Part shown: positions 1 through 64,000 of the stretch, in pieces
How positions within the stretch are numbered: the stretch's first letter is position 1
Layout of the letters: the number at the start of each line of letters is the position of its first letter
NCBI RefSeq assembly: GCF_026571515.1
Contig: NW_026857357.1
Location: forward strand, 248,001-312,000
Origin: Ruditapes philippinarum
Lineage: Eukaryota
Reading direction: 5' to 3'
DNA: 64,000 nt
The notes under the pieces: generated by a model
Databases searched by the model: none
The model's input: only the letters and a program-made list of their open reading frames with translations
Told to the model about the DNA's origin: nothing
Made by a program: the position numbers and the translations under genes

Positions 1-110
1 ACCAATGCTTTCCAGCGTTTTAATTGTAGTAAATTGGCTATAAGACTAATTGCAACACTGATATTCAATCCAATGTTTATTTGACTTTAACAATTTAAAA
101 AAATAAGTTA

Positions 111-180
111 CCTTTACTGGGATTTGAACTCCAGACCTCTCGCTTCCTAAGCGAGCCCGAAAACCCTTTAGCCACGGTTA
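111..180 (-). pseudogene. tRNA-like sequence (degenerate tRNA or SINE head), copy 1
   Basis: Minus strand reads CCGTGGCTAAAGGG...CTCGC-TTAGGAA-GCGAG-AGGTC-TGGAGTTCAAATCCC: A-box-like, anticodon-like stem-loop and B-box-like GTTCAAATCC, followed by a T-run. T-arm pairing is imperfect. Confidence 0.5.
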
Positions 181-570
181 AATTTATATGTGAACGGCCT
201 GAAGAAAACCATATTATTCTAAATTAGGGCTTGTAACGACTTTTAACTGTTGTTTAACACAGATGTAAATAATCCTGAAGCTTACTATAAGCATGTATAT
301 TTATAAAGAATCAAAGGGCTTCAAGTTCTTTGGTATTTTCTGATCTTTGCAATCTAAATCGTACTGTATATCTGTATGCATTATCCTGTATAAGTTTATT
401 TTTATGTATTATAATTCATTTTGTAAGGCACATACGGAATTCTGCATAACTAGAGTTGCATCAAAAAATCATTTATGTACTTTTTTTACGACAGCCACAC
501 TTTATCCTTGTAAATCATGGCTACTTCCTTAACAAAAACAATTAAAAAAAGAATTTAACAAAAAAAAAAT

Positions 571-642
571 TTCCTCGACTTGGATTCGAACTCGAGACCT
601 CTCACTCACTAAGCGAGCGCGTTACCACTGTACCACGGAGAA
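571..642 (-). pseudogene. tRNA-like sequence (degenerate tRNA or SINE head), copy 2
   Basis: Minus strand reads CCGTGGTACAGTGGTAACGCG-CTCGC-TTAGTGA-GTGAG-AGGTC-TCGAGTTCGAATCC: A box, anticodon arm (AGT), B box GTTCGAATCC and a downstream oligo-T. The T stem does not pair well, so it is not called a functional tRNA. Confidence 0.55.
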
Positions 643-2410
643 GTTATACACAATATGTCTGAATAATATCAAGTCATTCTAAATTTAGAACTTCCATTGC
701 ATTCAGGTTTGTAATCCTTATTAATTTCGAGGTATTTTGTTCAGGGTAAACCTGTTGTTTAAAATTGAAGTAAATATTTTAGCGAAAATCCTCTCGCCCA
801 AACAGTCCGACATGTAGAATCTATATATTCCACTACTCGGTTTGTGTAGTATTCGGTAATCTACATGGCTAAAAATAGTATTTTCATTGACAAAATCATA
901 TTCATCCGCGTAATTTGTGATTGTGCATTTATTGACAATTCTATAAGCCAACGCTATTGTTTAACTTTAAATGCGTTGTAATTTGTTGGATACTTGTAAC
1001 AAAATAAAATATTTCTTTCTTTTAAATCGCTAGTTTTAAGCTGTTTTGAGAACTACTTGTTGTTAGGTTTGTCATAAACTTCTGTGTCAGAGATTGAATG
1101 TCCGCTTTGTATTTAGTTATTTTCGATCAGAAAATACCAGAAAACAATATTAGAAATCTTCGACCATTCGGGAATTACTTTGCTTGAAAATTGATGCGCC
1201 TGTCTTTGACCATCTTTACGCAGTGATCTCCCCTGAATTTTTCGGCTTTAGTGTACATACAAAAGGGAAGTAACCGCTTCAAAAAAGTGGACTACTTTCG
1301 GCATTTGCAATTAAGAACATTAGACTCTGAAATTTCGCTACCATTATTTGTTTGGTCTGACGACCCAAACAAATAAAAATGACAGTTTTTCGACCTCTTA
1401 AAGGCCTATTGAGTCTCAAAATGCTATCATTGTTATTCTTCTTTTAAAGCCTTTTTTGTGTTATGTTGCAGTTTCCAAAAAAGTGCTCATTGGCCAATTA
1501 CATGAGCAGTCCTTTTCTTCGTTTGTGTTATACCAGTATGTACACGTACAGTAAATATGTTGTATGGAATTCAAAATACCACTTTGTTTACATTTTCTAC
1601 AATTAAGACAATTCTAATATACAGTTAGTTATATTTTCTTCAAGAGAAAGCATTTATAAATGTAAAACACATTTTCCTTTCCTCAGAAGAAAAAACCCTA
1701 ACATTTCTGAGGCTTAACGGGCCTTCAAATTTGTTAATGTAATTATTTTTTTCCATCAACTGTGTTTAATAATAAAAAGCAACCATGCATTTAAATGCTA
1801 AATCACATGTACAAAATATTAATTTATTTAACCCTGCCCGAAGTGCAGTATGATAACTACATGTATAATTATGTAATTATATGTATGATTATGTTCAGCA
1901 TTCAATATTTTTTTATGCGAGCAGATGAAAATATTGAATTAAATTTAGAAAGGAATTCAATTTAGTACAAATCTATCCACGTGCCATAGGCACGTGAAAT
2001 TTAAGTGCGCACATAATTATATAATTATATTTGTATGCTACTTAGAAATTTTTTTGTTCCTTTCTTTTTCTGATTACATGTTGTTCTTACATAAAGCATA
2101 ATGACGAATTATTCATAGTGCCACATCAATAATTATGCCTTTTGTTTAGTCTATTGAGCTCGATTAAACTTTGCATCAAGTCTTTTTGAAAAATGAAACG
2201 AGCGTAATTAGAATATTTTGCAAAACATATGCTATTAACGCATCAATGTCATTCTCATTGCTATTAATTTACGTATGTCTAACATTTATTTCGTCACTGT
2301 ATTAATTTCTTTTCATTCTTCTTGTAAACAATAAACACCTGTCAAAATTTACTACACTTCCGGGTGGAAGTTGGGGAAATACGTGTCTTTTACGGGGACT
2401 TCAACGTAGA

Positions 2411-2461
2411 CCAATGAAAATCCTCCACACAGAAATAGTCAACCAATCAGAAAATAACACG
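2411..2461 (+). promoter_or_regulatory. Tandem ER stress response elements (ERSE) of the BiP promoter
   Basis: CCAAT-gaaaatcct-CCACA (2411-2429) and CCAAT-cagaaaata-ACACG (2443-2461) both have exact N9 spacing matching the consensus CCAAT-N9-CCACG. ACGT-core sites lie nearby (2380, 2405, 2478, 2502). The pair sits just upstream of the putative non-coding first exon (donor AAG|GTAAG at 2625/2626). Confidence 0.8.
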
Positions 2462-3073
2462 ACGAATAATCCAGAAGACGTACGGCGTTGTGTATTGAAA
2501 TACGTCACATCCAAGAAAATTCAGTAACAGTTTGGACACGAAAATTAAAAGAAATACGACTTAAATACTATTGTAATTGTGATAATATTAGAGAATCGTA
2601 TACAAGGAATCATAAGAAATTGAAGGTAAGTTATTTAAAATAGATCTTGTATAATATTTTATTGAATTTATTTAGCCGGCCGGTGTCTGAAAAACCGGCA
2701 TGTTGCACGTCACCAGATTGTAAAATGTATTTTCTGATCATTTTGTTGAAACATCCTAATGTCGTTTGTATTAATTTATATAATTTAGATATTGCTAGTA
2801 TTAATAATAACAAAATTTGTATATTTAGTAAATAAGTGAAATTTATTGTGGGGTTGAACCGTTTCCAGAAGTTTCTATTTATCAATTTATCATACTCGTA
2901 GCCTTTTTAGGCATGTATTTTCATATTCAATAGGGCTTTTTATAGCTATTAACTAGAACTCCATTTAACTTTTAACTAGAATTCACTTAAATGAAGACTG
3001 ATTAAAGATTGGAATTAAATTTAATGATAAAAATGCTAAATTAACTAACTTTTTTACATTGGTAATTACAGAA

Positions 3074-6000
3074 ATGAAAAGATACGTGTTATTGTGCTGT
3101 GCAGCTTTGCTGCTATTCTCAGTAGTTGTAAGGGCAGAAGATGATGAGGGCGAAGGAGAGGAGAAAAAGAAGAAAGAAGATGTTGGAACTGTAATTGGAA
3201 TTGACTTGGGAACAACATATTCATGGTGAGTATCTCCAGTTAGACTAGTCATTTAAATAGTATATATGGACAGAAATACATACATGTAAATGCCTATAGT
3301 ATCTGTGGATAGAAATATATAAATACCCATGGTTCTTCACCATAAAATTATGATAGTTATTTCAAGTTGGCAAAGTTTAATTGAAAAGTAATAAGTCTGT
3401 GAGTTATATGTATATAAAAGAAATTCAACTGGAAACTTTAGCGGGATCATTGTTTCTTTACACAGATTATTCTTAAGAAGTAATATAAGTAAAGATCTGA
3501 AAACTGCAGGTCAATGGTAACTTATATATATATATATATTTTTCTAAATTCTATTATTTTCAGTGTTGGTGTATACAGAAACAAACGTGTTGAAATCATT
3601 GCCAACGACCAAGGTAACCGTATTACTCCCTCATACGTGGCTTTCACTGATGACGGGGAGCGTCTCATTGGGGATGCTGCTAAGAACCAGCTTACCAGCA
3701 ATCCTGAGAACACCATCTTTGATGTGAAACGTTTTATTGGTAGAAACTGGGAAGACAAGTCTGTTCAACATGATGTAAAGTACTACCCATTTAAGGTCGT
3801 AAACAAGAACAGCAAACCTCATGTTCAAGCTAAAGTGAAGGGAGCCGATAAAATGTTCGCCCCAGAAGAAATATCTGCTATGGTTTTGGGAAAGATGAAG
3901 GAAGTGGCTGAAGATTACCTGGGAGAGACAGTTAAGAATGCTGTTGTAACTGTACCAGCCTACTTCAATGATGCTCAGAGACAGGCTACAAAAGATGCTG
4001 GCGCCATTGCTGGTCTTAATGTGATGAGAATCATTAATGAGCCGTAAGTACTGCGAAACAAACATAAATTAAAATTTTCAATATAAAAGTTGTACAAAAT
4101 CAGTTCAAACAGAATTTATTTTAGTTTGGTTGTGTAGCAACTGTAAACTTAAGTGATACACTCAGAAATCCAGCTATACACTCTCGAAAACCAAACATTA
4201 CAAAGCAATAAGTGTTAAGTTTCTTGATTAAGGTAATGCCTTGCCCCTGGCAGGGTCTTGACCCATGCAACCAGCAATCTTTGAATAGTGATTTAATAGA
4301 AACATTTCAAAGAATATAAGCTTTAAAAACTTTAGTAATATATAAGTAGATGTCATCATATTTTAGAAATTTGAAGAGTTGAGTTGAATAAATGCGGGCT
4401 TAAAAAATTAAAAATCTTGTTTCACATTTGCAGGACTGCTGCTGCTATTGCTTACGGTCTTGATAAGAAGGAAGGTGAGAAGAATATTCTCGTGTTTGAT
4501 CTTGGAGGTGGTACCTTTGATGTCTCCATTCTCACCATTGATGATGGTGTATTTGAAGTACTTGCTACCAACGGAGACACTCACTTGGGTGGTGAAGATT
4601 TCGACCAGCGTGTGATGGAGCACTTCATGAAATTGTACAAGAAGAAGAAGGGTAAGGACATCAGAAAGGACAACCGTGCTGTACAGAAACTCCGTCGTGA
4701 AGTTGAGAAGGCCAAGAGAGCTCTGTCCTCCCAGCATCAGACCAAAATTGAAATTGAATCTCTTTTTGATGGTGAAGATTTCAGTGAATCCTTGACCAGA
4801 GCTAAATTTGAAGAATTGAACATGGTATGTACACTACACTTAACAGTACTTATTACAGTTATTGTCAAAAGAGGAATTTTTTATTACATTACATATTGAT
4901 ATTACTAGTTAGGAATAATGAATCATCAATACTTAACAATTAACAATAATTATAAAACCTTCAAACTATAGAAATAAATGAGATACCAAAAAAATTATTT
5001 TTTTTTAAACTGGTAAAGTATAGTTGTATCAATTTTTCAGGACCTGTTCAGATCTACTTTGAAACCAGTACAGAAGGTTATGGAAGATGGAGATCTTAAG
5101 ATTTCTGATATTAATGAAATAGTCTTGGTTGGTGGATCAACAAGAATTCCAAAAGTTCAACAACTTGTTAAAGATTACTTCAATGGAAAGGTATGTTCTC
5201 ATTGTATTTTAAGCCTTTGTATATTGTCATTAACTCTGGGAAAATTAGGAATAAGAAAATATTAAAGTGACTTGCCTTGTCAATTGACAAAATTTTATAT
5301 CTGCACTGTAGAAGATTTAGATCTAATATGAATTCTTAGGGAGAATTTCACATTTCTTTGAAAGTTAAATTTTTTTGATTTCTGATGTTTTGCAAACAAG
5401 TAAGGTTGTAGGTTATAAGCACAGGAATATCTGTTTTGGGCTTATATTTTAAAATGCAACATCATCTTTAAGTATTAACACTACCGCTAACTTTGTACAT
5501 GAGTTTTATATTTTCAAGTATGCATACTTAACGGTATTGTGTATTTTTGTAGGAACCAAGCAGAGGTATTAACCCTGATGAAGCTGTGGCTTATGGAGCT
5601 GCTGTTCAGGCTGGAGTGCTTAGTGGACAGGAAGACACCAGTGACCTTGTCCTTCTCGACGTTAACCCTCTTACCATGGGTATCGAAACTGTTGGTGGCG
5701 TCATGACCAAACTTATCCCAAGAAACACTGTCATCCCAACAAAGAAGTCCCAAATTTTCTCCACAGCCGCTGATAACCAGCCAACTGTAACAATCCAGGT
5801 GTTTGAAGGAGAACGTCCAATGACCAAAGATAATCATTTGCTCGGAAAGTTTGATCTTACTGGCATTCCACCAGCACCAAGAGGAGTTCCCCAGATTGAG
5901 GTCACATTCGAAATTGATGTAAACGGTATCCTGAGAGTAACTGCTGAAGATAAGGGAACGGGAAGCAAAAATCATATTGTCATCACCAACGATAATAACA

Positions 6001-6380
6001 GACTTTCACCCGAAGACATTGAAAGAATGATTAACGATGCTGATAAATATGCTGCTGAAGACGCTGCTATGAAAGAAAAGGTTGAAGCCAAAAATGAACT
6101 TGAAAGCTATGCTTATTCATTGAAAAATCAAATTAATGACAAGGAAAAATTGGGAGCTAAACTTAGTGATGAAGATAAAGAAAGCATTGAAACTGCTTTA
6201 GATGAAAAAATTAAATGGTTAGAAGCTAATGCTGATGCAGATACTGAGGACTTTAAAGCACAAAAGAAAGAACTTGATGAAATTGTTCAACCCATTATGA
6301 GCAAACTTTACCAAGGTGCCGGTGGTGAGGGTGGAGCACCTCCACCTGGTGGTGAAGAGGGTGATCACGACGAGTTGTAA
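3074..6380 (+). CDS. HSPA5: Endoplasmic reticulum chaperone BiP / GRP78 (Hsp70 family)
   Basis: Exons 3074-3225, 3564-4043, 4434-4824, 5041-5190, 5553-6380 have canonical GT-AG introns and consistent phases. Signal peptide [21 protein letters not shown]; Hsp70 signatures [25 protein letters not shown] and [14 protein letters not shown]; C-terminal ER retention signal HDEL. A probable 5'UTR intron spans 2626-3071. Confidence 0.98.
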
Positions 6381-8645
6381 TGCACGTCTAACTTAGGGAT
6401 ATCATTATAAATATTGTTAATTTATCATTTACATCATTATGGGGGTTTATACATAATATGGGTAGTAACCATCGAGTAGAAGGCAGGAGTTGTCCGATTG
6501 ACTTCTCAATTGTCTCTTGAGCGTGTGATAATGATAAAAGGGCAAGGAATACCGATTCCTGGTTGGAAATGTTGATTGTTATACCTGCCTGAAACTCTTA
6601 GTGTATGGGCTCCGAGCAGATTTGAAACAATGTGATACTGGCATTACAGATTACTGTGTCAAACCTATGTCACCATTCCTCATTTCTATCACACATATTA
6701 TCATCAAAATGTTTGAAAAGTTTACATTCAACTGTTGCTGATGTTTTTGAATAAGTATTGAAAAACAGGAAAGTTGTTAAAATTTGAATAAGTGTAGTAT
6801 TTGGGACCATGTGAACATGACATTAGATTCTCGTGTGTCTAAAGTTCATTACTTTTCATTTCATGCTAAGAAAAAAATATGGACATTGGTACTTGTGAAG
6901 GAGTTGAGACTGCTTATCAATGTTTATAAAAGAAATGATTATGAGAAAGTCTGAATGTTGAGAACCGAGTTGATAAATGACAAGTTATATTTTTCTATTT
7001 ATTAAACTTGTTTGTGCAAATTTAGTACTAGTTTAATGAGCACGTTAAGTAGTATGTATCTTAAGTGTGTCTAATAAAGACGTATGTATTGTTTAAAGGT
7101 TCAAGTTCATACGCAGATCAGTGCATAATTATATTTCCAACTTGCTTTTCTTTATTTTGTACGAAATGAAAGTTGCTCAGTGCTAAGTTTCTTAAATTAT
7201 TTTGTGTGTAAATTGTTCTATATAAATAGTAAATTGAAGTTTGTGTTCTGCAGTCAGTTGTGAAATTGCCTTTTGGGAATAAGTTTTGCATTGTGCAATA
7301 AAGAATGACTGGAAAAAATTAAAAAGAAAAGGGCCTAGTGGAACTTTTCTTAGATTTTGAATAAGATTCCATTTTTAGGAGCGTGAATTTGTTTCAAATA
7401 ATTGGTAAATTTGGCAGAACATTGTGCAAGAGTTTATCTTGTGAATAGTTTTGGTGTAGCAAACTGTGTAAATGTTTGTAAAAATGAAGATGGATGAATG
7501 CCGTAACTGAATTGTGAAACTGTGTATAGAAAATATAGTTTTGTGATAAAAAGTATGTTAAAATTTTATTTGTGACATGTTGTATTGAATTATTGACATT
7601 AAAAAAATGAAAATACCAAGTTAAAACTGTATTTGTTATTTTCTTAAGTTACAAATGCTAATTTCCTTTTGATAAAATATGCGAAAAAAGTACTTGCCAT
7701 GGACAAAGCACTGGAGTCCTACACTGAACATTACACTAAATAATCTAGGTAAAAATAAATATCCATATGTACCTGTAGGTGTTTGTTAATGTCAACTCTC
7801 GGGTTTGGAAAAGACTGGTCCTTAAGTTTGTACAGGCCGATCTGTTGGACTGCTATCTTCAGAATTGATCTACAATTATTATCAAAGTCTAGTGACTTGG
7901 TTAATGTGATGTTCACAGAGGCTGAAATCGAATTATCTAAATGTTTTATCAAAATATCAAATAAAATTCATCATTTGGTAGGTTTTTCAAAGTTTTCTGA
8001 CACTCTTTTGACGCAAGCAAGCCATAAATAGCGAACTGAAAGCGCAAAGGTTATTTACCTGTTTTCAGAATTCAGTTCCATTTTCAAGTGCATAATTGTT
8101 CATAAGAAGGTGCAGGCAAAACCCATTTATTGTTTATCCTGAAGGAATGCTGTGTGAATCTGTAATTTACACACATGTATGTTTAACATAACATTATTTT
8201 TGAATGGTCGATTTGTACTCCTTAAACCATAAAGCTGACGGTTAAATTTAGCCGCACTCTTGAGGATGTTGGGATTTAGTTTGACTTGAACAAAATCACC
8301 AGGCCCAGGTGAAATACATGTATAATCCCTTACTATTGACAGGAGGCACAACACTGTTGTATAATAAGTGTAACAATGGTGGTGGCATGGCAAAGGCTAC
8401 CACTGTTTTATAAAATGTACTGGCTTTATTCATTCCCAGCCCAGCTGGCATAATATTAATAGCCAAGAACTTTGGGTGCTGTATTCTTTGTCTGTCAAAA
8501 GCTTTACATAGCTAGTGTAAACTGTTATATGATATTTCTGACAACGAATTATTTATTTATATAAAGGAGCACAAGGACATCTGATGATCTTTAAATTTAA
8601 CCAGTCATTTGTGGTTCCATTTTGACAAATTAAAGTGAATGGTGT

Positions 8646-10080
8646 TTTTATGCTCCCCGAAAAATTTCGGGGGAGCATATCAGTCAATGCGAAAGTCAAA
8701 ATTTTTTTCCAGCCACAAGGACTCAGATACTTAGATTTATTTCCGGCCCTGATGATTTTTTTGCGGCCCGGACTCTGAAAGGTATTTTTTGTAGGGGTGG
8801 GGGAGGGATATTGCCATAATTATAAACAAACATATTCAGCAAATATGAATTATCAGACTCAACTATAAGATACTATGAAAAAAATATACAGAAACATAAT
8901 AAATTAAACAGTTTTGCATATTTTAGGCCAAAAATTGTTTCAAACTGGCTGAAATTTTATTCGGACATGAGGACTGACTGTATCGAAATTTATATCGGCC
9001 CTCCTGATTTTTAGTTGGCGAGGTCCGAGGACCGACAGACTTTCGCACAGACTGGCATATAGTCGGCGCCTTGTCCGTCTGTCCGTCCGTTTTCTTGTCC
9101 GGAGCATAACTTGAAAACCCTTGGAGATAATTTGTTTAAACTTCATACAGTGGTAGAGGGCATTGAGGGGGAGTGCAGTGTCAAAGAACCATAACTCTAT
9201 TTTGCCCGGTTTTTTAATTATCTCCCCTTATAGAAAAATCTTGTCCGGGGCATAACTCTAAAACTATAAGAGATATCAACATGAAACTTTGTAGGTGAAT
9301 AGATCTCAATGGGTAGATGTGCAGTGCATAAGAACAATAACTCTTTTTGTCCTAATTTTGGAGTTATTGCCCTTTGTTAATTTCAACACTTTGAACTTTG
9401 TCCGGAACATAACTCTAAAACTATAAGAGATATCAAGATGAAACATTATAGGTTGATAGATCTCATTGAGTAGAAGTGCAGTGCAAAAGAACCATAACTC
9501 TGTTAAGCCTCATTTTTGAATTATCTCCCCTTATAGAAGAATCTTGTCAGGGGCATAACTCTAAAATTATAAGAGATATCAAGATGAAACATTGTAGGTA
9601 GATAGATCTCATTGAGTAGAAGTGCAGTGCAAAAAAACCATAACTCTGTTAAGCCTCATTTTTGAATTATCTCCCCTTTAAGAAAAATCTTGTACTGGAC
9701 ATAGCTGTAAAACTATAAGAGATATCAACATGAAACTTTGTGGGTAGATGTATCTCAATGGGTAGATGTGCAGTGCACGAGAATCATAACTCTGTTTTGC
9801 CTAATTCTGGAGTTATTGCCCTTTGTTTATTTTACTTTTTGAAGTTGTCCGGAACATAACTCGGAAACCATAAGAGATATCAACAAGAAACTTGGTAAGT
9901 TGATAGATAACAGTGATTAGAAGTGCAGTGCAAAGAATAGTAACCCTGCCTTTCCTAATTTTGGACTTATTGCACTTTAAACTTTTTCCATGGACATAAC
10001 TCTGAAACTACAAGAGGTGTGCTTTCCTGTGTCCAAAACCTATTCGGGGAGCATCACCCGGCTCAAACCAGGCTCTTGTT
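8646..10080 (+). mobile_element. Non-autonomous Helentron-type element (HINE/pearl-like) with internal ~150-160 bp tandem array
   Basis: 5' hairpin ATGCTCCCCGAA..TTCGGGGGAGCAT, TCCG/TCTG microsatellite (9073-9090), about 6 diverged repeats containing CATAACTCTAAAACTATAAGAGATATCAA, 3' sub-terminal inverted repeat TTCGGGGAGCAT (10043-10054), end CTTGTT. Confidence 0.75.
8681..9054. mobile_element. 374-bp MITE with 17-bp TIRs and a 6-bp TSD, nested in the HINE
   Basis: TIRs CAGTCAATGCGAAAGTC and GACTTTCGCACAGACTG (15/17 match), flanked by direct repeat GCATAT at 8675-8680 and 9055-9060. Confidence 0.85.
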
Positions 10081-11318
10081 CTTACTACAATTACCTCTGA
10101 ATAAAACTGTAATGTGAAGTTTTGAATTATTGGATACATTTTTGACTTCCATACTTAACGTATAAACAGTGTAAATACAATACTATTTCCTGTTGCAGCA
10201 ATAAATATTCAAGTTGAAAGATACTCCGGCTTTTTAGAAAGGTTACAGTGATTTAATGAAGTAACACACTTGTAATCGCAAGATGGGGTAACTCATTTAA
10301 TTGACTAAATGTAATAAGGCTTGCAAGACATTGTACAGTGATTTGGTTCATACACTGTAATATTCACAGGTGGTCCACAAAGTTTTCTACAGTTCTTTCA
10401 ATATGTCTTGCACTAATCCTTGATAAAGCCTTGATCTAAATGAAGGTTGACCCGTGTAGGCCAACTTCTTCAGGGGTTTTGGACATGGACCCCCAAGAAT
10501 AGGTGTTACACTGCCTTTAAGAAGCCACACCACTGTAAAGTCATTTAAACTGCAATTGTGAAATCTTCTGAAATGCATGGTAATTTCTGAATTATATTTC
10601 AATTAAGCAATTATAGAAATATGTAAATTTTCTATATTTCAATTTAGGTTAACATTTTGTGTATTTCTTATCTTTTGCATATTTTTTTCTGTTTTAAGTG
10701 ACCCAATTGATCTATTTAAGACCTTCGGATTTTTATGTTTTAGGCTTCTGGACCTAAACTGAATACAGCTCATAAAAGACATCAAACTTGAGCAATCCCA
10801 AAATGTAGTTCTGGTGACCTCCCCTGAGTTGCTGCCAATAATTTAGTACAATGCAACCTTATAATATAAACATTTAGTGGTGTTCAATATGCAGAAAATA
10901 TGTTAAATTCAATGATATTGAAGGGGGTCATAAAAGGACACGAAGAGAAATTAAACATGACCAATTCTCTTATAAATATCTGACTACATCTTGTTCTCTT
11001 ATAAATATCTGACTACATCTTGCATTCATTTCTAACGACTATTAATTAACACGCATCACCGTTTATGCTAAGTCACTTCCGGGAGAATGAAAACAATAAA
11101 AAACTAACATTATTTTAAGGAAAATTTAATCTTGTGCTTTATATTGTTCTTTTAGATATTATACATTTATTTCAAATTAACAGTTATGTTTAAACGTTCG
11201 ACTTTCACACGCTGATATTTTGTGACATCGCCAACTAAAAGTGCTACCACAGATTCAGATTGGGCAATTTTATTGACGTTTAGTTTTGTCATCTGTTTAA
11301 ACTCGTTCTACAGTTACG

Positions 11319-14300
11319 ATGCCACCTAAGTTTGCAAGAATACCGGATAGTTCAGACAGATATGGTGCAAGAGATATTGAAAGGGTATTTATCTATTGTT
11401 GTTTTTGAAAAAAATTATTTATAATTTAAATTGTTTTGTTTTTCTAGTTAATGTCTATGTTTAATAGACCAAGATCATGGAGTTGAATAGACTCCGAAAA
11501 ATAAACAACTGTCCGATCTATACCCACGATCCTTTGCGCTCTTGTATATCTGTGCCAAGATGTATTGGTTTACGGAATGCCAGATGGGCAGGGATCAAAA
11601 AATATTTTTTAGAGCCACTCTTCTTTCCGGACGAGTGGCTTGAAATTTCAAAACGTCCTATATGATAATAATAATCAATAAAGTTCCTGATGCAATAGAA
11701 CATTGCCGAAACAATCAAAAGTTAGAAATTTTTATTATCAGTTTGTTTACATAAATTTAACAAACCAAAACCTGAAATAAAGCTTGTGTTTTAGGTTATG
11801 TATAAATCACACACTTTATAGAGCTCTAAATATAGAGTGTAAAAAGCTCATCAGAAGTAATGTTTAATGTATCTGACTTATAATAAAGTTTATATGACAA
11901 AAGAGCATTGTCTGGCATGTTCCAGTTACACCAGTATCAAATTAACAATGCGTAAAGTGAGCAATTTATATAGAACCTAGAACACAAGCTTAGTTTCTGG
12001 TTTTCCATACAACTTGATTATGAGAATTCTAGCTTCCTATAACATTGGCTAATTTCCACTCATCATTTTGTACTCGTCCTTCATTATTCTCTTCATATAA
12101 ATACGAGTGGACAAGCAGACTTTCGATCCCTCATGAGTCCATACAACGTCTGATAGGTGATAGTTAAAACCAATAATTTGATTAGTTTGGTCCACTGGAC
12201 ATATGAGGTCTGGTAGGTGATAGTTAAAACCAATAATTTGATTAGTTTGTAAAAGTTGTTAGACTGAAGATTTGAACCCATGAATAACAATGAAAAAAGT
12301 CATTTTTCTAAGTTCTTTCTCAATTAGTATTTCATATATTATATTATAATTAACCTTCAGTTATCTTAAAAATTATCATGAATGGTGACTTTATGATGTG
12401 TTGTAATGTCTGAATATTCTTTATCATTCACATTATAATAATGATTATAATTTACATATGATGTAAACTATATACTGATTCTCTTTTGTTGTTTTCCATT
12501 TGCAGCAATCATTGCTGGATGCTGATTCTGATGAGGATGATTTCTTTCTAAAGTATGAATGTCATTTTGTTTTATACATTACTTTTTCTCAACATTTTAT
12601 TCCTCCCACTAACTTTTTAATGTGCTTCTACAAACTGATACTAAACCTGTATTTCACTCAGGAATTTATTCAATATATAATAGGGGCCTTTGCTTTATAA
12701 AGGCCATTTCACAATTCCAAATGCCAGCTTCGCAACTGAAAGAAACGCCACTTTTACATGATTGTTGCCGCAGTATTACAACATTATTTAAAAGTATATT
12801 TAGCAGTGTCACTTTAAATATCCTGAAATATTATATACAACAATGTATGTAATTAAAATGTACAGTAACACTGGATGAAATCACAGCATATCCCCCACAT
12901 TACATACTGGAAATATCTCAAGTATTGAAATATCTCTCAAGTTAATGTTTTGTTTTTATCAAATACCGTAAAGATAAAGTGGACTCTTATTTGGCTTTAT
13001 AAAGTTTCGCAAAGTCACAGTGTGTTGATAATAATGCTAAAACTCCACAAGAAAAATATGTATCCCTCTGCCTTTCACAATTCAAAAAGGCCCAGGCCAC
13101 TTCACATTTAAGAGCAAAAAAGCCCTGGTATATTATACATGTATGCTATTACTTGTAATTTTGTATTGATCATAATTCATTGCACGATATGCTCAGACTT
13201 GTTCATTATGTGGAAAAAATAATAAAAGCTCATTAAGTAAATTAGTTTCCAATTGAAATAAAATTTGACAATTTTGAAATTATAATTCCTATATATGTTG
13301 GTATATGTAGTATTTCATATTGTAAATTGAAACCTTATTTATCTTAAAATCTATTGTACACTAGTAAAATATAATTCTTGTGTGCCTTATGCTGAATAAT
13401 GATTTTCTCTTGCAGTGGTCCAAGAGTTAACACAAAGAGACTGAATGACCCTAAAATTGGCAGGTAAATATATGATGTTTATTTAATAACTTTTCTTGTT
13501 TGTGTAATGTTTATGTTGTGCATTTTTCTGAGGCCAGTTGGTTACTTCTATGGGCCGAGCTAGCCCAACCCAAATTCTACTAGCTGTGGGATGTTGGGCT
13601 TCTGCTAAAATTGCAGAATTTGTGAAAATATTTCACACTTTTCTATCTTTGGCAGATCTGTTTTAAATGGAAATATTTATCCAAAATCTTGTTAGAAAGA
13701 ATAGGAAAAATTAATATTATCTGTGATAAAATCAGTCAAATATACCCAGGTCTCTAAAGTGATGTTCTTTTGAATATGAAGCAGAATTGTTATACATGTA
13801 ATTGGGAATATTTATCCAAAATCTTGTAAGAAAGAATCTAGGGAATATTAATATAATTACTAAATTAGTGATAAAATGAGGCAAATAAACCCAGGGCTTT
13901 GAAGTGATGTTCTTTTGAAGATGAAACAATGAGTATGTTTTAAAACAATGATAATGGTTGTTTTGTATGATTGTATGATAGATTACGTGGTCAGGTTGAG
14001 GAAGTTGTAGACGTGATGAAAGATAATGTTACAAAGGTGATAGAGAGAGGTGACAGGCTTGAAGATCTTCAAGATAAATCAGGTATTTAAAGTTTACCTT
14101 TAATTTGGTAATGATTCAATGATTTTTGACAGAGTTTTGCCCCTTGAAGAAATTTTCAGTTTCTGACTATCTCCCCAACAGTTGTACACATTCAACTCAA
14201 ATTTAATATACCGTATAGATACATCATAGTTAAGTAATAAACAGATCAAGATTTAATTTGGTAATGATTCAATGATTTTTGACAGAGTTTTGCCCCTTGA

Positions 14301-17300
14301 AGAAATTTTCAGTTTCTGACTATCTCCCCAACAGTTGTACACATTCAACTCAAATTTAATATACCGTATAGATACATCATAGTTAAGTAATAAACAGATC
14401 AAGATTTAATTTGGTCATGGTTCAATGATTTTTGACAGAGTTATGCCCCTTGAAGAAATTTTCAGTTTCGTTCATTATCTCCCTAACAGTTGTACACATT
14501 CAAGTTAAATTAAAATTTTTGACAGAGTTATCCCTCTTGAACTTTGAAAAAAGGAGAAATTTTCAGGTTCTGTTTTATTTCCCCAAGAGTTGTACACATT
14601 CAAATCAAATTTAATACATGTACATATGTATATAGATACATCATAGTAATAAGCAGGTCAATATTTAATTTTGGTCATGGTTTGATGATGTTGGACAAAA
14701 ATGTCCCTCTTGAATGTTGGAAATTTTTTTGAAATTTTCAGTTTCCGCACTCTTACTTTTGAAGAAATGTTTATATAAAGTTGAAATTGCATGTGCAGGT
14801 ATTTAACCAGAAAATAAAAGTCAAGTTTGAATTTAATTTGGTCCAATGATTTTTGACAGAATTCTCTTTCTTGAACGTAGAAAAAAAAAGAAATTTTCAG
14901 TTTCTGCTCCAACTTTTGTAGGAATGTGTGTCCGAGGTTGATGTTTCATGTGCTGATATTTTACCAGAAAATACAAGTCAAGTTCTAATTTGGTCATGGT
15001 TGATAGATTTGTATAAGTAATTGTTTGAATTATAAACTTTTGTGTTTCAATTGTTTTTACAGATAGTCTAGCCAATAACTCGGACATGTTCAGAAATAGA
15101 GCTAAAGCCCTCCATAAAACCATGTGGTGGAAAAATTGTAAGGTAAAATGATATTAAATGCTCTTACACTTTCAGAAAAATAATTTAAACTGTACTGCTA
15201 TATGGTTAATACTTCAAAAGCTTGTAAAGACTATGAAATTTACGGATAGATTTAAAAGCAGGTAGGCATAGATTTTTATACAAACTTGTCTCCAAGTTTT
15301 ATCATTTTTCTCATTCAGAAGATTATTTTGTTAATTTTTGCTCCTTTTCATTTAAAAGCTTTTGATAGTTTTTGCTCATGTTCAAGAAGGAGCTTGTTTT
15401 GGGAAAAAACTGCATAGATGCATGGGCTGGACTGGCTAATAATAGCTTCAGACACAAACAGTATGACTAAAGTTCAGATATACATAAATTATGTGATAGT
15501 CAGTAACTTATATTCGCCTTCTAACTAGTTTGGATTTTCCCTTTATGGCTATTTTTAGCAAACCTTATAGGGAATTATTTTACATCATTCATGATGTCAG
15601 ATAAGTCATCAACTTTGCCTTAGAAAAAAAACTTTAAGGAGATATTACAAGCTTCTAAATGAGAAGGGTAAAAAATTTCAAGCTTCTTAATGAGAAGAAG
15701 GATATTGCTTTTAAATTAATCTGTTAATTACATAGTATTTAAAAGAATAAATTTTCTGTGAAACATTAGATTCTCTAAATGTTGGTACATGTATCTTAAT
15801 ATTGATTCTAGGATATCTAAAAAGCATGGTTGTTGCCATCTTTGTTTACATGTAATATCTTGAAAATGTAAAAATTGTGTACATGTTTCTGTTTCCCACA
15901 GTTAAAAATAGAAGCTGATCATCTTTCATGAACATGAAAGCAGTCACTGATTGGCTGACTGAAAGGTCACAAGTAGGTGATCTCCTGTTGGTCTCTGTCA
16001 GATCTACATGTAAACATAAGAAGATCTGAAGTTTAGGCAGATTGAGACACAAACTAAAATAAATATAGACTTTGTAGGACCTAATAATTGTCAATTCCAG
16101 CAGGAATACAAATTTGTTGTTCTAGAGATGATAAAAGCATTATTACACTGTTTTTGTCTGTTTTCAGATGAGATTGATAATGGCGTTTGTGATTATATTG
16201 ATCTTGTCCATTATTATCAGTAAGTATATCTATGTCTTATCGATGAAGTATATCTATGTCTTATCGATGTCTCTGACTTTCATTAGATTTTAAGTGCAAA
16301 TTTAATTAATACAGCATATGGAGAAAGCGCATTGACAGTTACTACATTTCGATTTAAGTTCCAAAGTTCTAATTACTCGTGGGTTAGTCTCAAGCCAAGC
16401 CAAGGATGGTGTCAATATTTTGGTGTCTTGGTGGTGGCACAAGTATTAACTATTCCTAATTTAACAAAGATTCTATTTTTAAGCATAATGTTCAGTCGTT
16501 TATATGTCACTTTTTGTGATACATCTTGTTAAATACTAGTTTAGTTAATGTGATATTATGTTGTGGACTATAAAGGTAAAAGTCAACTTAACATATTGCC
16601 AGATGACTCAGGAAAATTTCTATTAATATTGTTATATTGTTGTGTTAATGTTTAATTTATAAGCAGAGTAGGTTAACCTTTAGTAATTAGGTTAGTTTTT
16701 AGCTCAACTATTACATTTTTACTATAATATGGAGAACTATCCTTCCCACCAGAGTGCCTGAGTCATATTTATGACTGTAGGTTTGGTTTTTCATACCCAC
16801 CCCTCTTCAGTTCAGATTTCCTTTACCCTTTTAGATATTGTTAACCAGGTTTTCAATTTTGAAAATCCTGGTTATTAGATTGGGGTATGGCGGGCGGATG
16901 GGCGGATGGGCGGGCGGGCGTCAAATGAAATTGTGTCCGCTCTGTAACTCTTCAACCCTTTGAAGAATTTTGATGAAACTTCAGACAAATGTTTACCACA
17001 TCAAGATGACGTGCAGAACGCATGTTCCGCATGGCTGGCTCCAAGGTCAAGGTCACAGTGACATTAACATTGAAAATCCTGTCCGCTCTGTAACTCTTCA
17101 ACCCTTTGAAGAATTTTGATGAAACTTCAGACAAATGTTTACCACATCAAGATGACGTGCAGAACGCATGTTCCGCATGGCTGGCTCCAAGGTCAAGGTC
17201 ACAGTGACATTAACATTGAAAATCCTGTCCGCGGGCGTCAAATGAAATTGTGTCCGCTCTGTAACTCTTCAACCCTTTGAAGAATTTTGATGAAACTTCA

Positions 17301-18477
17301 GACAAATGTTTACCACATCAAGATGACGTGCAGAACGCATGTTCCGCATGGCTGGCTCCAAGGTCAAGGTCACAGTGACATTAACATTGAAAATCCTGTC
17401 CGCTCTGTAACTCTTCAACCCTTTGAAGAATTTTGATGAAACTTCAGACAAATGTTTACCACATCAAGATGACGTGCAGAACGCATGTTCCGCATGGCTG
17501 GCTCCAAGGTCAAGGTCACAGTGACATTAACATTGAAAATCCTGTCCGCTCTGTAACTCTTCAACCCTTTGAAGAATTTTGATGAAACTTCAGACAAATG
17601 TTTACCACATCAAGATGACGTGCAGAACGCATGTTCCGCATGGCTGGCTCCAAGGTCAAGGTCACAGTGACATTAACATTGAAAATCCTGTTTACATGAT
17701 TTTAACTTGATTTGGCAGTCAAAGGTCATATCATCTTTGGAGGTAATTTAAAAAAGATATGATATATTATTTCATGTCTACTTTGTAACTTGTTTTTCAT
17801 TATACAGAATTATCAATATAATTATAGTGAACAAATTCTTCTGTGCTGAACTCGTCCTACATTTCTCAACGGATTTTGTTCAAACTTTCACAGAAGCTTT
17901 GTCATCAAGCACCCTGGCACATATTGTCGGGGTTTTGTGATTGGATAGTTTTTGACCTAATTATGGCCCTTTGTTTTTTTCCTTATACATAATATTATAG
18001 TGAACACTTCTTCAGTGGCAATTCCTCCTACATTATTCATGTTTTACATTGCACATAGTTACATTGTTTGTTGCTTGTATTTGTATTTCAAATACAACAT
18101 ATTTATCTACAATGGTGATAATTGAAAACCTGGTTTCATGGCATTGCCATGTTTCTTGTTTTGGAATTTTAAATATTTGTTAGTAACCATCATCCCCATT
18201 TTTCAGGCAAGTATCTATACCTATAATAGTCAAGTTGACTGTCTTGTGGCCAGCTCTTGTTATATTTTATCCTTAACATTTGTCATTTTCAGTCTTCGGT
18301 TAATCTACATTATTATAGTCAATCTTTTTAAATTTAGCTGACTTAAACAGTGAAAAAAATGAGAATAATAACACTTTAAATTGAAATTTGTTTATTTCAC
18401 TTCTAATATATATTTTCTCTGTTTGTATTTCAGTTCCAATCATTGTGAGTCAAGTAAACAAAAACAAGGGAGGATAA
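11319..18477 (+). CDS. VAMP4: Vesicle-associated membrane protein 4 (R-SNARE)
   Basis: Exons 11319-11384, 12506-12552, 13416-13463, 13982-14082, 15063-15142, 16168-16219, 18434-18477 splice in frame to MPPKFARIPDSSDRYGARDIERQSLLDADSDEDDFFLNGPRVNTKRLNDPKIGRLRGQVEEVVDVMKDNVTKVIERGDRLEDLQDKSDSLANNSDMFRNRAKALHKTMWWKNCKMRLIMAFVIILILSIIIIPIIVSQVNKNKGG*. It has the VAMP4-type MPPKF start, dileucine plus acidic cluster, R-SNARE motif, WW and TM anchor. Confidence 0.95.
14100..15005 (+). repeat. ~153-bp tandem repeat (HINE/satellite-type core) in VAMP4 intron 4
   Basis: 14101-14253 is repeated essentially identically from 14254, followed by progressively diverged units sharing TAATTTGGTCATGG..GATTTTTGACAGAGTTATGCCCCTTGAA. 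Confidence 0.8.
16843..18160 (+). mobile_element. Non-autonomous Helentron-type element (HINE) with identical 146-bp tandem units, VAMP4 intron 6
   Basis: 5' subTIR AACCAGGTTTTCAAT with local inverted repeat, GGGC/GGAT microsatellite (16889-16920), about 5 identical 146-bp units (16933-17690), 3' subTIR ATTGAAAACCTGGTT (18121-18135), hairpin CATGGCATTGCCATG and end CTTGTT. Confidence 0.85.
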
Positions 18478-19217
18478 CTCTGTCCAGATTTTTGTATGGA
18501 ATTTGTTTGACATGTACATAATATCTTCGGGGTCATAGAGCACATACAGGGATCTTATTCTAGTGATGAATACCGTAGTTATTATAAGTCTTCAAGTTTA
18601 TAATTTACCAAAGAAAAACAGGGATTTAAAACAAGATGTATAATATTGGGGTTGTTTAATTTATATATGTAAAATTTTTGTCTTTCTGACTGGTTCCGAT
18701 TAAGGTAAATTAAGCAACATGACAATGCTATAAAATCAGGTAACCAGTCAAAACTGCAAAATCTGATTGGCTGAATATTGATTCAAAATTTGAATAGACC
18801 AATGAACAAGCAGTGTTTAATGACTGGTACTCAAATGTTAGGGTTATAATGAAACTCACAAACAACATTCCAATATGATGTAAATATTACAGTAAAATAA
18901 TTCCATGAGGTATACGGGCATCTTTTTTCCTTTTTTTTCCTGTTTAAGTCACTTACACTGTTTGAGACATTTCCTGTATTACTGCAAGTTTTTTACATAG
19001 GTAATATAAAATTAAAAATAGTGGACAGGACAGAATTTTTTTAAACTTTGAATGATTAAAGAGAATCGTAATTGAAACAAATTTATAATAAATTTGAATT
19101 TGACATCTTATTTTTTGAGTTACCTGCCCCTAAAAATGAGATTTTTTACTTTTAGAGCTCATTTTCATCCTGAAGTTTGAAAAGATTCTCTTATCTAATT
19201 CCTGTGGTATTAGATAA

Positions 19218-19445
19218 TTAACTATAAGCTTGCTGTCGTCAATTTTATTTACCCGTGCAAACAGTGCAGACAAAGATCAGCCGGCATGCCCTAGCTGTTC
19301 GATGATGGTCTGCATTGTTTGCTATTTAGCCATACATATTTTCCCCGACATATTTTTCAAATTTTCCCTAAAAAATGATAATTGGTTTAGTCCATATTGA
19401 GAGATGGAAAAGTGCATTAAAGATATTTAACTTACTAATTGCTAA
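19218..19445. mobile_element. Degenerate ~220-bp MITE (TTAA-flanked family)
   Basis: Shares core CAGTGCAGACxAAGATCAGCCGGCA...ATGGTCTGCA..TGTT with the copies at 21030 and 53751. Confidence 0.55.
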
Positions 19446-19651
19446 TCACAGGAATAAACCTGAACCTTTTAAATGCTATGGACAATAATAACTTTACCTA
19501 TTCCACCTGTATAAACTCATATTATCCTGCACTTTTAACAGTCTGACAAGAACTACAAACTAAAACCTCTATAGAGCAACCACCCTTTTGAAGACAAATA
19601 TGTTGGTTGTTACTGAGAGGCTTTTGCTCCACAAAGGTTAAATTTATTGTG

Positions 19652-20907
19652 AAGTCTTACTTTGGGAAGAAAAAATCTTACTTTAGGAAGAAAAAGTCTT
19701 ACTTTAGGAAGAAAGACTTACTTTGGGAAGAAAAAATCTTACTTTAGGAAGAAAAAGTCTTACTTTAGGAAGAAAAAGACTTACTTTGGGAAGAAAAAGT
19801 CTTACTTTGGGAAGAAAAAGTCTTACTTTGGGAAGAAAAAGTCTTACTTTAGGAAGAAAAAGTCTTACTTTAGGAAGAAAAAATCTTACTTTAGGAAGAA
19901 AAAGTCTTACTTTGGGAAGAAAAAGTCTTACTTTGGGAAGAAAAAGTCTTACTTTGGGAAGAAAAAGTCTTACTTTGGGAAGAAAAAATCTTACTTTGGG
20001 AAGAAAAAGTCTTACTTTAGGAAGAAAAAATCTTACTTTAGGAAGAAAAAATCTTACTTTGGGAAGAAAAAATCTTACTTTAGGAAGAAAAAGTCTTACT
20101 TTAGGAAGAAAAAGTCTTACTTTAGGAAGAAAAAATCTTACTTTAGGAAGAATAAGTCTTACTTTAGGAAGAAAAATCTTACTTTGGAAGAAAAAATCTT
20201 ACTTTAGGAAGAAAAAGTCTTACTTTGGGAAGAAAAAGTCTTACTTTGGGAAGAAAAAGTCTTACTTTGGGAAGAAAAAGTCTTACTTTGGAAAGAAAAA
20301 GTGTTACTTTGGGAAGAGAAAGTCTTACTTTGGGAAGAAAAAGTCTTACTTTGGGAAGAGAAAGTCTTACTTTTGGAAGAGAAAGTCTTACTTTGGGAAG
20401 AAAAAGTCTTACTTTAGGAAGAAAAAGTCTTACTTTAGGAAGAAAAAGTCTTACTTTAGGAAGAAAAAATCTTACTTTAAGAAGAAAAAGTCTTACTTTA
20501 GGAAGAAAAAGTCTTACTTTAGGAAGAAAAAGTCTTACTTTAGGAAGAATAAAATCTTACTTTGGGAAGAAAAAGTCTTACTTTAGGAAGAAAAAGTCTT
20601 AGTTTGCGAAGAAAAAATCTTACTTTAGGAAGAAAAAGTCTTACTTTAGGAAGAAAAAGTCTTACTTTGGGAAGAAAAAATCTTACTTTAGGAAGAGAAA
20701 ATCTTACTTTAGGAAGAAAAAATCTTACTTAAGGAAGAAAAAGTCTTACTTGAGGAAGAAAAAATCTTACTTTGGGAAGAAAAAGTCTTACTTTAGGAAG
20801 AAAAAGTCTTACTTTGGGAAGAAAAAGTCTTACTTTGGGAAGAAAAAGTCTTACTTTGGCAAGAAAAAATTTTACTTTGGCAAGAAAAAGTCTTACTTAG
20901 GGAAGAA
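19652..20907. repeat. 21-bp minisatellite (AAGTCTTACTTTRGGAAGAAA)n, ~60 copies
   Basis: Directly visible homogeneous tandem array downstream of the VAMP4 stop codon; it produces the spurious LTLGRKS and SYFRKKK ORFs. Confidence 0.97.
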
Positions 20908-21029
20908 ATGATACTGTTTTTCTTAAGAGGCTATTGTTATTCATATCATTAATTGAACGCAGAAAATTTGCAGATTTACTATCTATAGTATACTTTTCCT
21001 GATATTAATCTTTCATTTTTACAATATTT

Positions 21030-21248
21030 TCCCTTCCCGTTAGCCTGCTGGCATCTTCAGAATCTGCCCAGGCAAGCAGTGCAGACCAAGATCAGCCGGC
21101 ACTTCTATGCCAACTGATCATGGCCTGCACTGTTCTCTATATGGTCAATACATATTTTGAAATTTTGCTTAATATAAATGAATGGTTTTGTCCAGATTAA
21201 AAAGTTGACAAGTTGGTTGTAAGATATTTTTAGCCAGGTACGAGTTAA
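21030..21248. mobile_element. Degenerate ~220-bp MITE (TTAA-flanked family)
   Basis: TAGCCTGCTGG...CAGTGCAGACCAAGATCAGCCGGCAC...TAGCCAGGTACGAGTTAA; homologous to 19218-19445 and 53751-53975. Confidence 0.6.
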
Positions 21249-23516
21249 TGTGTAAATGAAAATTTTTGCTATTTGTCTATATTATGCTCTGTATTGTATT
21301 AAAGGTTGTGACACAATTTATTAGTTATTTAATGTATATATGGATAACTGTGATACATATATAGAATTTTACTGGAGTATGCTGTTCTGATTAATTATAT
21401 TGTTCTAGTGTATTGTGTAAAATTTATTAATGAAGCTAATACGCAGGGCGAGTGTAAATATAACCTTGTGTAACCAGCTAGAGCTACACGATCTACCAGA
21501 ATAACATACTCGTGTAACTTTCCTTGTGTTATATACCCTCCAATTAAATAAAAATATGGAGAAAAAAGATTATTTTTCCTTATGAATAAGCATATGAATG
21601 TAATTCAATAGACATATATGATATACTGTCATGTAATAACATAAAAGTGTGAATGTTAGAAAAAATTAACATTAGGTATGTTCACTTTAAATGGAATTTT
21701 TGTTTGCTTCAAACTAGGGTGCAGGGAAACATGTATATATATTTTTATGAATTTATTTATTTTTTGCTAGTTTAAGATTTTATATTGTTTTTCTCCCCAC
21801 CATTATAATAGCAAATTGTTTTTTTCCTTTATCAGAATTAAAAGTAGTAGGTTTTTGGACCTTTCTTCTGCATACATACATATGTGGAAAAATTTCAAGA
21901 AACATTTATTCTTGTATGTATTAACTTGACTTTAATAAAAAAATAAATAAAATAAAAAAGGGCTTGCCATTTAGTTTAGCTCTGGGATCAGCATTGCAGT
22001 AAAACTTTTACCTGCAAGATTCATCTCCACAACCTCTGAATTTTTCTCTTTAAAGTTCATTTTTGTCTTTGAAGAGTGTAAAGATATATCTAATAAAATA
22101 AAATTGAGCATTTTGTTAAAACTTTATATATGTCTTCAGGGAAGTTATTGTAAGGCATAGACCTAACCTGTATTTCAGGCATAGATTTGACTGAGTTATT
22201 TCCCCTTGTGAAAGTTACTGCCCTTGTTTTACTGTCAAGCTCCTCTCTGTGTGCACCTTGTCTGTTTTGTACCTCTTAAGAAATTATTTAAGACTAGGAA
22301 TAAATTCTTAAAAATAACTACAAAAAAACTCTTCAAGAAGTGTTGAATACTTCAACTGAAGAAAAATAATTTATGCATTCATATATTATTATATGTATGA
22401 ATATATTATTTTTTGTTCTTTCCCTGCCTTTGTTTAATTACAGACATTTTTACTTAAATTATTCCATGACATTTAGCCATTGTATTTGATTTGTATAATT
22501 ATATCTTGTTGGTATACTTAGTTGTATGAATAAATTTAGAGTGTTAAGATTAAAAATAAATGCTGGATACAGTAATATGTAAGAAAATTTCAGAAAATAA
22601 ATGGCATTGTAACTGTAAACAGTGATTTACATTGCATTTTGCTTGAGTAATCATGCACTTATAGTAATATTTCATGAAATTATCAAAAAAAAAAAGGAAT
22701 AATTTGTACTACGGTTTAAAACCATGGAATAAAACTGTAATTTGAAACCATGTAAAATTGCCAGGATCTGAAATCTTGAAATTACCATGGTTTAAAATCA
22801 TTTTCATTTTCATGTGATTTGAAACCTTATGAAAAAACCATATGAAATCACACTCTTTTGAAACCATGTAATATCTATGACAAAGTGCATTAGATATAAT
22901 ATTTAGGAATAAATATTTTTGTGTAAATATCTTGGAAAATGCAATTGAAAAGACAGTGCTTACTTTACGCATTACATCTCCCTGTCAGTTTATAAGAAAA
23001 GTTGATAACTGATTTTGCTTTTATATTCTGTTATGTTATTAACTTATGTACACTATTTGTGCAATATATTTGTCGTTTGCAACTTACGTAATCTAAATTT
23101 GCTGGTTTTCAGTGAATATTGAAGTTCTGGTCCCGAACGCTGAAGACTTTCAAATTTTGTTGTTGTTATTGTTGTTAGGTTTTTGACTGAAATACGAACA
23201 TTTTTCTATATTTACTAACATTGTCATCTTCCATTTTGAGAAAGATAAATTTTCATTTATTTGATATCAATTAATTTATAGACGCTCATTAATTATGCTT
23301 ATTGATTTAATTAATATATTCATTTATTTATGTTTATGAAGTGATAAAAGCAATGTAAGCTGTATGTTATAACTACATAGGTAACTTGTGTATGTCACAA
23401 AGAAAAATCATTGTTTCATTATTTGGCATAAAGTAAAACGCTACATATTTCTGATAGTTTTGTTGTTATATTTTGGTTGGGAAGAATAAATTAAAAGCAA
23501 AACTAGAAAACCTGTT

Positions 23517-25560
23517 GTAAGTAATGTTCAGATTATCAGTAGTGTTAAGTGAGTAATGTTCACAATGTCATTAGTACTTAGTAAGTAATGTTCACAATGT
23601 CAGTAGTGCTTTGTAAGTAATGTACATAATGTTAGTAGTGTAAGTGAGTAATGTTCATAGTGTCAGTAGTACTTAGTAAGTAATGTTCACAATGTCATAA
23701 GTACTTAGTAATGTTCACAATGTCATAGTGCTTTGTAAGAAATGTTCACAATGTCAGTAGTGTTTGGTAAGTAATGTTCACAATGTCAGTAGTCTTAAGT
23801 GAGTAATGTTCACAATGTCAGTAGTGCTTTGTAAGTAATGTACACAATGTCAGTAGTAATAAGTGAGAAATGTTCACAATGTCAGTAGTACTTAGTAAGT
23901 AATATTCTTAATGTCAGAAGTGCTTTGTAAGTAATGTTCACAATGTCAGTAGTACTTTGTAAGTAATGTACACAATGTCAGTAGTGTTAAGTTAGTAATG
24001 TTCATAATGTCAGTAGTACTTAGTAAATAAGTTTCACAATGTCATAAGTACTTAGTAAGCAATGTACACAATGTCATAAGTATATAGTAATGTTCACAAT
24101 GTCAGTAGTGCTTTGTAAGAAATGTTCACAATGTCAGTAGTTATTATTAAGTAATGTTCACAATGTCAGTAGTGCTTTGTAAGTAATGTACACAATGTCA
24201 GTAGTGTAAAGTTAGTAATGCTAACAATGTCAGTAGTGCTAAGTAAGTAATGTTCACAATGTCAGTAGTACTTAGTAAGTAATGTTCACAATGTCAGTAT
24301 TGAATGTAAGTAATGTTCACAATGTTAGTAGTGTTTAGTAAGTAATGTTCACAATGTCAGGAGTGCTTTGTGAGTAATGTTCACAAGGTCGGTAGTTATT
24401 AGTATGTAATGTTCACAATGCCAGTAGTGTTTAGTAAGTAATGTTCACAATGCCAGTAGTGTTTAGTAAGTTTTGTTCACAATGTCAGTAGTGCCGAGTG
24501 AGTAATGTTCACAATGTCAGTAGTGCTTAGTGAGTAATGTTCACAATGTCAGTAGTACTTAGTAAGTAATGTTCACAATGTCATTAGTACTTAGTAGGTA
24601 ATGTTCACAATGTCAGTAGTGCTTTGTAAGTAATGTTCATAATGTCAGTAGTGTTTAGTAAGTAATGTTCACAATGTCAGTAGGGTTTAGTAAGTAATGT
24701 TCACAATGTCAGTAGTGTTTAGTGAGTAATGTTAACAAGGTAAGTAGTAATTAGAATGTTATGTTCACAATGCCAGTAGTGTTTAGTAAGTAATGTTCAC
24801 AATGTCAGTAGTGCTTAGTGAGTAATGTTCACAATGTCAGTAGTACTTAGTATGTAATGTACACAATGTCAGTAGTGTTTAGTGAGAAATGTTCACAGTG
24901 TCTGTCAGTAGTACTTAGTAAGTAATGTTCACAATGGCAGTAGTGTTTAGTAAGTAATGTTCACAATGTCAGTAGTGCTTAGTGAGTAATGTTCACAATG
25001 TCAGTAGTACTTAGTAAGTAATGTACACAGTGTCAGTAGTGTTAAGTGAGTAATGTTCACAGTGTCAGAAGTACTTAGTAAGTAATGTTCACAATGTCAT
25101 TAGTACTGAGTAGGTAATGTTCACAATGTCAGTAGTGCTTAGTGAGTAATGATCAAAATGTCAGTAGCGCCTAGTGAGTTATGTTCACAATCTCAGTAGT
25201 GCCTGGTGAGTAATGTTCACAATGTCAGTAGTTCTTAGTGAGTAATAATCACATTGTCGGTAGTTATTAGTGAGTAATGTTCACAATTTCAGAAGTGCTT
25301 AGTGGGTAATGTTCACAATGTCAGTAGTGATTAGTGAGTAATGTTTACAATGTCAGCAGTGCTTAGTAAGTAATGTTCACAATGTCAGAACTGCTAAGTG
25401 TGTAATGTTCACAATGTCAGTAGTGCTTAGTGAGTAATGTACACAATGTCAGTAGTGCTTATTGAGTATTGTTCACAATGTCAGTAGTGCTTAGTGTGTA
25501 ATGTTCACAATGTCAGTAGTAATTAGTGAGTAATGTTCACAATGTCAGTGGTTGTAAGTG
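23517..25560. repeat. 32-bp minisatellite (GTAAGTAATGTTCACAATGTCAGTAGTGCTTA)n, ~64 copies
   Basis: TGTTCAC recurs every 32 nt (e.g. 24251, 24283); units are moderately diverged. Confidence 0.97.
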
Positions 25561-26540
25561 GTAACATTATAGCAGTAGTGTATGAATTATGGTCGTCAAG
25601 TTTAAGAAGTGAATTATGTAAATTAACTGAGCTTCGTATGAGTAAATTATGTTCATGAACAGGGTTATTGTTAGTAAGTAGTGTCTACAGTCAGTTGTGT
25701 TCAGTGAATGATGGTCGCAAAAGTGTCGATATGAAATGAGAAATGTTCACAATGCAATGGCTGGTAAATTATGTTAAACCCACTAAATTCCATATGTGAT
25801 GCGTTAATGTATAAATGGTCACACGCTTTGACTGAAAGAAAAAAGTTTAGTGTTTTCTTTCGTGTTCTTTTTATTATTTTCTTTCAGTTAAGAATGAGTT
25901 TCATATAGATTTTCAATATCACTCACTGCTTCAATTGACAGGCTGACAAATCCTCATAGATTGTATAGAATAATTCCCAGCTGTTACCGAATGAAACAAA
26001 AATGTGTGCGGGGTTGATTAGAAAAATAGATCCAGAATACGTTCCTCGTGAGGGGCTGATCAGTTCACACACGATGAACTGATAAATGATTGAAATCAAT
26101 AACACGGATTGCGTTTAGTCAGTTAAGTTTGTTTACATGTTGTTCTCAAAATAACGAATTGAAAAACATTAATATCAATTTGTTTAATTGCATGTAAAAT
26201 AGAGGTTAAAGAAAAGAATGTCACTTGTTAAGAAAACATTTAATGGCGATGTATTTTAATGGTGGAATATTGTGTAAATGCCATACGGTGCATATTCTAA
26301 TATAAGTGAAGAATGGGTTTATTGTTAAACCATATAATTTACGAAGATCAGATTGGAAAACTAGACCCATTATGAAGTGTTGATAATCGGACTTGCTATT
26401 TAATTGTAAAATCAAAAATCGATTCTATATCATATTTAAGTATATATAAGTGCACGACCTGTGGCTTTATAATACCATATCGTTCTTATATCTTATAATC
26501 AATTCAAAAGTTATAGCGCAGACGACAATAAATCTTCATC

Positions 26541-29500
26541 ATGATTAGGATTTGGCAATCGATGTGTAGTTTAAAATCTCAGAGAAAGTATCTATTTTAC
26601 ATATGTGTTTTATGCCTTGGTGTGTTAACCTTACAAGTCTCGCTATTCTGCGAAATCAATGCTAATTATGATAAAAAACGAATTGAAAAAAGAAGGTATG
26701 GACTTATGCAGGGATATTTAAAACCAGAGTCAAGGTCAGTGATAAATGTTGATTTTACTGTGAATAATGTCCTTGATCATATGACAAATGTCCGGCGCGG
26801 ATATTTTGGGAATGAAAATTTTACAGACAAAATGTCGGACTTTGTTAAGAACTACACTCTTCAAATTCATAAACAAGAGCTTTTGCGAGTAATCGTGATG
26901 CCACATTCGCACAACGACCCCGGTTTTAAGAAGACCTATTCAGAACACCCCGACCAATCAACAGATACTATTTTGTCATTAGCCGTCGAGAAACTGTTTC
27001 AATACCCTGACATGGCGTTTGTCTGGCCAGAAACTTGCTTTATTCAAAGATGGTGGAAAAATCAAAATGATACAACCAGGAATAAGTTAAAACAATTAGT
27101 AAAATCAGGCCGTCTGGAAATTACTTCCGGCGCTTGGGTCACACCGGATGAAGCTACGCCGCACTATTTTGCGTACTTAGATCAGCTGATTGAAGGTCAT
27201 TTTTGGGTCAAGCAGCATCTAGATGTAACACCAGTTGCATCTCTTGACATGGACCAGTTTGGCTATTCTTCAACTGCAAGATATTTATTGAAAAAGGCAG
27301 GAATAAAATATTCTGTGGTTAAACGAGTTCACATGGGAATGAAAGAATATCTTATGAAAACGAGGTTGATGAATTTCTACATGAAAACTCCATTTGATTT
27401 ATATGAACAAGGAATTTTCACACAGGTATTTTAATAAACTGTATTGATAAAATCACGTTGTACTAAGCAGTGTCTATTTTGAAGGGTATTGAAGACCTTT
27501 TCCCCCCATCATAGGAGAAAGTCATTTTTAAAGTTTTCTTTGTGGCAAACAAAATAGGCTTACATTGTATGACATAGCAATAGCATAATAGAAGAGAGTA
27601 TCTATGGTGGCTGGTTTGTAACATGTCGTTTTTCCCTCCGCTGAGCGCCAGACGAGAACACGAAAATACAACAAAATTACGACTTATAATCGTATTATCG
27701 TGTATTCACCTTGCTCCCCGCGGAGCTGAAGTACGACAAATTATTGTCTTTGTCATATGTACGAGTTTTTGTCTGGCGCCCCTCGGAGCAAAAATACGAC
27801 ATGTCATAAATCAGCCACCATACATATTTGAGAATACTGCACAACACACTGTAAACCTTTTTTTCGATTTATTAAAAACTTATACCATGCCATGTAAAGT
27901 AATTAAATGTATCATGAAAAAACTGAAGGCTATATATACGAGCAATAATATATGTCTAAATATAGAAAAAAAGTAATCAAAAAGAAAGAATTTCGGTAAT
28001 TTCTCCACTCAAAGTAAAGCGCCCGGTTCAAAATGATACTATCTATTCAAAACAATTATCAATGGAGGATACTTTACACCCAATGGTTATATTTCATTTT
28101 CAGCTCGACCATTATAATTAATATACATGGGACGAGCAATCCGTGTCTAGGGCATATCACAGCTATCTTAACGATAATATCCAAAAAAAATACACGCTAT
28201 AATTACAATGTATAGTACAAATAAACTTGTTCTATATAGAGCGTATTTTTTGGATATTATCTTTAATATTGGTTATATTGATAGAATTTCAAGTTCCTGT
28301 GGTCCTATATATAGTTAAGTTTTACGTAACAACCCCACTTATTCTTTACATTTGAGGTACTAGTATTGCTTTGAAACTATTACCAACATCCCAACATCTA
28401 GGCAAGAGGACATTGCCTTGTCATGGATATTGACCTATTTTTATTTAAAATTACGGTTAAGTTTTCCGAACCACCAACAAAAATGTCGGTTACGTTTTCC
28501 GTCTTTCCCCACTTTCTATACGTGTACACTTTGATCGAGGTGCGCGTATTGCTCTAAAGCTTACCATACATAATAGTGAGCATCAACCCCGCTTTCAGGC
28601 AAGAGGACAAAACTTTGACAAGAATTTTATCAAAATTATGCACAATTTTTTAAACAGTCTAATTCAACATTACCTTGTATTTTAACACAACAGGAAACAT
28701 TTTCACTTAGGTAAGTCGCTAATTTGTTTCGAGTTAGTATTACTCAACCATGTATTCCATTATATACCTAAAACGTTTTAAAATCAATTCTATCTTTGAA
28801 GGTTGAACCATACGAATGGCTAAGTTTTCCTGACAGTTGTGGCCCATCTAGAGATATATGTGCTGATCTTGATTTTGGACATGACGTCACACTTCCGGAT
28901 CCGGGTACACCGGAAGCAAACAAACCAATAAGGCTTTTAAATCACCATTACAGAAGCCTTTCATCGTTCGCAGACAAAGTTGTGCAACAACTGAAACGTA
29001 AAAGTAGATCGTTTCTGCATAATGTTTTGCTTCTACCACATGGCGATGATCTAAGGTATGGGACAGGTTATGAATGGGACAATCAGTATCGCAACATGAA
29101 GATTCTGATACAATACATTAATTCTAATCAAAACTACAACGTCAGAATGAAGTTTGGTACCCTGAAAGATTTCTTTACCGAGTTAGAAGAACGATCAGAG
29201 GTCAACTTCAAGTTCCCGGTTGTTAGTGGAGATTTTTTCCCATTTACAACCGGCAACGAGTACTGGAGTGGATTTTTCACAACGAGGCAATATTTGAAAA
29301 GACTCGGTCGCGAACTTCAGGAGTCTGTTCGTGCAGCCGACATTCTAGCTGCTTTGGTTATTTTAAGCGGACATGTTCATGAGATGTCGCGTGAAATTCT
29401 GACTTCAGTATTAGAACAACTGGTAGGTGCTAGAAGAGAACTTAGTGCGTTTCAACATCATGACGCTATAACCGGCACGTCACGCACACATGTCGTGAAA

Positions 29501-31201
29501 GGTTATGAAAATAAGTTGTCGTCTGCTTTGTCTGTGACGCAGCAGATCATGGCGTTCTTAATAGAAGTAATTCTTTTCAACGCTTGTAGTTTTAGGGATA
29601 AAGAGAATACTAGATGTGGATATCAGAAGGAAAATAGAATGAAAGACGGCAATACTCTAAGAACATCTGTATATGTTTTTCCCGCGTCTGTTCAAAAAGT
29701 GTCGGATGTTGAACTTGCATTTAATTCAAAGACAGACTATAGTTTAGTTTTATACAATGATTTTACTCAGGAAAGAGACGAAATTGTGGAGTTTTTATTT
29801 TCTAGTCCATATATATCAATATCGGATTATACATCAGGGAAAAACTATAGCTTTGATTATCTCTGGCAAGGTGAAATGGTGCATATATTCTTCAAAACAA
29901 GTTTACTTCCTTTAAGTATAACTACATTCAAAATTTTAAAATCACATCAAACATTTTTAGGAAAATCTATGAACATAAATCATTTTGATGTAAGTGATAC
30001 AAACTTTACTCTCTGTGAGAACAGTCAAGTGAATGTCACGTTTTCTTTATCTGACGGTTCACCGCAGGAAATTTGTTACAAAATAGAAAATTTCTGTGAA
30101 AAAATAAGAATTGATTGGAGACATTACCGACAAAGTGGCGGAGCATATTCTTTGTCTTTGAGTAACGAAAGTGTAAATTTGTTAAAATCGAATTTAAAAG
30201 TGCGCATGATATCTGGAAGCAAGCAATGCACTGTTGAGGTTTCGCATGACACGATTAAAATTGAATATGTTCTGAAAAATACTATCGGTCTAAATGGCCG
30301 ATATTTACAAGTGAATGTTCACACTGATCTGTCGCGAGCCAACGCAGGATATTTTGTTGGAGAAATTTCAATGAGAGTTGTCACTACCATCAACAATAGC
30401 GATATATTTTACACAGATTCAAACAGTTTACAACTTCTAGAACGGAAATACAGAAAAACCATGCCGTTCTCATCAAACGTTTATCCAATTTCGTCAATGG
30501 CCGCCATTAAAGATGGTTCCCGTATTTTAAATATACACACATCTCAGCCTCATGGAGCAGTATCATGGGAACCAGGTATTGTAGATCTATTTATAGACAG
30601 AGTGGCGCTAAAAGCGGAATATGGCCTTTGGCACGAAGTGAAGGACAACAAATTTACGTCAACAAAACTATATCTTCAGTTCGAATCGTGTACAAATTCA
30701 AATTCTGATTCAAAATCGGAGAATTTCGTACCATCTTTTGAAAGCTTGATAATAAACGATTTAGTTCAACATCCATTAAAAAGCTTCTTTTCTATAAAGG
30801 ATGTACCCCTAGAAAAAACCTCAGTTGGATTTTTACAAAGCAGTTTACCATGTGATATTACAATAGCTAATATGAAGTGTTTATGCCAAGATAATTTTGA
30901 CCTTGAGGGTGTTTCGTTGACCTTGTTTCGTAGGTTGGCAACGCGTTGTGATACTATACCAACAAAATGTGGCATTCCGGCGAAATATACAATGATTAGT
31001 CCAGACTCATTATTTATCAACAATCCGGGTAAAAACTTCACAGTAAAAGAGATGTCTTTGACGCATCTGAAAGTGAAGAAATCTCTAACTCAGTACGAAA
31101 TTGTTCCATTCGAAGAAATGGATTTAAAGACATTTTTATTTGTAAAAAATCCTCGTGTTAAAATGAAGAGAGAACGAAACAAAACAAATATATTTGTATA
31201 G
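26541..31201 (+). CDS. Golgi alpha-mannosidase II-like protein (GH38), type II membrane, divergent two-exon paralogue, ~1094 aa
   Basis: Exons 26541-27425 (CAG|GTATT) and 28802-31201 (AAG|GTT), phase 0. N-terminal signal anchor YLFYICVLCLGVLTLQVSLF; GH38 motifs PHSHNDPG, GAWVTPDEA, DMDQFGYS (nucleophile), HGDDLRY (acid/base), YWSGFFTTR and FQHHDAITGT. Confidence 0.93.
27603..27822. mobile_element. ~220-bp fold-back MITE in the mannosidase intron
   Basis: Termini TATGGTGGCTGGTTTGTAACATGTCGT and ACGACATGTCATAAATCAGCCACCATA are inverted complements; pairing continues inward (GCGCCAGAC / GTCTGGCGC). TA at both ends. Confidence 0.8.
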
Positions 31202-32484
31202 CCTGACATACATTTTATTATACTATATTTTTTTAAATAGGTGCTGTTTTAGATTAAGAGATTGATATAACAGATGGATAAGAAGCTTTTACAGAAGACA
31301 ATGTTGAGATTGACGACCAGAATCCTTTGCGTGAGCTTATCTGGCGTTTGGTGTTGTTCGATTTCCGCCATCTTGTTTTAATGTGGCAAACATTTTGAAG
31401 ATTTGTGTTATTGAAGGAGTTTCGATATTTTTGATTTTACAAACGTATAGATGCAAAAAAGTATAAGTCATTTTACTTTTAAGTTTCGCCGCAAATTAAA
31501 AATGGCGGAATAGAGAAATAGAGCAGAGAATATGAGTTCGCTTTAAAATACTTTACCAGATTTATACTGACGTCACAGCTTTGTCTTCTATGGCTTAAAA
31601 TAAACAAAAAGTGAACACTCCCTCTGTACCTTTCTAACTAAAGTTCAAGCCAAAGGTTTCTTATGTACACTACTAAAACACAAACAAACAAAGAAACAAA
31701 ACATATAGTCCAACACATTTTGCCTCTTTGGTATAATTAAAATGTATTTTATTGTTTGATTCATGTGAAATTTCGTATCAATTTGTCACCTTCTATGAAT
31801 TGACCAAAACAAACTACAACGTCAAATACTAGATCGTAGTTTATCGTATATGTTGCAATTGCCCAAGAAAAATACTCTTGATATAATATCAATCTAATAA
31901 AAGGCGTTTCTTCTCTCAAACATATTTATGTAGCTGATCTTAACATAATCCTGTGATCTTAAAAGATAATTTATCAAGTATGAACTTTTAAAGGCAAGTA
32001 AGCATGGATATCGGTATAACCGATGGATGAAACACCTTTTTCTCAACGCCAAATCAACATGAAACCAAACGCCAAATCAACATGAAACTAAACTTAATCA
32101 ACATGAAACTAAACCTAGGGAAAGTTGTACTTGCCTGGTACGAACATACCAAAATAATATACCAGTCAATAAAAGAAGGTACTTTGTGACTTTGTAAACT
32201 GACGTCGAATAAAGAGATAAAGTTAACATAAAAATTGTTAAAAAAGATTCCGAAAACAACAATGCAAATAGGTTAAATAAAAATGGCTTCTTTCATTGTG
32301 ATATCGGTGAAGGGTTGTCATATTTTACCAGATTATCTTTTATTCGTATGTTTGCAGATAAATAACCATGAATGAACCATGAATGATACATTTCTAAATG
32401 TTCTTTGTAACAAAAATATTTTAACCATTCGCCACATCTCATCAAATATAGTTTTCATTGCCGTCGTATAATTATAGTACCAAT

Positions 32485-32948
32485 GTTGTCGACACATTAA
32501 GCTGTTGTCGACGCATTGAGCTGTGATCGACGCATTGAGCTGATGTCGACGCAATGAGCTGATGTCGACGCATTGAGCTGTGGTCGATGCATTGAGCTGT
32601 GATCGACGCATTGAGCTGATGTCGACGCATTGAGCTGTTGTCGACGCATTGAGCTCTGGTCGATGCATTGAGCTGTAATCAACGCATTGAGCTGATGTCG
32701 ACGCATTGATCTGTTGCCAACGCATTGAGATGTTGTCGCCGCATTGAGCTGTGGTCGAAACATTGAGCTGTTGCCGACGCATTGAGCTGTTGTCGACGCA
32801 TTGAGCTGTGGTCGACGAATTGAGCTAATGCCGACGCATGGGGCTGATGTCGACGCATTGAGCTGTTGTCGACGCATTGAGCTGTGATCGACGCATTGAG
32901 CTGTTGTCGACGCATTGAGCTGTGATCGACGCATTGAGCTGTTGTCGG
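32485..32948. repeat. 19-bp CpG-rich minisatellite (GCTGTTGTCGACGCATTGA)n, ~24 copies
   Basis: Directly visible tandem array; source of the three spurious minus-strand ORFs. Confidence 0.95.
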
Positions 32949-33129
32949 GTTTTTTGATTGTACGGTGTGATTCTGTTCCGAATGTTAGATGTACCAAGTG
33001 ATGTATTGATTTTGCCTGAATTTGTTAAACTTGAACTCTACTTTTTACTTTTCAGATTCTACAAATGTAAATTTGATATGGAATTCAAATACCATTAACA
33101 TTTAATATAAAAAAAGTAAATGTTGTTGA

Positions 33130-33530
33130 TGCTTGCTGTCTATTTGGCTATGCTATCTTCGTTCTAGTACACTTGTATGCTTTTTGACTATGCTATATTC
33201 AAGTACACATGCACATACATATTTTGACGTTGCGCGGAAAAGTTGTGGTAATCGCCCTATCACCGTGATGCATATGCTTTTAAGGTATGCTATCTTCAAG
33301 TACGCGTATGTGCTATTTGACATTGTTATTTTCAAGTACACATGACTGTATGCTATTTGATTATGAGATATTCAAGTACACATGTATGTATGCAATTTGG
33401 CTAATTGTCTTCAACTACACATGATGTTCACTATGTTATCTTCTAGTACGCATGTATTTTATTTATCCTTGTTATTTTCAAGAACACATGTGTGCTATTT
33501 GACTATGTTGTCTTCAAGTAATCATGTATT
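33130..33530. repeat. Degenerate tandem repeat (TATGCTATCTTCAAGTACACATG-like units)
   Basis: Recurrent TGCTAT..TTCAAGTACAC(A)TG motifs at roughly 35-40 nt spacing, heavily diverged. Confidence 0.6.
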
Positions 33531-34670
33531 CAAACAGTCTGGAGTTCCTTCCCCTTATAATACTTTCCGTATTGAATGTAGGCAGGGAACCAGTATAACA
33601 AAGTTATATTTATTATTTCATTCGTAACTTCCTATACAGTACTTTATTTATAATGAATGCATTTTTGTTACATAAATATAAAGCATGCATATTAAGAAAT
33701 TCTAAAAGAAAATGCTTTTTTTCATGTACAGTCTGTATTTGAAAAACTTGTCAATACTGGATCTATCTTAATCATTTTATTTTTTTAATCATAGTGTTGC
33801 TATTGTCATCCGCGCTATGAAGAACTAAGAGAAGTTAATCAAATTACATAAATTTCAAAAGAAAAACTTATTTATCATATAAATATCTTAAAGGATGAGC
33901 ATATGTGGGAGACTATAATAAATAAATTCTATATGAATAGATGAAAAATAAATATACACATGAATAATTTTCTTTCTTTAAAAAACAAAAACAAAACAGA
34001 AAAAAAATATTTAAAAAAACAACAACAAAAGCTTACCACAGTCTAGTTTTTTTCCAAAATTATTTCTTTATTTTTTGTTTATAGCACTGTAATAGGTACT
34101 TTTCCTCCCCCCTCCCCCATCTTAGAGTGAGAGCAAGTTTAAGTGCGTGGGTGGGTTTGTTTGATGGGCACGTGAATGCATGCACGTGGATATATGACTG
34201 CGATCACGTATATAGAACTGTATTTATACGATTCTAAGGACACTTCCAACAGCGAGCCAATTTTAGATATGACGGTGCCATTTTGTTTTTAGCAGTTAGC
34301 ACAATACCGAACTTAACAATGTTGGTTCCATGTTATCCAGGTGGTTGCCTCCCCTTAATTATATTTACAAATTGAAATAAAATATGCCCCATAATTCTTA
34401 TGTAACAGGTAACGCAATAAAATTGATTTTCGATATTTGTGGAAAAAGGTTAAATTTCAAAATCCTAAAGTTATCAAAGTGAAATGCGCACCGATATATT
34501 TATCGATATATCATCCACTATTAAAACAAAACTAAATCTTTAAATCTTTACTTATCACATTTTACCGAGATAACGGACAATTACGTGACCAAGACAACAA
34601 TCTACATTTACCACAAAAGTCTTATCATTTTTCTGTTAATTTTACTTCAAAATCAGGCTTAAGACTGAAA

Positions 34671-36867
34671 ATGGTTCGTATAACTTGCGAAAAGTTAACC
34701 CTTCACCTGCTGGAAACAAAAGTGCTTCGACTTTGCCATCAGTATAGAGCCAGGCGAGCCTGCACATCCCTGCAGTCTGACCGGGCTCTAACACAGATGG
34801 CTGACTAACTTCATTTTTTTATCTTGATATTCAAAATATTGATAATGAACAATTTCATAATAGAAGCTTGAAAAGTTCATTTCGAAATTCAGCAGGTCAA
34901 GTGGTAATATTAATAATAACAATTCTCTTTTGATTATATTTCAGTAATTTACAGTAATTAAAGTTGTTTTTAACTTAATTTTGTTTTAATCTTATTGCAG
35001 CTATCTTTAATATTTATTTTGGAAATATTCCTTTCGCTTACGATCGTCAGAGGTGATGATTGCGCATGCGCGACGACAAACGTTCATATCCGCGAGAGCG
35101 CTGGAACCAATTCTGCAATTTTGGCCACTCTAAGAAATCAGCACTGCGTGCAGTTTAACGGTCAAAGACAAACAGTCGATGGAACCTCGTGGGTTAACGT
35201 GATTTACAACGGAAAGGTCAGTTAACATAAAACTTTAATATTGTTTATTAAAGAAGAAAATCTAGCCAGCAGTCTTGAGGATCTGCATTGTTAATATTAA
35301 CATATAGAACGACAACGATTGCAGCCAAAGATACGACTAATAATAGTAATATAGTAACATACTCATTTTACATTCTAAAACTATTTTATTATGCTCGAAT
35401 TTACAGCATGCCAGATCTGAATGCTGATTTTTAGATTTTTAACTGCCAAAAAAGGATGCAGACTAATACATAAAACAGGATAGTACCGTTACTTGACGCT
35501 TGATAGAGCTACGTTGGCTTTGGTCCTATAAAAATCTATGTGAGGCAAAAATTAATGTTGTATCAGTTAATTCTTACTGTTCTATAGAACGGCTGGATTC
35601 ACGAAGCATACGTCACGATATCGTCTTGTATTACGCATGCGCCAACAAACTTACAACAGCTACAACTTTCGGGATGTCCGAATATTATAACAAGGGCGGA
35701 ATGGGGAGCACGTGCTCCTACTCAATATGCAGGACGGTTACCAGCCACACCAAAGTATATGTTTCTGCATCATGGCGCCTCCTCACCTTGTTTCACAAAG
35801 GACAAATGCATTGACAAAGTTCAAGGTTATCAAAACTGGCATATGGATGGTCATGGTATTTAGCAAGTATTTTAACTCATACATCTGATTGCCTGATTGT
35901 ATAACAATATAAACTCTATGTTCGGTTGTCATGTCACTTGTACATGGTACATTTTGAAGAACATGATTTCGTAAACCAGTCGTACCGACCCGAACCCGTG
36001 AATCTAGTATTATATATATATATATAAACGCTTAAAACAGAAGTAACGAATTCATAGCTCTTTGCAAAGCCATTCCAGATTGAAATTTCATTACATGTAT
36101 CCATGATTTGTATTCCCCATAAACTTGAATATAATACTTAGGAACCATTTCAATTATACAATTTTAGGCTGGAATGATATTGGATATAGCTTTGTTGTTG
36201 GTGAAGACGGCAATGTGTATGAAGGGCGTGGCTGGGATACGATTGGAGCACATACTAAACATTACAATACCGTTGGGCTAGGTTTGTAGCTTTAGGTCAT
36301 TGTTTTAGAAAAAAAAGGGAGTGGTTATAAATTGCAACACGAACGCTAGAGCAATTTTGAAAAATAAAATAAGCCGCCATTCTAAATCATTGCTTTGTTG
36401 CTTTTACAAAATGCTGTAGACGTTATAATGTTTGAGGACTTATTAAACATTTGTACCGTATAATAATAATGTTGATGATGATGATGATAATGATAATAAC
36501 AATTGAGATGATAAAAATGTGTTTTATGTTTGCAATGGTAATAACGATATAGACAAAGTCCTTGAGCTCGCTTCTTTCTTGACCTTTTTCACACCAATAC
36601 TGTTTGTTCAAATTGGGAACTAGTAATTTCGAGTATTAATTTTGATTTTATTTTACAACAGCTATTTGCGTCATTGGTGATTTCACCGACCATGTTCCAA
36701 ATCAAGCGGCTTTAGATGCGGTACAGAAACTGATTGCCTGTGGTGCTGCAAACAATAAACTTGTCGCGAACTACACTCTCCTCGGACACCGAGATGTCGG
36801 GTCTACAGCCTGTCCTGGCACAGCGTACTATAACCTGATTCAGACCTGGCCACATTATAACCTGTGA
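34671..36867 (+). CDS. PGRP: Secreted peptidoglycan recognition protein (Zn-amidase type) with N-terminal SH3b-like domain
   Basis: Exons: putative ATG at 34671-34673 (ATG|GTTCGT, inferred), 35001-35216, 35588-35855, 36168-36281, 36662-36867, all in phase. Signal peptide (M)LSLIFILEIFLSLTIVRG; SH3b-like NVHIRESAGTNSAILATL...SWVNVIYNGKNGWIHEAYV; PGRP/Amidase_2 domain CPNIITRAEWGAR..FLHHGA..GWNDIGYSFVVGEDGNVYEGRGW..GAH..GHRDVGSTACPG..TWPHY. Confidence 0.95.
34695..34907. mobile_element. piggyBac-like MITE in PGRP intron 1
   Basis: Starts TTAA-CCCTTCACCTGCTG and ends CAGCAGGTCAAGTGGTAA (degenerate TIR); internal inverted repeat AGAGCCAGGC..GCA / TGCAGTCTGACCGGGCTCT. A related fragment lies at ~44150-44200. 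Confidence 0.6.
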
Positions 36868-37748
36868 ATTGTAGGATAATTCAACAGAGCACTGTTTCAA
36901 ATTATATTTAAATCTACAATGAAATTGATAAAAAATATAGTGTAAATTATTTTCTTTAGTTGAAACTACGGTTTCAGTTAGTTTGTGTGACTGTATTTTT
37001 CTATATCTCTGCGGTCGCTCCACCTAGACGGATATCCTGAATAACTAACCAGTTGATATCTGATCAGATGATATTTTTTTTTAAACAAACAATAGAAACA
37101 TTACAAACATAGACGATTTTAACTGATGAAGAACTTGGAAAACAAAACACAATTGTTCACTACTTTAATAAAATCGTATATTTAAGCTTTTATTGATGAA
37201 TTTAGCAAGATACATTAAAGAAAGTTTGGCAATCAGAAATACTCTCTTAAATATTTGATTTTTTAACATCCTCTTGGAAAATAATTTTTTTTACAATTCT
37301 CATATATTATAACATCATGTTTGTTTGTGTAATCATGCATTGTTCTTAAATAATAAAGGTATTTTCTCTTATTTGATACATTATCATATGATATGTGTGT
37401 GTTAACGTGTATAGCTTTTAATGATACTGTTCTCTATCTAGAAAGAATTAAACTGCTCAATAAGTATTTAGTTTTGCTGCTGGTTAACATCTATCCTTCG
37501 CCTTTATCGGGAGGGAGTTTTACTTTCAGTGGGATGGTTAGACTCATTTGGTAAAATATGGTATACAATATCCTGTGAGGTTGCCAGTAGAATTTCTATT
37601 ACTGCTATGATTGAGAAAATATTTACTTATTACTCATAACAATGTACATTCTATTATATATTCTAAGTATCACATTGTACTTTGTGTTACCATGATCACG
37701 TGACGGGATAATTGTTTTATTTATCTATATGCATGACGATGTACTATG

Positions 37749-37974
37749 NNNNNNNNNNNNNNNNNNNNNNNNNNNNNNNNNNNNNNNNNNNNNNNNNNNN
37801 NNNNNNNNNNNNNNNNNNNNNNNNNNNNNNNNNNNNNNNNNNNNNNNNNNNNNNNNNNNNNNNNNNNNNNNNNNNNNNNNNNNNNNNNNNNNNNNNNNNN
37901 NNNNNNNNNNNNNNNNNNNNNNNNNNNNNNNNNNNNNNNNNNNNNNNNNNNNNNNNNNNNNNNNNNNNNNNNNN
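37749..37974. other. Assembly gap (226 N)
   Basis: Run of N characters. Confidence 1.
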
Positions 37975-37994
37975 ATGCACTAATATACAATTGT

Positions 37995-38150
37995 TCCACA
38001 AGGGACAGACTGCTTCTCCTGCTGAGTCAGCGATGATACACAAGTGACAATTAGATTCAATGTCCGAGATCAATTATCACAGAGAAATCCCGCCTAACCC
38101 GAGGAACGATTCAAATACCACTTGCTATCTCTATTGAGCTAAGGGAGGCA
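37995..38150 (-). mobile_element. Degenerate tRNA-derived SINE fragment
   Basis: Minus strand begins GCCTCCCTTAGCTCAATAG (A-box-like) and is loosely similar to 55990-56150. Confidence 0.4.
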
Positions 38151-39317
38151 AATATGTAGTAGATCTATTTACAAATCATTATTTACTATATATATAACCG
38201 ATGTTTCATAGTGCGATACTGCAAACAACTTTGAGAAAAGCACACTATGACATTTTTACGTCATTACTAGATCAAGTTCCAACTAACAGAAAAACGGATC
38301 CCGATTGCGTAGAAAGCAATCGAAAGACCGTGAAAAGTTTTGAAACCCGAATTTCGCGTGTATCAGATGCTACTGACGGTTGTGAGTGGTCCCATTTAAT
38401 GTATTTAGTAATATTATTTAGTAAATTCAAGTGATTTTGACCCGTACTCGGCTGACAAACATGCATTAGTCTATGTTTACGTACCGAATTGTTGTGCCAC
38501 TTTTTTGTCTACCTGGGAGTTTTAGCACGAATGCGCTCGTTTGCTGATAGATATTTCATGAACGGGAAGGGCTAGAGACTTGGGGTCGGTCTCATTTGGA
38601 AGCTTAATACAAACGTGAAATAGTGATAAAAGTTTTTTTTTAATTATCTGGACAATTGTTTTCACAACGTCCCGGGAAATGAATCCCTTGCTCGTAGACT
38701 CGAATCTGGAGTTTTCGGCCTTCTCTTAACTTATAATATATTTTAATGGGGACAACATCTTTTTATTTTTTTGCTTTGTGAACACCAAGGTTTTTATCAA
38801 TGTGGTCATATTGGCTTTCAATCAAAAATTTACCGACTTTCCTTTGCCAGCTATATATATATTTATAGATTATACACGATTACACCATCTAAGACAATAT
38901 GGCTGAACTTCTTTCTGTCCGTGATAATTACAAGGTTAGCTTTTAAAAAAGCTAGTAGCGACTCGCTTCGTAATTTTTTTCCAGGGGTGCGTTTAAATGT
39001 AAAAATGACCGTTCTGTTAGCTGAAGAGACTTCAGCGAACATCAAAATAAAAGTGACATAAAGTTATTGAAGCCAGTTCTCTCAGTTTAAGAAAGAGGAA
39101 TATGAGTATATATGAAGATGCATGTAAACAGATAGAATGAAGTCCCTATGTCTATGCACATTTACTGTATGGCCTGTTTACCTTGACCAAATAAATGTTA
39201 GATAGGTAGAATTCATAAAGATGTCTCTTTATACGAAGTTAAGTCGTAATATGTTATTTAGTATTGAAATGAGTGACAGACACAAGTCCTAAAGTAAACA
39301 CAAGTTGTCTATCAATT

Positions 39318-39570
39318 CAGCCAGGGACCCCGGAAATTGACCAGTCTAAGATGTTTTTCAGATAAGCCGGGATCCTATTAAAACATATAGGGATCCCGGG
39401 AATTGACCAGTTCAAGAATTTAGTTTTCAGAAAAACAGGGATCGTTTTAAAATATAAAGAGATCCCAGGAATTGGCCAGTTCAAGAATATAGTTTTCAGA
39501 AAAGCTGGGATTGCATTAAAACATACAGGGGTCCTGGGATTTGACCAATTCAAGAATGTAGTCTTTGATT
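39318..39570. repeat. ~68-bp tandem repeat, ~4 copies (GGGATCCCGGGAATTGACCAGTTCAAGAAT...), probably transposon subterminal repeats
   Basis: TTG(A/G)CCA(G/A)T recurs at ~39337, 39403, 39472 and 39541; related GATCCCGG motifs at 39780-39822. Confidence 0.65.
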
Positions 39571-40622
39571 TTTCCAATTAATTAGGCATATAATTATAAG
39601 TATTGTGATTTCCGCATTTTAAGCTTGTTAATAAATAGCTCTAAATATATTTATATCCTAAGTTTAATTAAGTTAACGTTCATAACATACAATAAAAAAA
39701 ACTTAACGTTTAATGGCCTTTCATCACGACAATAATCAACACAAATATAGTTTATTAGTTTTTCCTCTATATGTTATACGATCCCGGATCCCGGCCAATC
39801 CGGGGCGTCCCGGATCCCGGCCAGTAAATATATACACTTAATATCGGAAAGGATTAAATAACCGGAAAAAGGGAAAAAGAAAAAAATGCACAGAACCAGA
39901 TGTACACTTATGTTAATTAACCAAACGAAAACTTACTTCAGAGGAACAGGTGAAATCGCGAAATCAAAAGTCAGTGTAAATATGATTTATTGAAAATAAT
40001 TCATGAAAACAAACATTTTAATTATCATTCTAACACTCACGTGATTTTGCCTCTATAGACAAAGAAGGAAAAAAACTGGTGTTAAACTGCCAATAAACAC
40101 CGGTTAGGGACTACTTGTATATGTGCTGTTATGTTTTCACCCTCGATTGTATAGTTTACAAAGCATTTTTAAGCAATAATAAAAAGCATTTTTATTTATA
40201 TCTTCAGTTCTTATAATGTTTTCTTTTCATACAATACCGAAATAATATCTCACATACACTAACGCCACATATTAGATCCATATCAGTTAAAAAATATTTT
40301 GATAAAACGGCGCCAATCCGTAAGCAGCGTAATGACGTCATCCTAAGTAAACAACTCATTCATAAACAAGCTGACGTTATTTCATACATACAAGAATGAT
40401 AAATGGGGCACTGATGTAAACACAATACGACGTAAGTTTTTATTGTTGAAAACTTGATAAAATAACATTTTTGTCTTATTATTTCTTTTGTTTAATAATT
40501 TCTATATCTTCGCAATAGTAGGGTGCGAAAATCGAACAGCATTATACGAAAATCGGCACCGGAAGTTATTTCCGCTTGAAAAATAACATAAGTGATTTTC
40601 CTTATTTTATCGTGTTAGAATC

Positions 40623-40794
40623 GAAATAACATCGGCCTGAGAGGTGTATATCGGCTATTTAACACCGGTTTTGTCGTTTTGATGCGACAAAATTAACCAC
40701 TCAGGCCTACGGCCTTCGTGGTCAATTCCTGCGCATCAAAACTCCAAACCGGTGTTAAATAGCCGATATACACCTCTCAGGCCGATGTTATTTC
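40623..40794. repeat. Long inverted repeat (49-bp perfect arms), likely the end of a non-autonomous Crypton-like DNA element
   Basis: 40623-40671 is the exact reverse complement of 40746-40794. An inner imperfect stem closes on AGGCC-TAC-GGCCT. A degenerate third arm copy lies at ~40073-40101. The family assignment is inference. Confidence 0.8.
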
Positions 40795-43700
40795 TTAATT
40801 ATATCTTTGCGCTCAAAATAATACTGGCGTGAAAATTGAAGTTTTTTTGACGCTATGTAAGATTAAATTTGATTGGCTAAATAATTTTGGATCCTAACCC
40901 TGATAGATAAATTTTGTAGAGAGCTGGAAGCCAAGCTTCGATTAAATTTTTGGATGGATTCGGAGTTTTTGGTTGTTTCTCAGTAAAATCCTAACGTAAT
41001 ACCGGCTCGCCGGCTCGCCATGAACAATCAACGAGGTTTTTCGATTGGCGGTAATGTTTGCAGTTGATAAAAGTATATTTCTCAAGAAGGATATTGGAAT
41101 TAAGAAATTAGGTCTTGTAACTGATCTTCTATGAAATATAGAATAAGAACTGAGTAGGCCGAAGCCAACATTTATCGGGTGAATTCCGTCGATTAGCTTG
41201 TTAGAATTCCTATCGTAATTAAAATTTACACACCTTTAATTTTTTCATCAAGTTCAAATCACACCAACTAAGCATATATTTTCGCATTTATAATATTTAG
41301 TAAAAATGTTTTACAACATTGATAATCTTTCATTTGATTTTTTTTTCTATACACGCGGTTTTTAATGTTATAACCTCACATTGGCTGTTTAAGTTCTAGG
41401 AAAAAAATGTAGGAATAAATGTTGCTTAAGTCGAGTAATCATTTACTTTTAATATCCCACAGAGCCTACAATTCTTTCATCCTTTAAGTTGGAAGACTTA
41501 TGTTTGTTGAAACTGTTGATCTTCCGATCGAACGGGGGGAGGGCACTTTTTTACAACAGAAAACGAAGAAATAATTAAATGAAGCAAATATATTACACTT
41601 GAGATAAAGTGTATGATGTGGAATATTATATTTTCCATTTCGTTTATGAACTTTGTTCAATGACCATCAATATACTTTTTCTGTCGTCTGCTACTATTTA
41701 CTTTGTTTACTTCTAAACTCAAGGTTAATTTCCTATAAAGATGGCTGCGCCCATAGTACATGCACATGTGCACCCATAGTGGTGAACTATAATATCGTCA
41801 CGTATCACATGTATCAGTGAATTTAAACAAACAGTTCTTCCTTCTCATGAGAATGAAGAATCAAAGACAAAAGATGTAAGAGAACTACAGGTATCAAAAT
41901 CAATAAGTATTAAGACGTCAACAGCTCTTTCCCCCAAAACACAAACTCTCTTGAGTCGGGATCGAGATACAGTATATTCTGGTAATGAAAAACATATGAG
42001 CTAATGCTCCTCCCTATATCGGTTATGTGCTCGAAACAAAATAAGGAAGCGGCTCTTCTCGGCATTTGTTCACATTTTCTGCAAGCACAACATCGGTAAA
42101 TCATAAATTCTACAACCGTGAGCCAGGTCTATATAAACCATTAGGAAATAAATAGAAGGCAAACTTTTAATAAGGTTCAAGTAACAGCTTGATTTAAGCG
42201 CAGACGACAATATTCCCGAACGCAAAAGGTAACGTTTGTTTTTTTCTAGAAACTTTTTCGTGCAGAAAGAAATATAAAGAAAGCGGAAAAAATGAAGATA
42301 TATATGGATTGGTTTCATGTAACAGCCCGATGTAATATTATTTATAATAGAATATACCTTTATTAGATGTAAGATTGCTAAATTTCTTACACGTGCTAAG
42401 TGCTTTTTTGTCTATTCTTTCCAAGCTCAAAATCAGATGTTTGTCTTAATAGGTGCTTTTAAATTTTGTAAAATAAAACAATGGATATATGTTTCAATAT
42501 ATATCGGATTAATTTTATATATAATGATGCAACTCAGTAAGTTGATTGACTTTTTTCCTATATTTCAAATACATAATGTTATTTGAATCATTTTTCCTAT
42601 AGTACAACCAACGAAATTGTAGGTTAAGAAATCCTAGGCTGAACAAGAATGTTAAAATTTGGTATTGAAATAAAGGGAAATAATGCGTCTCTAAAAATAA
42701 AGTTGTCAACGCAATATTTACATAACATTAAACTTAAATGTCAAAATAGTATTAAATACATTGTATTTAACAAAACACAAAGAAAAAATTATTTTTGTGT
42801 AATAATGATTTATACAATTCGTTATATCAATGTCACCCGGATATTTAAATACTTGTCAAACCTCTTTCTCATACGATAACTATAACGTTGGAAAAACACC
42901 TCACTGTTATTCTCCTTTTTCTCCTTTATCCTTGAATAATACATGATTATAAAATGAAATTGTCCGTAAAACTAACTTATATATGGTTTGATCACAAATA
43001 TTTGTTAAAAAATACAACTTAATTTTGGCCCACCCTGACTTTGACCTTGATATCACAGTCGTTGTTACATGAAATCGACATAAACTTGTACATATTTCAG
43101 TTTAGATTAGCCCACTCTTGAACAATTGCTGAACTTGGCAATGGTTTGCGACATTTAACCCTGGTTCATCATGTATATTTCCTGTAACATAGTCTAATGC
43201 CTTTTATGGTATATCCATTATTTTGATGTTATTAAATAACATTGAGAAAAACTGCTGCGATTGTGCTCGGTCCTGCAGCATTCGCAGTGTAAGTCAGTAA
43301 AATACACCACTTTGAAGCACTTGGTACAAAGCAGAATCAGATTACCCTTGATAAGCACAATTTTAATCTTTATATATTTTCTGGTTCAGAAATCACATAC
43401 GCGGAATGAGCAAATCTATCCCAAGATCACATTTAACACATCTTATAAGTGTGCATAAATGATTGTCTTATATGTGCGTCGATCGTTCTGAAATTCTAAA
43501 TAAGTACAGTTGATATACATGATTTGATATTCAATTTATTAGATATCATTAGAAACACAAATATTGATAAGGATGCCCAATAAATGTGAGAGAGAATTAT
43601 GTTTTCAACCTAGCAGCGTTGTCGCATGGATGTGACAAATCTTTTTTATCATTTATAGAAGGATCTTTTCACTTTTGGACAATTTTCGCATTTCGTAGGC

Positions 43701-43990
43701 GATGGTTTTGTAACCTTGTACTAAACTTCTTGTGGGGCGGTTCATTTCACCTCGTATAGCTTCTATCACATTTCCCTATAGCTTCTATCACATTAAAAAA
43801 TTCAGAACGATCGTACCAAAATTGACGCACATTTGAAACATTTATATATGCACACTTATAAGATTTGTTAAGTGTATATAACAAATTAGTGTCTGTTATA
43901 TATTGACATTAATTATGGGTTTCAGGGCAAAAATTGTCTTATGATTTGAAAGAGAAAAAAATCAGGATATTGACGAGGACAATATTTCAG

Positions 43991-46900
43991 CATATTCGTA
44001 TAAGACTTCACTCTATGCATCAACAAGAATAACATCAAGCTCGTTTATTTCCTCTGTAACAACTGTTGGAACAACCGATCTTACTACAAGGAATGTTGAG
44101 GTATAAATCATGTATTTAAAAGATTAAATGGACTTCGTAGTACGCGTGCACTAACCTGCTGAAACCAAGTGATTTGGCTTTGCCACCAGCATAGAACATG
44201 CATATAGCTCAGTTTTTAAGTAACCATTTCCAGCAGTAGTTTATTATTTCTCTATCAACTTCGCAAATCTGGAAACATTTTTGAACAGACACAACACCAT
44301 CAAATGCTCATGCTATGATGGCTGCTAAATTTCTTAGCAAAAAATTTGACAATCTCTTTTCTTATTCATTGGCATGCTATTTGTGGACTTTATGATAACT
44401 GATGTTTACTTGAAATCTTAACATTATTATTTTATATGTATCGTATCTATTCATAAGGTATTTGGGCGTCTATTCTGATAGTTCCTTGGATAAATCTAAG
44501 TAACTATATATAGTCATCTTCTCATCATGTACGAGTAGTTAACAAAATAGCCACCTCATGAAAATAAATAAAATCTGCACTGTTAGGCTTCAGAAAATAA
44601 ATTCCTAGATTCTCATCCCCGCCCGCCCGGCAAAAATTGTTCCGCCCGAACGATTTTTATTTTCAAAAAAAGAGAAGAAAGAAAAAAAGAAGAAAAAAGA
44701 TAGTTTATATATAGAACCTAACATTTGATTACCGTGTACAAATTCCGAGGACTGAATGTACGTATATAAGTGCATGATTATTATCTGTGTGACCGAAAGT
44801 CCGTCCGTCTCGGTCCTGGCTGAATAAATATCAGATCATGCGATCTTATTGCCAATCCTCGGGTCCTAATAAAATTTCAAAGAGTTAAAGATAACCAGTT
44901 TTGACAGTCAAATCGAAATTTGTTTAAGAACTTTAAAGGTATTGAACCACAGAACAAGTCAGATAAACAGCTGTGAGCTTGTTAGTTCATAAACAACATC
45001 GGTAAATTTTGCCGTTAATAAAAAATTTGGATTTATTTTTTAATGCCTTTTTAAAATAGAGAATGAATAATCATAAAACATTTAATCTGATAAAATTAAA
45101 ATCAACAACAACTAGAATTGTAAATGGTTATGCAGGAAAAAGACATTTTTTTTATTTGTCACATATTTTCACGATGCCGATTTTTAATAGGTAAATATCT
45201 GTACTTTCTTTGCCAAATTTTCAATAGGTTATTTGTTATTATTTTGCTATGTGATAAATAAATAGGATTTTCTTTTTGTGTAGCTTCATTGGTTGATTAA
45301 TTATTTTTAACCGACGTCACTCCAGAAACAAGCAATTATCATAGTATTGCAAGCAATCCATAAGTCCCCTACCGGTTAGAACCCCATCATCATTCTGAAG
45401 GGCCATTGGCCATTCACTAATGTTTCAATTTTTCTCTATTTTAAGTAAATTTGTTGGAAAAGTTCTTTAAAAGTGATCACAGGAAACAGTTTTTATGAAC
45501 AGACAGACAGACAGACGGACTGAGGACACTCTAAAGTTAATATTTGAAACATCCCTGTTACCAACATATAACATTTTAAAAGCAAAATTCTTAAAGAGGA
45601 GATAACTCTTGAATTAAAGATGCAATTTCATAAAAAAATGTTCAGTTCTTTTTGACTAATCACAAATATTGTTATATTTGCCATGTTTTAAGCCTATTTG
45701 TTGCCAAGGCAACTGATATTTTATCAAAATAGGAAGAACAGATAAGACATGCATAATCTCAAGACTGCTATCTACCCATATGTCAAGTTTCATAAAAATA
45801 TTTCCAGTACTTTTTGAGTTATCACTGGTTTCAGTTTATGTGTAAAATTTGCCAAATTTTCAGTCTATGTGTTGCCATAGCAACCAGAATTTTTAACATA
45901 GGAAGAAAAGAAAAAGACCTGCATAATTTCAAGACTGTCATCTACCCATATGTCAAGTTTCATAAAAATATTTCCAGTACTTTTTGCGTTATCACTGGAT
46001 CCAGTTTATGTGTAAAATTTGCCATATTTTCAGCCTATTTGTTGCCATAGCAACCAGAATTTTCAACATAGGAAGAAAAGAAAAAGACGTGCATAATCTC
46101 CATACTGCCATCTATCTATATACCAAGTTTCATAAAAATATTTTCAGTACTTTTCAAGTTATCGCGGGATCCAGTTTTGTGGACGGACGGACTGACGGAC
46201 TGACAGACGGACGGACGGACAGACGGACGGAGGGTAAACCTAAAGTCCCCTCCGGTAAACCGGTAGGGGACTAAAAAGTAATATTGATCGACATGGCATA
46301 GTACATCTTTATTCAACTATTTTATAAAATAAGGATATCTTATTTTGTAAATATACATGTATGTATTGGTTATTAATTTGTCCAAACATCAATTTGTTTG
46401 ATGTCGGAATATGAAAGGTTCAATAAAACAGGTCATAACAATCAAGATATATTATCATGAAGCTTCTATTCTCAATCTGAATCTATACATACACATAGTA
46501 TAAGCACCTAACTAGCTTATAACAGAACTAATTCCATAATATTGACCTCCTCGTATGTAATTTCCAGACCGAGAATGGAAAATAGAAAATAAAATCCACC
46601 AACCCGCCCCATTTTTCTCCAAAGTTTGGATGAGAATCTAGTTATTTATTTTCTATTGCCTTAACCACAACATTACCACAACATTAAAGCTGTCTTAATG
46701 TTTATAAATGTGTTTGAGAGGAGCATTATCTTACATTCATTAGCATGTAATTGTCTGATATAATTTGTTGATTTGCCGTACAACTGTTGAGCTATCTTGT
46801 TCCTAGACATTACATCACTCACAGTTGCTTGAACATAGTTGTCCCGTTATGCTCTTAACCGCTAACAAAATTGCCTTGTATACATCGTTCATAAAACGAT

Positions 46901-48086
46901 ATCTTGAGTCCTATATAACTTTCTTTATCTCATTGTTTTTTTGTTTATTACACATGAATCAAAGTATGTCATATCTTAACTAATCTTTTTCTAGAAAAAC
47001 AGAACAAATGGTCAAGATAGAGCTAGAGCTGTTCAAGAAATATGCGAAACATTAAATTCATCAGATGCTTTTGGGATACAACTTAATGGCAAGCTACTTC
47101 AGGACCAATCACTTTATTTCTGTGATGTTCCGAAATGTGGGTCTGCATTCATGGAACTTTTTCTGTCAAGCGTGTTTCAATGCAATGGAACATGTCAAGA
47201 AACTTCCATAACTCCTGATGAACGACGGACTAATGACGAGTCATTAAAACAGACGCCCGCTGCATATTCGTTTATGTTTGTCCGCGAACCATATGCACGA
47301 TTGTTTTCAGCATATGAAAATAAACTTTTCTTACCAAACAAACACTGGATAATATTGGGTATAGATATAATAAAAACAGTAAGACCTCGCGCGTCCCTTG
47401 TTAGCAGGACGTTAGGACATGATGTCACGTTTCTTGAATTAGTGAAATATGTAATTTATAACTACGAACACGGAATAACTTTAAATTCACATCTCCAACC
47501 TATGCACATGTATTGTAACACATGTAACTTTCAGTATTCCTTCATTGGCAAGTTAGAAACAATGTCCAGTGATCTTGTCGATTTAATTGATTACTGGAAA
47601 CACAACAGTATTGTTCCTAAAAACGTGTCATCCGCCGCAGAAATAGAGGCACACATGCTGTATAAGCGATCCTTTGGGCCATACAAGCACATGTTTATGA
47701 CTTTAAAGAAATATGGCGAGATTTTATCAAGATACAAACTTTTTCAAAGAACCTGGTCAAGCTATCATATTCGAGGGCTTATACTGAAGAAATTTAGAAT
47801 GCCTTTTGGCGAAAGCGAAGTAAACAATGTCGGCTATGTAATGTTTGGTAATGAAATTAAAAGTGCAATTGATAAAAGCTTGCCGTTTAAAGAAGATCTG
47901 AAAGCACAACGAGAGGAAGCACTTGTGCAAGCTTATAGTACTGTACCTTTTGAGCTTATGACAAAGCTTAAAGAGTTTATGAAACTCGATTGTCTATTGT
48001 TTGATTATGAAACGATGCCAAAAATAATATTTGATAAAATTAGTTCAAATAATTCATTTGAATTTGATTATTTTAAGGGCTTGTAG
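43991..48086 (+). CDS. Carbohydrate sulfotransferase, Sulfotransfer_2 family (CHST8-14/HNK-1ST-like); 5' end unresolved
   Basis: Main exon 46995-48086 (TTTTTCTAG|AAA, in frame with ORF 47151) contains 5'-PSB FCDVPKCGSAF, 3'-PB FMFVREPYARLFSAYENK, HLQPMHMYCNTC..YSFIGKLET and the C-terminal DCLLFDY. An S/T-rich stem exon ends at 44100 (GAG|GTATAA); its acceptor (43926, 43966 or 43991) and the TM exon are uncertain. Confidence 0.88.
44583..46664. mobile_element. Non-autonomous TIR DNA transposon (Kolobok-like) in the sulfotransferase intron, interrupted by a HINE
   Basis: Left end TAGGCTTCAGAAAATAAATTCCTAGATTCTCATCC versus right end GGATGAGAATCTAGTTATTTATTTTCTATTGCCTTAA form an imperfect ~35-bp TIR with shared CTAGATTCTCATCC; CCCGCCC motifs lie inside both ends. 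Confidence 0.65.
45326..46277 (-). mobile_element. Non-autonomous Helentron-type element (HINE), minus orientation, 170-bp tandem units
   Basis: Hairpin AGTCCCCTCCGGTAAACCGGTAGGGGACT (46244-46272), GACG/GACA microsatellite (46181-46230), about 3 units of 170 bp, second subTIR AGTCCCCTACCGG (~45363) and terminal AAACAAG. Confidence 0.8.
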
Positions 48087-50141
48087 AACTGGATCACAGT
48101 ATTATGTTATACAAACTGCCATAAAAAGTAATCAATAAGCTAATGAGAGACCCAGCGTGTTGCAAACATTATACACAAATAATTAAAGTTGTTCGCTAAG
48201 GCAGTTGTGTACACTACAAATAAAACGTTATAAATTTGCCATTGAAGAAGAGTGTTTTTATATGAAAGTTTCAACAATTACTTGTGAAAAAACAAAGTAA
48301 AATTGAAGTAACATTTTGCTGGAATATGATGTTTGATTTATCTACCACAGACTATTAACTAAGTAAAGGTAATTTAAATGACAAGGCATGCCACAATCGA
48401 TTCAAACAGTATTGAAATAAAGTCGAAAATCGATATCAAAATGAAACAAAGTATAATGAACTACGTACTAGATGACCACTGAAGACATGTACCAATATCC
48501 AAGAGAATTACTTTACCTTCTATAGGTAGTATTTATTTGAAATCGTTGGTAAAATATGATGTGAAAATACATATTTAGGAAATAAATTCTGACCTTTTAC
48601 AGATTAAAGAAAAGGTTTATTACTTTCATTATACTTATTCAGTTATTACTATGTATGTTTACTCATTTAGTTCTCTGAAAAAAAAAGAAATCCACCAACT
48701 AGTATGTAAATCAATAAGGAGAATGTAACCTGTATATGAAGATTTTCAACACGTTGAAAGTTATTCTTTTACATTTAATTACATGTTACCTAATCTAAGA
48801 ATTTAATATTTTCAACATGTTGAATATATCAATTAAAATTATAATGATGGGCCAGGTACCATTAATCGAGGGATTTCCAATTAAATGAAGAAAAAAAATC
48901 GCAAATTAAAATGTAACACGTATCTTTGGACATTAAACACGTTTAAAAATAAAAAAAGTATGTTTTCTTGATCGGACATTTACAAACTATAGATTGGAAT
49001 GTTGTTTTTTTCTCCCAAAATTATACATTTATCAAGGGATTTATCAACGTGTAGAAAAATCAATAATAAAAAAGAAGAAAGAAGTTACAAAAAGGCATTG
49101 ACAACTGCTACCACCTGCTTTCTCAGGCGGGGTCATATTTGACGGGCGTTTCGGCGCTTCCTCCAATGCCCTACAATTATGCACCTTCTTGACTGAAATT
49201 AAACTCTTGTCGTCAGAAGATGGTAATCTTAAGTTACCCCTGTTATATCTACCATGAAGCGTGCGCCGCCTATCTATTGGCCGTTCTGGTCTTCCAACCA
49301 TTGCTCTTCTCTCTTGTGCCAGACCCACAATTTGCTGATATGGCTTTGTCGCGGATTTGTCTTATTAAATGCCTATCAATTGATTGTAACGGGAAGTCTC
49401 TACAGTAACTTTCAAAGGAAAACACCAAGATCTTTAATATATCAACAAGAAGTCGGTACTGTTCCAGCAGTCTTATTATTTTTTTTCCTATGGAATGGTA
49501 AATTCAAGATGGGACAACTTGCCTGCTAACAAATTATCGTAAAACGATGCCATGTATCAGTTTTTTGTCACAGTAATTTCTTAGGAAGAAATTACTTCTT
49601 CCCACATATATTTACTAATATCAATTAAAATCCTGTCCGTTTCTACGGATTTCTAAAATATCGATAAACCAATGGAAATGTTACTTATGTTAAGGAATTG
49701 AAACCAAGATCAATGAATATTGACCACATTGATATATCAATGTTTCCTGGATATCAGGATTTTCAACATTCTGAAATATCAATGTTGAATAAATCAGAGT
49801 TTTCAACATGAGAAAGATACCTTTGATCCGTGTTTCGTCCATCATTTACTGAGATGTTTACTACATACTAAGTTAGAACAGGTTAGTATATCTGATCTTG
49901 TGTAACACCGCTTTCAATAAATAGATGGACTTGCAAACGAATTGCAAAATCATTGAATATAAATTTGCATACATTAAAATCGATATAGTTTAGTTAAATA
50001 TATTTCAAAATGAACAAAACTTCAAAAAATATTGGAGAAATATCATCACCATTTTATTCAATTCACATTTATACAACGCATTGAACACATGCTTATGTAC
50101 ATTATAATTAATTTCAATGAATAAGAACATATGGTTAGCAA

Positions 50142-53100
50142 TTAGCCAATAATTGCCGTAGTATTTGTCGATGCAGGAGAGCTTGCGCCTGCAACAACGA
50201 CGGTTGCCGTCACAGGTTTTGGTGGGTTTGTAGGTGGGTTTGTAGGCGGGTTTGTAGGTGGGTTAGTAGGCGGGTTTGTAGGAGGCTTTGTAGGTGGGTT
50301 TGTAGGTGGGTTTGTGGGAAGGTTTGTAGGTGGGTTTGTAGGAGGGTTTGTAGGAGGGTTTGTAGGTGGGTTTGTAGGCGGGTTTGTAGGTGGGTTTGTA
50401 GGTGGGTTTGTAGGAGGCTTAGTAGGTGGGTTTGTAGGAGGCTTAGTAGGTGGGTTTGTAGGCGGGTTAGTAGGTGGGTTTGTAGGTGGGTTTGTAGGAG
50501 GCTTAGTAGGTGGGTTTGTAGGAGGGTTAGTAGGGGGATTAGTGGGTGGCTTTGTAGGACCTGCTTTTGTTGTCTGTGCTACTGTTGTCGGTGGTGGAAC
50601 CGGATTACCATTTTGTCTCAGCGTATCAAAATCTAGAGCACCGCCTTTCCATAAGTTGTATAGTCGGTCTAGGAAAGAATAATTTGTTATAGTTGTAACA
50701 TATTTGCTTTGGAAATAAAATAGTCAATTTAGAGCTTAAAGGATTTCAATTTAGAAATATAAAAATTGATTCACCAAGAGTACTGAGTCTGGCCTTGGTC
50801 TATACAGGTTTGGTTCCTGGAGATTAATGCTTTACCGAGAAAGAAAACGTTTCTAGAGACATTTGCCTATGAGTGAGACTAAAAATAGAATTTGAGCAGC
50901 ACACTAAATACCGTATTCCAGTATACACTGGACAAGGTGCTTGAATGATTTAGTGCTAAAATATTGCCTTTTCACCCAACGGAATGAACTTAAAAAGGTC
51001 TAATTCATCTTAACACAGATATATGTGTGTTAATGAATGAAAAATGTAAGAATCGTCGGGTAAAAAACGATATTTTTGTCTATTATGTGATCATGATTTC
51101 TTCAAGCGTTCGAGGTACTGCTCCAGTCCTGTAATGAGTTAAATCATTTGCATATAGATATTTATCAAGTTCAATTTTATAAAAGATATGACAAATTAAC
51201 TCCTTTAGTATCTTACTGATTATAAGTCTTGATTTTACTTGAGCATCTCTTTATAGATGTTTAGAATTATGATTAAAATGCCTTAAATTAGTAGTATTTC
51301 TACATCCCCATGGGCTCGCAAAAGAATGCTTTACTGTTTTAAACATTTTGAACGTGTCACCTGGTTTATCCTACTGATTGTTTTCTTATATTCAGTGATT
51401 GTGAGGCTAGTTTTTGTAGATTGCATGGGTATGTGTATTGAAAGTGTGACTACATTTGGTCATTGTGTGGCTACGTGTGGTGATTGTATGGCTAGGTTTG
51501 GTGATTCTGTGGCTAGGTTTGGTGACTGTATGGCAAGGTTTGGTAATTGTGTGGCTAGGTTTGGTGACTGTATGGCAAGGTTTGGTAATTGTGTGGCTAG
51601 GTTAGTTATTGTATGGCTAGGTTTGGTGATTCTGTGGCTAGGTTAGTTATTGTATGGCTAGCTTTGGTGATTCTGTGGCTAGGTTAGTTATTGTATGGCT
51701 AGGTTTGGTGATTCTGTGGCTAGGTTAGTTATTGTATGGCTAGCTTTGGTGATTCTGTGGCTAGGTTAGTTATTGTATGGCTAGGTTTGGTGATTCTGTT
51801 GCTAGGCTAGTTATTGTACGGCTAGGTTTGGTGATTGTATGACAAGGTTTGGTAATTGTGTGGCTAGGTTTGGTGATTGTATGGCTAGGTTCGGTGTTTG
51901 TATGACAAGGTGTGGTAACTGTGGGGCTATGTTTGGTGATTGTATGGCTAGGTTCGGTGTTTGTATGACAAGGTGTGGTAACTGTGGGGCTATGTTTGTG
52001 ATTGTATTGCTAGGTTTCTCGGTTTGGTAATTGTGCGGTTATGTTTGATGAATGTTTGGCAAGGTTTTGTGATTGTGTGGCTATCTTTTGTGTATGTGTG
52101 GCTTGGATTTATGAATGTGAGGCTCAGTTTGGTGAATGTGTGCGTGCTGAGTTAATTGAAAAATGCTTTCAATTGTTGATCTGTTTATTTAAACCGGTTC
52201 TAGGAGTTAATGTAACTGTCTTCTTGCCCTTCTAACAATTTAGAAAAAGACATTCAGTTAATACGGAATATCTAATCCATCATTGTTGTGGCATGAGAAA
52301 ATAACTCACCAAGAATTTCCTCGCAAGTGCCACTGTTACAAAGTCCGTCACCACAACACGCGGTACATTGCTCGGTGGCCGCACGCTTACCAATATTCCC
52401 ACACACATTAACATCTGGGTTCGTCATACACTCATCCTTCCTTTTGAGTGCTTCTTTTGTCAATAATGTACAAATCTAAAAAAATTTTGAATTAGATTAG
52501 TTTGCAATATAGATTGTTTTCTTATTGTCCATTTGTACATTGGTTGTCCAAATACCACTATGACTGCCAATATTAGGGGGTCTATATTGTCATGTATGTC
52601 GATATAAAGATTTTCATATCACATTGACTTTGGAAATACATCTACAATACTAAGATATACCCATTATTTTGAGACAAGTACAATGGTACCTGGAGAGTCG
52701 TCCAACACAATATTGCAGCTGGGTCATTATATCTTCTTGTGTAAACTTTTAATTCTAGTCCTATTTTATCGTCCCTTTTGTCTATAGAAAGTATTATTAC
52801 CTTCTTTAGTACATTCTTGTTTCACATTTTTGTCATTTTGTTTTTAAGAGTCTAACTGAACAAAAGATTTTGAAACAAATTGAGCTTTGCCTGACTGATA
52901 AATAGGTTCATTAGGAACCTTTTCACGAAGTTGTGACTTCTATTGTGTTAGAATCAGCTGAGACGAACAATTTCGTAAGAGGTAACGTGTACAATAGGAT
53001 TTTTGTACGCACATAATTAAATATTTTGGAGTATATTTATACTGTCACATAAAAAAGAATATTTTTGAATGGCCAGATGAAATAAGAATATTGCGGAAAT

Positions 53101-56100
53101 AGAAAAAAGTAGGTCAATTTATTACGCGCTTATGCTTAACATATTTAGAGTAAGTTTGAGACCATTCCTTCAAAGTTAATTGTTTCATAATGTATATGTC
53201 ATGACAAGAAACAGTATTTTGGTATTTATCGAAGAAAGGTATGCTATGGTTTGCAAGACTATATAAACGTTTTATCGTTTTATCGAAAGTGTCGAGCAAA
53301 CCCCAAAAAATATTCGTCCACTGGTTTCATTAACAGTATCTGCCAAGAAAGAAAAAGTTTTGAAAATATTGATAAAAAGGAAAGTTTTAAAATAAGCGAA
53401 TAAAGATAATAATTTCAAAACAAGCTACCTACAAGTTTTGGAAGACATGTATATCTATAGCTGTCAGTTCCATCGAAATCGAGTCTTTTGGATCCACAAG
53501 CCTGAAAAATAAAATCCATATTGTTATTTCAATAATAAAATTCGCCCTCCTCGATCCACCAGGGTGACTTATCTCGACTCTGCCCGCTGCCCGACTGTGT
53601 GACTTGTTTATGCCTTTCGCGTTACCTTGGTGATCTCTCTGATTAAACCTTCATTCTTGAATTGATCATTAAATTTGTTTGAGTTCATATGAGTCAATAT
53701 AGAGAATTGCAAATAATATGTTAAAATATATTCGTAGTATGATTTTGATAGTTACTCCATAGCCAGTCGGCGATTACAGAATGATTCTACCTACCCGACC
53801 AGTGCAGACGAAAGATCAATCGGTACTACATCCGTGTCGTGTTATCTTGGTCAGCACTTTTTACAGTCTGTAAGTATTTTATTTTCCCCTAAAATTCTAA
53901 ATGGTTTTGTCCAGATTGAGAATGACCAAGTCTATTGAAGTTATTATGGGTTGTTTGTTCATCTTTAAAGGTTAAAGATAAGATCAGATTATAAAACGCA
54001 ACCTCCATATTTTGAAAAGTGAAGACGCAGCTCAAGCAAACCAAACCTGAAACATTTTTCAATTAACAGTGTCAGGGCACTTTTAAAAGATTCAAATTTT
54101 CACAACTTTGTTTTCAATTGCTTATCAAATACTTTAAACATTTTGATCTTGTTTATCTGTGTCAAAATGTTTAAAAGCTCAAATTTAACAGTACAGATCA
54201 ATTACATAGTTACCTCATTCGGTTGACATGTGGTTTCGGACAAACAGTCCACTGGCCTATCGACATCGCCTTGTTCAGAGTCCGACTTTGTATTATCGCA
54301 AAGGTAACACCTTGTTGAATTTGTATCGGCTGAAATGTAAAGCGAATTAAATATGATTTATATTGGTTGTAACATCTGGAGGGTATAAAAGCTTTCACTG
54401 TCGAAGATTGAAACTTTTTTAGGCTGGTGCTACGGCATTACATAAATAGGTATACTTTGTCAATTGCTTCTCAATCGCAGTCATTTATTTGGTTTAAAAT
54501 GTTTACGTGAGAATACGATTAAATGGTTAGATTATAGTAATTATATATCAAGATTCAAGACTGAATGGGGCATAAACAATTTTATTGCCATCAGCCATAA
54601 CCGTGTTAAAATATTACAAACACATAAACACTTTTTTTTAAATAAAATGAAAATGAATTAAAATGAAAAAAAAAGTAAAAAAAAGTAAAGAAAAAAAAAA
54701 TGAAATAAATAAACCTATGCATTACACTCATAAACATCAGAATAATTCAGTATATAGCAACAAAATATAACAAATTGTGTTGGAAATTAGTTAAAATCAG
54801 TTACCAGTTAATGTTCATGCTAAAGTTGCATAGTACATGTGTGATTTTCTGTACTGCATTTTGTATGTTACGAAACTATTCATTATAAAGGAACGGACAT
54901 ATCTAAAGTTTGTTAATACACTGCTTTTAAAAAAATGGATGCGTATATAATGTAATTCAAAATATTTTTTCAATTCTCTTTTTATAAGCATTTTAACAAT
55001 CGATATTATTTTTTGCTTGTAATGAAGTATATAATAATGCACGGGTTATTGTTCAAATGCTTTGTAATTTATCATTAGGCATAATTAGGTATATTATATA
55101 TTATATTATTATATGATTATATTCCTGCGCATTTGAACTCGAAACTCGAACCGTGCATTATTTTACAAACAATGCACTCAAAATTGATTACCTATTTCCT
55201 AAATAATGTACATGTATATGCATTTATAAAAAATGACACCACTTACTTTTCGTAAATGTAAATGAACAACTAAATGAACAACTATATCTAAATGAACTGA
55301 TATAGATTGATCATCTTTTCAAAAATTTGGGTGAAATCGAAGCTTACTATATTTTATCCCGCACAGTCTGGCGTTACAATCAAGACCTCCAGACTTCCGC
55401 TTTAAATCACAACATCTTGAGCAAGCTACAAGGTCACCTCTCTTATGTAAATCACGCCTTCCTATTGATGGAGATCCGCCCACACCTGATTTGCATACCT
55501 AAACATAAAACATTTCCATATATTATTTAATTGAAATACTTTCTCAAGCTGTGTGTTTATTATAAACAGGGACCAAAAATATTTTGGTCCCAGTGATAAC
55601 TTCAGGAGCATCACAGGATTTGTTGAAAATTGAATTGGTAAACTAACTAATTGTTAAAGAGTATTATTATTAATTTTACTACATTTATTATTATTCATGT
55701 ATAATATTTTATGGGACACCTCTAACCGTCATTTATTCTTAGATTTCACGTGAAGTGCCTCCTTGCATCCTAAACTAAAGTCAATTTTAACGAAATTGAT
55801 ATAATAAGAGAGTTACATTTCTTTTCAATTTTCGCGTAAATTAATTTTTTTTAATTTTCGCGTAATTTCATTTTTTTACCTTTGACATAGATATATTTTT
55901 TCAATCAATTTTAACTATCAAAGGTTAGATCATTTTCTTGCCATTGATCAATACAGCTTGGACGAATGAATGTGACAAACTCATTCCATACAAAAACGGC
56001 GCTTCACTTTCACAAGGAACTGATTACTTATGTACATGCCCAAGCAGAGGTTCAGTGCAAATGACCATAGAAAGGATTTCATGATCAATCCTATACCGCG

Positions 56101-59100
56101 ACGCCAGATTCACAGTGTAAAATTTTACCTATTGAGCTAACCGGATGGCTTGCCGTGAAAATTTAGTATGCTACAGACTTATATACCAACATATTAAACA
56201 TTTATATATCCACTTATTAAATATGTATATACCAACTTACACTTTTTGCTCGGCATCCACCAGTGTAAACTACTGTAAGTTGGTCAGTAATTAGTTCGTC
56301 CATATAACAGACCTGAAATTAAATTTAATTTAAAGTTAAATCATCCATCCATCTATCCATTACACTTTTGTTTCATGTTGGGTAAATACATGGAAATCAT
56401 TATTACTTGATTATTAGTAATAATTTTTGCATTGGCAATTATGTTACGCAACTAAATTTTAGCCGAAAGAAAAATACATGTATATGGACTGTAAAATGAA
56501 AAACAGGAGAAAGGCTTAATCAAGTCATTTGGAACATAATTAAATAATTAATATTTTCTTCAGCGATTATATTAACATTCATCAAATGCACAGTAATCAA
56601 AACGATTTTTACCAGTCTAAAATGCCCAGAAAGGATAATTCATGCATATGGTGTCTAAACCATTTTAGTTACAAAACATATAGTCCAGGCTGTTTTATTT
56701 AAAATTTGAATAAGAATTAAAATCAAATAATAATTTAAATATGCTGTATGGTGATATTTAAGGGCAAAGTCCAACATTTCGTTGTATAGTTATGTTTATG
56801 GCACATCACTTCAAGCTGTATCTATAACATGAGCGGCGGGATACTGCTTTATATGACAAATCTGTTGACTAGAAAATATTTGTTATAGTGACTGAAGTAG
56901 GTACCCATTTATATTTATGTTAGGTAGATAAGCTTATAATATAAGGTATGATTTTTTATTGACATATATAAACCAAACCACTAGGCGTTGGTTATTTTGC
57001 TAACATTCATTTAAAAGTTTTTATATATCCATTTAGCCTGTCAATTATCTTTATAAATCTAAGTTCCTTTATTTGAGGAGAACAATGAAATTACTTCATA
57101 AATTGTCATTTCAATCAAAGGTCATTAAACAAAGTTTTTATTTATGCTTACGTTTGAGTTCTTATAAAGATCATTACCTAATCGGAGCAGTATCTTAGAC
57201 CCGAGTTATTTATAGAAAAAGATAATAACCTCATTATTAGGACCCGAGCTATTTATAGAACAATACAATTATATCATAATTGAGACCCGAGTTATTTATA
57301 GAACAAGACAATTATGTCATAATTGAGACCCGAGTTATTTATAAAATTAGACAATTATGTCATAATTGAGACCCGAGTTATTTATAGAACAAGACAATTA
57401 TGTCATAATTGAGACCCGAGCTAATTATAGAACAAGATACTTACCTCATCATCAGCGCATTTCTGGGAACCAGAACAAAAGTCAAGACTGGCAACTCTGT
57501 CACATTTTTTACACGTCAAATCCGACGTCTGTCCACTTACTGTAACTGTAGAATGTATCATGATGATAGAATATGTCATATTTGACGGAATAAAAGTCCC
57601 AGGGGGACCCGCCCCATTGGCGGTAACGAGGCTTGTCGAGGTACGCTTTTTCCAATCTGAACCGCAACTGCATATCAGATATTGTTTTGGGTGCATATTC
57701 TACCATATTCTATCATACTTCATATTCTTAACTTTAATGAAACAAATCTTGATGGAATTTAATGTCAATTGATCCAATTCTATTTTCTTACAATAGCGTA
57801 TGAATTCATGACGGCAAATTGACCTCATCCAAAGCACGCAGTTTCATCTTAAATACAGGGAAATGACGTAATTTTAACGACGTTCATTCATAAAATGCGC
57901 TTAAATGACGCCATTGTATAGAATATGAATCATGTGGCAACCCCAATACAAGATGGAATTTCCGGCATGGGTAAAACTAATGGGAACACCATTCCGATAT
58001 GCAGACTGTTATGCTGAATGGTCGGTATGGACAATCTTTCAAATACGGCCATATATAACTTAGTAACGAATTTACAAATGCTGCATTTTGATAAGAGGAA
58101 CGTTTTTCATTTATGCAGCAGCCGTGTTTATTGATAATATGAGTTTAACGATTGTCCAATGAAATTCGACGTAACAAACATTATTGATAATGATCCAACG
58201 TAATTCATCCTTTCATATATGGACATCAATTAAATGAAATTAGGTCAATGTTTAATGGAAATCGGATGATGGTGTTCATTAAAGATGAATTTAAATTGTA
58301 GGTATAGTGTAAATTGCATATGAAAATGTTGGTATAGTTTAGATTACATATTAGTGGGTCGCGAAAATACATGACAATGTTATCTTAAACCGCAACTTTT
58401 TTACACGCGCCCTTTTGACAAATGTTTTTATTGAAATCATTTTAGCAACTCGATATGATTAGCATCAATTTAGTTTTTTTTAATGTTTATTTGATTTTTT
58501 TCATCATTTTTTGTTTTATTATATAAAAAACACTTTTCTGGGTATGTGATAGATAGACTATTATTTTCGTGTCGGTTCATTACTAAATTTATTGATCTCC
58601 CCAGATGCTCGCACAATATAATTTTACTCGACCCATTCAATAAGTTCAGTATTGAACCTATACTCATTCAATATCCATTTATTACTCAAACAGTCCATAT
58701 TCATTATTAATTACATCAAATTTACAATAATAAATGTTTATTAATTTTATTCATTAATGTAAACATTTTAATAGCATAAATAGGAAATTATGTATAATTT
58801 GTTATATACTGTTACAACACTTTTATGTGACTTAATTATACATTGATGACATAAGAATAAATCAAATATATGTCAATTTATATCAGTATTAGGTAACCTC
58901 AACTTGGATTTCCTTATCTCTCCACATTACTTTAATGGTGATAAGTGATAAAATATGACCTCATTTTATGATGACATGACCTATTTGAACATTAAGGAAC
59001 ATTGTTTAAAGGAAATAATATTTCATATTCATTTCGTTATATCGGTCATTAAGTTTACAATTAGATAAGATAAATAGTTTTAACTTAAAGCGGTATAACG

Positions 59101-60280
59101 GACACAAATCTGAATTGAATATAAGATAATTGAAGTATCATGCCCACCAAGTGTAAGCCGGTGCCTCATAATACCGAGGTACTTAACAGTTTAACACAGA
59201 CAACAAAAGTTAGAAGAATAAAATACGGGAAAATACGTTGAATATTGTAGCAAAGACATGTCAATTATATCATTGTTTATTCCATTTAATGTTTGCATGT
59301 AAGCAATTATGTACACAACATGGCTATTAACATGTATCTACTGACTAGTTCTCACAATAATATTTCCAAGGCAATAACAATTTAACAGTTTCAAAAGCAA
59401 AACCAATAGTAATCTTTATTTGTTTAGTGCATTTTTATCCTGTCTGAAAGTGTGGATTTTCTCTATGGCATCATGCATGTACCAAATATCTAAATGGTTG
59501 TTTATTAAAGACAATTGTCTTGAAAGATATGAAAACTAAAAGTAAAATGGTGAAATAATATACTTGGTTCTTAATCTGAATAAAATAATAAATTTTCTCC
59601 GTCGTATATGTAGCATATCAATAACAATACAATTAAAAAGAAAAAAGTTTAACTACAGGCAGTTGCATGAGGTCTAGGAGACACTTGAGACTGTTTATCC
59701 CTTGTATCTTGGAATTATGGGTACCTTGGAAGTATGAGGCACCAGTGTAATTGGTAAGGGCACAAGTCAAATGAACTTAATTTTTTTGTCATAATTGTAT
59801 TCAATTTTGTATTTTCCGATGCAAACATAATCAATTATCCATTTGACCAACGGACATGTTTCAAATGATTATTTAGAATGTATGGGCAGTGGCGGATTCA
59901 GGCAAGCAGCCCCTCTCCCAGCTCAGCTCAAAGATACGTTCATGAACTGGGCTGGAATATGTTTTTGTCAGTTTCATGCCTTATTGGCTGTAGTGTACTC
60001 CCTTATCAAAACTTTAAATGCTGTCATCAGGTTGTTAATCAACTCCTTGGGGTAACGTTTAATTTTCAAAGGGAGTAGGGCAGTCTTTTGATATTTAGGC
60101 AGATTTTGTATTTTGTCCGTAACATTTTCCACACCATTATGCTACTGTCAAGCTCTTGAAATAGATTACTTATTCAACTGTTTAACTACTTTCAATTTTA
60201 TTTTGAGAATTAGAGGAAAATGTCAAACTCACCTGAGAAAAACGTAATTACAGACACGCTAATTATGGAATATGTAACTC
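50142..60280 (-). CDS. Uncharacterised secreted protein: two Ly6/uPAR (three-finger)-like Cys-rich modules plus Pro/Thr-rich (T[NK]PP)28 tail; start-codon exon not found
   Basis: Minus-strand exons 60280-60233, 57545-57445, 56312-56241, 55498-55348, 54329-54214, 53501-53433, 52475-52310, 50668-50142 have canonical AG/GT junctions and match in phase throughout. Product: ..VTYSIISVSVITFFSVTVSG-QTSDLTCKKCDRVASLDFCSGSQKCADDEVCYMDELITDQLTVVYTGGCRAKSVCKSGVGGSPSIGRRDLHKRGDLVACSRCCDLKRKSGGLDCNARLCGIKYTDTNSTRCYLCDNTK..CLSETTCQPNEACGSKR..YRYTCLPKLICTLL..VCGNIGKRAATEQCTACCGDGLCNSGTCEEILDRLYNLW..(TNPP)n..STNTTAIIG*. An AATAAA lies on the minus strand at 50053-50058. Confidence 0.88.
50221..50556 (-). repeat. 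Coding 12-bp tandem repeat, 28 units, encoding T[N/K]PP
   Basis: Variation is concentrated at synonymous third positions of the minus-strand frame and there are no frame-breaking indels, consistent with coding selection. Confidence 0.9.
51450..52140. repeat. 21-bp minisatellite (GGCTAGGTTTGGTGATTGTAT)n in the last intron of the three-finger gene
   Basis: Visible array with local 42-bp (dimer) and 63-bp (trimer) higher-order periodicity and degenerate edges. Confidence 0.92.
53751..53975. mobile_element. Degenerate ~220-bp MITE (TTAA-flanked family)
   Basis: CAGTGCAGACGAAAGATCA...AAATGGTTTTGTCCAGATT...AAAGGTTAA, homologous to 21030-21248. Confidence 0.5.
55990..56150 (-). mobile_element. Degenerate tRNA-derived SINE
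   Basis: Minus strand GCCATCCGGTTAGCTCAATAGG (A box)...ACTGTGAATCTGG... followed by GATTGATCATGAAATCCTTTCTATGGTCATT, resembling mollusc SINE bodies (recognition, not a search). Confidence 0.5.
57196..57437. repeat. 43-bp tandem repeat, ~5.5 copies (GAGACCCGAGTTATTTATAGAACAAGACAATTATGTCATAATT)
   Basis: GAGACCCGAG at 57282, 57325, 57368 and 57411. Confidence 0.92.
59154..59749. mobile_element. ~600-bp Tc1/mariner-like MITE
   Basis: Ends TAAGCCGGTGCCTCATAATACCGAGGTAC and GTACCTTGGAAGTATGAGGCACCAGTGTA form an imperfect ~27-bp TIR with TA at both ends. Confidence 0.65.
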
Positions 60281-63200
60281 CTGAAAAAGAAAGTACCAAA
60301 ACTTGAACAAAGATTTTTTTTTTCGTGTTAATTTAAAGTTTGTTTTAGCTGATACCTGGGGCTTATATAACAAGCTTCATGTTCGAGGGTAGATATATAA
60401 AAGTATAGTTTTAGTCAAATCAAGCCCAGATAATGTTTTTTTTTATCTTCTTTAGAAAGGGCAAACGCGTGCGTTTTAAAATGTTGTTATTATGGACTCA
60501 GAACATGTGAGATACTTATCACCTAAACAAATATCATTTGACGTACAAAAAATGTGTCATAAAGATAGCAAAATGTAAACAAAATGATATTTTGTGATAC
60601 TATCGAAATGCTACGTCATTATAAATGTATTCATTGCCAAAGAGAAGAAGAACTAAAAGATTAGTAATTCAAAATGGCCGAGGTGTAAAAATTGTAATAT
60701 GCTACAGATGATAAAAATGTAAGTAAAAGCTAAATAAATGCTTTTAGAGTTAAATGGGCCTTAAAAAGTACAATGATCGCATTACAATAAACGTTAGACA
60801 ATTTCAAGAAATCATATAACATTACCCAATTACTTATCCTCTAAGATAATACGTCGAAATGTTCTTGTGTCTGATTGCCCCGATAATTCGTAGCGTTCAA
60901 TGATATACAAGGTGTCACAGTTTCATCTACATGTGATTAATTTCAATTAAAAACATATATCTTTTAATGCTTATTCTACATCTGGATAAGATTTTTTGGG
61001 TTGAATTATGGAAATAATATTGGGCTCATGCTATATGTTGTAATGTGACAGACCAGGTTTATATGTAATAATGTGACAGACCTTAGACATGGCCTATTGA
61101 AATCTAAACTTTAAACTAAAGGTCGTCTAACGCGATGAAATTGAAACTGTTTTAGACCCAGTTATTTTGAAAAAAAAACTTCAGACTCTGTAGACTGGTA
61201 GAGTGCCATAGTAAAATGCAAAATACTGACCACTCCACTGGCACCGACCAGCTGTGGCAAAAACAAACAGCTAGATACGCAGGTGGTGATATTTGTTTTT
61301 AAAGAAATCGGTACCATGCGCATATTTCTTTATATTGCTATGGCCATGATGCTCAAATTTCTAAAAAAAAATCCAAAATTATTGAAAAAAAACAACTTAA
61401 AATTTGATGCCCTTGAATGTATTTGGTGATTGTAATAAAGTGCTTGGCACCTTAAAAAATTAAGGGTTCAGGTACACGACAAGTTTCGTTTCATAGTTTA
61501 ATAAATGTTGTACGAAAATAATCAGTACTGTTAAAAAAAGTATTTGGGAATTACACATAAAAGCATTAATAACGTAGGGTCTTATATAATATAAACGGCA
61601 TTATTGATAATTGTAGCAAATAAGACAATAAAAACAAATATCTTCTTAAAACACTTAAATAGTAGTACTATATAATAATATGTCTATATTTTATGACAGA
61701 AGTATAAATATAACAATAAATAAAAATAGGAAAATAAAAGTAAAGTAATAAAAGATAACGCCGAACCTTTCATGATCTTCTTTGTTGTGTATATGCCTAA
61801 ACTCTACAAACATGTGTCAAATTTTACATATATAACAATGAACTTATCTTTGACATCACGGAATTAGGTCATAGCAAGGTTATAGAGGGCAACATAAAGA
61901 TCGTCTGCTATTACATAAGAGGCAATATTTTATTAAGTCACCTATTATTTTCAATTAAATAAAATGTATAGTTGCTAAATATCTAGTGCAAGCTATCATT
62001 AAAGAAGGACTTATATCTATAATAAGTAACAATCCTTAAAATGTATCCATGTATTGTCTTGCTTTCATCATTCACGTACTAAAGCTCTCTTTAATATCAA
62101 CCTGTAAAAATTATTATATATATCTGACTTCAAGACGTATAAATAATTGTATAAATGTGATAGGTGTCAGTAGGCCCATTGGGCCGGGTGTTCTGATAAT
62201 TGTCTTCATTATTGTATATTGTATTGTTTAAAACACATGTCACTTTATTAAACAATTTACTTATTTTACTTACTTACTGTATACAAGATGCTATTTGAAT
62301 TTAAAAAAAGCAAATGGTATGTATGTATCAAGCTTGTATATTCCCTTAAATGATGTGTGGTGATTGAACAGGAACGCCTTTATTATATACGGTATGTTGA
62401 TTGTTTTCTTTTTGACATTGGTATGATTAAACTGCAATAATGATCGGTTCTTAAATCTGCAGTCCACGACTTATGATTTGTTTCGAAAAAGATTTTTTCT
62501 TCTTCTGAATATCCACTCAAAATAACATTTGAATTTCATAAACACCATATAGTAGTTTTTATGACCAGACTCCAGGTTTATATGGCAGATTCCCTATAAA
62601 TATCCTTTGTACTTTGGTCTTCCGGTTGAAAAGTCTGGTACCCGGAACTAAACACAAAATTGTAACATATTTTGTTTTAACCATGCAGTGCAAAAACGCA
62701 AAGAACATTCATAGAACACCAGTCACCATTACTAGTACACTTACCTCTTTCAAAATTTAATATTTTAGTAAATAATCGGTCCGGCAAATAAATCTATTTC
62801 ACTAATTCGTAAAATCTTTTCTAAATATTTAACAATATCTGTATAATGAATTAATTGTATGACAGTTCTGTCCAACTATCCATTAGCATTCTGGATAGTC
62901 TTGGTTAACATCAAGAATTATAAATAATGAAACTCGTACTATTGATATATCATTTGTAAACCCTGATGTTTCACTACCATACGTTTTTATATTGAAATCA
63001 CTTATTCATCAAATAAATCGAGTTTTTGATTAAATGATACATATACGTAAATTCATACATGTATATAGATACAATTTTTAATCTTTAAAACGGATTTCTG
63101 AGCTTGACCAGCCAAAACCCTTTGAGCTGTGCTTAATGAAACAAACACATGAAAAAACATACCTTATTATGAGCAATTAATTACAATATCAATAATTTTT

Positions 63201-63589
63201 CTATAACAATATAACAAAGATTTATTATTAACAATAGCTTTTCCTGAAAATCGTAAGTTTTGTTTTTTGTTATGTTTAATTTTAGTTTCCTATTACTACA
63301 GTAATCACTCGAAACATTTAAACCATGTCGTGAATCTTTTGGATGAATTAGCAAATTGAAACACCAATGCCTTCATACAATAGAAGAAATATTTTGAAAT
63401 CATATAAATCCGTACACGTCTTTGTAGAACCTTTCCTGTAAAATGTGATTCTGTTCACATCATTTGGTAGCGACGATTGAATTTGAGTGGTTGCTGAGAA
63501 GAAGTCCGGACAAAGGAGGAGTTGAAAGACAGTTGAGGGGCATTAATTTGTATAAAATAATCACTGTACCTACCGGAAATTGCTACTTA

Positions 63590-64000
63590 TCTGCAAACAT
63601 GTTCTTTGTAGTAAAGCTTCCTGTGGTGATTTGATACAATCTATTCGGTGGTTGCGGAGAACCAGTAAATACAGAAATAACAGCCAAAATATTATTAAAG
63701 GGACATAATTTTGTGTAACAAATCATTGGGAAGGAACAGACTGCTTATTTGCTCATCTGCTCTTGATAGTGAAGCTTTCAAGTTTCGTTGAATTCCATTC
63801 AGTGGTTGTTGAGATATAGTCCTTGCATAAATTATAGCTGAAAAATTAAAGACGAAACTGGAAAACCATAAAAGGACATCGCTTTGTGAAAAATCATCGT
63901 GTCAAATTTTTTATACATTTTTTTTCCAAATCATACAGATAAGATTTTCTCTTGATAGTGAAGCTTTCGATGAAGTGACGTTGAATTCCTGAGTAGTCGC
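63590..64000 (-). repeat. Partial HINE-type tandem-repeat core running off the window end
   Basis: Recurring TCTTGATAGTGAAGCTTTC..GTTGAATTCC and AAGG(G)ACAT motifs at ~63760 and ~63950. Confidence 0.55.

What the first reader, a model, noticed from the sequence alone, without database searches (positions are those of the whole stretch)
34671..36867. Animal PGRP amidase fused to a bacterial-type SH3b cell-wall-binding module (endolysin/autolysin-like architecture)
Seen: the spliced product is signal peptide, then ~65 aa ATTNVHIRESAGTNSAILATLRNQHCVQFNGQRQTVDGTSWVNVIYNGKNGWIHEAYVTI, a linker and a PGRP domain. Established: this pattern (NxxIR..G.....I..L ... W..V...G..GWI...YV) is the SH3_3/SH3b signature of bacterial and phage wall hydrolases, not the eukaryotic polyproline-binding SH3. 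The PGRP keeps the amidase Zn/catalytic set (H of FLHH, Y of IGYS, H of GHR, C of TACPG). Inference: a secreted, wall-targeted antibacterial enzyme built from a horizontally acquired module, since domesticated by a phase-0 intron inside it (35217-35587) and four added cysteines (CAC, HC, SSC) that could form two disulfides. The ORF track shows only fragments of it. SH3b annotations on some bivalve PGRPs or lysozymes may already exist, so novelty needs checking.
Basis: partly seen in the sequence, partly recalled or inferred. Interest (0 to 1): 0.8.

Follow-up and report, generated by a model that had tools for sequence, protein, structure and literature searches.

The report
Clam SH3b-PGRP wall amidase gene
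This is a real, expressed clam gene for a secreted enzyme that joins a bacterial-type wall-gripping SH3 module to an animal peptidoglycan-cutting PGRP domain, but the design has been published for molluscs since 2012, so this is one more member of a known family.

Summary
All introns are GT..AG. The product is about 268 aa: signal peptide, SH3b head split by a phase-0 intron, then a PGRP domain with the Zn/Tyr amidase residues.

The head is bacterial-type SH3. Exon 2 alone hits Pfam SH3_3 weakly because the intron cuts the domain. The complete head of the Mercenaria ortholog passes Pfam's threshold, and its model matches solved SH3b wall-binding domains of Firmicutes and phage lysins.

The architecture is not new. 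It was reported in Mytilus edulis (2012), Charonia tritonis (2022, amidase and antibacterial activity shown) and Magallana gigas (2025). It is annotated in more than 20 bivalve and gastropod species. Two paralogs in this genome match Ruditapes philippinarum RefSeq proteins exactly.

Additions here:
- All animal four-cysteine heads group apart from bacterial SH3_3 domains, which fits one origin.
- The intron position looks widely conserved.
- The head diverges about six times faster than the amidase domain between two clams.

Horizontal capture is plausible and ancient, but unproven. An earlier scan note reports SH3b-like heads on lectins in this genome; they are not detectably this domain.

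The parts
34640..34673 (+). Exon 1: 5'UTR (at least 34 nt seen) ending in the start codon ATG at 34671-34673. The donor GT follows directly.
   Evidence: Joint 34673|35001 in RNA contig of run X2; sequence. The true 5' end was not determined.
34674..35000 (+). Intron 1 (327 nt, GT..AG, phase 0). It contains a dispersed short repeat at about 34695-34810.
   Evidence: joint; 41 scored copies at 80-90% identity and 534 first-look candidates in the genome. Very high RNA depth at 34731-34790 with loose ends on both sides comes from other copies.
35001..35054 (+). Rest of the predicted signal peptide (hydrophobic stretch ending V-R-G).
   Evidence: Translation. Same position as the signal peptides of the paralogs and of the Mercenaria ortholog. 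No signal-peptide predictor was available, so this is inferred.
35055..35216 (+). SH3b (SH3_3) head, first about three quarters. It includes the C-x-C motif and the mid-domain cysteine.
   Evidence: Pfam SH3_3 E=0.0028, profile 2-44/54. A profile of the clam exons finds bacterial SH3_3 wall hydrolases. Four paralogous exons in the genome.
35217..35587 (+). Intron 2 (371 nt, GT..AG, phase 0), inside the SH3b domain.
   Evidence: Joint in runs X1 and X2. Same position in all four clam paralogs. 22 database fragments break off at this point with a valine (GTN) read-through.
35588..35629 (+). Last strands of the SH3b head (G-W-I motif) and the fourth cysteine.
   Evidence: Translation. Complete heads of homologues cover Pfam SH3_3 positions 1-53/54. 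Model and Foldseek hits.
35630..35671 (+). Linker of 14 residues, poorly conserved.
   Evidence: 50% identity to the Mercenaria ortholog against 93-100% in the PGRP parts.
35672..35855 (+). PGRP domain, N-terminal part, with the L-H-H motif (first Zn histidine).
   Evidence: Matches amphioxus PGRP3 (4Z8I) at E=9.7e-11, with H-H aligned to H-H.
35856..36167 (+). Intron 3 (312 nt, GT..AG, phase 1).
   Evidence: Joint in X1 and X2.
36168..36281 (+). PGRP domain, middle part, with the catalytic tyrosine (I-G-Y-S).
   Evidence: Pfam Amidase_2. Matches PGRP-LE at 8.6e-14, PGRP-LB and T7 lysozyme. With 1OHT the offset puts the Tyr at Y78.
36282..36661 (+). Intron 4 (380 nt, GT..AG, phase 1).
   Evidence: Joint in X1 and X2.
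36662..36867 (+). PGRP domain, C-terminal part, with G-H-R-D (second Zn histidine) and T-A-C-P-G (Zn cysteine). Stop TGA at 36865-36867.
   Evidence: Pfam Amidase_2 E=4.1e-8, 34.1 bits, over the cut-off. 1OHT offset gives H152 and C160. Human PGRP-S has Ser at the Cys position.
36868..36934 (+). 3'UTR up to the poly-A site.
   Evidence: RNA contig of X2 ends at 36934 with a loose A-run.

Best explanation
This is a five-exon, expressed gene of a venerid clam, almost certainly Ruditapes philippinarum. It encodes a secreted protein of about 268 aa. The N-terminal head is a bacterial-type SH3 (SH3_3/SH3b) domain carrying four conserved cysteines. A short linker joins it to an animal PGRP domain that keeps the full zinc-amidase set (His, Tyr, His, Cys). 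The likely mechanism is as follows. The head docks the protein on peptidoglycan or another wall polymer. The PGRP domain then cuts the MurNAc-L-Ala amide bond. The result is either killing or weakening of bacteria, or removal of immunostimulatory peptidoglycan in gut, gill or haemolymph. The gene belongs to a mollusc-wide, already described SH3b-PGRP subfamily that goes back to before the bivalve-gastropod split. It is the ortholog of a Mercenaria mercenaria 'PGRP-SC2-like' protein. Shown here: gene structure, expression, domain identities and residue conservation. Inferred: secretion, disulfides, wall binding and catalysis.
For: - Splicing and expression.
- Domains: Pfam exon by exon. PDB sequence matches for the PGRP exons with residue offsets to PGRP-LB Y78/H152/C160 (residue roles from PMC8124813).
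- Complete heads of 9 mollusc homologues all hit SH3_3. The ortholog head scores 34.9 bits against a cut-off of 27, over profile 1-53/54.
- The head profile hits solved Firmicutes SH3b domains: 2KQ8 at 5.6e-7 and 2KRS at 1.9e-6.
- The AlphaFold model of the ortholog head has pLDDT 89.7. Its best Foldseek hits are bacterial SH3b and lysin wall-binding domains (2KT8 TM 0.73, 9OVI, PlySb, ALE-1, lysostaphin).
- Family membership: 50 of 51 SH3b-bearing PGRPs fall in one clade with support 96. Ortholog P0225 is 97/100/93% identical over the three PGRP exon parts (158 of 165 residues, 96%).
- Species: paralogs at C391 and C12937 equal R. philippinarum RefSeq proteins P0210 and P0238 over the exons read.
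- Animal context: neighbours in the window are HSP70/BiP, a GH38 mannosidase and a sulfotransferase.
- Function of relatives: Ct-PGRP-S1 degrades peptidoglycan and is antibacterial (PMC9570181). MgPGRP5 binds and agglutinates microbes (PMC11810698). Fusing a carbohydrate-binding domain raises the activity of amphioxus PGRP3 (title of PMC4610682).
Against: - No biochemical data exist for this protein.
- Exon 2 alone is below Pfam's SH3_3 cut-off (18.3 against 27 bits), because the domain is split by the intron.
- The structural test was done on the ortholog's head, which is 75% identical (51 of 68 residues), not on the window's own head.
- The first Zn histidine was aligned only to amphioxus PGRP3, not directly to PGRP-LB.
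- MgPGRP5 was reported mainly as a binding and agglutinating receptor, and partly nuclear in haemocytes. Catalysis may therefore not be the main role in every member.
- One clam paralog (P0238) has lost a Zn histidine and the cysteine.
- The exon 1 joint rests on one contig with a 34-nt anchor.
Confidence: 0.85

Rival explanations
1. The protein acts mainly as a non-lytic pattern-recognition receptor or agglutinin, or as a peptidoglycan scavenger that dampens immune signalling like Drosophila PGRP-LB/SC, rather than as a bactericidal wall-targeted lysin.
For: MgPGRP5, with the same architecture, was characterised as a broad binder and agglutinin induced by PGN and LPS (PMC11810698). Catalytic PGRP-LB down-regulates the IMD pathway (abstract of PMC8124813). 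Paralog P0238 has lost a Zn His and the Cys yet keeps the head, so binding without catalysis exists in this family.
Against: This copy keeps every catalytic residue. Its PGRP domain is 96% identical to the Mercenaria ortholog. Ct-PGRP-S1, with the same architecture, degrades PGN and inhibits bacteria (PMC9570181). The two roles do not exclude each other.
Confidence: 0.3
2. The SH3b head was not horizontally acquired. It descends vertically from an old eukaryotic SH3-like domain, or arose by convergence.
For: No donor lineage can be named. The head has been in molluscs since before the bivalve-gastropod split. It has its own intron and cysteines. The animal heads form one group apart from all sampled bacterial domains.
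Against: The head matches Pfam's bacterial SH3_3 over its full length. The mollusc head profile scores single Cys-free SH3_3 domains at 50-61 bits, including the same loop length. These proteins carry no source names; bacterial origin is inferred from their partner domains and serine-rich linkers. Solved Firmicutes SH3b domains are the best sequence and fold matches, ahead of eukaryotic SH3. Among the 120 listed PGRP relatives that carry organism names, only mollusc ones carry the head.
Confidence: 0.3
3. The locus is bacterial or phage contamination, or a recent whole-gene transfer of an endolysin (amidase + SH3b).
For: Bacterial and phage lysins combine Amidase_2 catalytic domains with SH3b wall-binding domains (one search hits such as Ly7917 and the phiSM101 endolysin).
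Against: Four spliceosomal GT..AG introns are removed in RNA. The flanking genes are animal genes. The PGRP domain nests among animal PGRPs. The domain order is reversed relative to typical lysins, with the head N-terminal. Four to five paralogs lie on other contigs with the same intron.
Confidence: 0.01

Closest known systems
Mollusc SH3b-containing PGRPs: Mytilus edulis HE609081 (PMC3308963), Charonia tritonis Ct-PGRP-S1 (PMC9570181), Magallana gigas MgPGRP3/5 (PMC11810698); ortholog Mercenaria mercenaria 'PGRP-SC2-like isoform X1' (P0225)
   Same: Signal peptide, one N-terminal SH3_3/SH3b head with C-x-C...C...C, a linker, and a C-terminal Amidase_2/PGRP domain with amidase residues. Same PGRP clade. 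96% PGRP identity to P0225.
   Different: Nothing in kind. This copy is unstudied. Its head differs from the Mercenaria ortholog at 25% of positions against 4% in the PGRP domain. Some relatives carry two or three heads (Potamilus P0013, Pomacea P0001, Haliotis P0119).
Phage and bacterial cell-wall hydrolases with SH3b wall-binding domains (lysostaphin/ALE-1, PlySb of ClyR, Ly7917, phiSM101 endolysin, Bacillus/Clostridium SH3_3 repeats)
   Same: The logic is the same: a catalytic peptidoglycan hydrolase tethered to an SH3b targeting module. The head shares their fold and SH3_3 sequence signature.
   Different: The catalytic domain is an animal PGRP, not a bacterial lysin domain. The head is N-terminal, single, carries four cysteines and is interrupted by an intron. 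The protein is exported by a eukaryotic signal peptide and acts from outside on foreign cells.
Amphioxus BbtPGRP3 (PDB 4Z8I; PMC4610682)
   Same: It is the best solved match for the PGRP exons, with identical G-H-R-D-V-G-S-T-A-C-P-G. It is also an amidase PGRP fused to an N-terminal carbohydrate-binding module.
   Different: Its N-terminal module is a chitin-binding domain, not SH3b.
Drosophila PGRP-LB/SC amidases and T7 lysozyme
   Same: Amidase_2 fold and the Zn-His/His/Cys plus Tyr set (PMC8124813).
   Different: They have no targeting head.

Membership tests
PGRP / Amidase_2 (PF01510), catalytic subclass | Significant match to the Amidase_2/PGRP profile | tested here: met
Exon 5 scores 34.1 bits against a cut-off of 26. 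The exons match solved PGRPs at E down to 3.7e-17.
PGRP / Amidase_2 (PF01510), catalytic subclass | Zn ligands and catalytic Tyr (PGRP-LB H42, Y78, H152, C160) | tested here: met
   With 1OHT offsets, the exon 4 Tyr maps to Y78 and the exon 5 His and Cys to H152 and C160. The first His was aligned to H-H of amphioxus PGRP3 only. Human PGRP-S shows Ser at the Cys site. Residue roles are from PMC8124813.
PGRP / Amidase_2 (PF01510), catalytic subclass | Measured N-acetylmuramoyl-L-alanine amidase activity | not testable with these tools
   Shown only for the relative Ct-PGRP-S1 (PMC9570181).
Bacterial SH3 domain, SH3_3 (PF08239) / SH3b | Profile match above Pfam's gathering score over the whole domain | tested here: inconclusive
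   The window's exon 2 alone scores 18.3 bits against 27, over profile 2-44/54, because the intron cuts the domain. The complete ortholog head scores 34.9 bits over profile 1-53/54, and 9 of 9 mollusc heads match. The window's own complete head was not scanned because exons may not be joined.
Bacterial SH3 domain, SH3_3 (PF08239) / SH3b | SH3b beta-barrel fold closest to bacterial wall-binding SH3b rather than eukaryotic SH3 | tested here: met
   Tested on the ortholog head (75% identical). pLDDT is 89.7. The Foldseek top 10 are all bacterial or phage SH3b (TMq 0.62-0.73); the first eukaryotic SH3 appears at rank 11.
Bacterial SH3 domain, SH3_3 (PF08239) / SH3b | Binding to peptidoglycan or another wall polymer | not testable with these tools
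   In the library searched, only docking has been published for MgPGRP5 (PMC11810698).
Mollusc SH3b-PGRP subfamily | PGRP domain groups with the other SH3b-bearing mollusc PGRPs | tested here: met
   Tested by proxy. The ortholog P0225 and paralogs P0210 and P0238 lie in the clade (support 96) that holds 50 of 51 SH3b-bearing rows.
Mollusc SH3b-PGRP subfamily | Head with conserved C-x-C ... C ... C and an intron after the G-x that precedes G-W | tested here: met
   (cysteines). (intron).
Phage/bacterial endolysin or autolysin | Bacterial or phage gene: no introns, lysin-type catalytic domain, wall-binding domain usually C-terminal | tested here: not met
   There are four spliced introns. The catalytic domain nests in animal PGRPs. 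The head is N-terminal. It works like a lysin but is not one.

The most novel reading that the evidence does not exclude
A single Firmicutes- or phage-type SH3_3 wall-binding module was captured by an ancestor of bivalves and gastropods. It was stapled with two disulfides, split by an intron and fused in front of a resident PGRP amidase. Since then the head, not the enzyme, has been the fast-evolving part that retargets the amidase to different bacterial walls. A more diverged six-cysteine version on PGRPs from unidentified organisms in environmental transcriptomes hints that the invention reaches beyond the annotated molluscs.
Probability: 0.45. Interest if true: 0.45.

Novelty: new member of a known kind. 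Interest (0 to 1): 0.27.

Why it matters
The gene is a clean, expressed example of an animal immune enzyme built on the same plan as phage lysins: a catalytic domain plus an SH3b targeting module. That plan is of practical interest for shellfish disease (Vibrio) and for engineered antibacterials. The architecture itself is already published and widely annotated in molluscs, so the finding does not open a new field.

What remains open, and could be taken further from this locus:
- Where the head came from. Capture from bacteria is likely but unproven, and no paper in the library searched addresses it.
- Whether its four cysteines form two disulfides.
- Whether the head sets target specificity, as its faster divergence suggests.

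Tried and rejected
- Exon 2 alone against PDB sequences gave only a weak hit (2KRS, E=1.3). A profile of complete heads was needed.
- A Pfam SH3_3 scan of the clam's own genome did not list this locus among its nine matches. That search is a lower bound and no evidence against the domain.
Read-through fragments were used as indirect evidence instead.
- Rfam found nothing in 33000-37500. The highly covered stretch in intron 1 is a dispersed repeat, not an RNA gene.
A head profile finds only the four intact PGRP paralog loci plus one partial exon in this genome, so they are not detectably the same at this sensitivity.
- Contamination and whole-lysin transfer were rejected.
- Disulfide geometry could not be checked because model coordinates are not exposed.
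- The N run near 37.7-38.0 kb was left untouched.
Full report
**1. Is it there?**

Yes.

Laying public mollusc RNA runs on 31500-37400 gave spliced contigs in two runs from different studies: X2 (915 nt) and X1 (765 nt). After the tool's stated cut offsets, the joints are 35216|35588, 35855|36168 and 36281|36662. All are GT..AG and present in both runs. X2 alone also shows 34673|35001, with a 34-nt anchor. X2 ends at 36934 in an A-run.

The gene model is therefore:
- Exon 1: from at most 34640 to 34673, 5'UTR plus the ATG.
- Exon 2: 35001-35216.
- Exon 3: 35588-35855.
- Exon 4: 36168-36281.
- Exon 5: 36662-36867 (TGA), followed by a 3'UTR of about 67 nt.

The introns are phase 0, 0, 1 and 1, and the product has 268 residues.

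The 45-codon ORF that starts at 34671 is not coding beyond its ATG. It runs into intron 1, which carries a dispersed repeat. That repeat explains the very high RNA depth at 34731-34790.

Ten of the twelve variants seen in RNA contigs within the exons are synonymous. This is what an intact gene under constraint should show.

Each exon was searched apart, and full-length database homologues were used where a whole protein was needed.

**2. What are the domains?**

*PGRP domain.*
- Exon by exon, Pfam gives Amidase_2 for exons 4 and 5. Exon 5 is above the curated cut-off.
- The PGRP exons match solved PGRPs strongly. The best match is amphioxus PGRP3 (4Z8I), which shares the stretch G-H-R-D-V-G-S-T-A-C-P-G.
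- Using the ungapped offsets to Drosophila PGRP-LB (1OHT), the exon 4 tyrosine is Y78. The exon 5 histidine and cysteine are H152 and C160.
- PMC8124813 shows these are the catalytic Tyr and two of the three Zn ligands, and that the His/His/Cys ligands are conserved only in catalytic PGRPs.
- The first His lies in L-H-H, aligned to I-H-H of 4Z8I.
- Human PGRP-S, which is not an amidase (my own knowledge), has Ser where this protein has Cys.

*SH3b head.*
- Exon 2 alone hits SH3_3 at E=0.0028, over profile positions 2-44 of 54. The match stops where the intron cuts the domain.
- A profile of the four clam SH3b exons, searched against 1.84 billion representatives, found 262 proteins at E<=1e-3.
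- These fall into two kinds. One kind is mollusc heads, alone or on PGRPs. The other is bacterial multi-SH3_3 wall hydrolases, such as a Shouchella glucosaminidase with 12 repeats and an unnamed metagenome protein with six SH3_3 repeats and NlpC/P60.
- Single Cys-free SH3_3 domains score 50-61 bits against the mollusc head profile and share its loop lengths. These proteins carry no source names. I read them as bacterial from their partner domains and serine-rich linkers.
- Complete heads from nine mollusc homologues all hit SH3_3. The Mercenaria ortholog head scores 34.9 bits against a cut-off of 27, over profile 1-53/54.
- Their profile finds solved Firmicutes SH3b domains: 2KQ8 at 5.6e-7, 2KRS at 1.9e-6, then 2KT8, 9OVI and 2KYB.
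- An AlphaFold model of the ortholog head (pLDDT 89.7, all-beta) has bacterial and phage SH3b wall-binding domains as its best Foldseek hits. These include 2KT8 (TM 0.73), 9OVI, 2KRS, PlySb, Ly7917, ALE-1, lysostaphin and the phiSM101 endolysin. Eukaryotic SH3 domains come below them.

The head is therefore a bacterial-type SH3.

**3. Whose gene, and is it alone?**

The genome is 1.41 Gb. The RNA runs that hold the gene are labelled mollusc.

Two paralogs found with the exon queries are identical, over the exons read, to RefSeq proteins named for Ruditapes philippinarum (P0210 and P0238). An earlier scan note also calls this genome Manila clam.

The window's gene has a clear ortholog in the hard clam: Mercenaria mercenaria 'PGRP-SC2-like isoform X1' (P0225, 266 aa).

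The clam has four loci with this head and the same intron position, on contigs C5844, C391, C12937 and C10529. The C10529 copy carries an in-frame stop. A partial fifth head exon lies on C391. P0238 has lost a Zn histidine and the cysteine (G-A-R-D and T-A-S-P-G), so it is a non-catalytic sister.

The neighbours in the window are ordinary animal genes: an HDEL-ending HSP70 (BiP type), a GH38 alpha-mannosidase and a sulfotransferase.

**4. Is it new?**

No. Three papers already describe it:
- Philipp et al. 2012 reported a Mytilus edulis PGRP with an added SH3b domain (HE609081). They noted that the combination had not been seen before (PMC3308963).
- Ct-PGRP-S1 of Charonia tritonis (SH3_3 + Amidase_2) degrades peptidoglycan and is antibacterial. 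That paper lists Pomacea, Dreissena and Mercenaria proteins with the same head (PMC9570181).
- MgPGRP5 of Magallana gigas (SH3b + PGRP) binds and agglutinates microbes. The SH3b-bearing oyster PGRPs form their own branch (PMC11810698).

A word search with a Littorina homologue lists the PF01510+PF08239 architecture in more than 20 species:
- Gastropods: Littorina, Pomacea, Batillaria, Charonia, Babylonia, Haliotis, Patella, Gigantopelta.
- Bivalves: Solemya, Mytilus, Saccostrea, Tegillarca, Sinanodonta, Potamilus, Mactra, Mya, Dreissena, Mercenaria, Archivesica, Ruditapes.

The listed insect, turtle, tick, rotifer and annelid relatives have the PGRP domain only.

**5. What I can add.**

(a) In a tree of 118 PGRP domains, 50 of 51 head-bearing proteins lie in one clade with support 96. 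The well-supported branches force only three changes of the trait, and many head-less rows in that clade are truncated models.

(b) In a tree of 312 SH3 domains, all 87 four-cysteine heads sit on one side of a branch with support 98, against 225 bacterial-type domains. Three caveats apply: only 70 columns, an unrooted tree, and the cysteine columns were not removed. Together (a) and (b) fit one origin of the fusion followed by descent, duplication and occasional loss.

(c) The intron inside the head is at the same place in all four clam paralogs. In addition, 22 database fragments from genomic contigs, each representing a different 50%-identity cluster, leave the domain consensus exactly there and continue with valine (GTN). 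That is the mark of reading into a phase-0 GT intron.

(d) Between the Ruditapes gene and its Mercenaria ortholog, the head is 75% identical (51 of 68 residues). The PGRP domain is 96% identical (158 of 165 residues). The head thus changes about six times faster. Whether this is positive selection or laxer constraint was not tested.

**6. Horizontal origin.**

The head belongs to a family that is overwhelmingly bacterial and phage. Its nearest sequence and fold relatives are Firmicutes-type SH3b domains. Among the named relatives listed in this search, only molluscs carry it on a PGRP. Capture from bacteria is therefore the simplest account.

It would have been capture of the module, not of a whole lysin. 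The PGRP domain nests among animal PGRPs, and the domain order is the reverse of typical lysins.

However, no donor clade was resolved, the event predates the bivalve-gastropod split, and I found no paper that addresses it. I rate transfer at roughly one in two to two in three.

**7. Mechanism.**

The inferred sequence is:
- Export by the signal peptide.
- The head, probably braced by two disulfides, binds the wall.
- The PGRP domain hydrolyses the MurNAc-L-Ala bond.

Relatives support both a lytic role (Charonia) and a binding or agglutinating role (oyster). A scavenger, immune-dampening role like PGRP-LB cannot be excluded. Only the domain and residue facts are shown here.

**8. Verdict.**

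Its interpretation is right except for the unproven transfer. The finding is a new member of a known kind.

Noticed in passing
Proteins P0259, P0270, P0273, P0285, P0267, P0294 (JGI/Logan contigs of about 1 kb, no organism named): This is a separate clade of amidase-type PGRPs whose N-terminal head has six cysteines and is invisible to Pfam. The head is homologous to the mollusc SH3b head (hhalign probability 97.6%, E=3.7e-12). It is modelled at pLDDT 88.9, with bacterial SH3b as best but weak fold hits (2KT8, E=9e-3). The source organisms are unknown, so the SH3b-PGRP design may reach beyond annotated molluscs.
   Followed up: partly
G000:C12937:128603-129795 (locus L004; protein P0238, R. 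philippinarum): This paralog keeps the SH3b head, but its PGRP domain reads G-A-R-D and T-A-S-P-G. It has lost one Zn histidine and the Zn cysteine, so it is a likely non-catalytic binder derived from the amidase.
   Followed up: partly
G000:C10529:22885-24034 (locus L003): This is a near-copy of the C12937 paralog with an in-frame TGA in the exon that starts the PGRP domain. It could be a pseudogene, an allelic haplotig or an assembly error.
   Followed up: no
G000:C391:13035-14768 (+) and C391:18358-19922 (-): Two PGRP genes lie tail to tail on one contig. The + gene equals P0210. The - gene has only a partial head match (profile 21-58, E=6e-4).
   Followed up: no
window 34695-34810 (intron 1): A short dispersed repeat with hundreds of copies in the genome (534 first-look candidates, 80-90% identity). 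It is heavily represented in RNA runs through other copies. There is no Rfam match.
   Followed up: partly
window 33219-33268: A 50-nt stretch with high RNA depth and loose ends on both sides in three runs. It is probably part of another repeat or of a conserved element expressed elsewhere.
   Followed up: no
window 3514-6380 (+): Exons of an HSP70-family chaperone ending in HDEL (ER-resident BiP/GRP78 type).
   Followed up: partly
window 26541-31201 (+): Large exons of a GH38 alpha-mannosidase (N-terminal, middle and C-terminal domains).
   Followed up: partly
window 47151-48086 (+): An intron-less 311-aa ORF with a Sulfotransfer_2 domain (carbohydrate sulfotransferase type).
   Followed up: partly
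window 19662-20602 and 32333-32997: Long tandem repeats that read as open frames (KKKSYF/GRKSLTL units; repeats of about 17 aa on the minus strand). They are most likely satellite-like DNA rather than genes.
   Followed up: no
window exon 4, 36170-36280: Where PGRP-LE has the Arg said to anchor DAP-type peptidoglycan (G-Y-N-R, from my memory of the literature), this protein has Thr (H-Y-N-T) in the alignment. This is a lead on Lys- versus DAP-type preference, not a test.
   Followed up: no

What the first reader, a model, noticed from the sequence alone, without database searches (positions are those of the whole stretch)
50142..60280. Hidden 8-exon gene: tandem three-finger-like modules with programmed IG-RR / IG-KR sites, an extensin-like tail and a matching IIG terminus
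Seen: each module has CxxC...CxxCC...CN..C spacing (12 and 14 Cys), and at the equivalent loop just before CxxCC they carry SIG-RR-DLH-KR and NIG-KR. The protein itself ends ...AIIG*. Established: CC..CN is the Ly6/uPAR three-finger C-terminal signature; KR/RR are prohormone convertase sites; a C-terminal Gly is the substrate for PAM amidation. Inference: convertase plus carboxypeptidase processing would nick each module into a disulfide-linked two-chain form, as with the insulin C-peptide, and expose three similar -I-G termini or Ile-amides. Recurrence of IG at all three positions suggests a shared processing, sorting or docking signal. There is no GPI/TM tail, so it would be a soluble, mucus- or matrix-tethered three-finger protein. 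I do not recognise a characterised family.
Basis: partly seen in the sequence, partly recalled or inferred. Interest (0 to 1): 0.78.

Follow-up and report, generated by a model that had tools for sequence, protein, structure and literature searches.

The report
Clam tandem three-finger mucin-tailed gene
A clam gene missing from the protein databases searched encodes a secreted protein with two three-finger (Ly6/uPAR-type) domains and a mucin-like tail, and its relatives keep hormone-style cut-and-amidate motifs in the same loop, which points to an unusual but still untested maturation step.

Summary
On the minus strand, 60280 to 50142, eight exons have AG/GT borders and matching phases. They encode a signal-peptide core, two Cys-rich modules (12 and 14 Cys), a conserved linker, about 28 PPTN/PPTK repeats and the end ...AIIG-stop.

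A Mercenaria protein (P0001, "proteoglycan 4-like") maps exon for exon with the same architecture and ends AIVG. The genome is inferred to be Ruditapes philippinarum.

AlphaFold models of the whole-length relatives P0009 and P0001 give two Ly6/uPAR three-finger domains. Every listed PDB match is of that fold.

The dibasic site is a family trait:
- It occurs in 29 of 32 module-1 loops, 27 of them with Gly directly before it.
- It occurs in 17 of 23 module-2 loops, 10 of them with Gly directly before it.
- The module-1 site lies in a segment with pLDDT under 50.

A C-terminal Gly marks the gene's own clade.

Convertase nicking and amidation fit these motifs but are untested. No reads could be laid, and the ATG exon is only a candidate.

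The parts
61767..61773 (-). Tentative ATG mini-exon: ATG AAA G followed by GT, giving Met-Lys plus the first base of a Gly codon.
   Evidence: (top of 16 in-phase candidates, donor score only 4 of 7). It would give the N-terminus M-K-G, as in the Mercenaria relative P0001. The implied intron of about 1.49 kb compares with 1.15 kb in the paralogue. Not verified.
60233..60280 (-).
   Evidence: Same 48-base length and phases as exon 2 of the annotated paralogue.
57445..57539 (-). Exon 2: end of the signal peptide plus finger 1 of LU module 1 (SGQTSDLTCKKC...ADDE, 4 Cys).
   Evidence: aligned to P0001.
56241..56312 (-). Exon 3: finger 2 of module 1 (VCYMDELITDQLTVVYTGGCRAKS, 2 Cys).
   Evidence: 80.8% identical to P0001 over 26 aa.
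55348..55498 (-). Exon 4: finger 3 and C-terminal knot of module 1 (6 Cys; CSRCC...CNARLC).
   Evidence: 78.4% identical to P0001.
55433..55468 (-). Module-1 loop motif S-I-G-R-R-D-L-H-K-R-G-D: two dibasic sites, the first directly after Gly, plus an RGD.
   Evidence: The homologous segment has pLDDT under 50 in both models (with 73, and 84 with 85). Family tally.
54214..54329 (-). Exon 5: inter-module junction and finger 1 of module 2 (4 Cys).
   Evidence: 82.1% identical to P0001.
53433..53501 (-). Exon 6: finger 2 of module 2 (ACGSKRLDFDGTDSYRYTCLPKL, 2 Cys).
   Evidence: 65% identical to the paralogue.
52310..52475 (-). Exon 7: helix-bearing finger 3 and knot of module 2 (8 Cys; CTACCGDGLCNSGTC).
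   Evidence: the query and 19/25.
52383..52397 (-). Module-2 loop motif N-I-G-K-R.
   Evidence: family tally.
50142..50668 (-). Exon 8: conserved linker (RLYNLWKGGALDFDTL), the Pro/Thr repeat tail, a short Ser/Thr/Ala stretch, then ...NTTAIIG and the TAA stop (50144-50142).
   Evidence: The linker is conserved in the paralogues and in P0001, P0002 and P0008.
50221..50558 (-). 12-base tandem repeat, 28.2 copies, encoding PPTN/PPTK: a mucin-like stalk.
   Evidence: The tail of P0001 is modelled as disordered (pLDDT under 50 from residue 293).
50053..50058 (-). AATAAA 83 bases after the stop; a possible polyadenylation signal.
   Evidence: Weak evidence in an AT-rich genome.

Best explanation
This is a real and apparently intact gene on the minus strand of a clam genome, inferred to be Ruditapes philippinarum. 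It encodes a secreted two-domain three-finger (Ly6/uPAR, LU) protein.

The layout is: signal peptide, LU module 1 (12 Cys), LU module 2 (14 Cys), a conserved helical linker, a Pro/Thr-repeat mucin-like stalk, and a free C-terminus ...AIIG. There is no GPI or membrane anchor.

It belongs to a family I recovered only from bivalves. In most modules, the flexible tip of finger 3 carries a basic pair or run that usually follows a Gly directly.

The most likely working model is as follows:
1. In the secretory pathway, furin- or PC-type convertases cut after these basic residues.
2. The two halves of each module stay joined by the LU disulfide core.
3. Carboxypeptidase trimming then exposes Gly, which may be turned into a C-terminal amide by a peptidylglycine amidating enzyme. 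The protein's own terminal Gly may be treated the same way.

The mature product would be a soluble or mucus-tethered ligand-binding protein whose third fingers are opened by processing.

Shown here: the gene structure, the family, the fold of relatives and the conservation of the motifs. Inferred: secretion, O-glycosylation, cleavage, trimming, amidation and any ligand.

My odds: gene plus LU identity about 0.9; cleavage at one or more loop sites about 0.55; amidation about 0.35.
For: Gene model:
- Eight exons with AG/GT borders, consistent phases and no internal stop.
- P0001 aligns exon by exon at 59-82% identity, and every Cys seen in the aligned pieces matches.
- The annotated paralogue P0009 has the same exon set, including a 48-base signal-peptide exon.
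- Exon 7 has one 100% match in the 1.41-Gb genome, at the window itself. The next best is 69%.

Expression hint:
- 20 of 24 listed runs hold part of the 10-kb stretch. Four are declared RNA-seq, from one study, and hold 0.08-0.10 of the sampled words. The other 16 are guessed RNA and hold 0.06-0.11.
- The exon-internal share of 31-mers is 986 of 9970 = 0.099.

Fold:
- AF2 model of P0009: mean pLDDT 80.3, pTM 0.76.
- AF2 model of P0001: the LU-LU core blocks mostly reach pLDDT 80-95.
- The listed Foldseek matches include TEX101, uPAR, CD177, C4.4A, PSCA, Lynx2, GPIHBP1 and LYPD6; all are three-finger toxins or LU/TGF-beta-receptor-type ectodomains. The best E-value is 4.4e-4.
- VIA-align: best Z 7.9 to the GPIHBP1 LU domain, 78 of 81 residues, rmsd 2.9. 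All 50 rows are LU domains, three-finger toxins or TGF-beta-receptor ectodomains.
- PF00021 scores over its cut-off in relative P0012 (27.1 against 24.8 bits).
- The nearest Atlas clusters are molluscan uPAR/Ly6 clusters (score 0.92).

Motif:
- 29 of 32 module-1-type loops have a basic run, 27 with Gly directly before it. For module-2-type loops the figures are 17 of 23 and 10.
- In the 25 family proteins, basic runs are about 9 times denser in these loops (7.1 against 0.77 per 100 residues).
- 37 of 54 loop runs follow Gly, against 1 of 53 elsewhere (Fisher p 2.4e-14, not corrected for relatedness).
- Many relatives have full R-x-K/R-R runs, such as GRKRR, GRRRR and IGRRKR.
- The module-1 site lies in the only long low-confidence segment of the core: P0009 residues 88-99 and P0001 residues 83-94.

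C-terminus:
- 9 of 26 products end in Gly, 6 of them as [IVM][IV]G. One more ends Gly-Arg after the same STNTTA as the window.
- In the tree, 6 of 8 clade-A rows end in Gly and 0 of 14 clade-B rows do.
- P0010 (C-type lectin end) and P0012 (MAM end) also end MIG and IIG.

The genome holds Cu2_monooxygen (PF01082) exons (34 matches). This is permissive only.
Against:
- No start-codon exon is verified. One in-phase candidate 73 bases upstream carries a stop at codon 6, and the better candidate has a weak donor.
- No window-encoded product appeared in two database searches that covered its expected length. The locus may be unannotated or set aside as defective.
- Pfam finds nothing in the single exons or in P0001 and P0009. 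PDB sequence matches are insignificant (LYPD6, E 0.24). All VIA-align Z values are under 8.
- The window's own sites are plain dibasic, without an Arg at P4.
- 3 of 32 module-1 loops and 6 of 23 module-2 loops lack a basic pair.
- In P0001 two residues separate VG from KR in module 2.
- The terminal Gly is absent from clade B and from 2 of 8 clade-A rows.
- The tallies count related sequences, not independent events.
- I found no report of a three-finger domain nicked or amidated inside a finger (listings only).
- PF01082 also covers dopamine-beta-hydroxylase-type enzymes.
Confidence: 0.55

Rival explanations
1. The Gly-basic motif and the terminal Gly are binding or structural features and are never cut. 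They could be a glycosaminoglycan- or receptor-contact patch at the tip of finger 3. The protein would then act as an intact single chain.
For: - Fingers are the usual binding surfaces of three-finger proteins (established knowledge, recalled).
- The residues after the basic run are also conserved (x-D-L-V-A-C), so the whole stretch could be one epitope.
- The window's sites lack a P4 Arg.
- Gly persists in some loops that have lost the basic pair (P0015 GNVGRA, P0024 GVIGHV), as a turn residue would.
- No literature on cleaved LU fingers was found.
Against: - Loop length varies from 10 to 26 residues while Gly-plus-basic is kept.
- The segment is modelled as disordered.
- Many relatives carry full multibasic furin-type runs.
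- Gly directly before the run (37 of 54 in loops, 1 of 53 elsewhere) and a Gly or Gly-Arg end are the classical amidation grammar. A plain binding patch would not need them.
Confidence: 0.3
2. The window copy is a silent or defective copy (a young pseudogene or null allele) of a family whose working members lie elsewhere.
For: - No product of this locus appeared in the protein database searches, although five other family members of the same species are annotated.
- No intact ATG exon has been proven. An in-phase ATG-plus-donor candidate next to exon 1 has a stop at codon 6.
- A third copy on another contig is visibly decayed, with a TAG in exon 4 and a lost Cys in exon 7.
Against: - All eight known exons are open with canonical splice sites, and all 26 module Cys are kept.
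- Identity to the Mercenaria relative is high and even across exons.
- The word shares in RNA runs equal the exon share.
- An alternative intact M-K-(G) start candidate exists.
- AATAAA follows the stop.
Confidence: 0.12
3. It is an integrin-directed adhesion ligand that uses the RGD in finger 3 of module 1, in the manner of RGD-bearing three-finger toxins.
For: K-R-G-D-L sits in the flexible finger-3 loop. RGD is also present in P0009, P0016 and P0027. An RGD in loop III of a three-finger toxin (dendroaspin) is known; this is recalled, not checked.
Against: Only 4 of 32 module-1 loops have RGD. The closest relative P0001 has RSD and others have RND or KRD. The conserved unit is basic-x-D-L, so RGD looks like a chance variant.
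Confidence: 0.05
4. It is a membrane-tethered C4.4A-like protein: two LU domains, a Ser/Thr/Pro stalk and a GPI anchor. On this reading the annotated stop would be an error.
For: The architecture resembles C4.4A, and structure matches include 6iom and 6ion. The frame after the stop reads a hydrophobic stretch.
Against: The stop position and the ...TTAI[IV]G end are shared with P0001. Relatives with other C-terminal domains also end in [IVM][IV]G. AT-rich sequence gives hydrophobic read-through by chance. No hydrophobic C-terminal signal lies before the stop.
Confidence: 0.03

Closest known systems
Ly6/uPAR (LU, three-finger) domain superfamily, Pfam PF00021 and relatives
   Same: - Cys framework CxxC...C...C...C...C...C...CC...CN.
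- Three-finger fold in models of relatives.
- Each domain is split over several exons.
- Relative P0012 passes PF00021.
- The CxxCC...CN variant is shared with LYPD6, the best PDB sequence hit, though at an insignificant E of 0.24.
   Different: - Most members fall below the Pfam cut-off.
- There is an extra Cys pair (CxxCC ... CNxxxC), and two further Cys in finger 3 of module 2.
- A conserved Gly-plus-basic motif sits in finger 3.
- There is no GPI signal.
Two-domain three-finger proteins (2D-TFP), including amphibian sodefrin precursor-like factors (SPF)
   Same: - Secreted proteins made of two three-finger domains (PMC11659521, passages read).
- A fragment cut from a sodefrin precursor at a Lys-Arg site was recovered from courtship water (PMC4776240, passage read).
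- UniRef names the Dreissena relatives P0021 and P0022 'Sodefrin-like factor'.
   Different: - Homology to amphibian SPF was not tested here, because I held no SPF sequence. The name is only a label.
- SPFs are 160-280 aa without a mucin tail.
- Their known peptide product comes from the C-terminal end after a frameshift, not from a finger loop.
C4.4A / LYPD3 and TEX101 (tandem-LU proteins)
   Same: Two LU domains in tandem. For C4.4A, a Ser/Thr/Pro-rich stalk follows them (recalled). Both are among the structure matches.
   Different: Those proteins are GPI-anchored (recalled). This one ends in a short polar tail with a terminal Gly. They have no conserved dibasic finger motif that I know of.
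Prohormone- or conopeptide-type processing signals (X-Gly-Lys/Arg-Arg, or a terminal Gly or Gly-Arg)
   Same: The same motif grammar occurs at three places in one protein, and the residue before Gly is often hydrophobic.
   Different: Here the signals sit inside a folded, disulfide-locked domain and at the end of a long glycoprotein-like tail, not between peptides of a precursor. No processing has been shown.
Lubricin/PRG4-type and mucin Pro/Thr repeat stalks
   Same: Tandem short Pro/Thr-rich repeats. NCBI names the Mercenaria relative 'proteoglycan 4-like'. The tail is modelled as disordered.
   Different: The repeat unit (PPTN/PPTK, 4 residues) differs even from the Mercenaria tail. The likeness is compositional only. 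It is not an extensin, as it has no Ser-Pro4 unit.

Membership tests
Ly6/uPAR (LU) three-finger domain | Cys framework with N-terminal CxxC (or a single Cys), internal Cys pairs, and a C-terminal CC...CN | tested here: met
   Read directly from the exon translations. Both modules have CxxC...CxxCC and ...CN. The spacing was compared with CD59 from memory only.
Ly6/uPAR (LU) three-finger domain | Three-finger beta fold | tested here: inconclusive
   Met for the whole-length relatives P0009 and P0001. The window's own spliced product was not folded, because the joined step was left out by rule. The fold is extended to it by 52-82% per-exon identity.
Ly6/uPAR (LU) three-finger domain | Pfam PF00021 (or PF00087) above the gathering score | tested here: not met
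   There were no hits for 5 single exons, but fragments of 29-174 aa are a poor test. There were no hits for P0001 or P0009. Only P0012 passes, at 27.1 against 24.8 bits; that is 1 of 9 proteins scanned.
GPI-anchored Ly6 proteins (CD59, Lynx, C4.4A class) | C-terminal hydrophobic GPI-attachment signal | tested here: not met
   The sequence ends ...KPVTATVVVAGASSPASTNTTAIIG-stop. The same end type occurs in relatives. No predictor was run.
Two-domain three-finger proteins / SPF | Signal peptide plus exactly two three-finger domains, secreted | tested here: met
   The signal peptide is only partly defined, because the ATG exon is tentative.
Two-domain three-finger proteins / SPF | Sequence homology to amphibian SPF and their alpha/beta Cys patterns | not tested
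   I held no SPF sequence. The only link is a UniRef name on the Dreissena relatives.
Convertase-processed, amidated secretory proteins | Gly directly before a dibasic or multibasic site in an exposed segment; terminal Gly | tested here: met
   and 84/85.
Convertase-processed, amidated secretory proteins | Demonstrated cleavage, basic-residue trimming and alpha-amide | not testable with these tools
   Needs mass spectrometry or expression experiments.
Extensins | Ser-(Hyp)4-type repeats of plant cell-wall proteins | tested here: not met
   The repeat is PPTN/PPTK, in an animal gene.

The most novel reading that the evidence does not exclude
A family of bivalve three-finger proteins matures like prohormones. 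Each LU module is nicked by a convertase in finger 3, trimmed and alpha-amidated. The result is a disulfide-linked multi-chain domain with Ile- or Val-amide ends. In the window's clade, the far end of the mucin-like or lectin- or MAM-bearing protein is amidated as well. To my knowledge this would be the first case of amidation signals built into the loops of a three-finger fold, and a new way of switching finger 3 on.
Probability: 0.3. Interest if true: 0.75.

Novelty: new variant of a known kind. Interest (0 to 1): 0.55.

Why it matters
Three-finger (Ly6/uPAR) proteins act through their finger loops as receptor modulators, toxins, pheromones and adhesion proteins. Invertebrate members number in the thousands and have almost no known function; 2,086 were counted in 25 molluscan genomes (PMC13719153, passages read).

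A conserved cut-and-amidate motif at the tip of finger 3 would add a regulated maturation step to this fold. It would also give a concrete biochemical handle: a mass shift, two-chain forms and amide ends. That handle could be used to study one molluscan family in farmed clams.

The case also shows a multi-exon gene of an annotated family that two protein-database searches did not return. If the processing does not occur, the finding is still a clean new member of a bivalve two-domain three-finger family with a mucin-like stalk.

Tried and rejected
- **Pfam on single exons.** Nothing useful; the pieces are too short.
- **PDB sequence search with the family profile.** Only LYPD6, at E 0.24-0.27.
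- **Representative search with exon 7.** Gave 8 hits. Two of them (P0004, P0005) are long repeat proteins unrelated to the family and were dropped. P0006, a 70-aa fragment, was not used in the tallies.
- **Third homologous-protein search, with the five-module Mactra protein.** Returned only the query.
- **P0010 against the own genome.**
- **Search for the ATG exon.**
  - Scans for Met plus a hydrophobic stretch plus a donor gave no convincing candidate.
  - Comparison with the paralogue's first-exon region showed no conservation.
  - A candidate at 62684 (MVKTKYVTILCLVP) became unnecessary once the 48-base exon at 60280 was found.
  - Reading exon 1 upstream in frame meets a stop without a Met.
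- **The 21-base minisatellite at 51395-52142.** It reads as open Thr/Pro/Ser/His-rich frames on the minus strand. I rejected it as coding because every relative runs straight from the module-2 end into D-R-L-Y-N-L-W.
- **GPI anchor by read-through of the stop.** Rejected because the end is conserved in relatives.
- **Literature searches.**
  - 41: leads on SPF and the invertebrate LU survey.
  - 47: badly designed; none of the 15 listed papers holds the word sodefrin.
  - 61, 62, 76: listings only, nothing on cleaved or amidated LU fingers or on this protein.
  - 74: 0 papers with sodefrin plus bivalv-.
  - 75: 0 papers with LU domain plus mollus- plus furin.
  - These cover only the held open-access library.
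- **Supplements are closed.** The sequence lists of the invertebrate LU survey (PMC13719153) may already contain this family. Supplementary Table S2 of PMC4776240 holds the Lys-Arg-cleaved fragment. I saw neither.

Full report
**What is in the sequence.**

The window is AT-rich (GC 0.28-0.39) and comes from a 1.41-Gb genome in 15,874 contigs. On the minus strand between 60280 and 50142 lie eight exons:

| Exon | Coordinates | Content |
|---|---|---|
| 1 | 60280-60233 | VTYSIISVSVITFFS |
| 2 | 57539-57445 | finger 1 of module 1 |
| 3 | 56312-56241 | finger 2 of module 1 |
| 4 | 55498-55348 | finger 3 of module 1 |
| 5 | 54329-54214 | finger 1 of module 2 |
| 6 | 53501-53433 | finger 2 of module 2 |
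| 7 | 52475-52310 | finger 3 of module 2 |
| 8 | 50668-50142 | linker, repeat tail, stop |

Every exon has an AG acceptor, and all but the last have a GT donor. The left-over bases at the three split codons fit each other. The two modules hold 4+2+6 = 12 and 4+2+8 = 14 Cys.

- S-I-G-R-R-D-L-H-K-R-G-D in exon 4.
- N-I-G-K-R in exon 7.
- ...N-T-T-A-I-I-G-stop at the end of exon 8.

A 12-base repeat of 28.2 copies encodes PPTN/PPTK. An AATAAA follows 83 bases after the stop.

**Is the gene real?**

A search of 1.84 billion representative proteins with exon 7 alone gave 8 hits at E up to 0.001. Two of them are unrelated repeat proteins.

The best hit, P0001, is named "proteoglycan 4-like [Mercenaria mercenaria]" (490 aa). 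It has exactly the predicted architecture and ends ...NTTAIVG. In a local tblastn it aligns to seven of the eight exons, with alignment ends at my exon borders. Identity is 59.5, 80.8, 78.4, 82.1, 58.6, 77.0 and 69.0%.

Within the same genome, exon 7 has one 100% match, the window itself, and then matches of 69% and 53% on two other contigs. Exon 4 behaves alike.

The 69% copy is the annotated protein P0009, "LOC132732231 [Ruditapes philippinarum]". That is my basis for naming the species. P0009's gene has the same exon set, including a 48-base signal-peptide exon of the same length and phase as the window's exon 1.

The 53% copy carries a TAG in its exon 4 and has lost a Cys in its exon 7.

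Read-level RNA evidence is missing. I worked beside that stretch afterwards.

What remains is indirect:
- 20 of 24 listed runs hold part of the 10-kb stretch.
- 4 of these are on record as RNA-seq, from one study, with 0.08-0.10 of the sampled words.
- The other 16 are guessed to be RNA, with 0.06-0.11.
- The share of 31-mers lying wholly inside exons 2-8 is 986 of 9970 = 0.099.

The figures agree, but the call does not say which words are held.

No product of this locus appeared in two database searches whose length ranges cover it (6 proteins of 598 candidates; 23 of 4,928). Five other family members of the same species did appear in those searches. So the locus seems unannotated or set aside.

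**The start codon.**

In the paralogue the Met lies in a tiny exon (M-L-Q-S-K-I plus one base) 1.15 kb upstream of the 48-base exon.

In the window, the best in-phase candidate of 16 is ATG-AAA-G|GT at 61773-61767. It would give M-K-G, the same first three residues as P0001, with an intron of about 1.49 kb. Its donor matches only 4 of 7 consensus positions.

A second in-phase ATG-plus-donor candidate lies 73 bases upstream of exon 1 but has a stop at codon 6.

**Fold and family.**

| Test | Result |
|---|---|
| AF2 model of P0009 (22-row family alignment) | mean pLDDT 80.3, pTM 0.76 |
| AF2 model of P0001 | same secondary-structure pattern; core blocks mostly 80-95; tail under 50 from residue 293 |
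| Foldseek against the PDB | listed matches include TEX101, uPAR, CD177, C4.4A, PSCA, Lynx2, GPIHBP1, LYPD6/6B; all are three-finger toxins or LU/TGF-beta-receptor-type ectodomains; best E 4.4e-4; single-domain rows at probability 0.97-0.99 |
| VIA-align second look | best Z 7.9 (GPIHBP1, 78 of 81 residues, rmsd 2.9); all 50 rows shown are of this fold; all Z under 8, which the tool calls middling |
| Pfam on 9 family proteins | only 1 (P0012, Mactra) passes PF00021, at 27.1 against 24.8 bits |
| PDB sequence search | insignificant; LYPD6 at E 0.24 |
| ESM Atlas | nearest clusters are molluscan uPAR/Ly6 clusters, score 0.92 |

So this is a divergent branch of the Ly6/uPAR superfamily. Structurally it is a two-domain three-finger protein.

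Family members recovered come from Ruditapes, Mercenaria, Mactra, Dreissena and Mytilus, and from unnamed transcript or metagenome contigs. Their architectures vary:
- LU-LU alone.
- LU-LU plus a Pro/Thr tail.
- LU-LU plus a C-type lectin (P0002, P0010).
- Five LU plus Ig plus MAM (P0012).
- LU-LU plus a C-terminal part to which the database attaches Pfam PF01549 (P0028).

**The loop motif.**

I took the last loop before CxxCC in every module of the 25 family proteins, plus the window's exons 4 and 7.

| Module type | Modules | With a run of two or more K/R | With Gly directly before the run |
|---|---|---|---|
| Module 1 | 32 | 29 | 27 |
| Module 2 | 23 | 17 | 10 |

- Misses in module 1: P0010 (first module), P0013 and P0014.
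- Misses in module 2: P0015, P0017, P0021, P0022, P0024 and P0025.

The loops vary from 10 to 26 residues. Many relatives have full multibasic runs (GRKRR, GRRRR, GKKRR, IGRRKR, KRKR).

As a control within the 25 proteins:
- Basic runs are 7.1 per 100 residues in these loops, against 0.77 elsewhere.
- 37 of 54 loop runs follow Gly, against 1 of 53 elsewhere (Fisher p 2.4e-14).
- The sequences are related, so this p-value overstates independence.

The module-1 site lies in the only long low-confidence segment of the folded core: SKPSIVGKRELQ (residues 88-99) in P0009 and SGSPSVGKRGLQ (83-94) in P0001. The module-2 site lies between a helix and the last strand, at pLDDT about 59-73.

The residue before Gly is I, V, A or F in the window's clade and mostly S in the other. 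In P0001 two residues separate VG from KR in module 2.

**The C-terminus.**

Of 26 products, 9 end in Gly: the window, P0001, P0003, P0007, P0008, P0010, P0012, P0013 and P0014. Six of these end [IVM][IV]G.

P0011 ends ...STNTTAGR and the window ends ...STNTTAIIG.

A maximum-likelihood tree of the two-module core (22 rows, none dropped; the window, P0010, P0012 and P0028 not included) splits the family into two clades, with support 100/97. Six of 8 rows in clade A end in Gly; the exceptions are P0009 and P0002. None of the 14 rows in clade B does.

The terminal Gly is thus one clade's trait. It is kept behind tails of very different length and even behind lectin and MAM domains.

For products from unnamed contigs I could not check that the end is a stop codon.

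**How it most likely works.**

Established knowledge, recalled and not checked here: convertases cut after K-R, R-R or R-x-K/R-R in exposed segments. Carboxypeptidases E/D remove the basic residues. A C-terminal Gly is the substrate of the peptidylglycine amidating enzyme.

Applied here, each module would be nicked in finger 3 and held together by the LU disulfide core. That connectivity is inferred from the canonical LU pattern and was not read from the models. Up to three ends could become Ile-amides.

The genome has 34 exon matches to the Cu2_monooxygen family. That family also covers dopamine-beta-hydroxylase-type enzymes, so this is only permissive.

My estimates are about 0.55 for cleavage at one or more sites and about 0.35 for amidation. 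The function of the mature protein (soluble or mucus-tethered ligand binder, pheromone-like signal) is inference only.

**Rival readings.**

1. An uncut binding or structural patch (0.3).
2. A silent or defective copy (0.12).
3. RGD-mediated adhesion (0.05). RGD is present in only 4 of 32 module-1 loops and absent from P0001.
4. A GPI-anchored C4.4A-like protein (0.03). This is contradicted by the conserved end.

**Comparison with what is known, and novelty.**

LU proteins are already catalogued broadly in molluscs: 2,086 in 25 genomes, some with MAM or Ig domains. The text of that survey does not mention furin or cleavage (PMC13719153; passages read, 0 occurrences of those terms). Its supplementary sequence lists, which I could not open, may include this family.

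Amphibian SPFs are secreted two-domain three-finger pheromones (PMC11659521, passages). A fragment cut at a Lys-Arg site from a sodefrin precursor has been recovered (PMC4776240, passage).

No paper in the held library combines sodefrin with bivalv- or LU domain with mollus- and furin. Searches listed nothing on cleaved or amidated LU fingers; I saw titles and abstract starts only.

I therefore class the gene as a new variant of a known kind. It is a clear LU-superfamily member whose family carries a conserved, prohormone-style motif at a fixed place in the fold.

The Mercenaria proteins P0002 and P0010 show that architecture. I did not locate the clam locus itself.

Noticed in passing
window 51395-52142: A 21-base (also 41-base) minisatellite of about 30 copies lies in the intron between exons 7 and 8. 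On the minus strand it reads as long open Thr/Pro/Ser/His-rich frames (PSHTITKP...). Together with the exon-8 repeat it causes the strong GC skew of 50001-52000. I judged it intronic, because all relatives run straight from module 2 into the DRLYNLW linker.
   Followed up: partly
window 57197-57437: A 43-base tandem repeat, 5.6 copies at 88% matches, lies directly after the donor of exon 2, inside the intron.
   Followed up: no
L020/L021 (own genome, contig C5517, 23000-41999): A third copy of the gene looks decayed. There is a TAG inside the module-1 loop where the first Gly-basic site should be, a Cys replaced in the module-2 finger, and the start of exon 7 is missing from the match. It is very close to the C14838 copy, so it may be a haplotig or a recent duplicate.
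   Followed up: partly
own genome, contig C14838:117771-117938 (+): An exon matching the copper type II monooxygenase family (PF01082, 36.7 bits) lies about 13 kb from the paralogue P0009 (C14838, about 131,700-138,340). With 34 such matches in the genome this may be chance.
   Followed up: no
own genome, contig C13007 (about 368,000-489,000): At least seven weaker matches to the CxxCC...CN part of exon 7 cluster on one contig. This is probably a tandem array of the clade-B two-domain genes, perhaps those of P0018, P0023 and P0024, which share one 637,856-base contig. I did not check that this contig is C13007.
   Followed up: no
window 60355-60379 (-): An ATG in phase with a CAG|GTATCA donor lies 73 bases upstream of exon 1, but with a TAA at codon 6. 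It is either chance or a disabled alternative first exon.
   Followed up: partly
I did not examine it.
   Followed up: no
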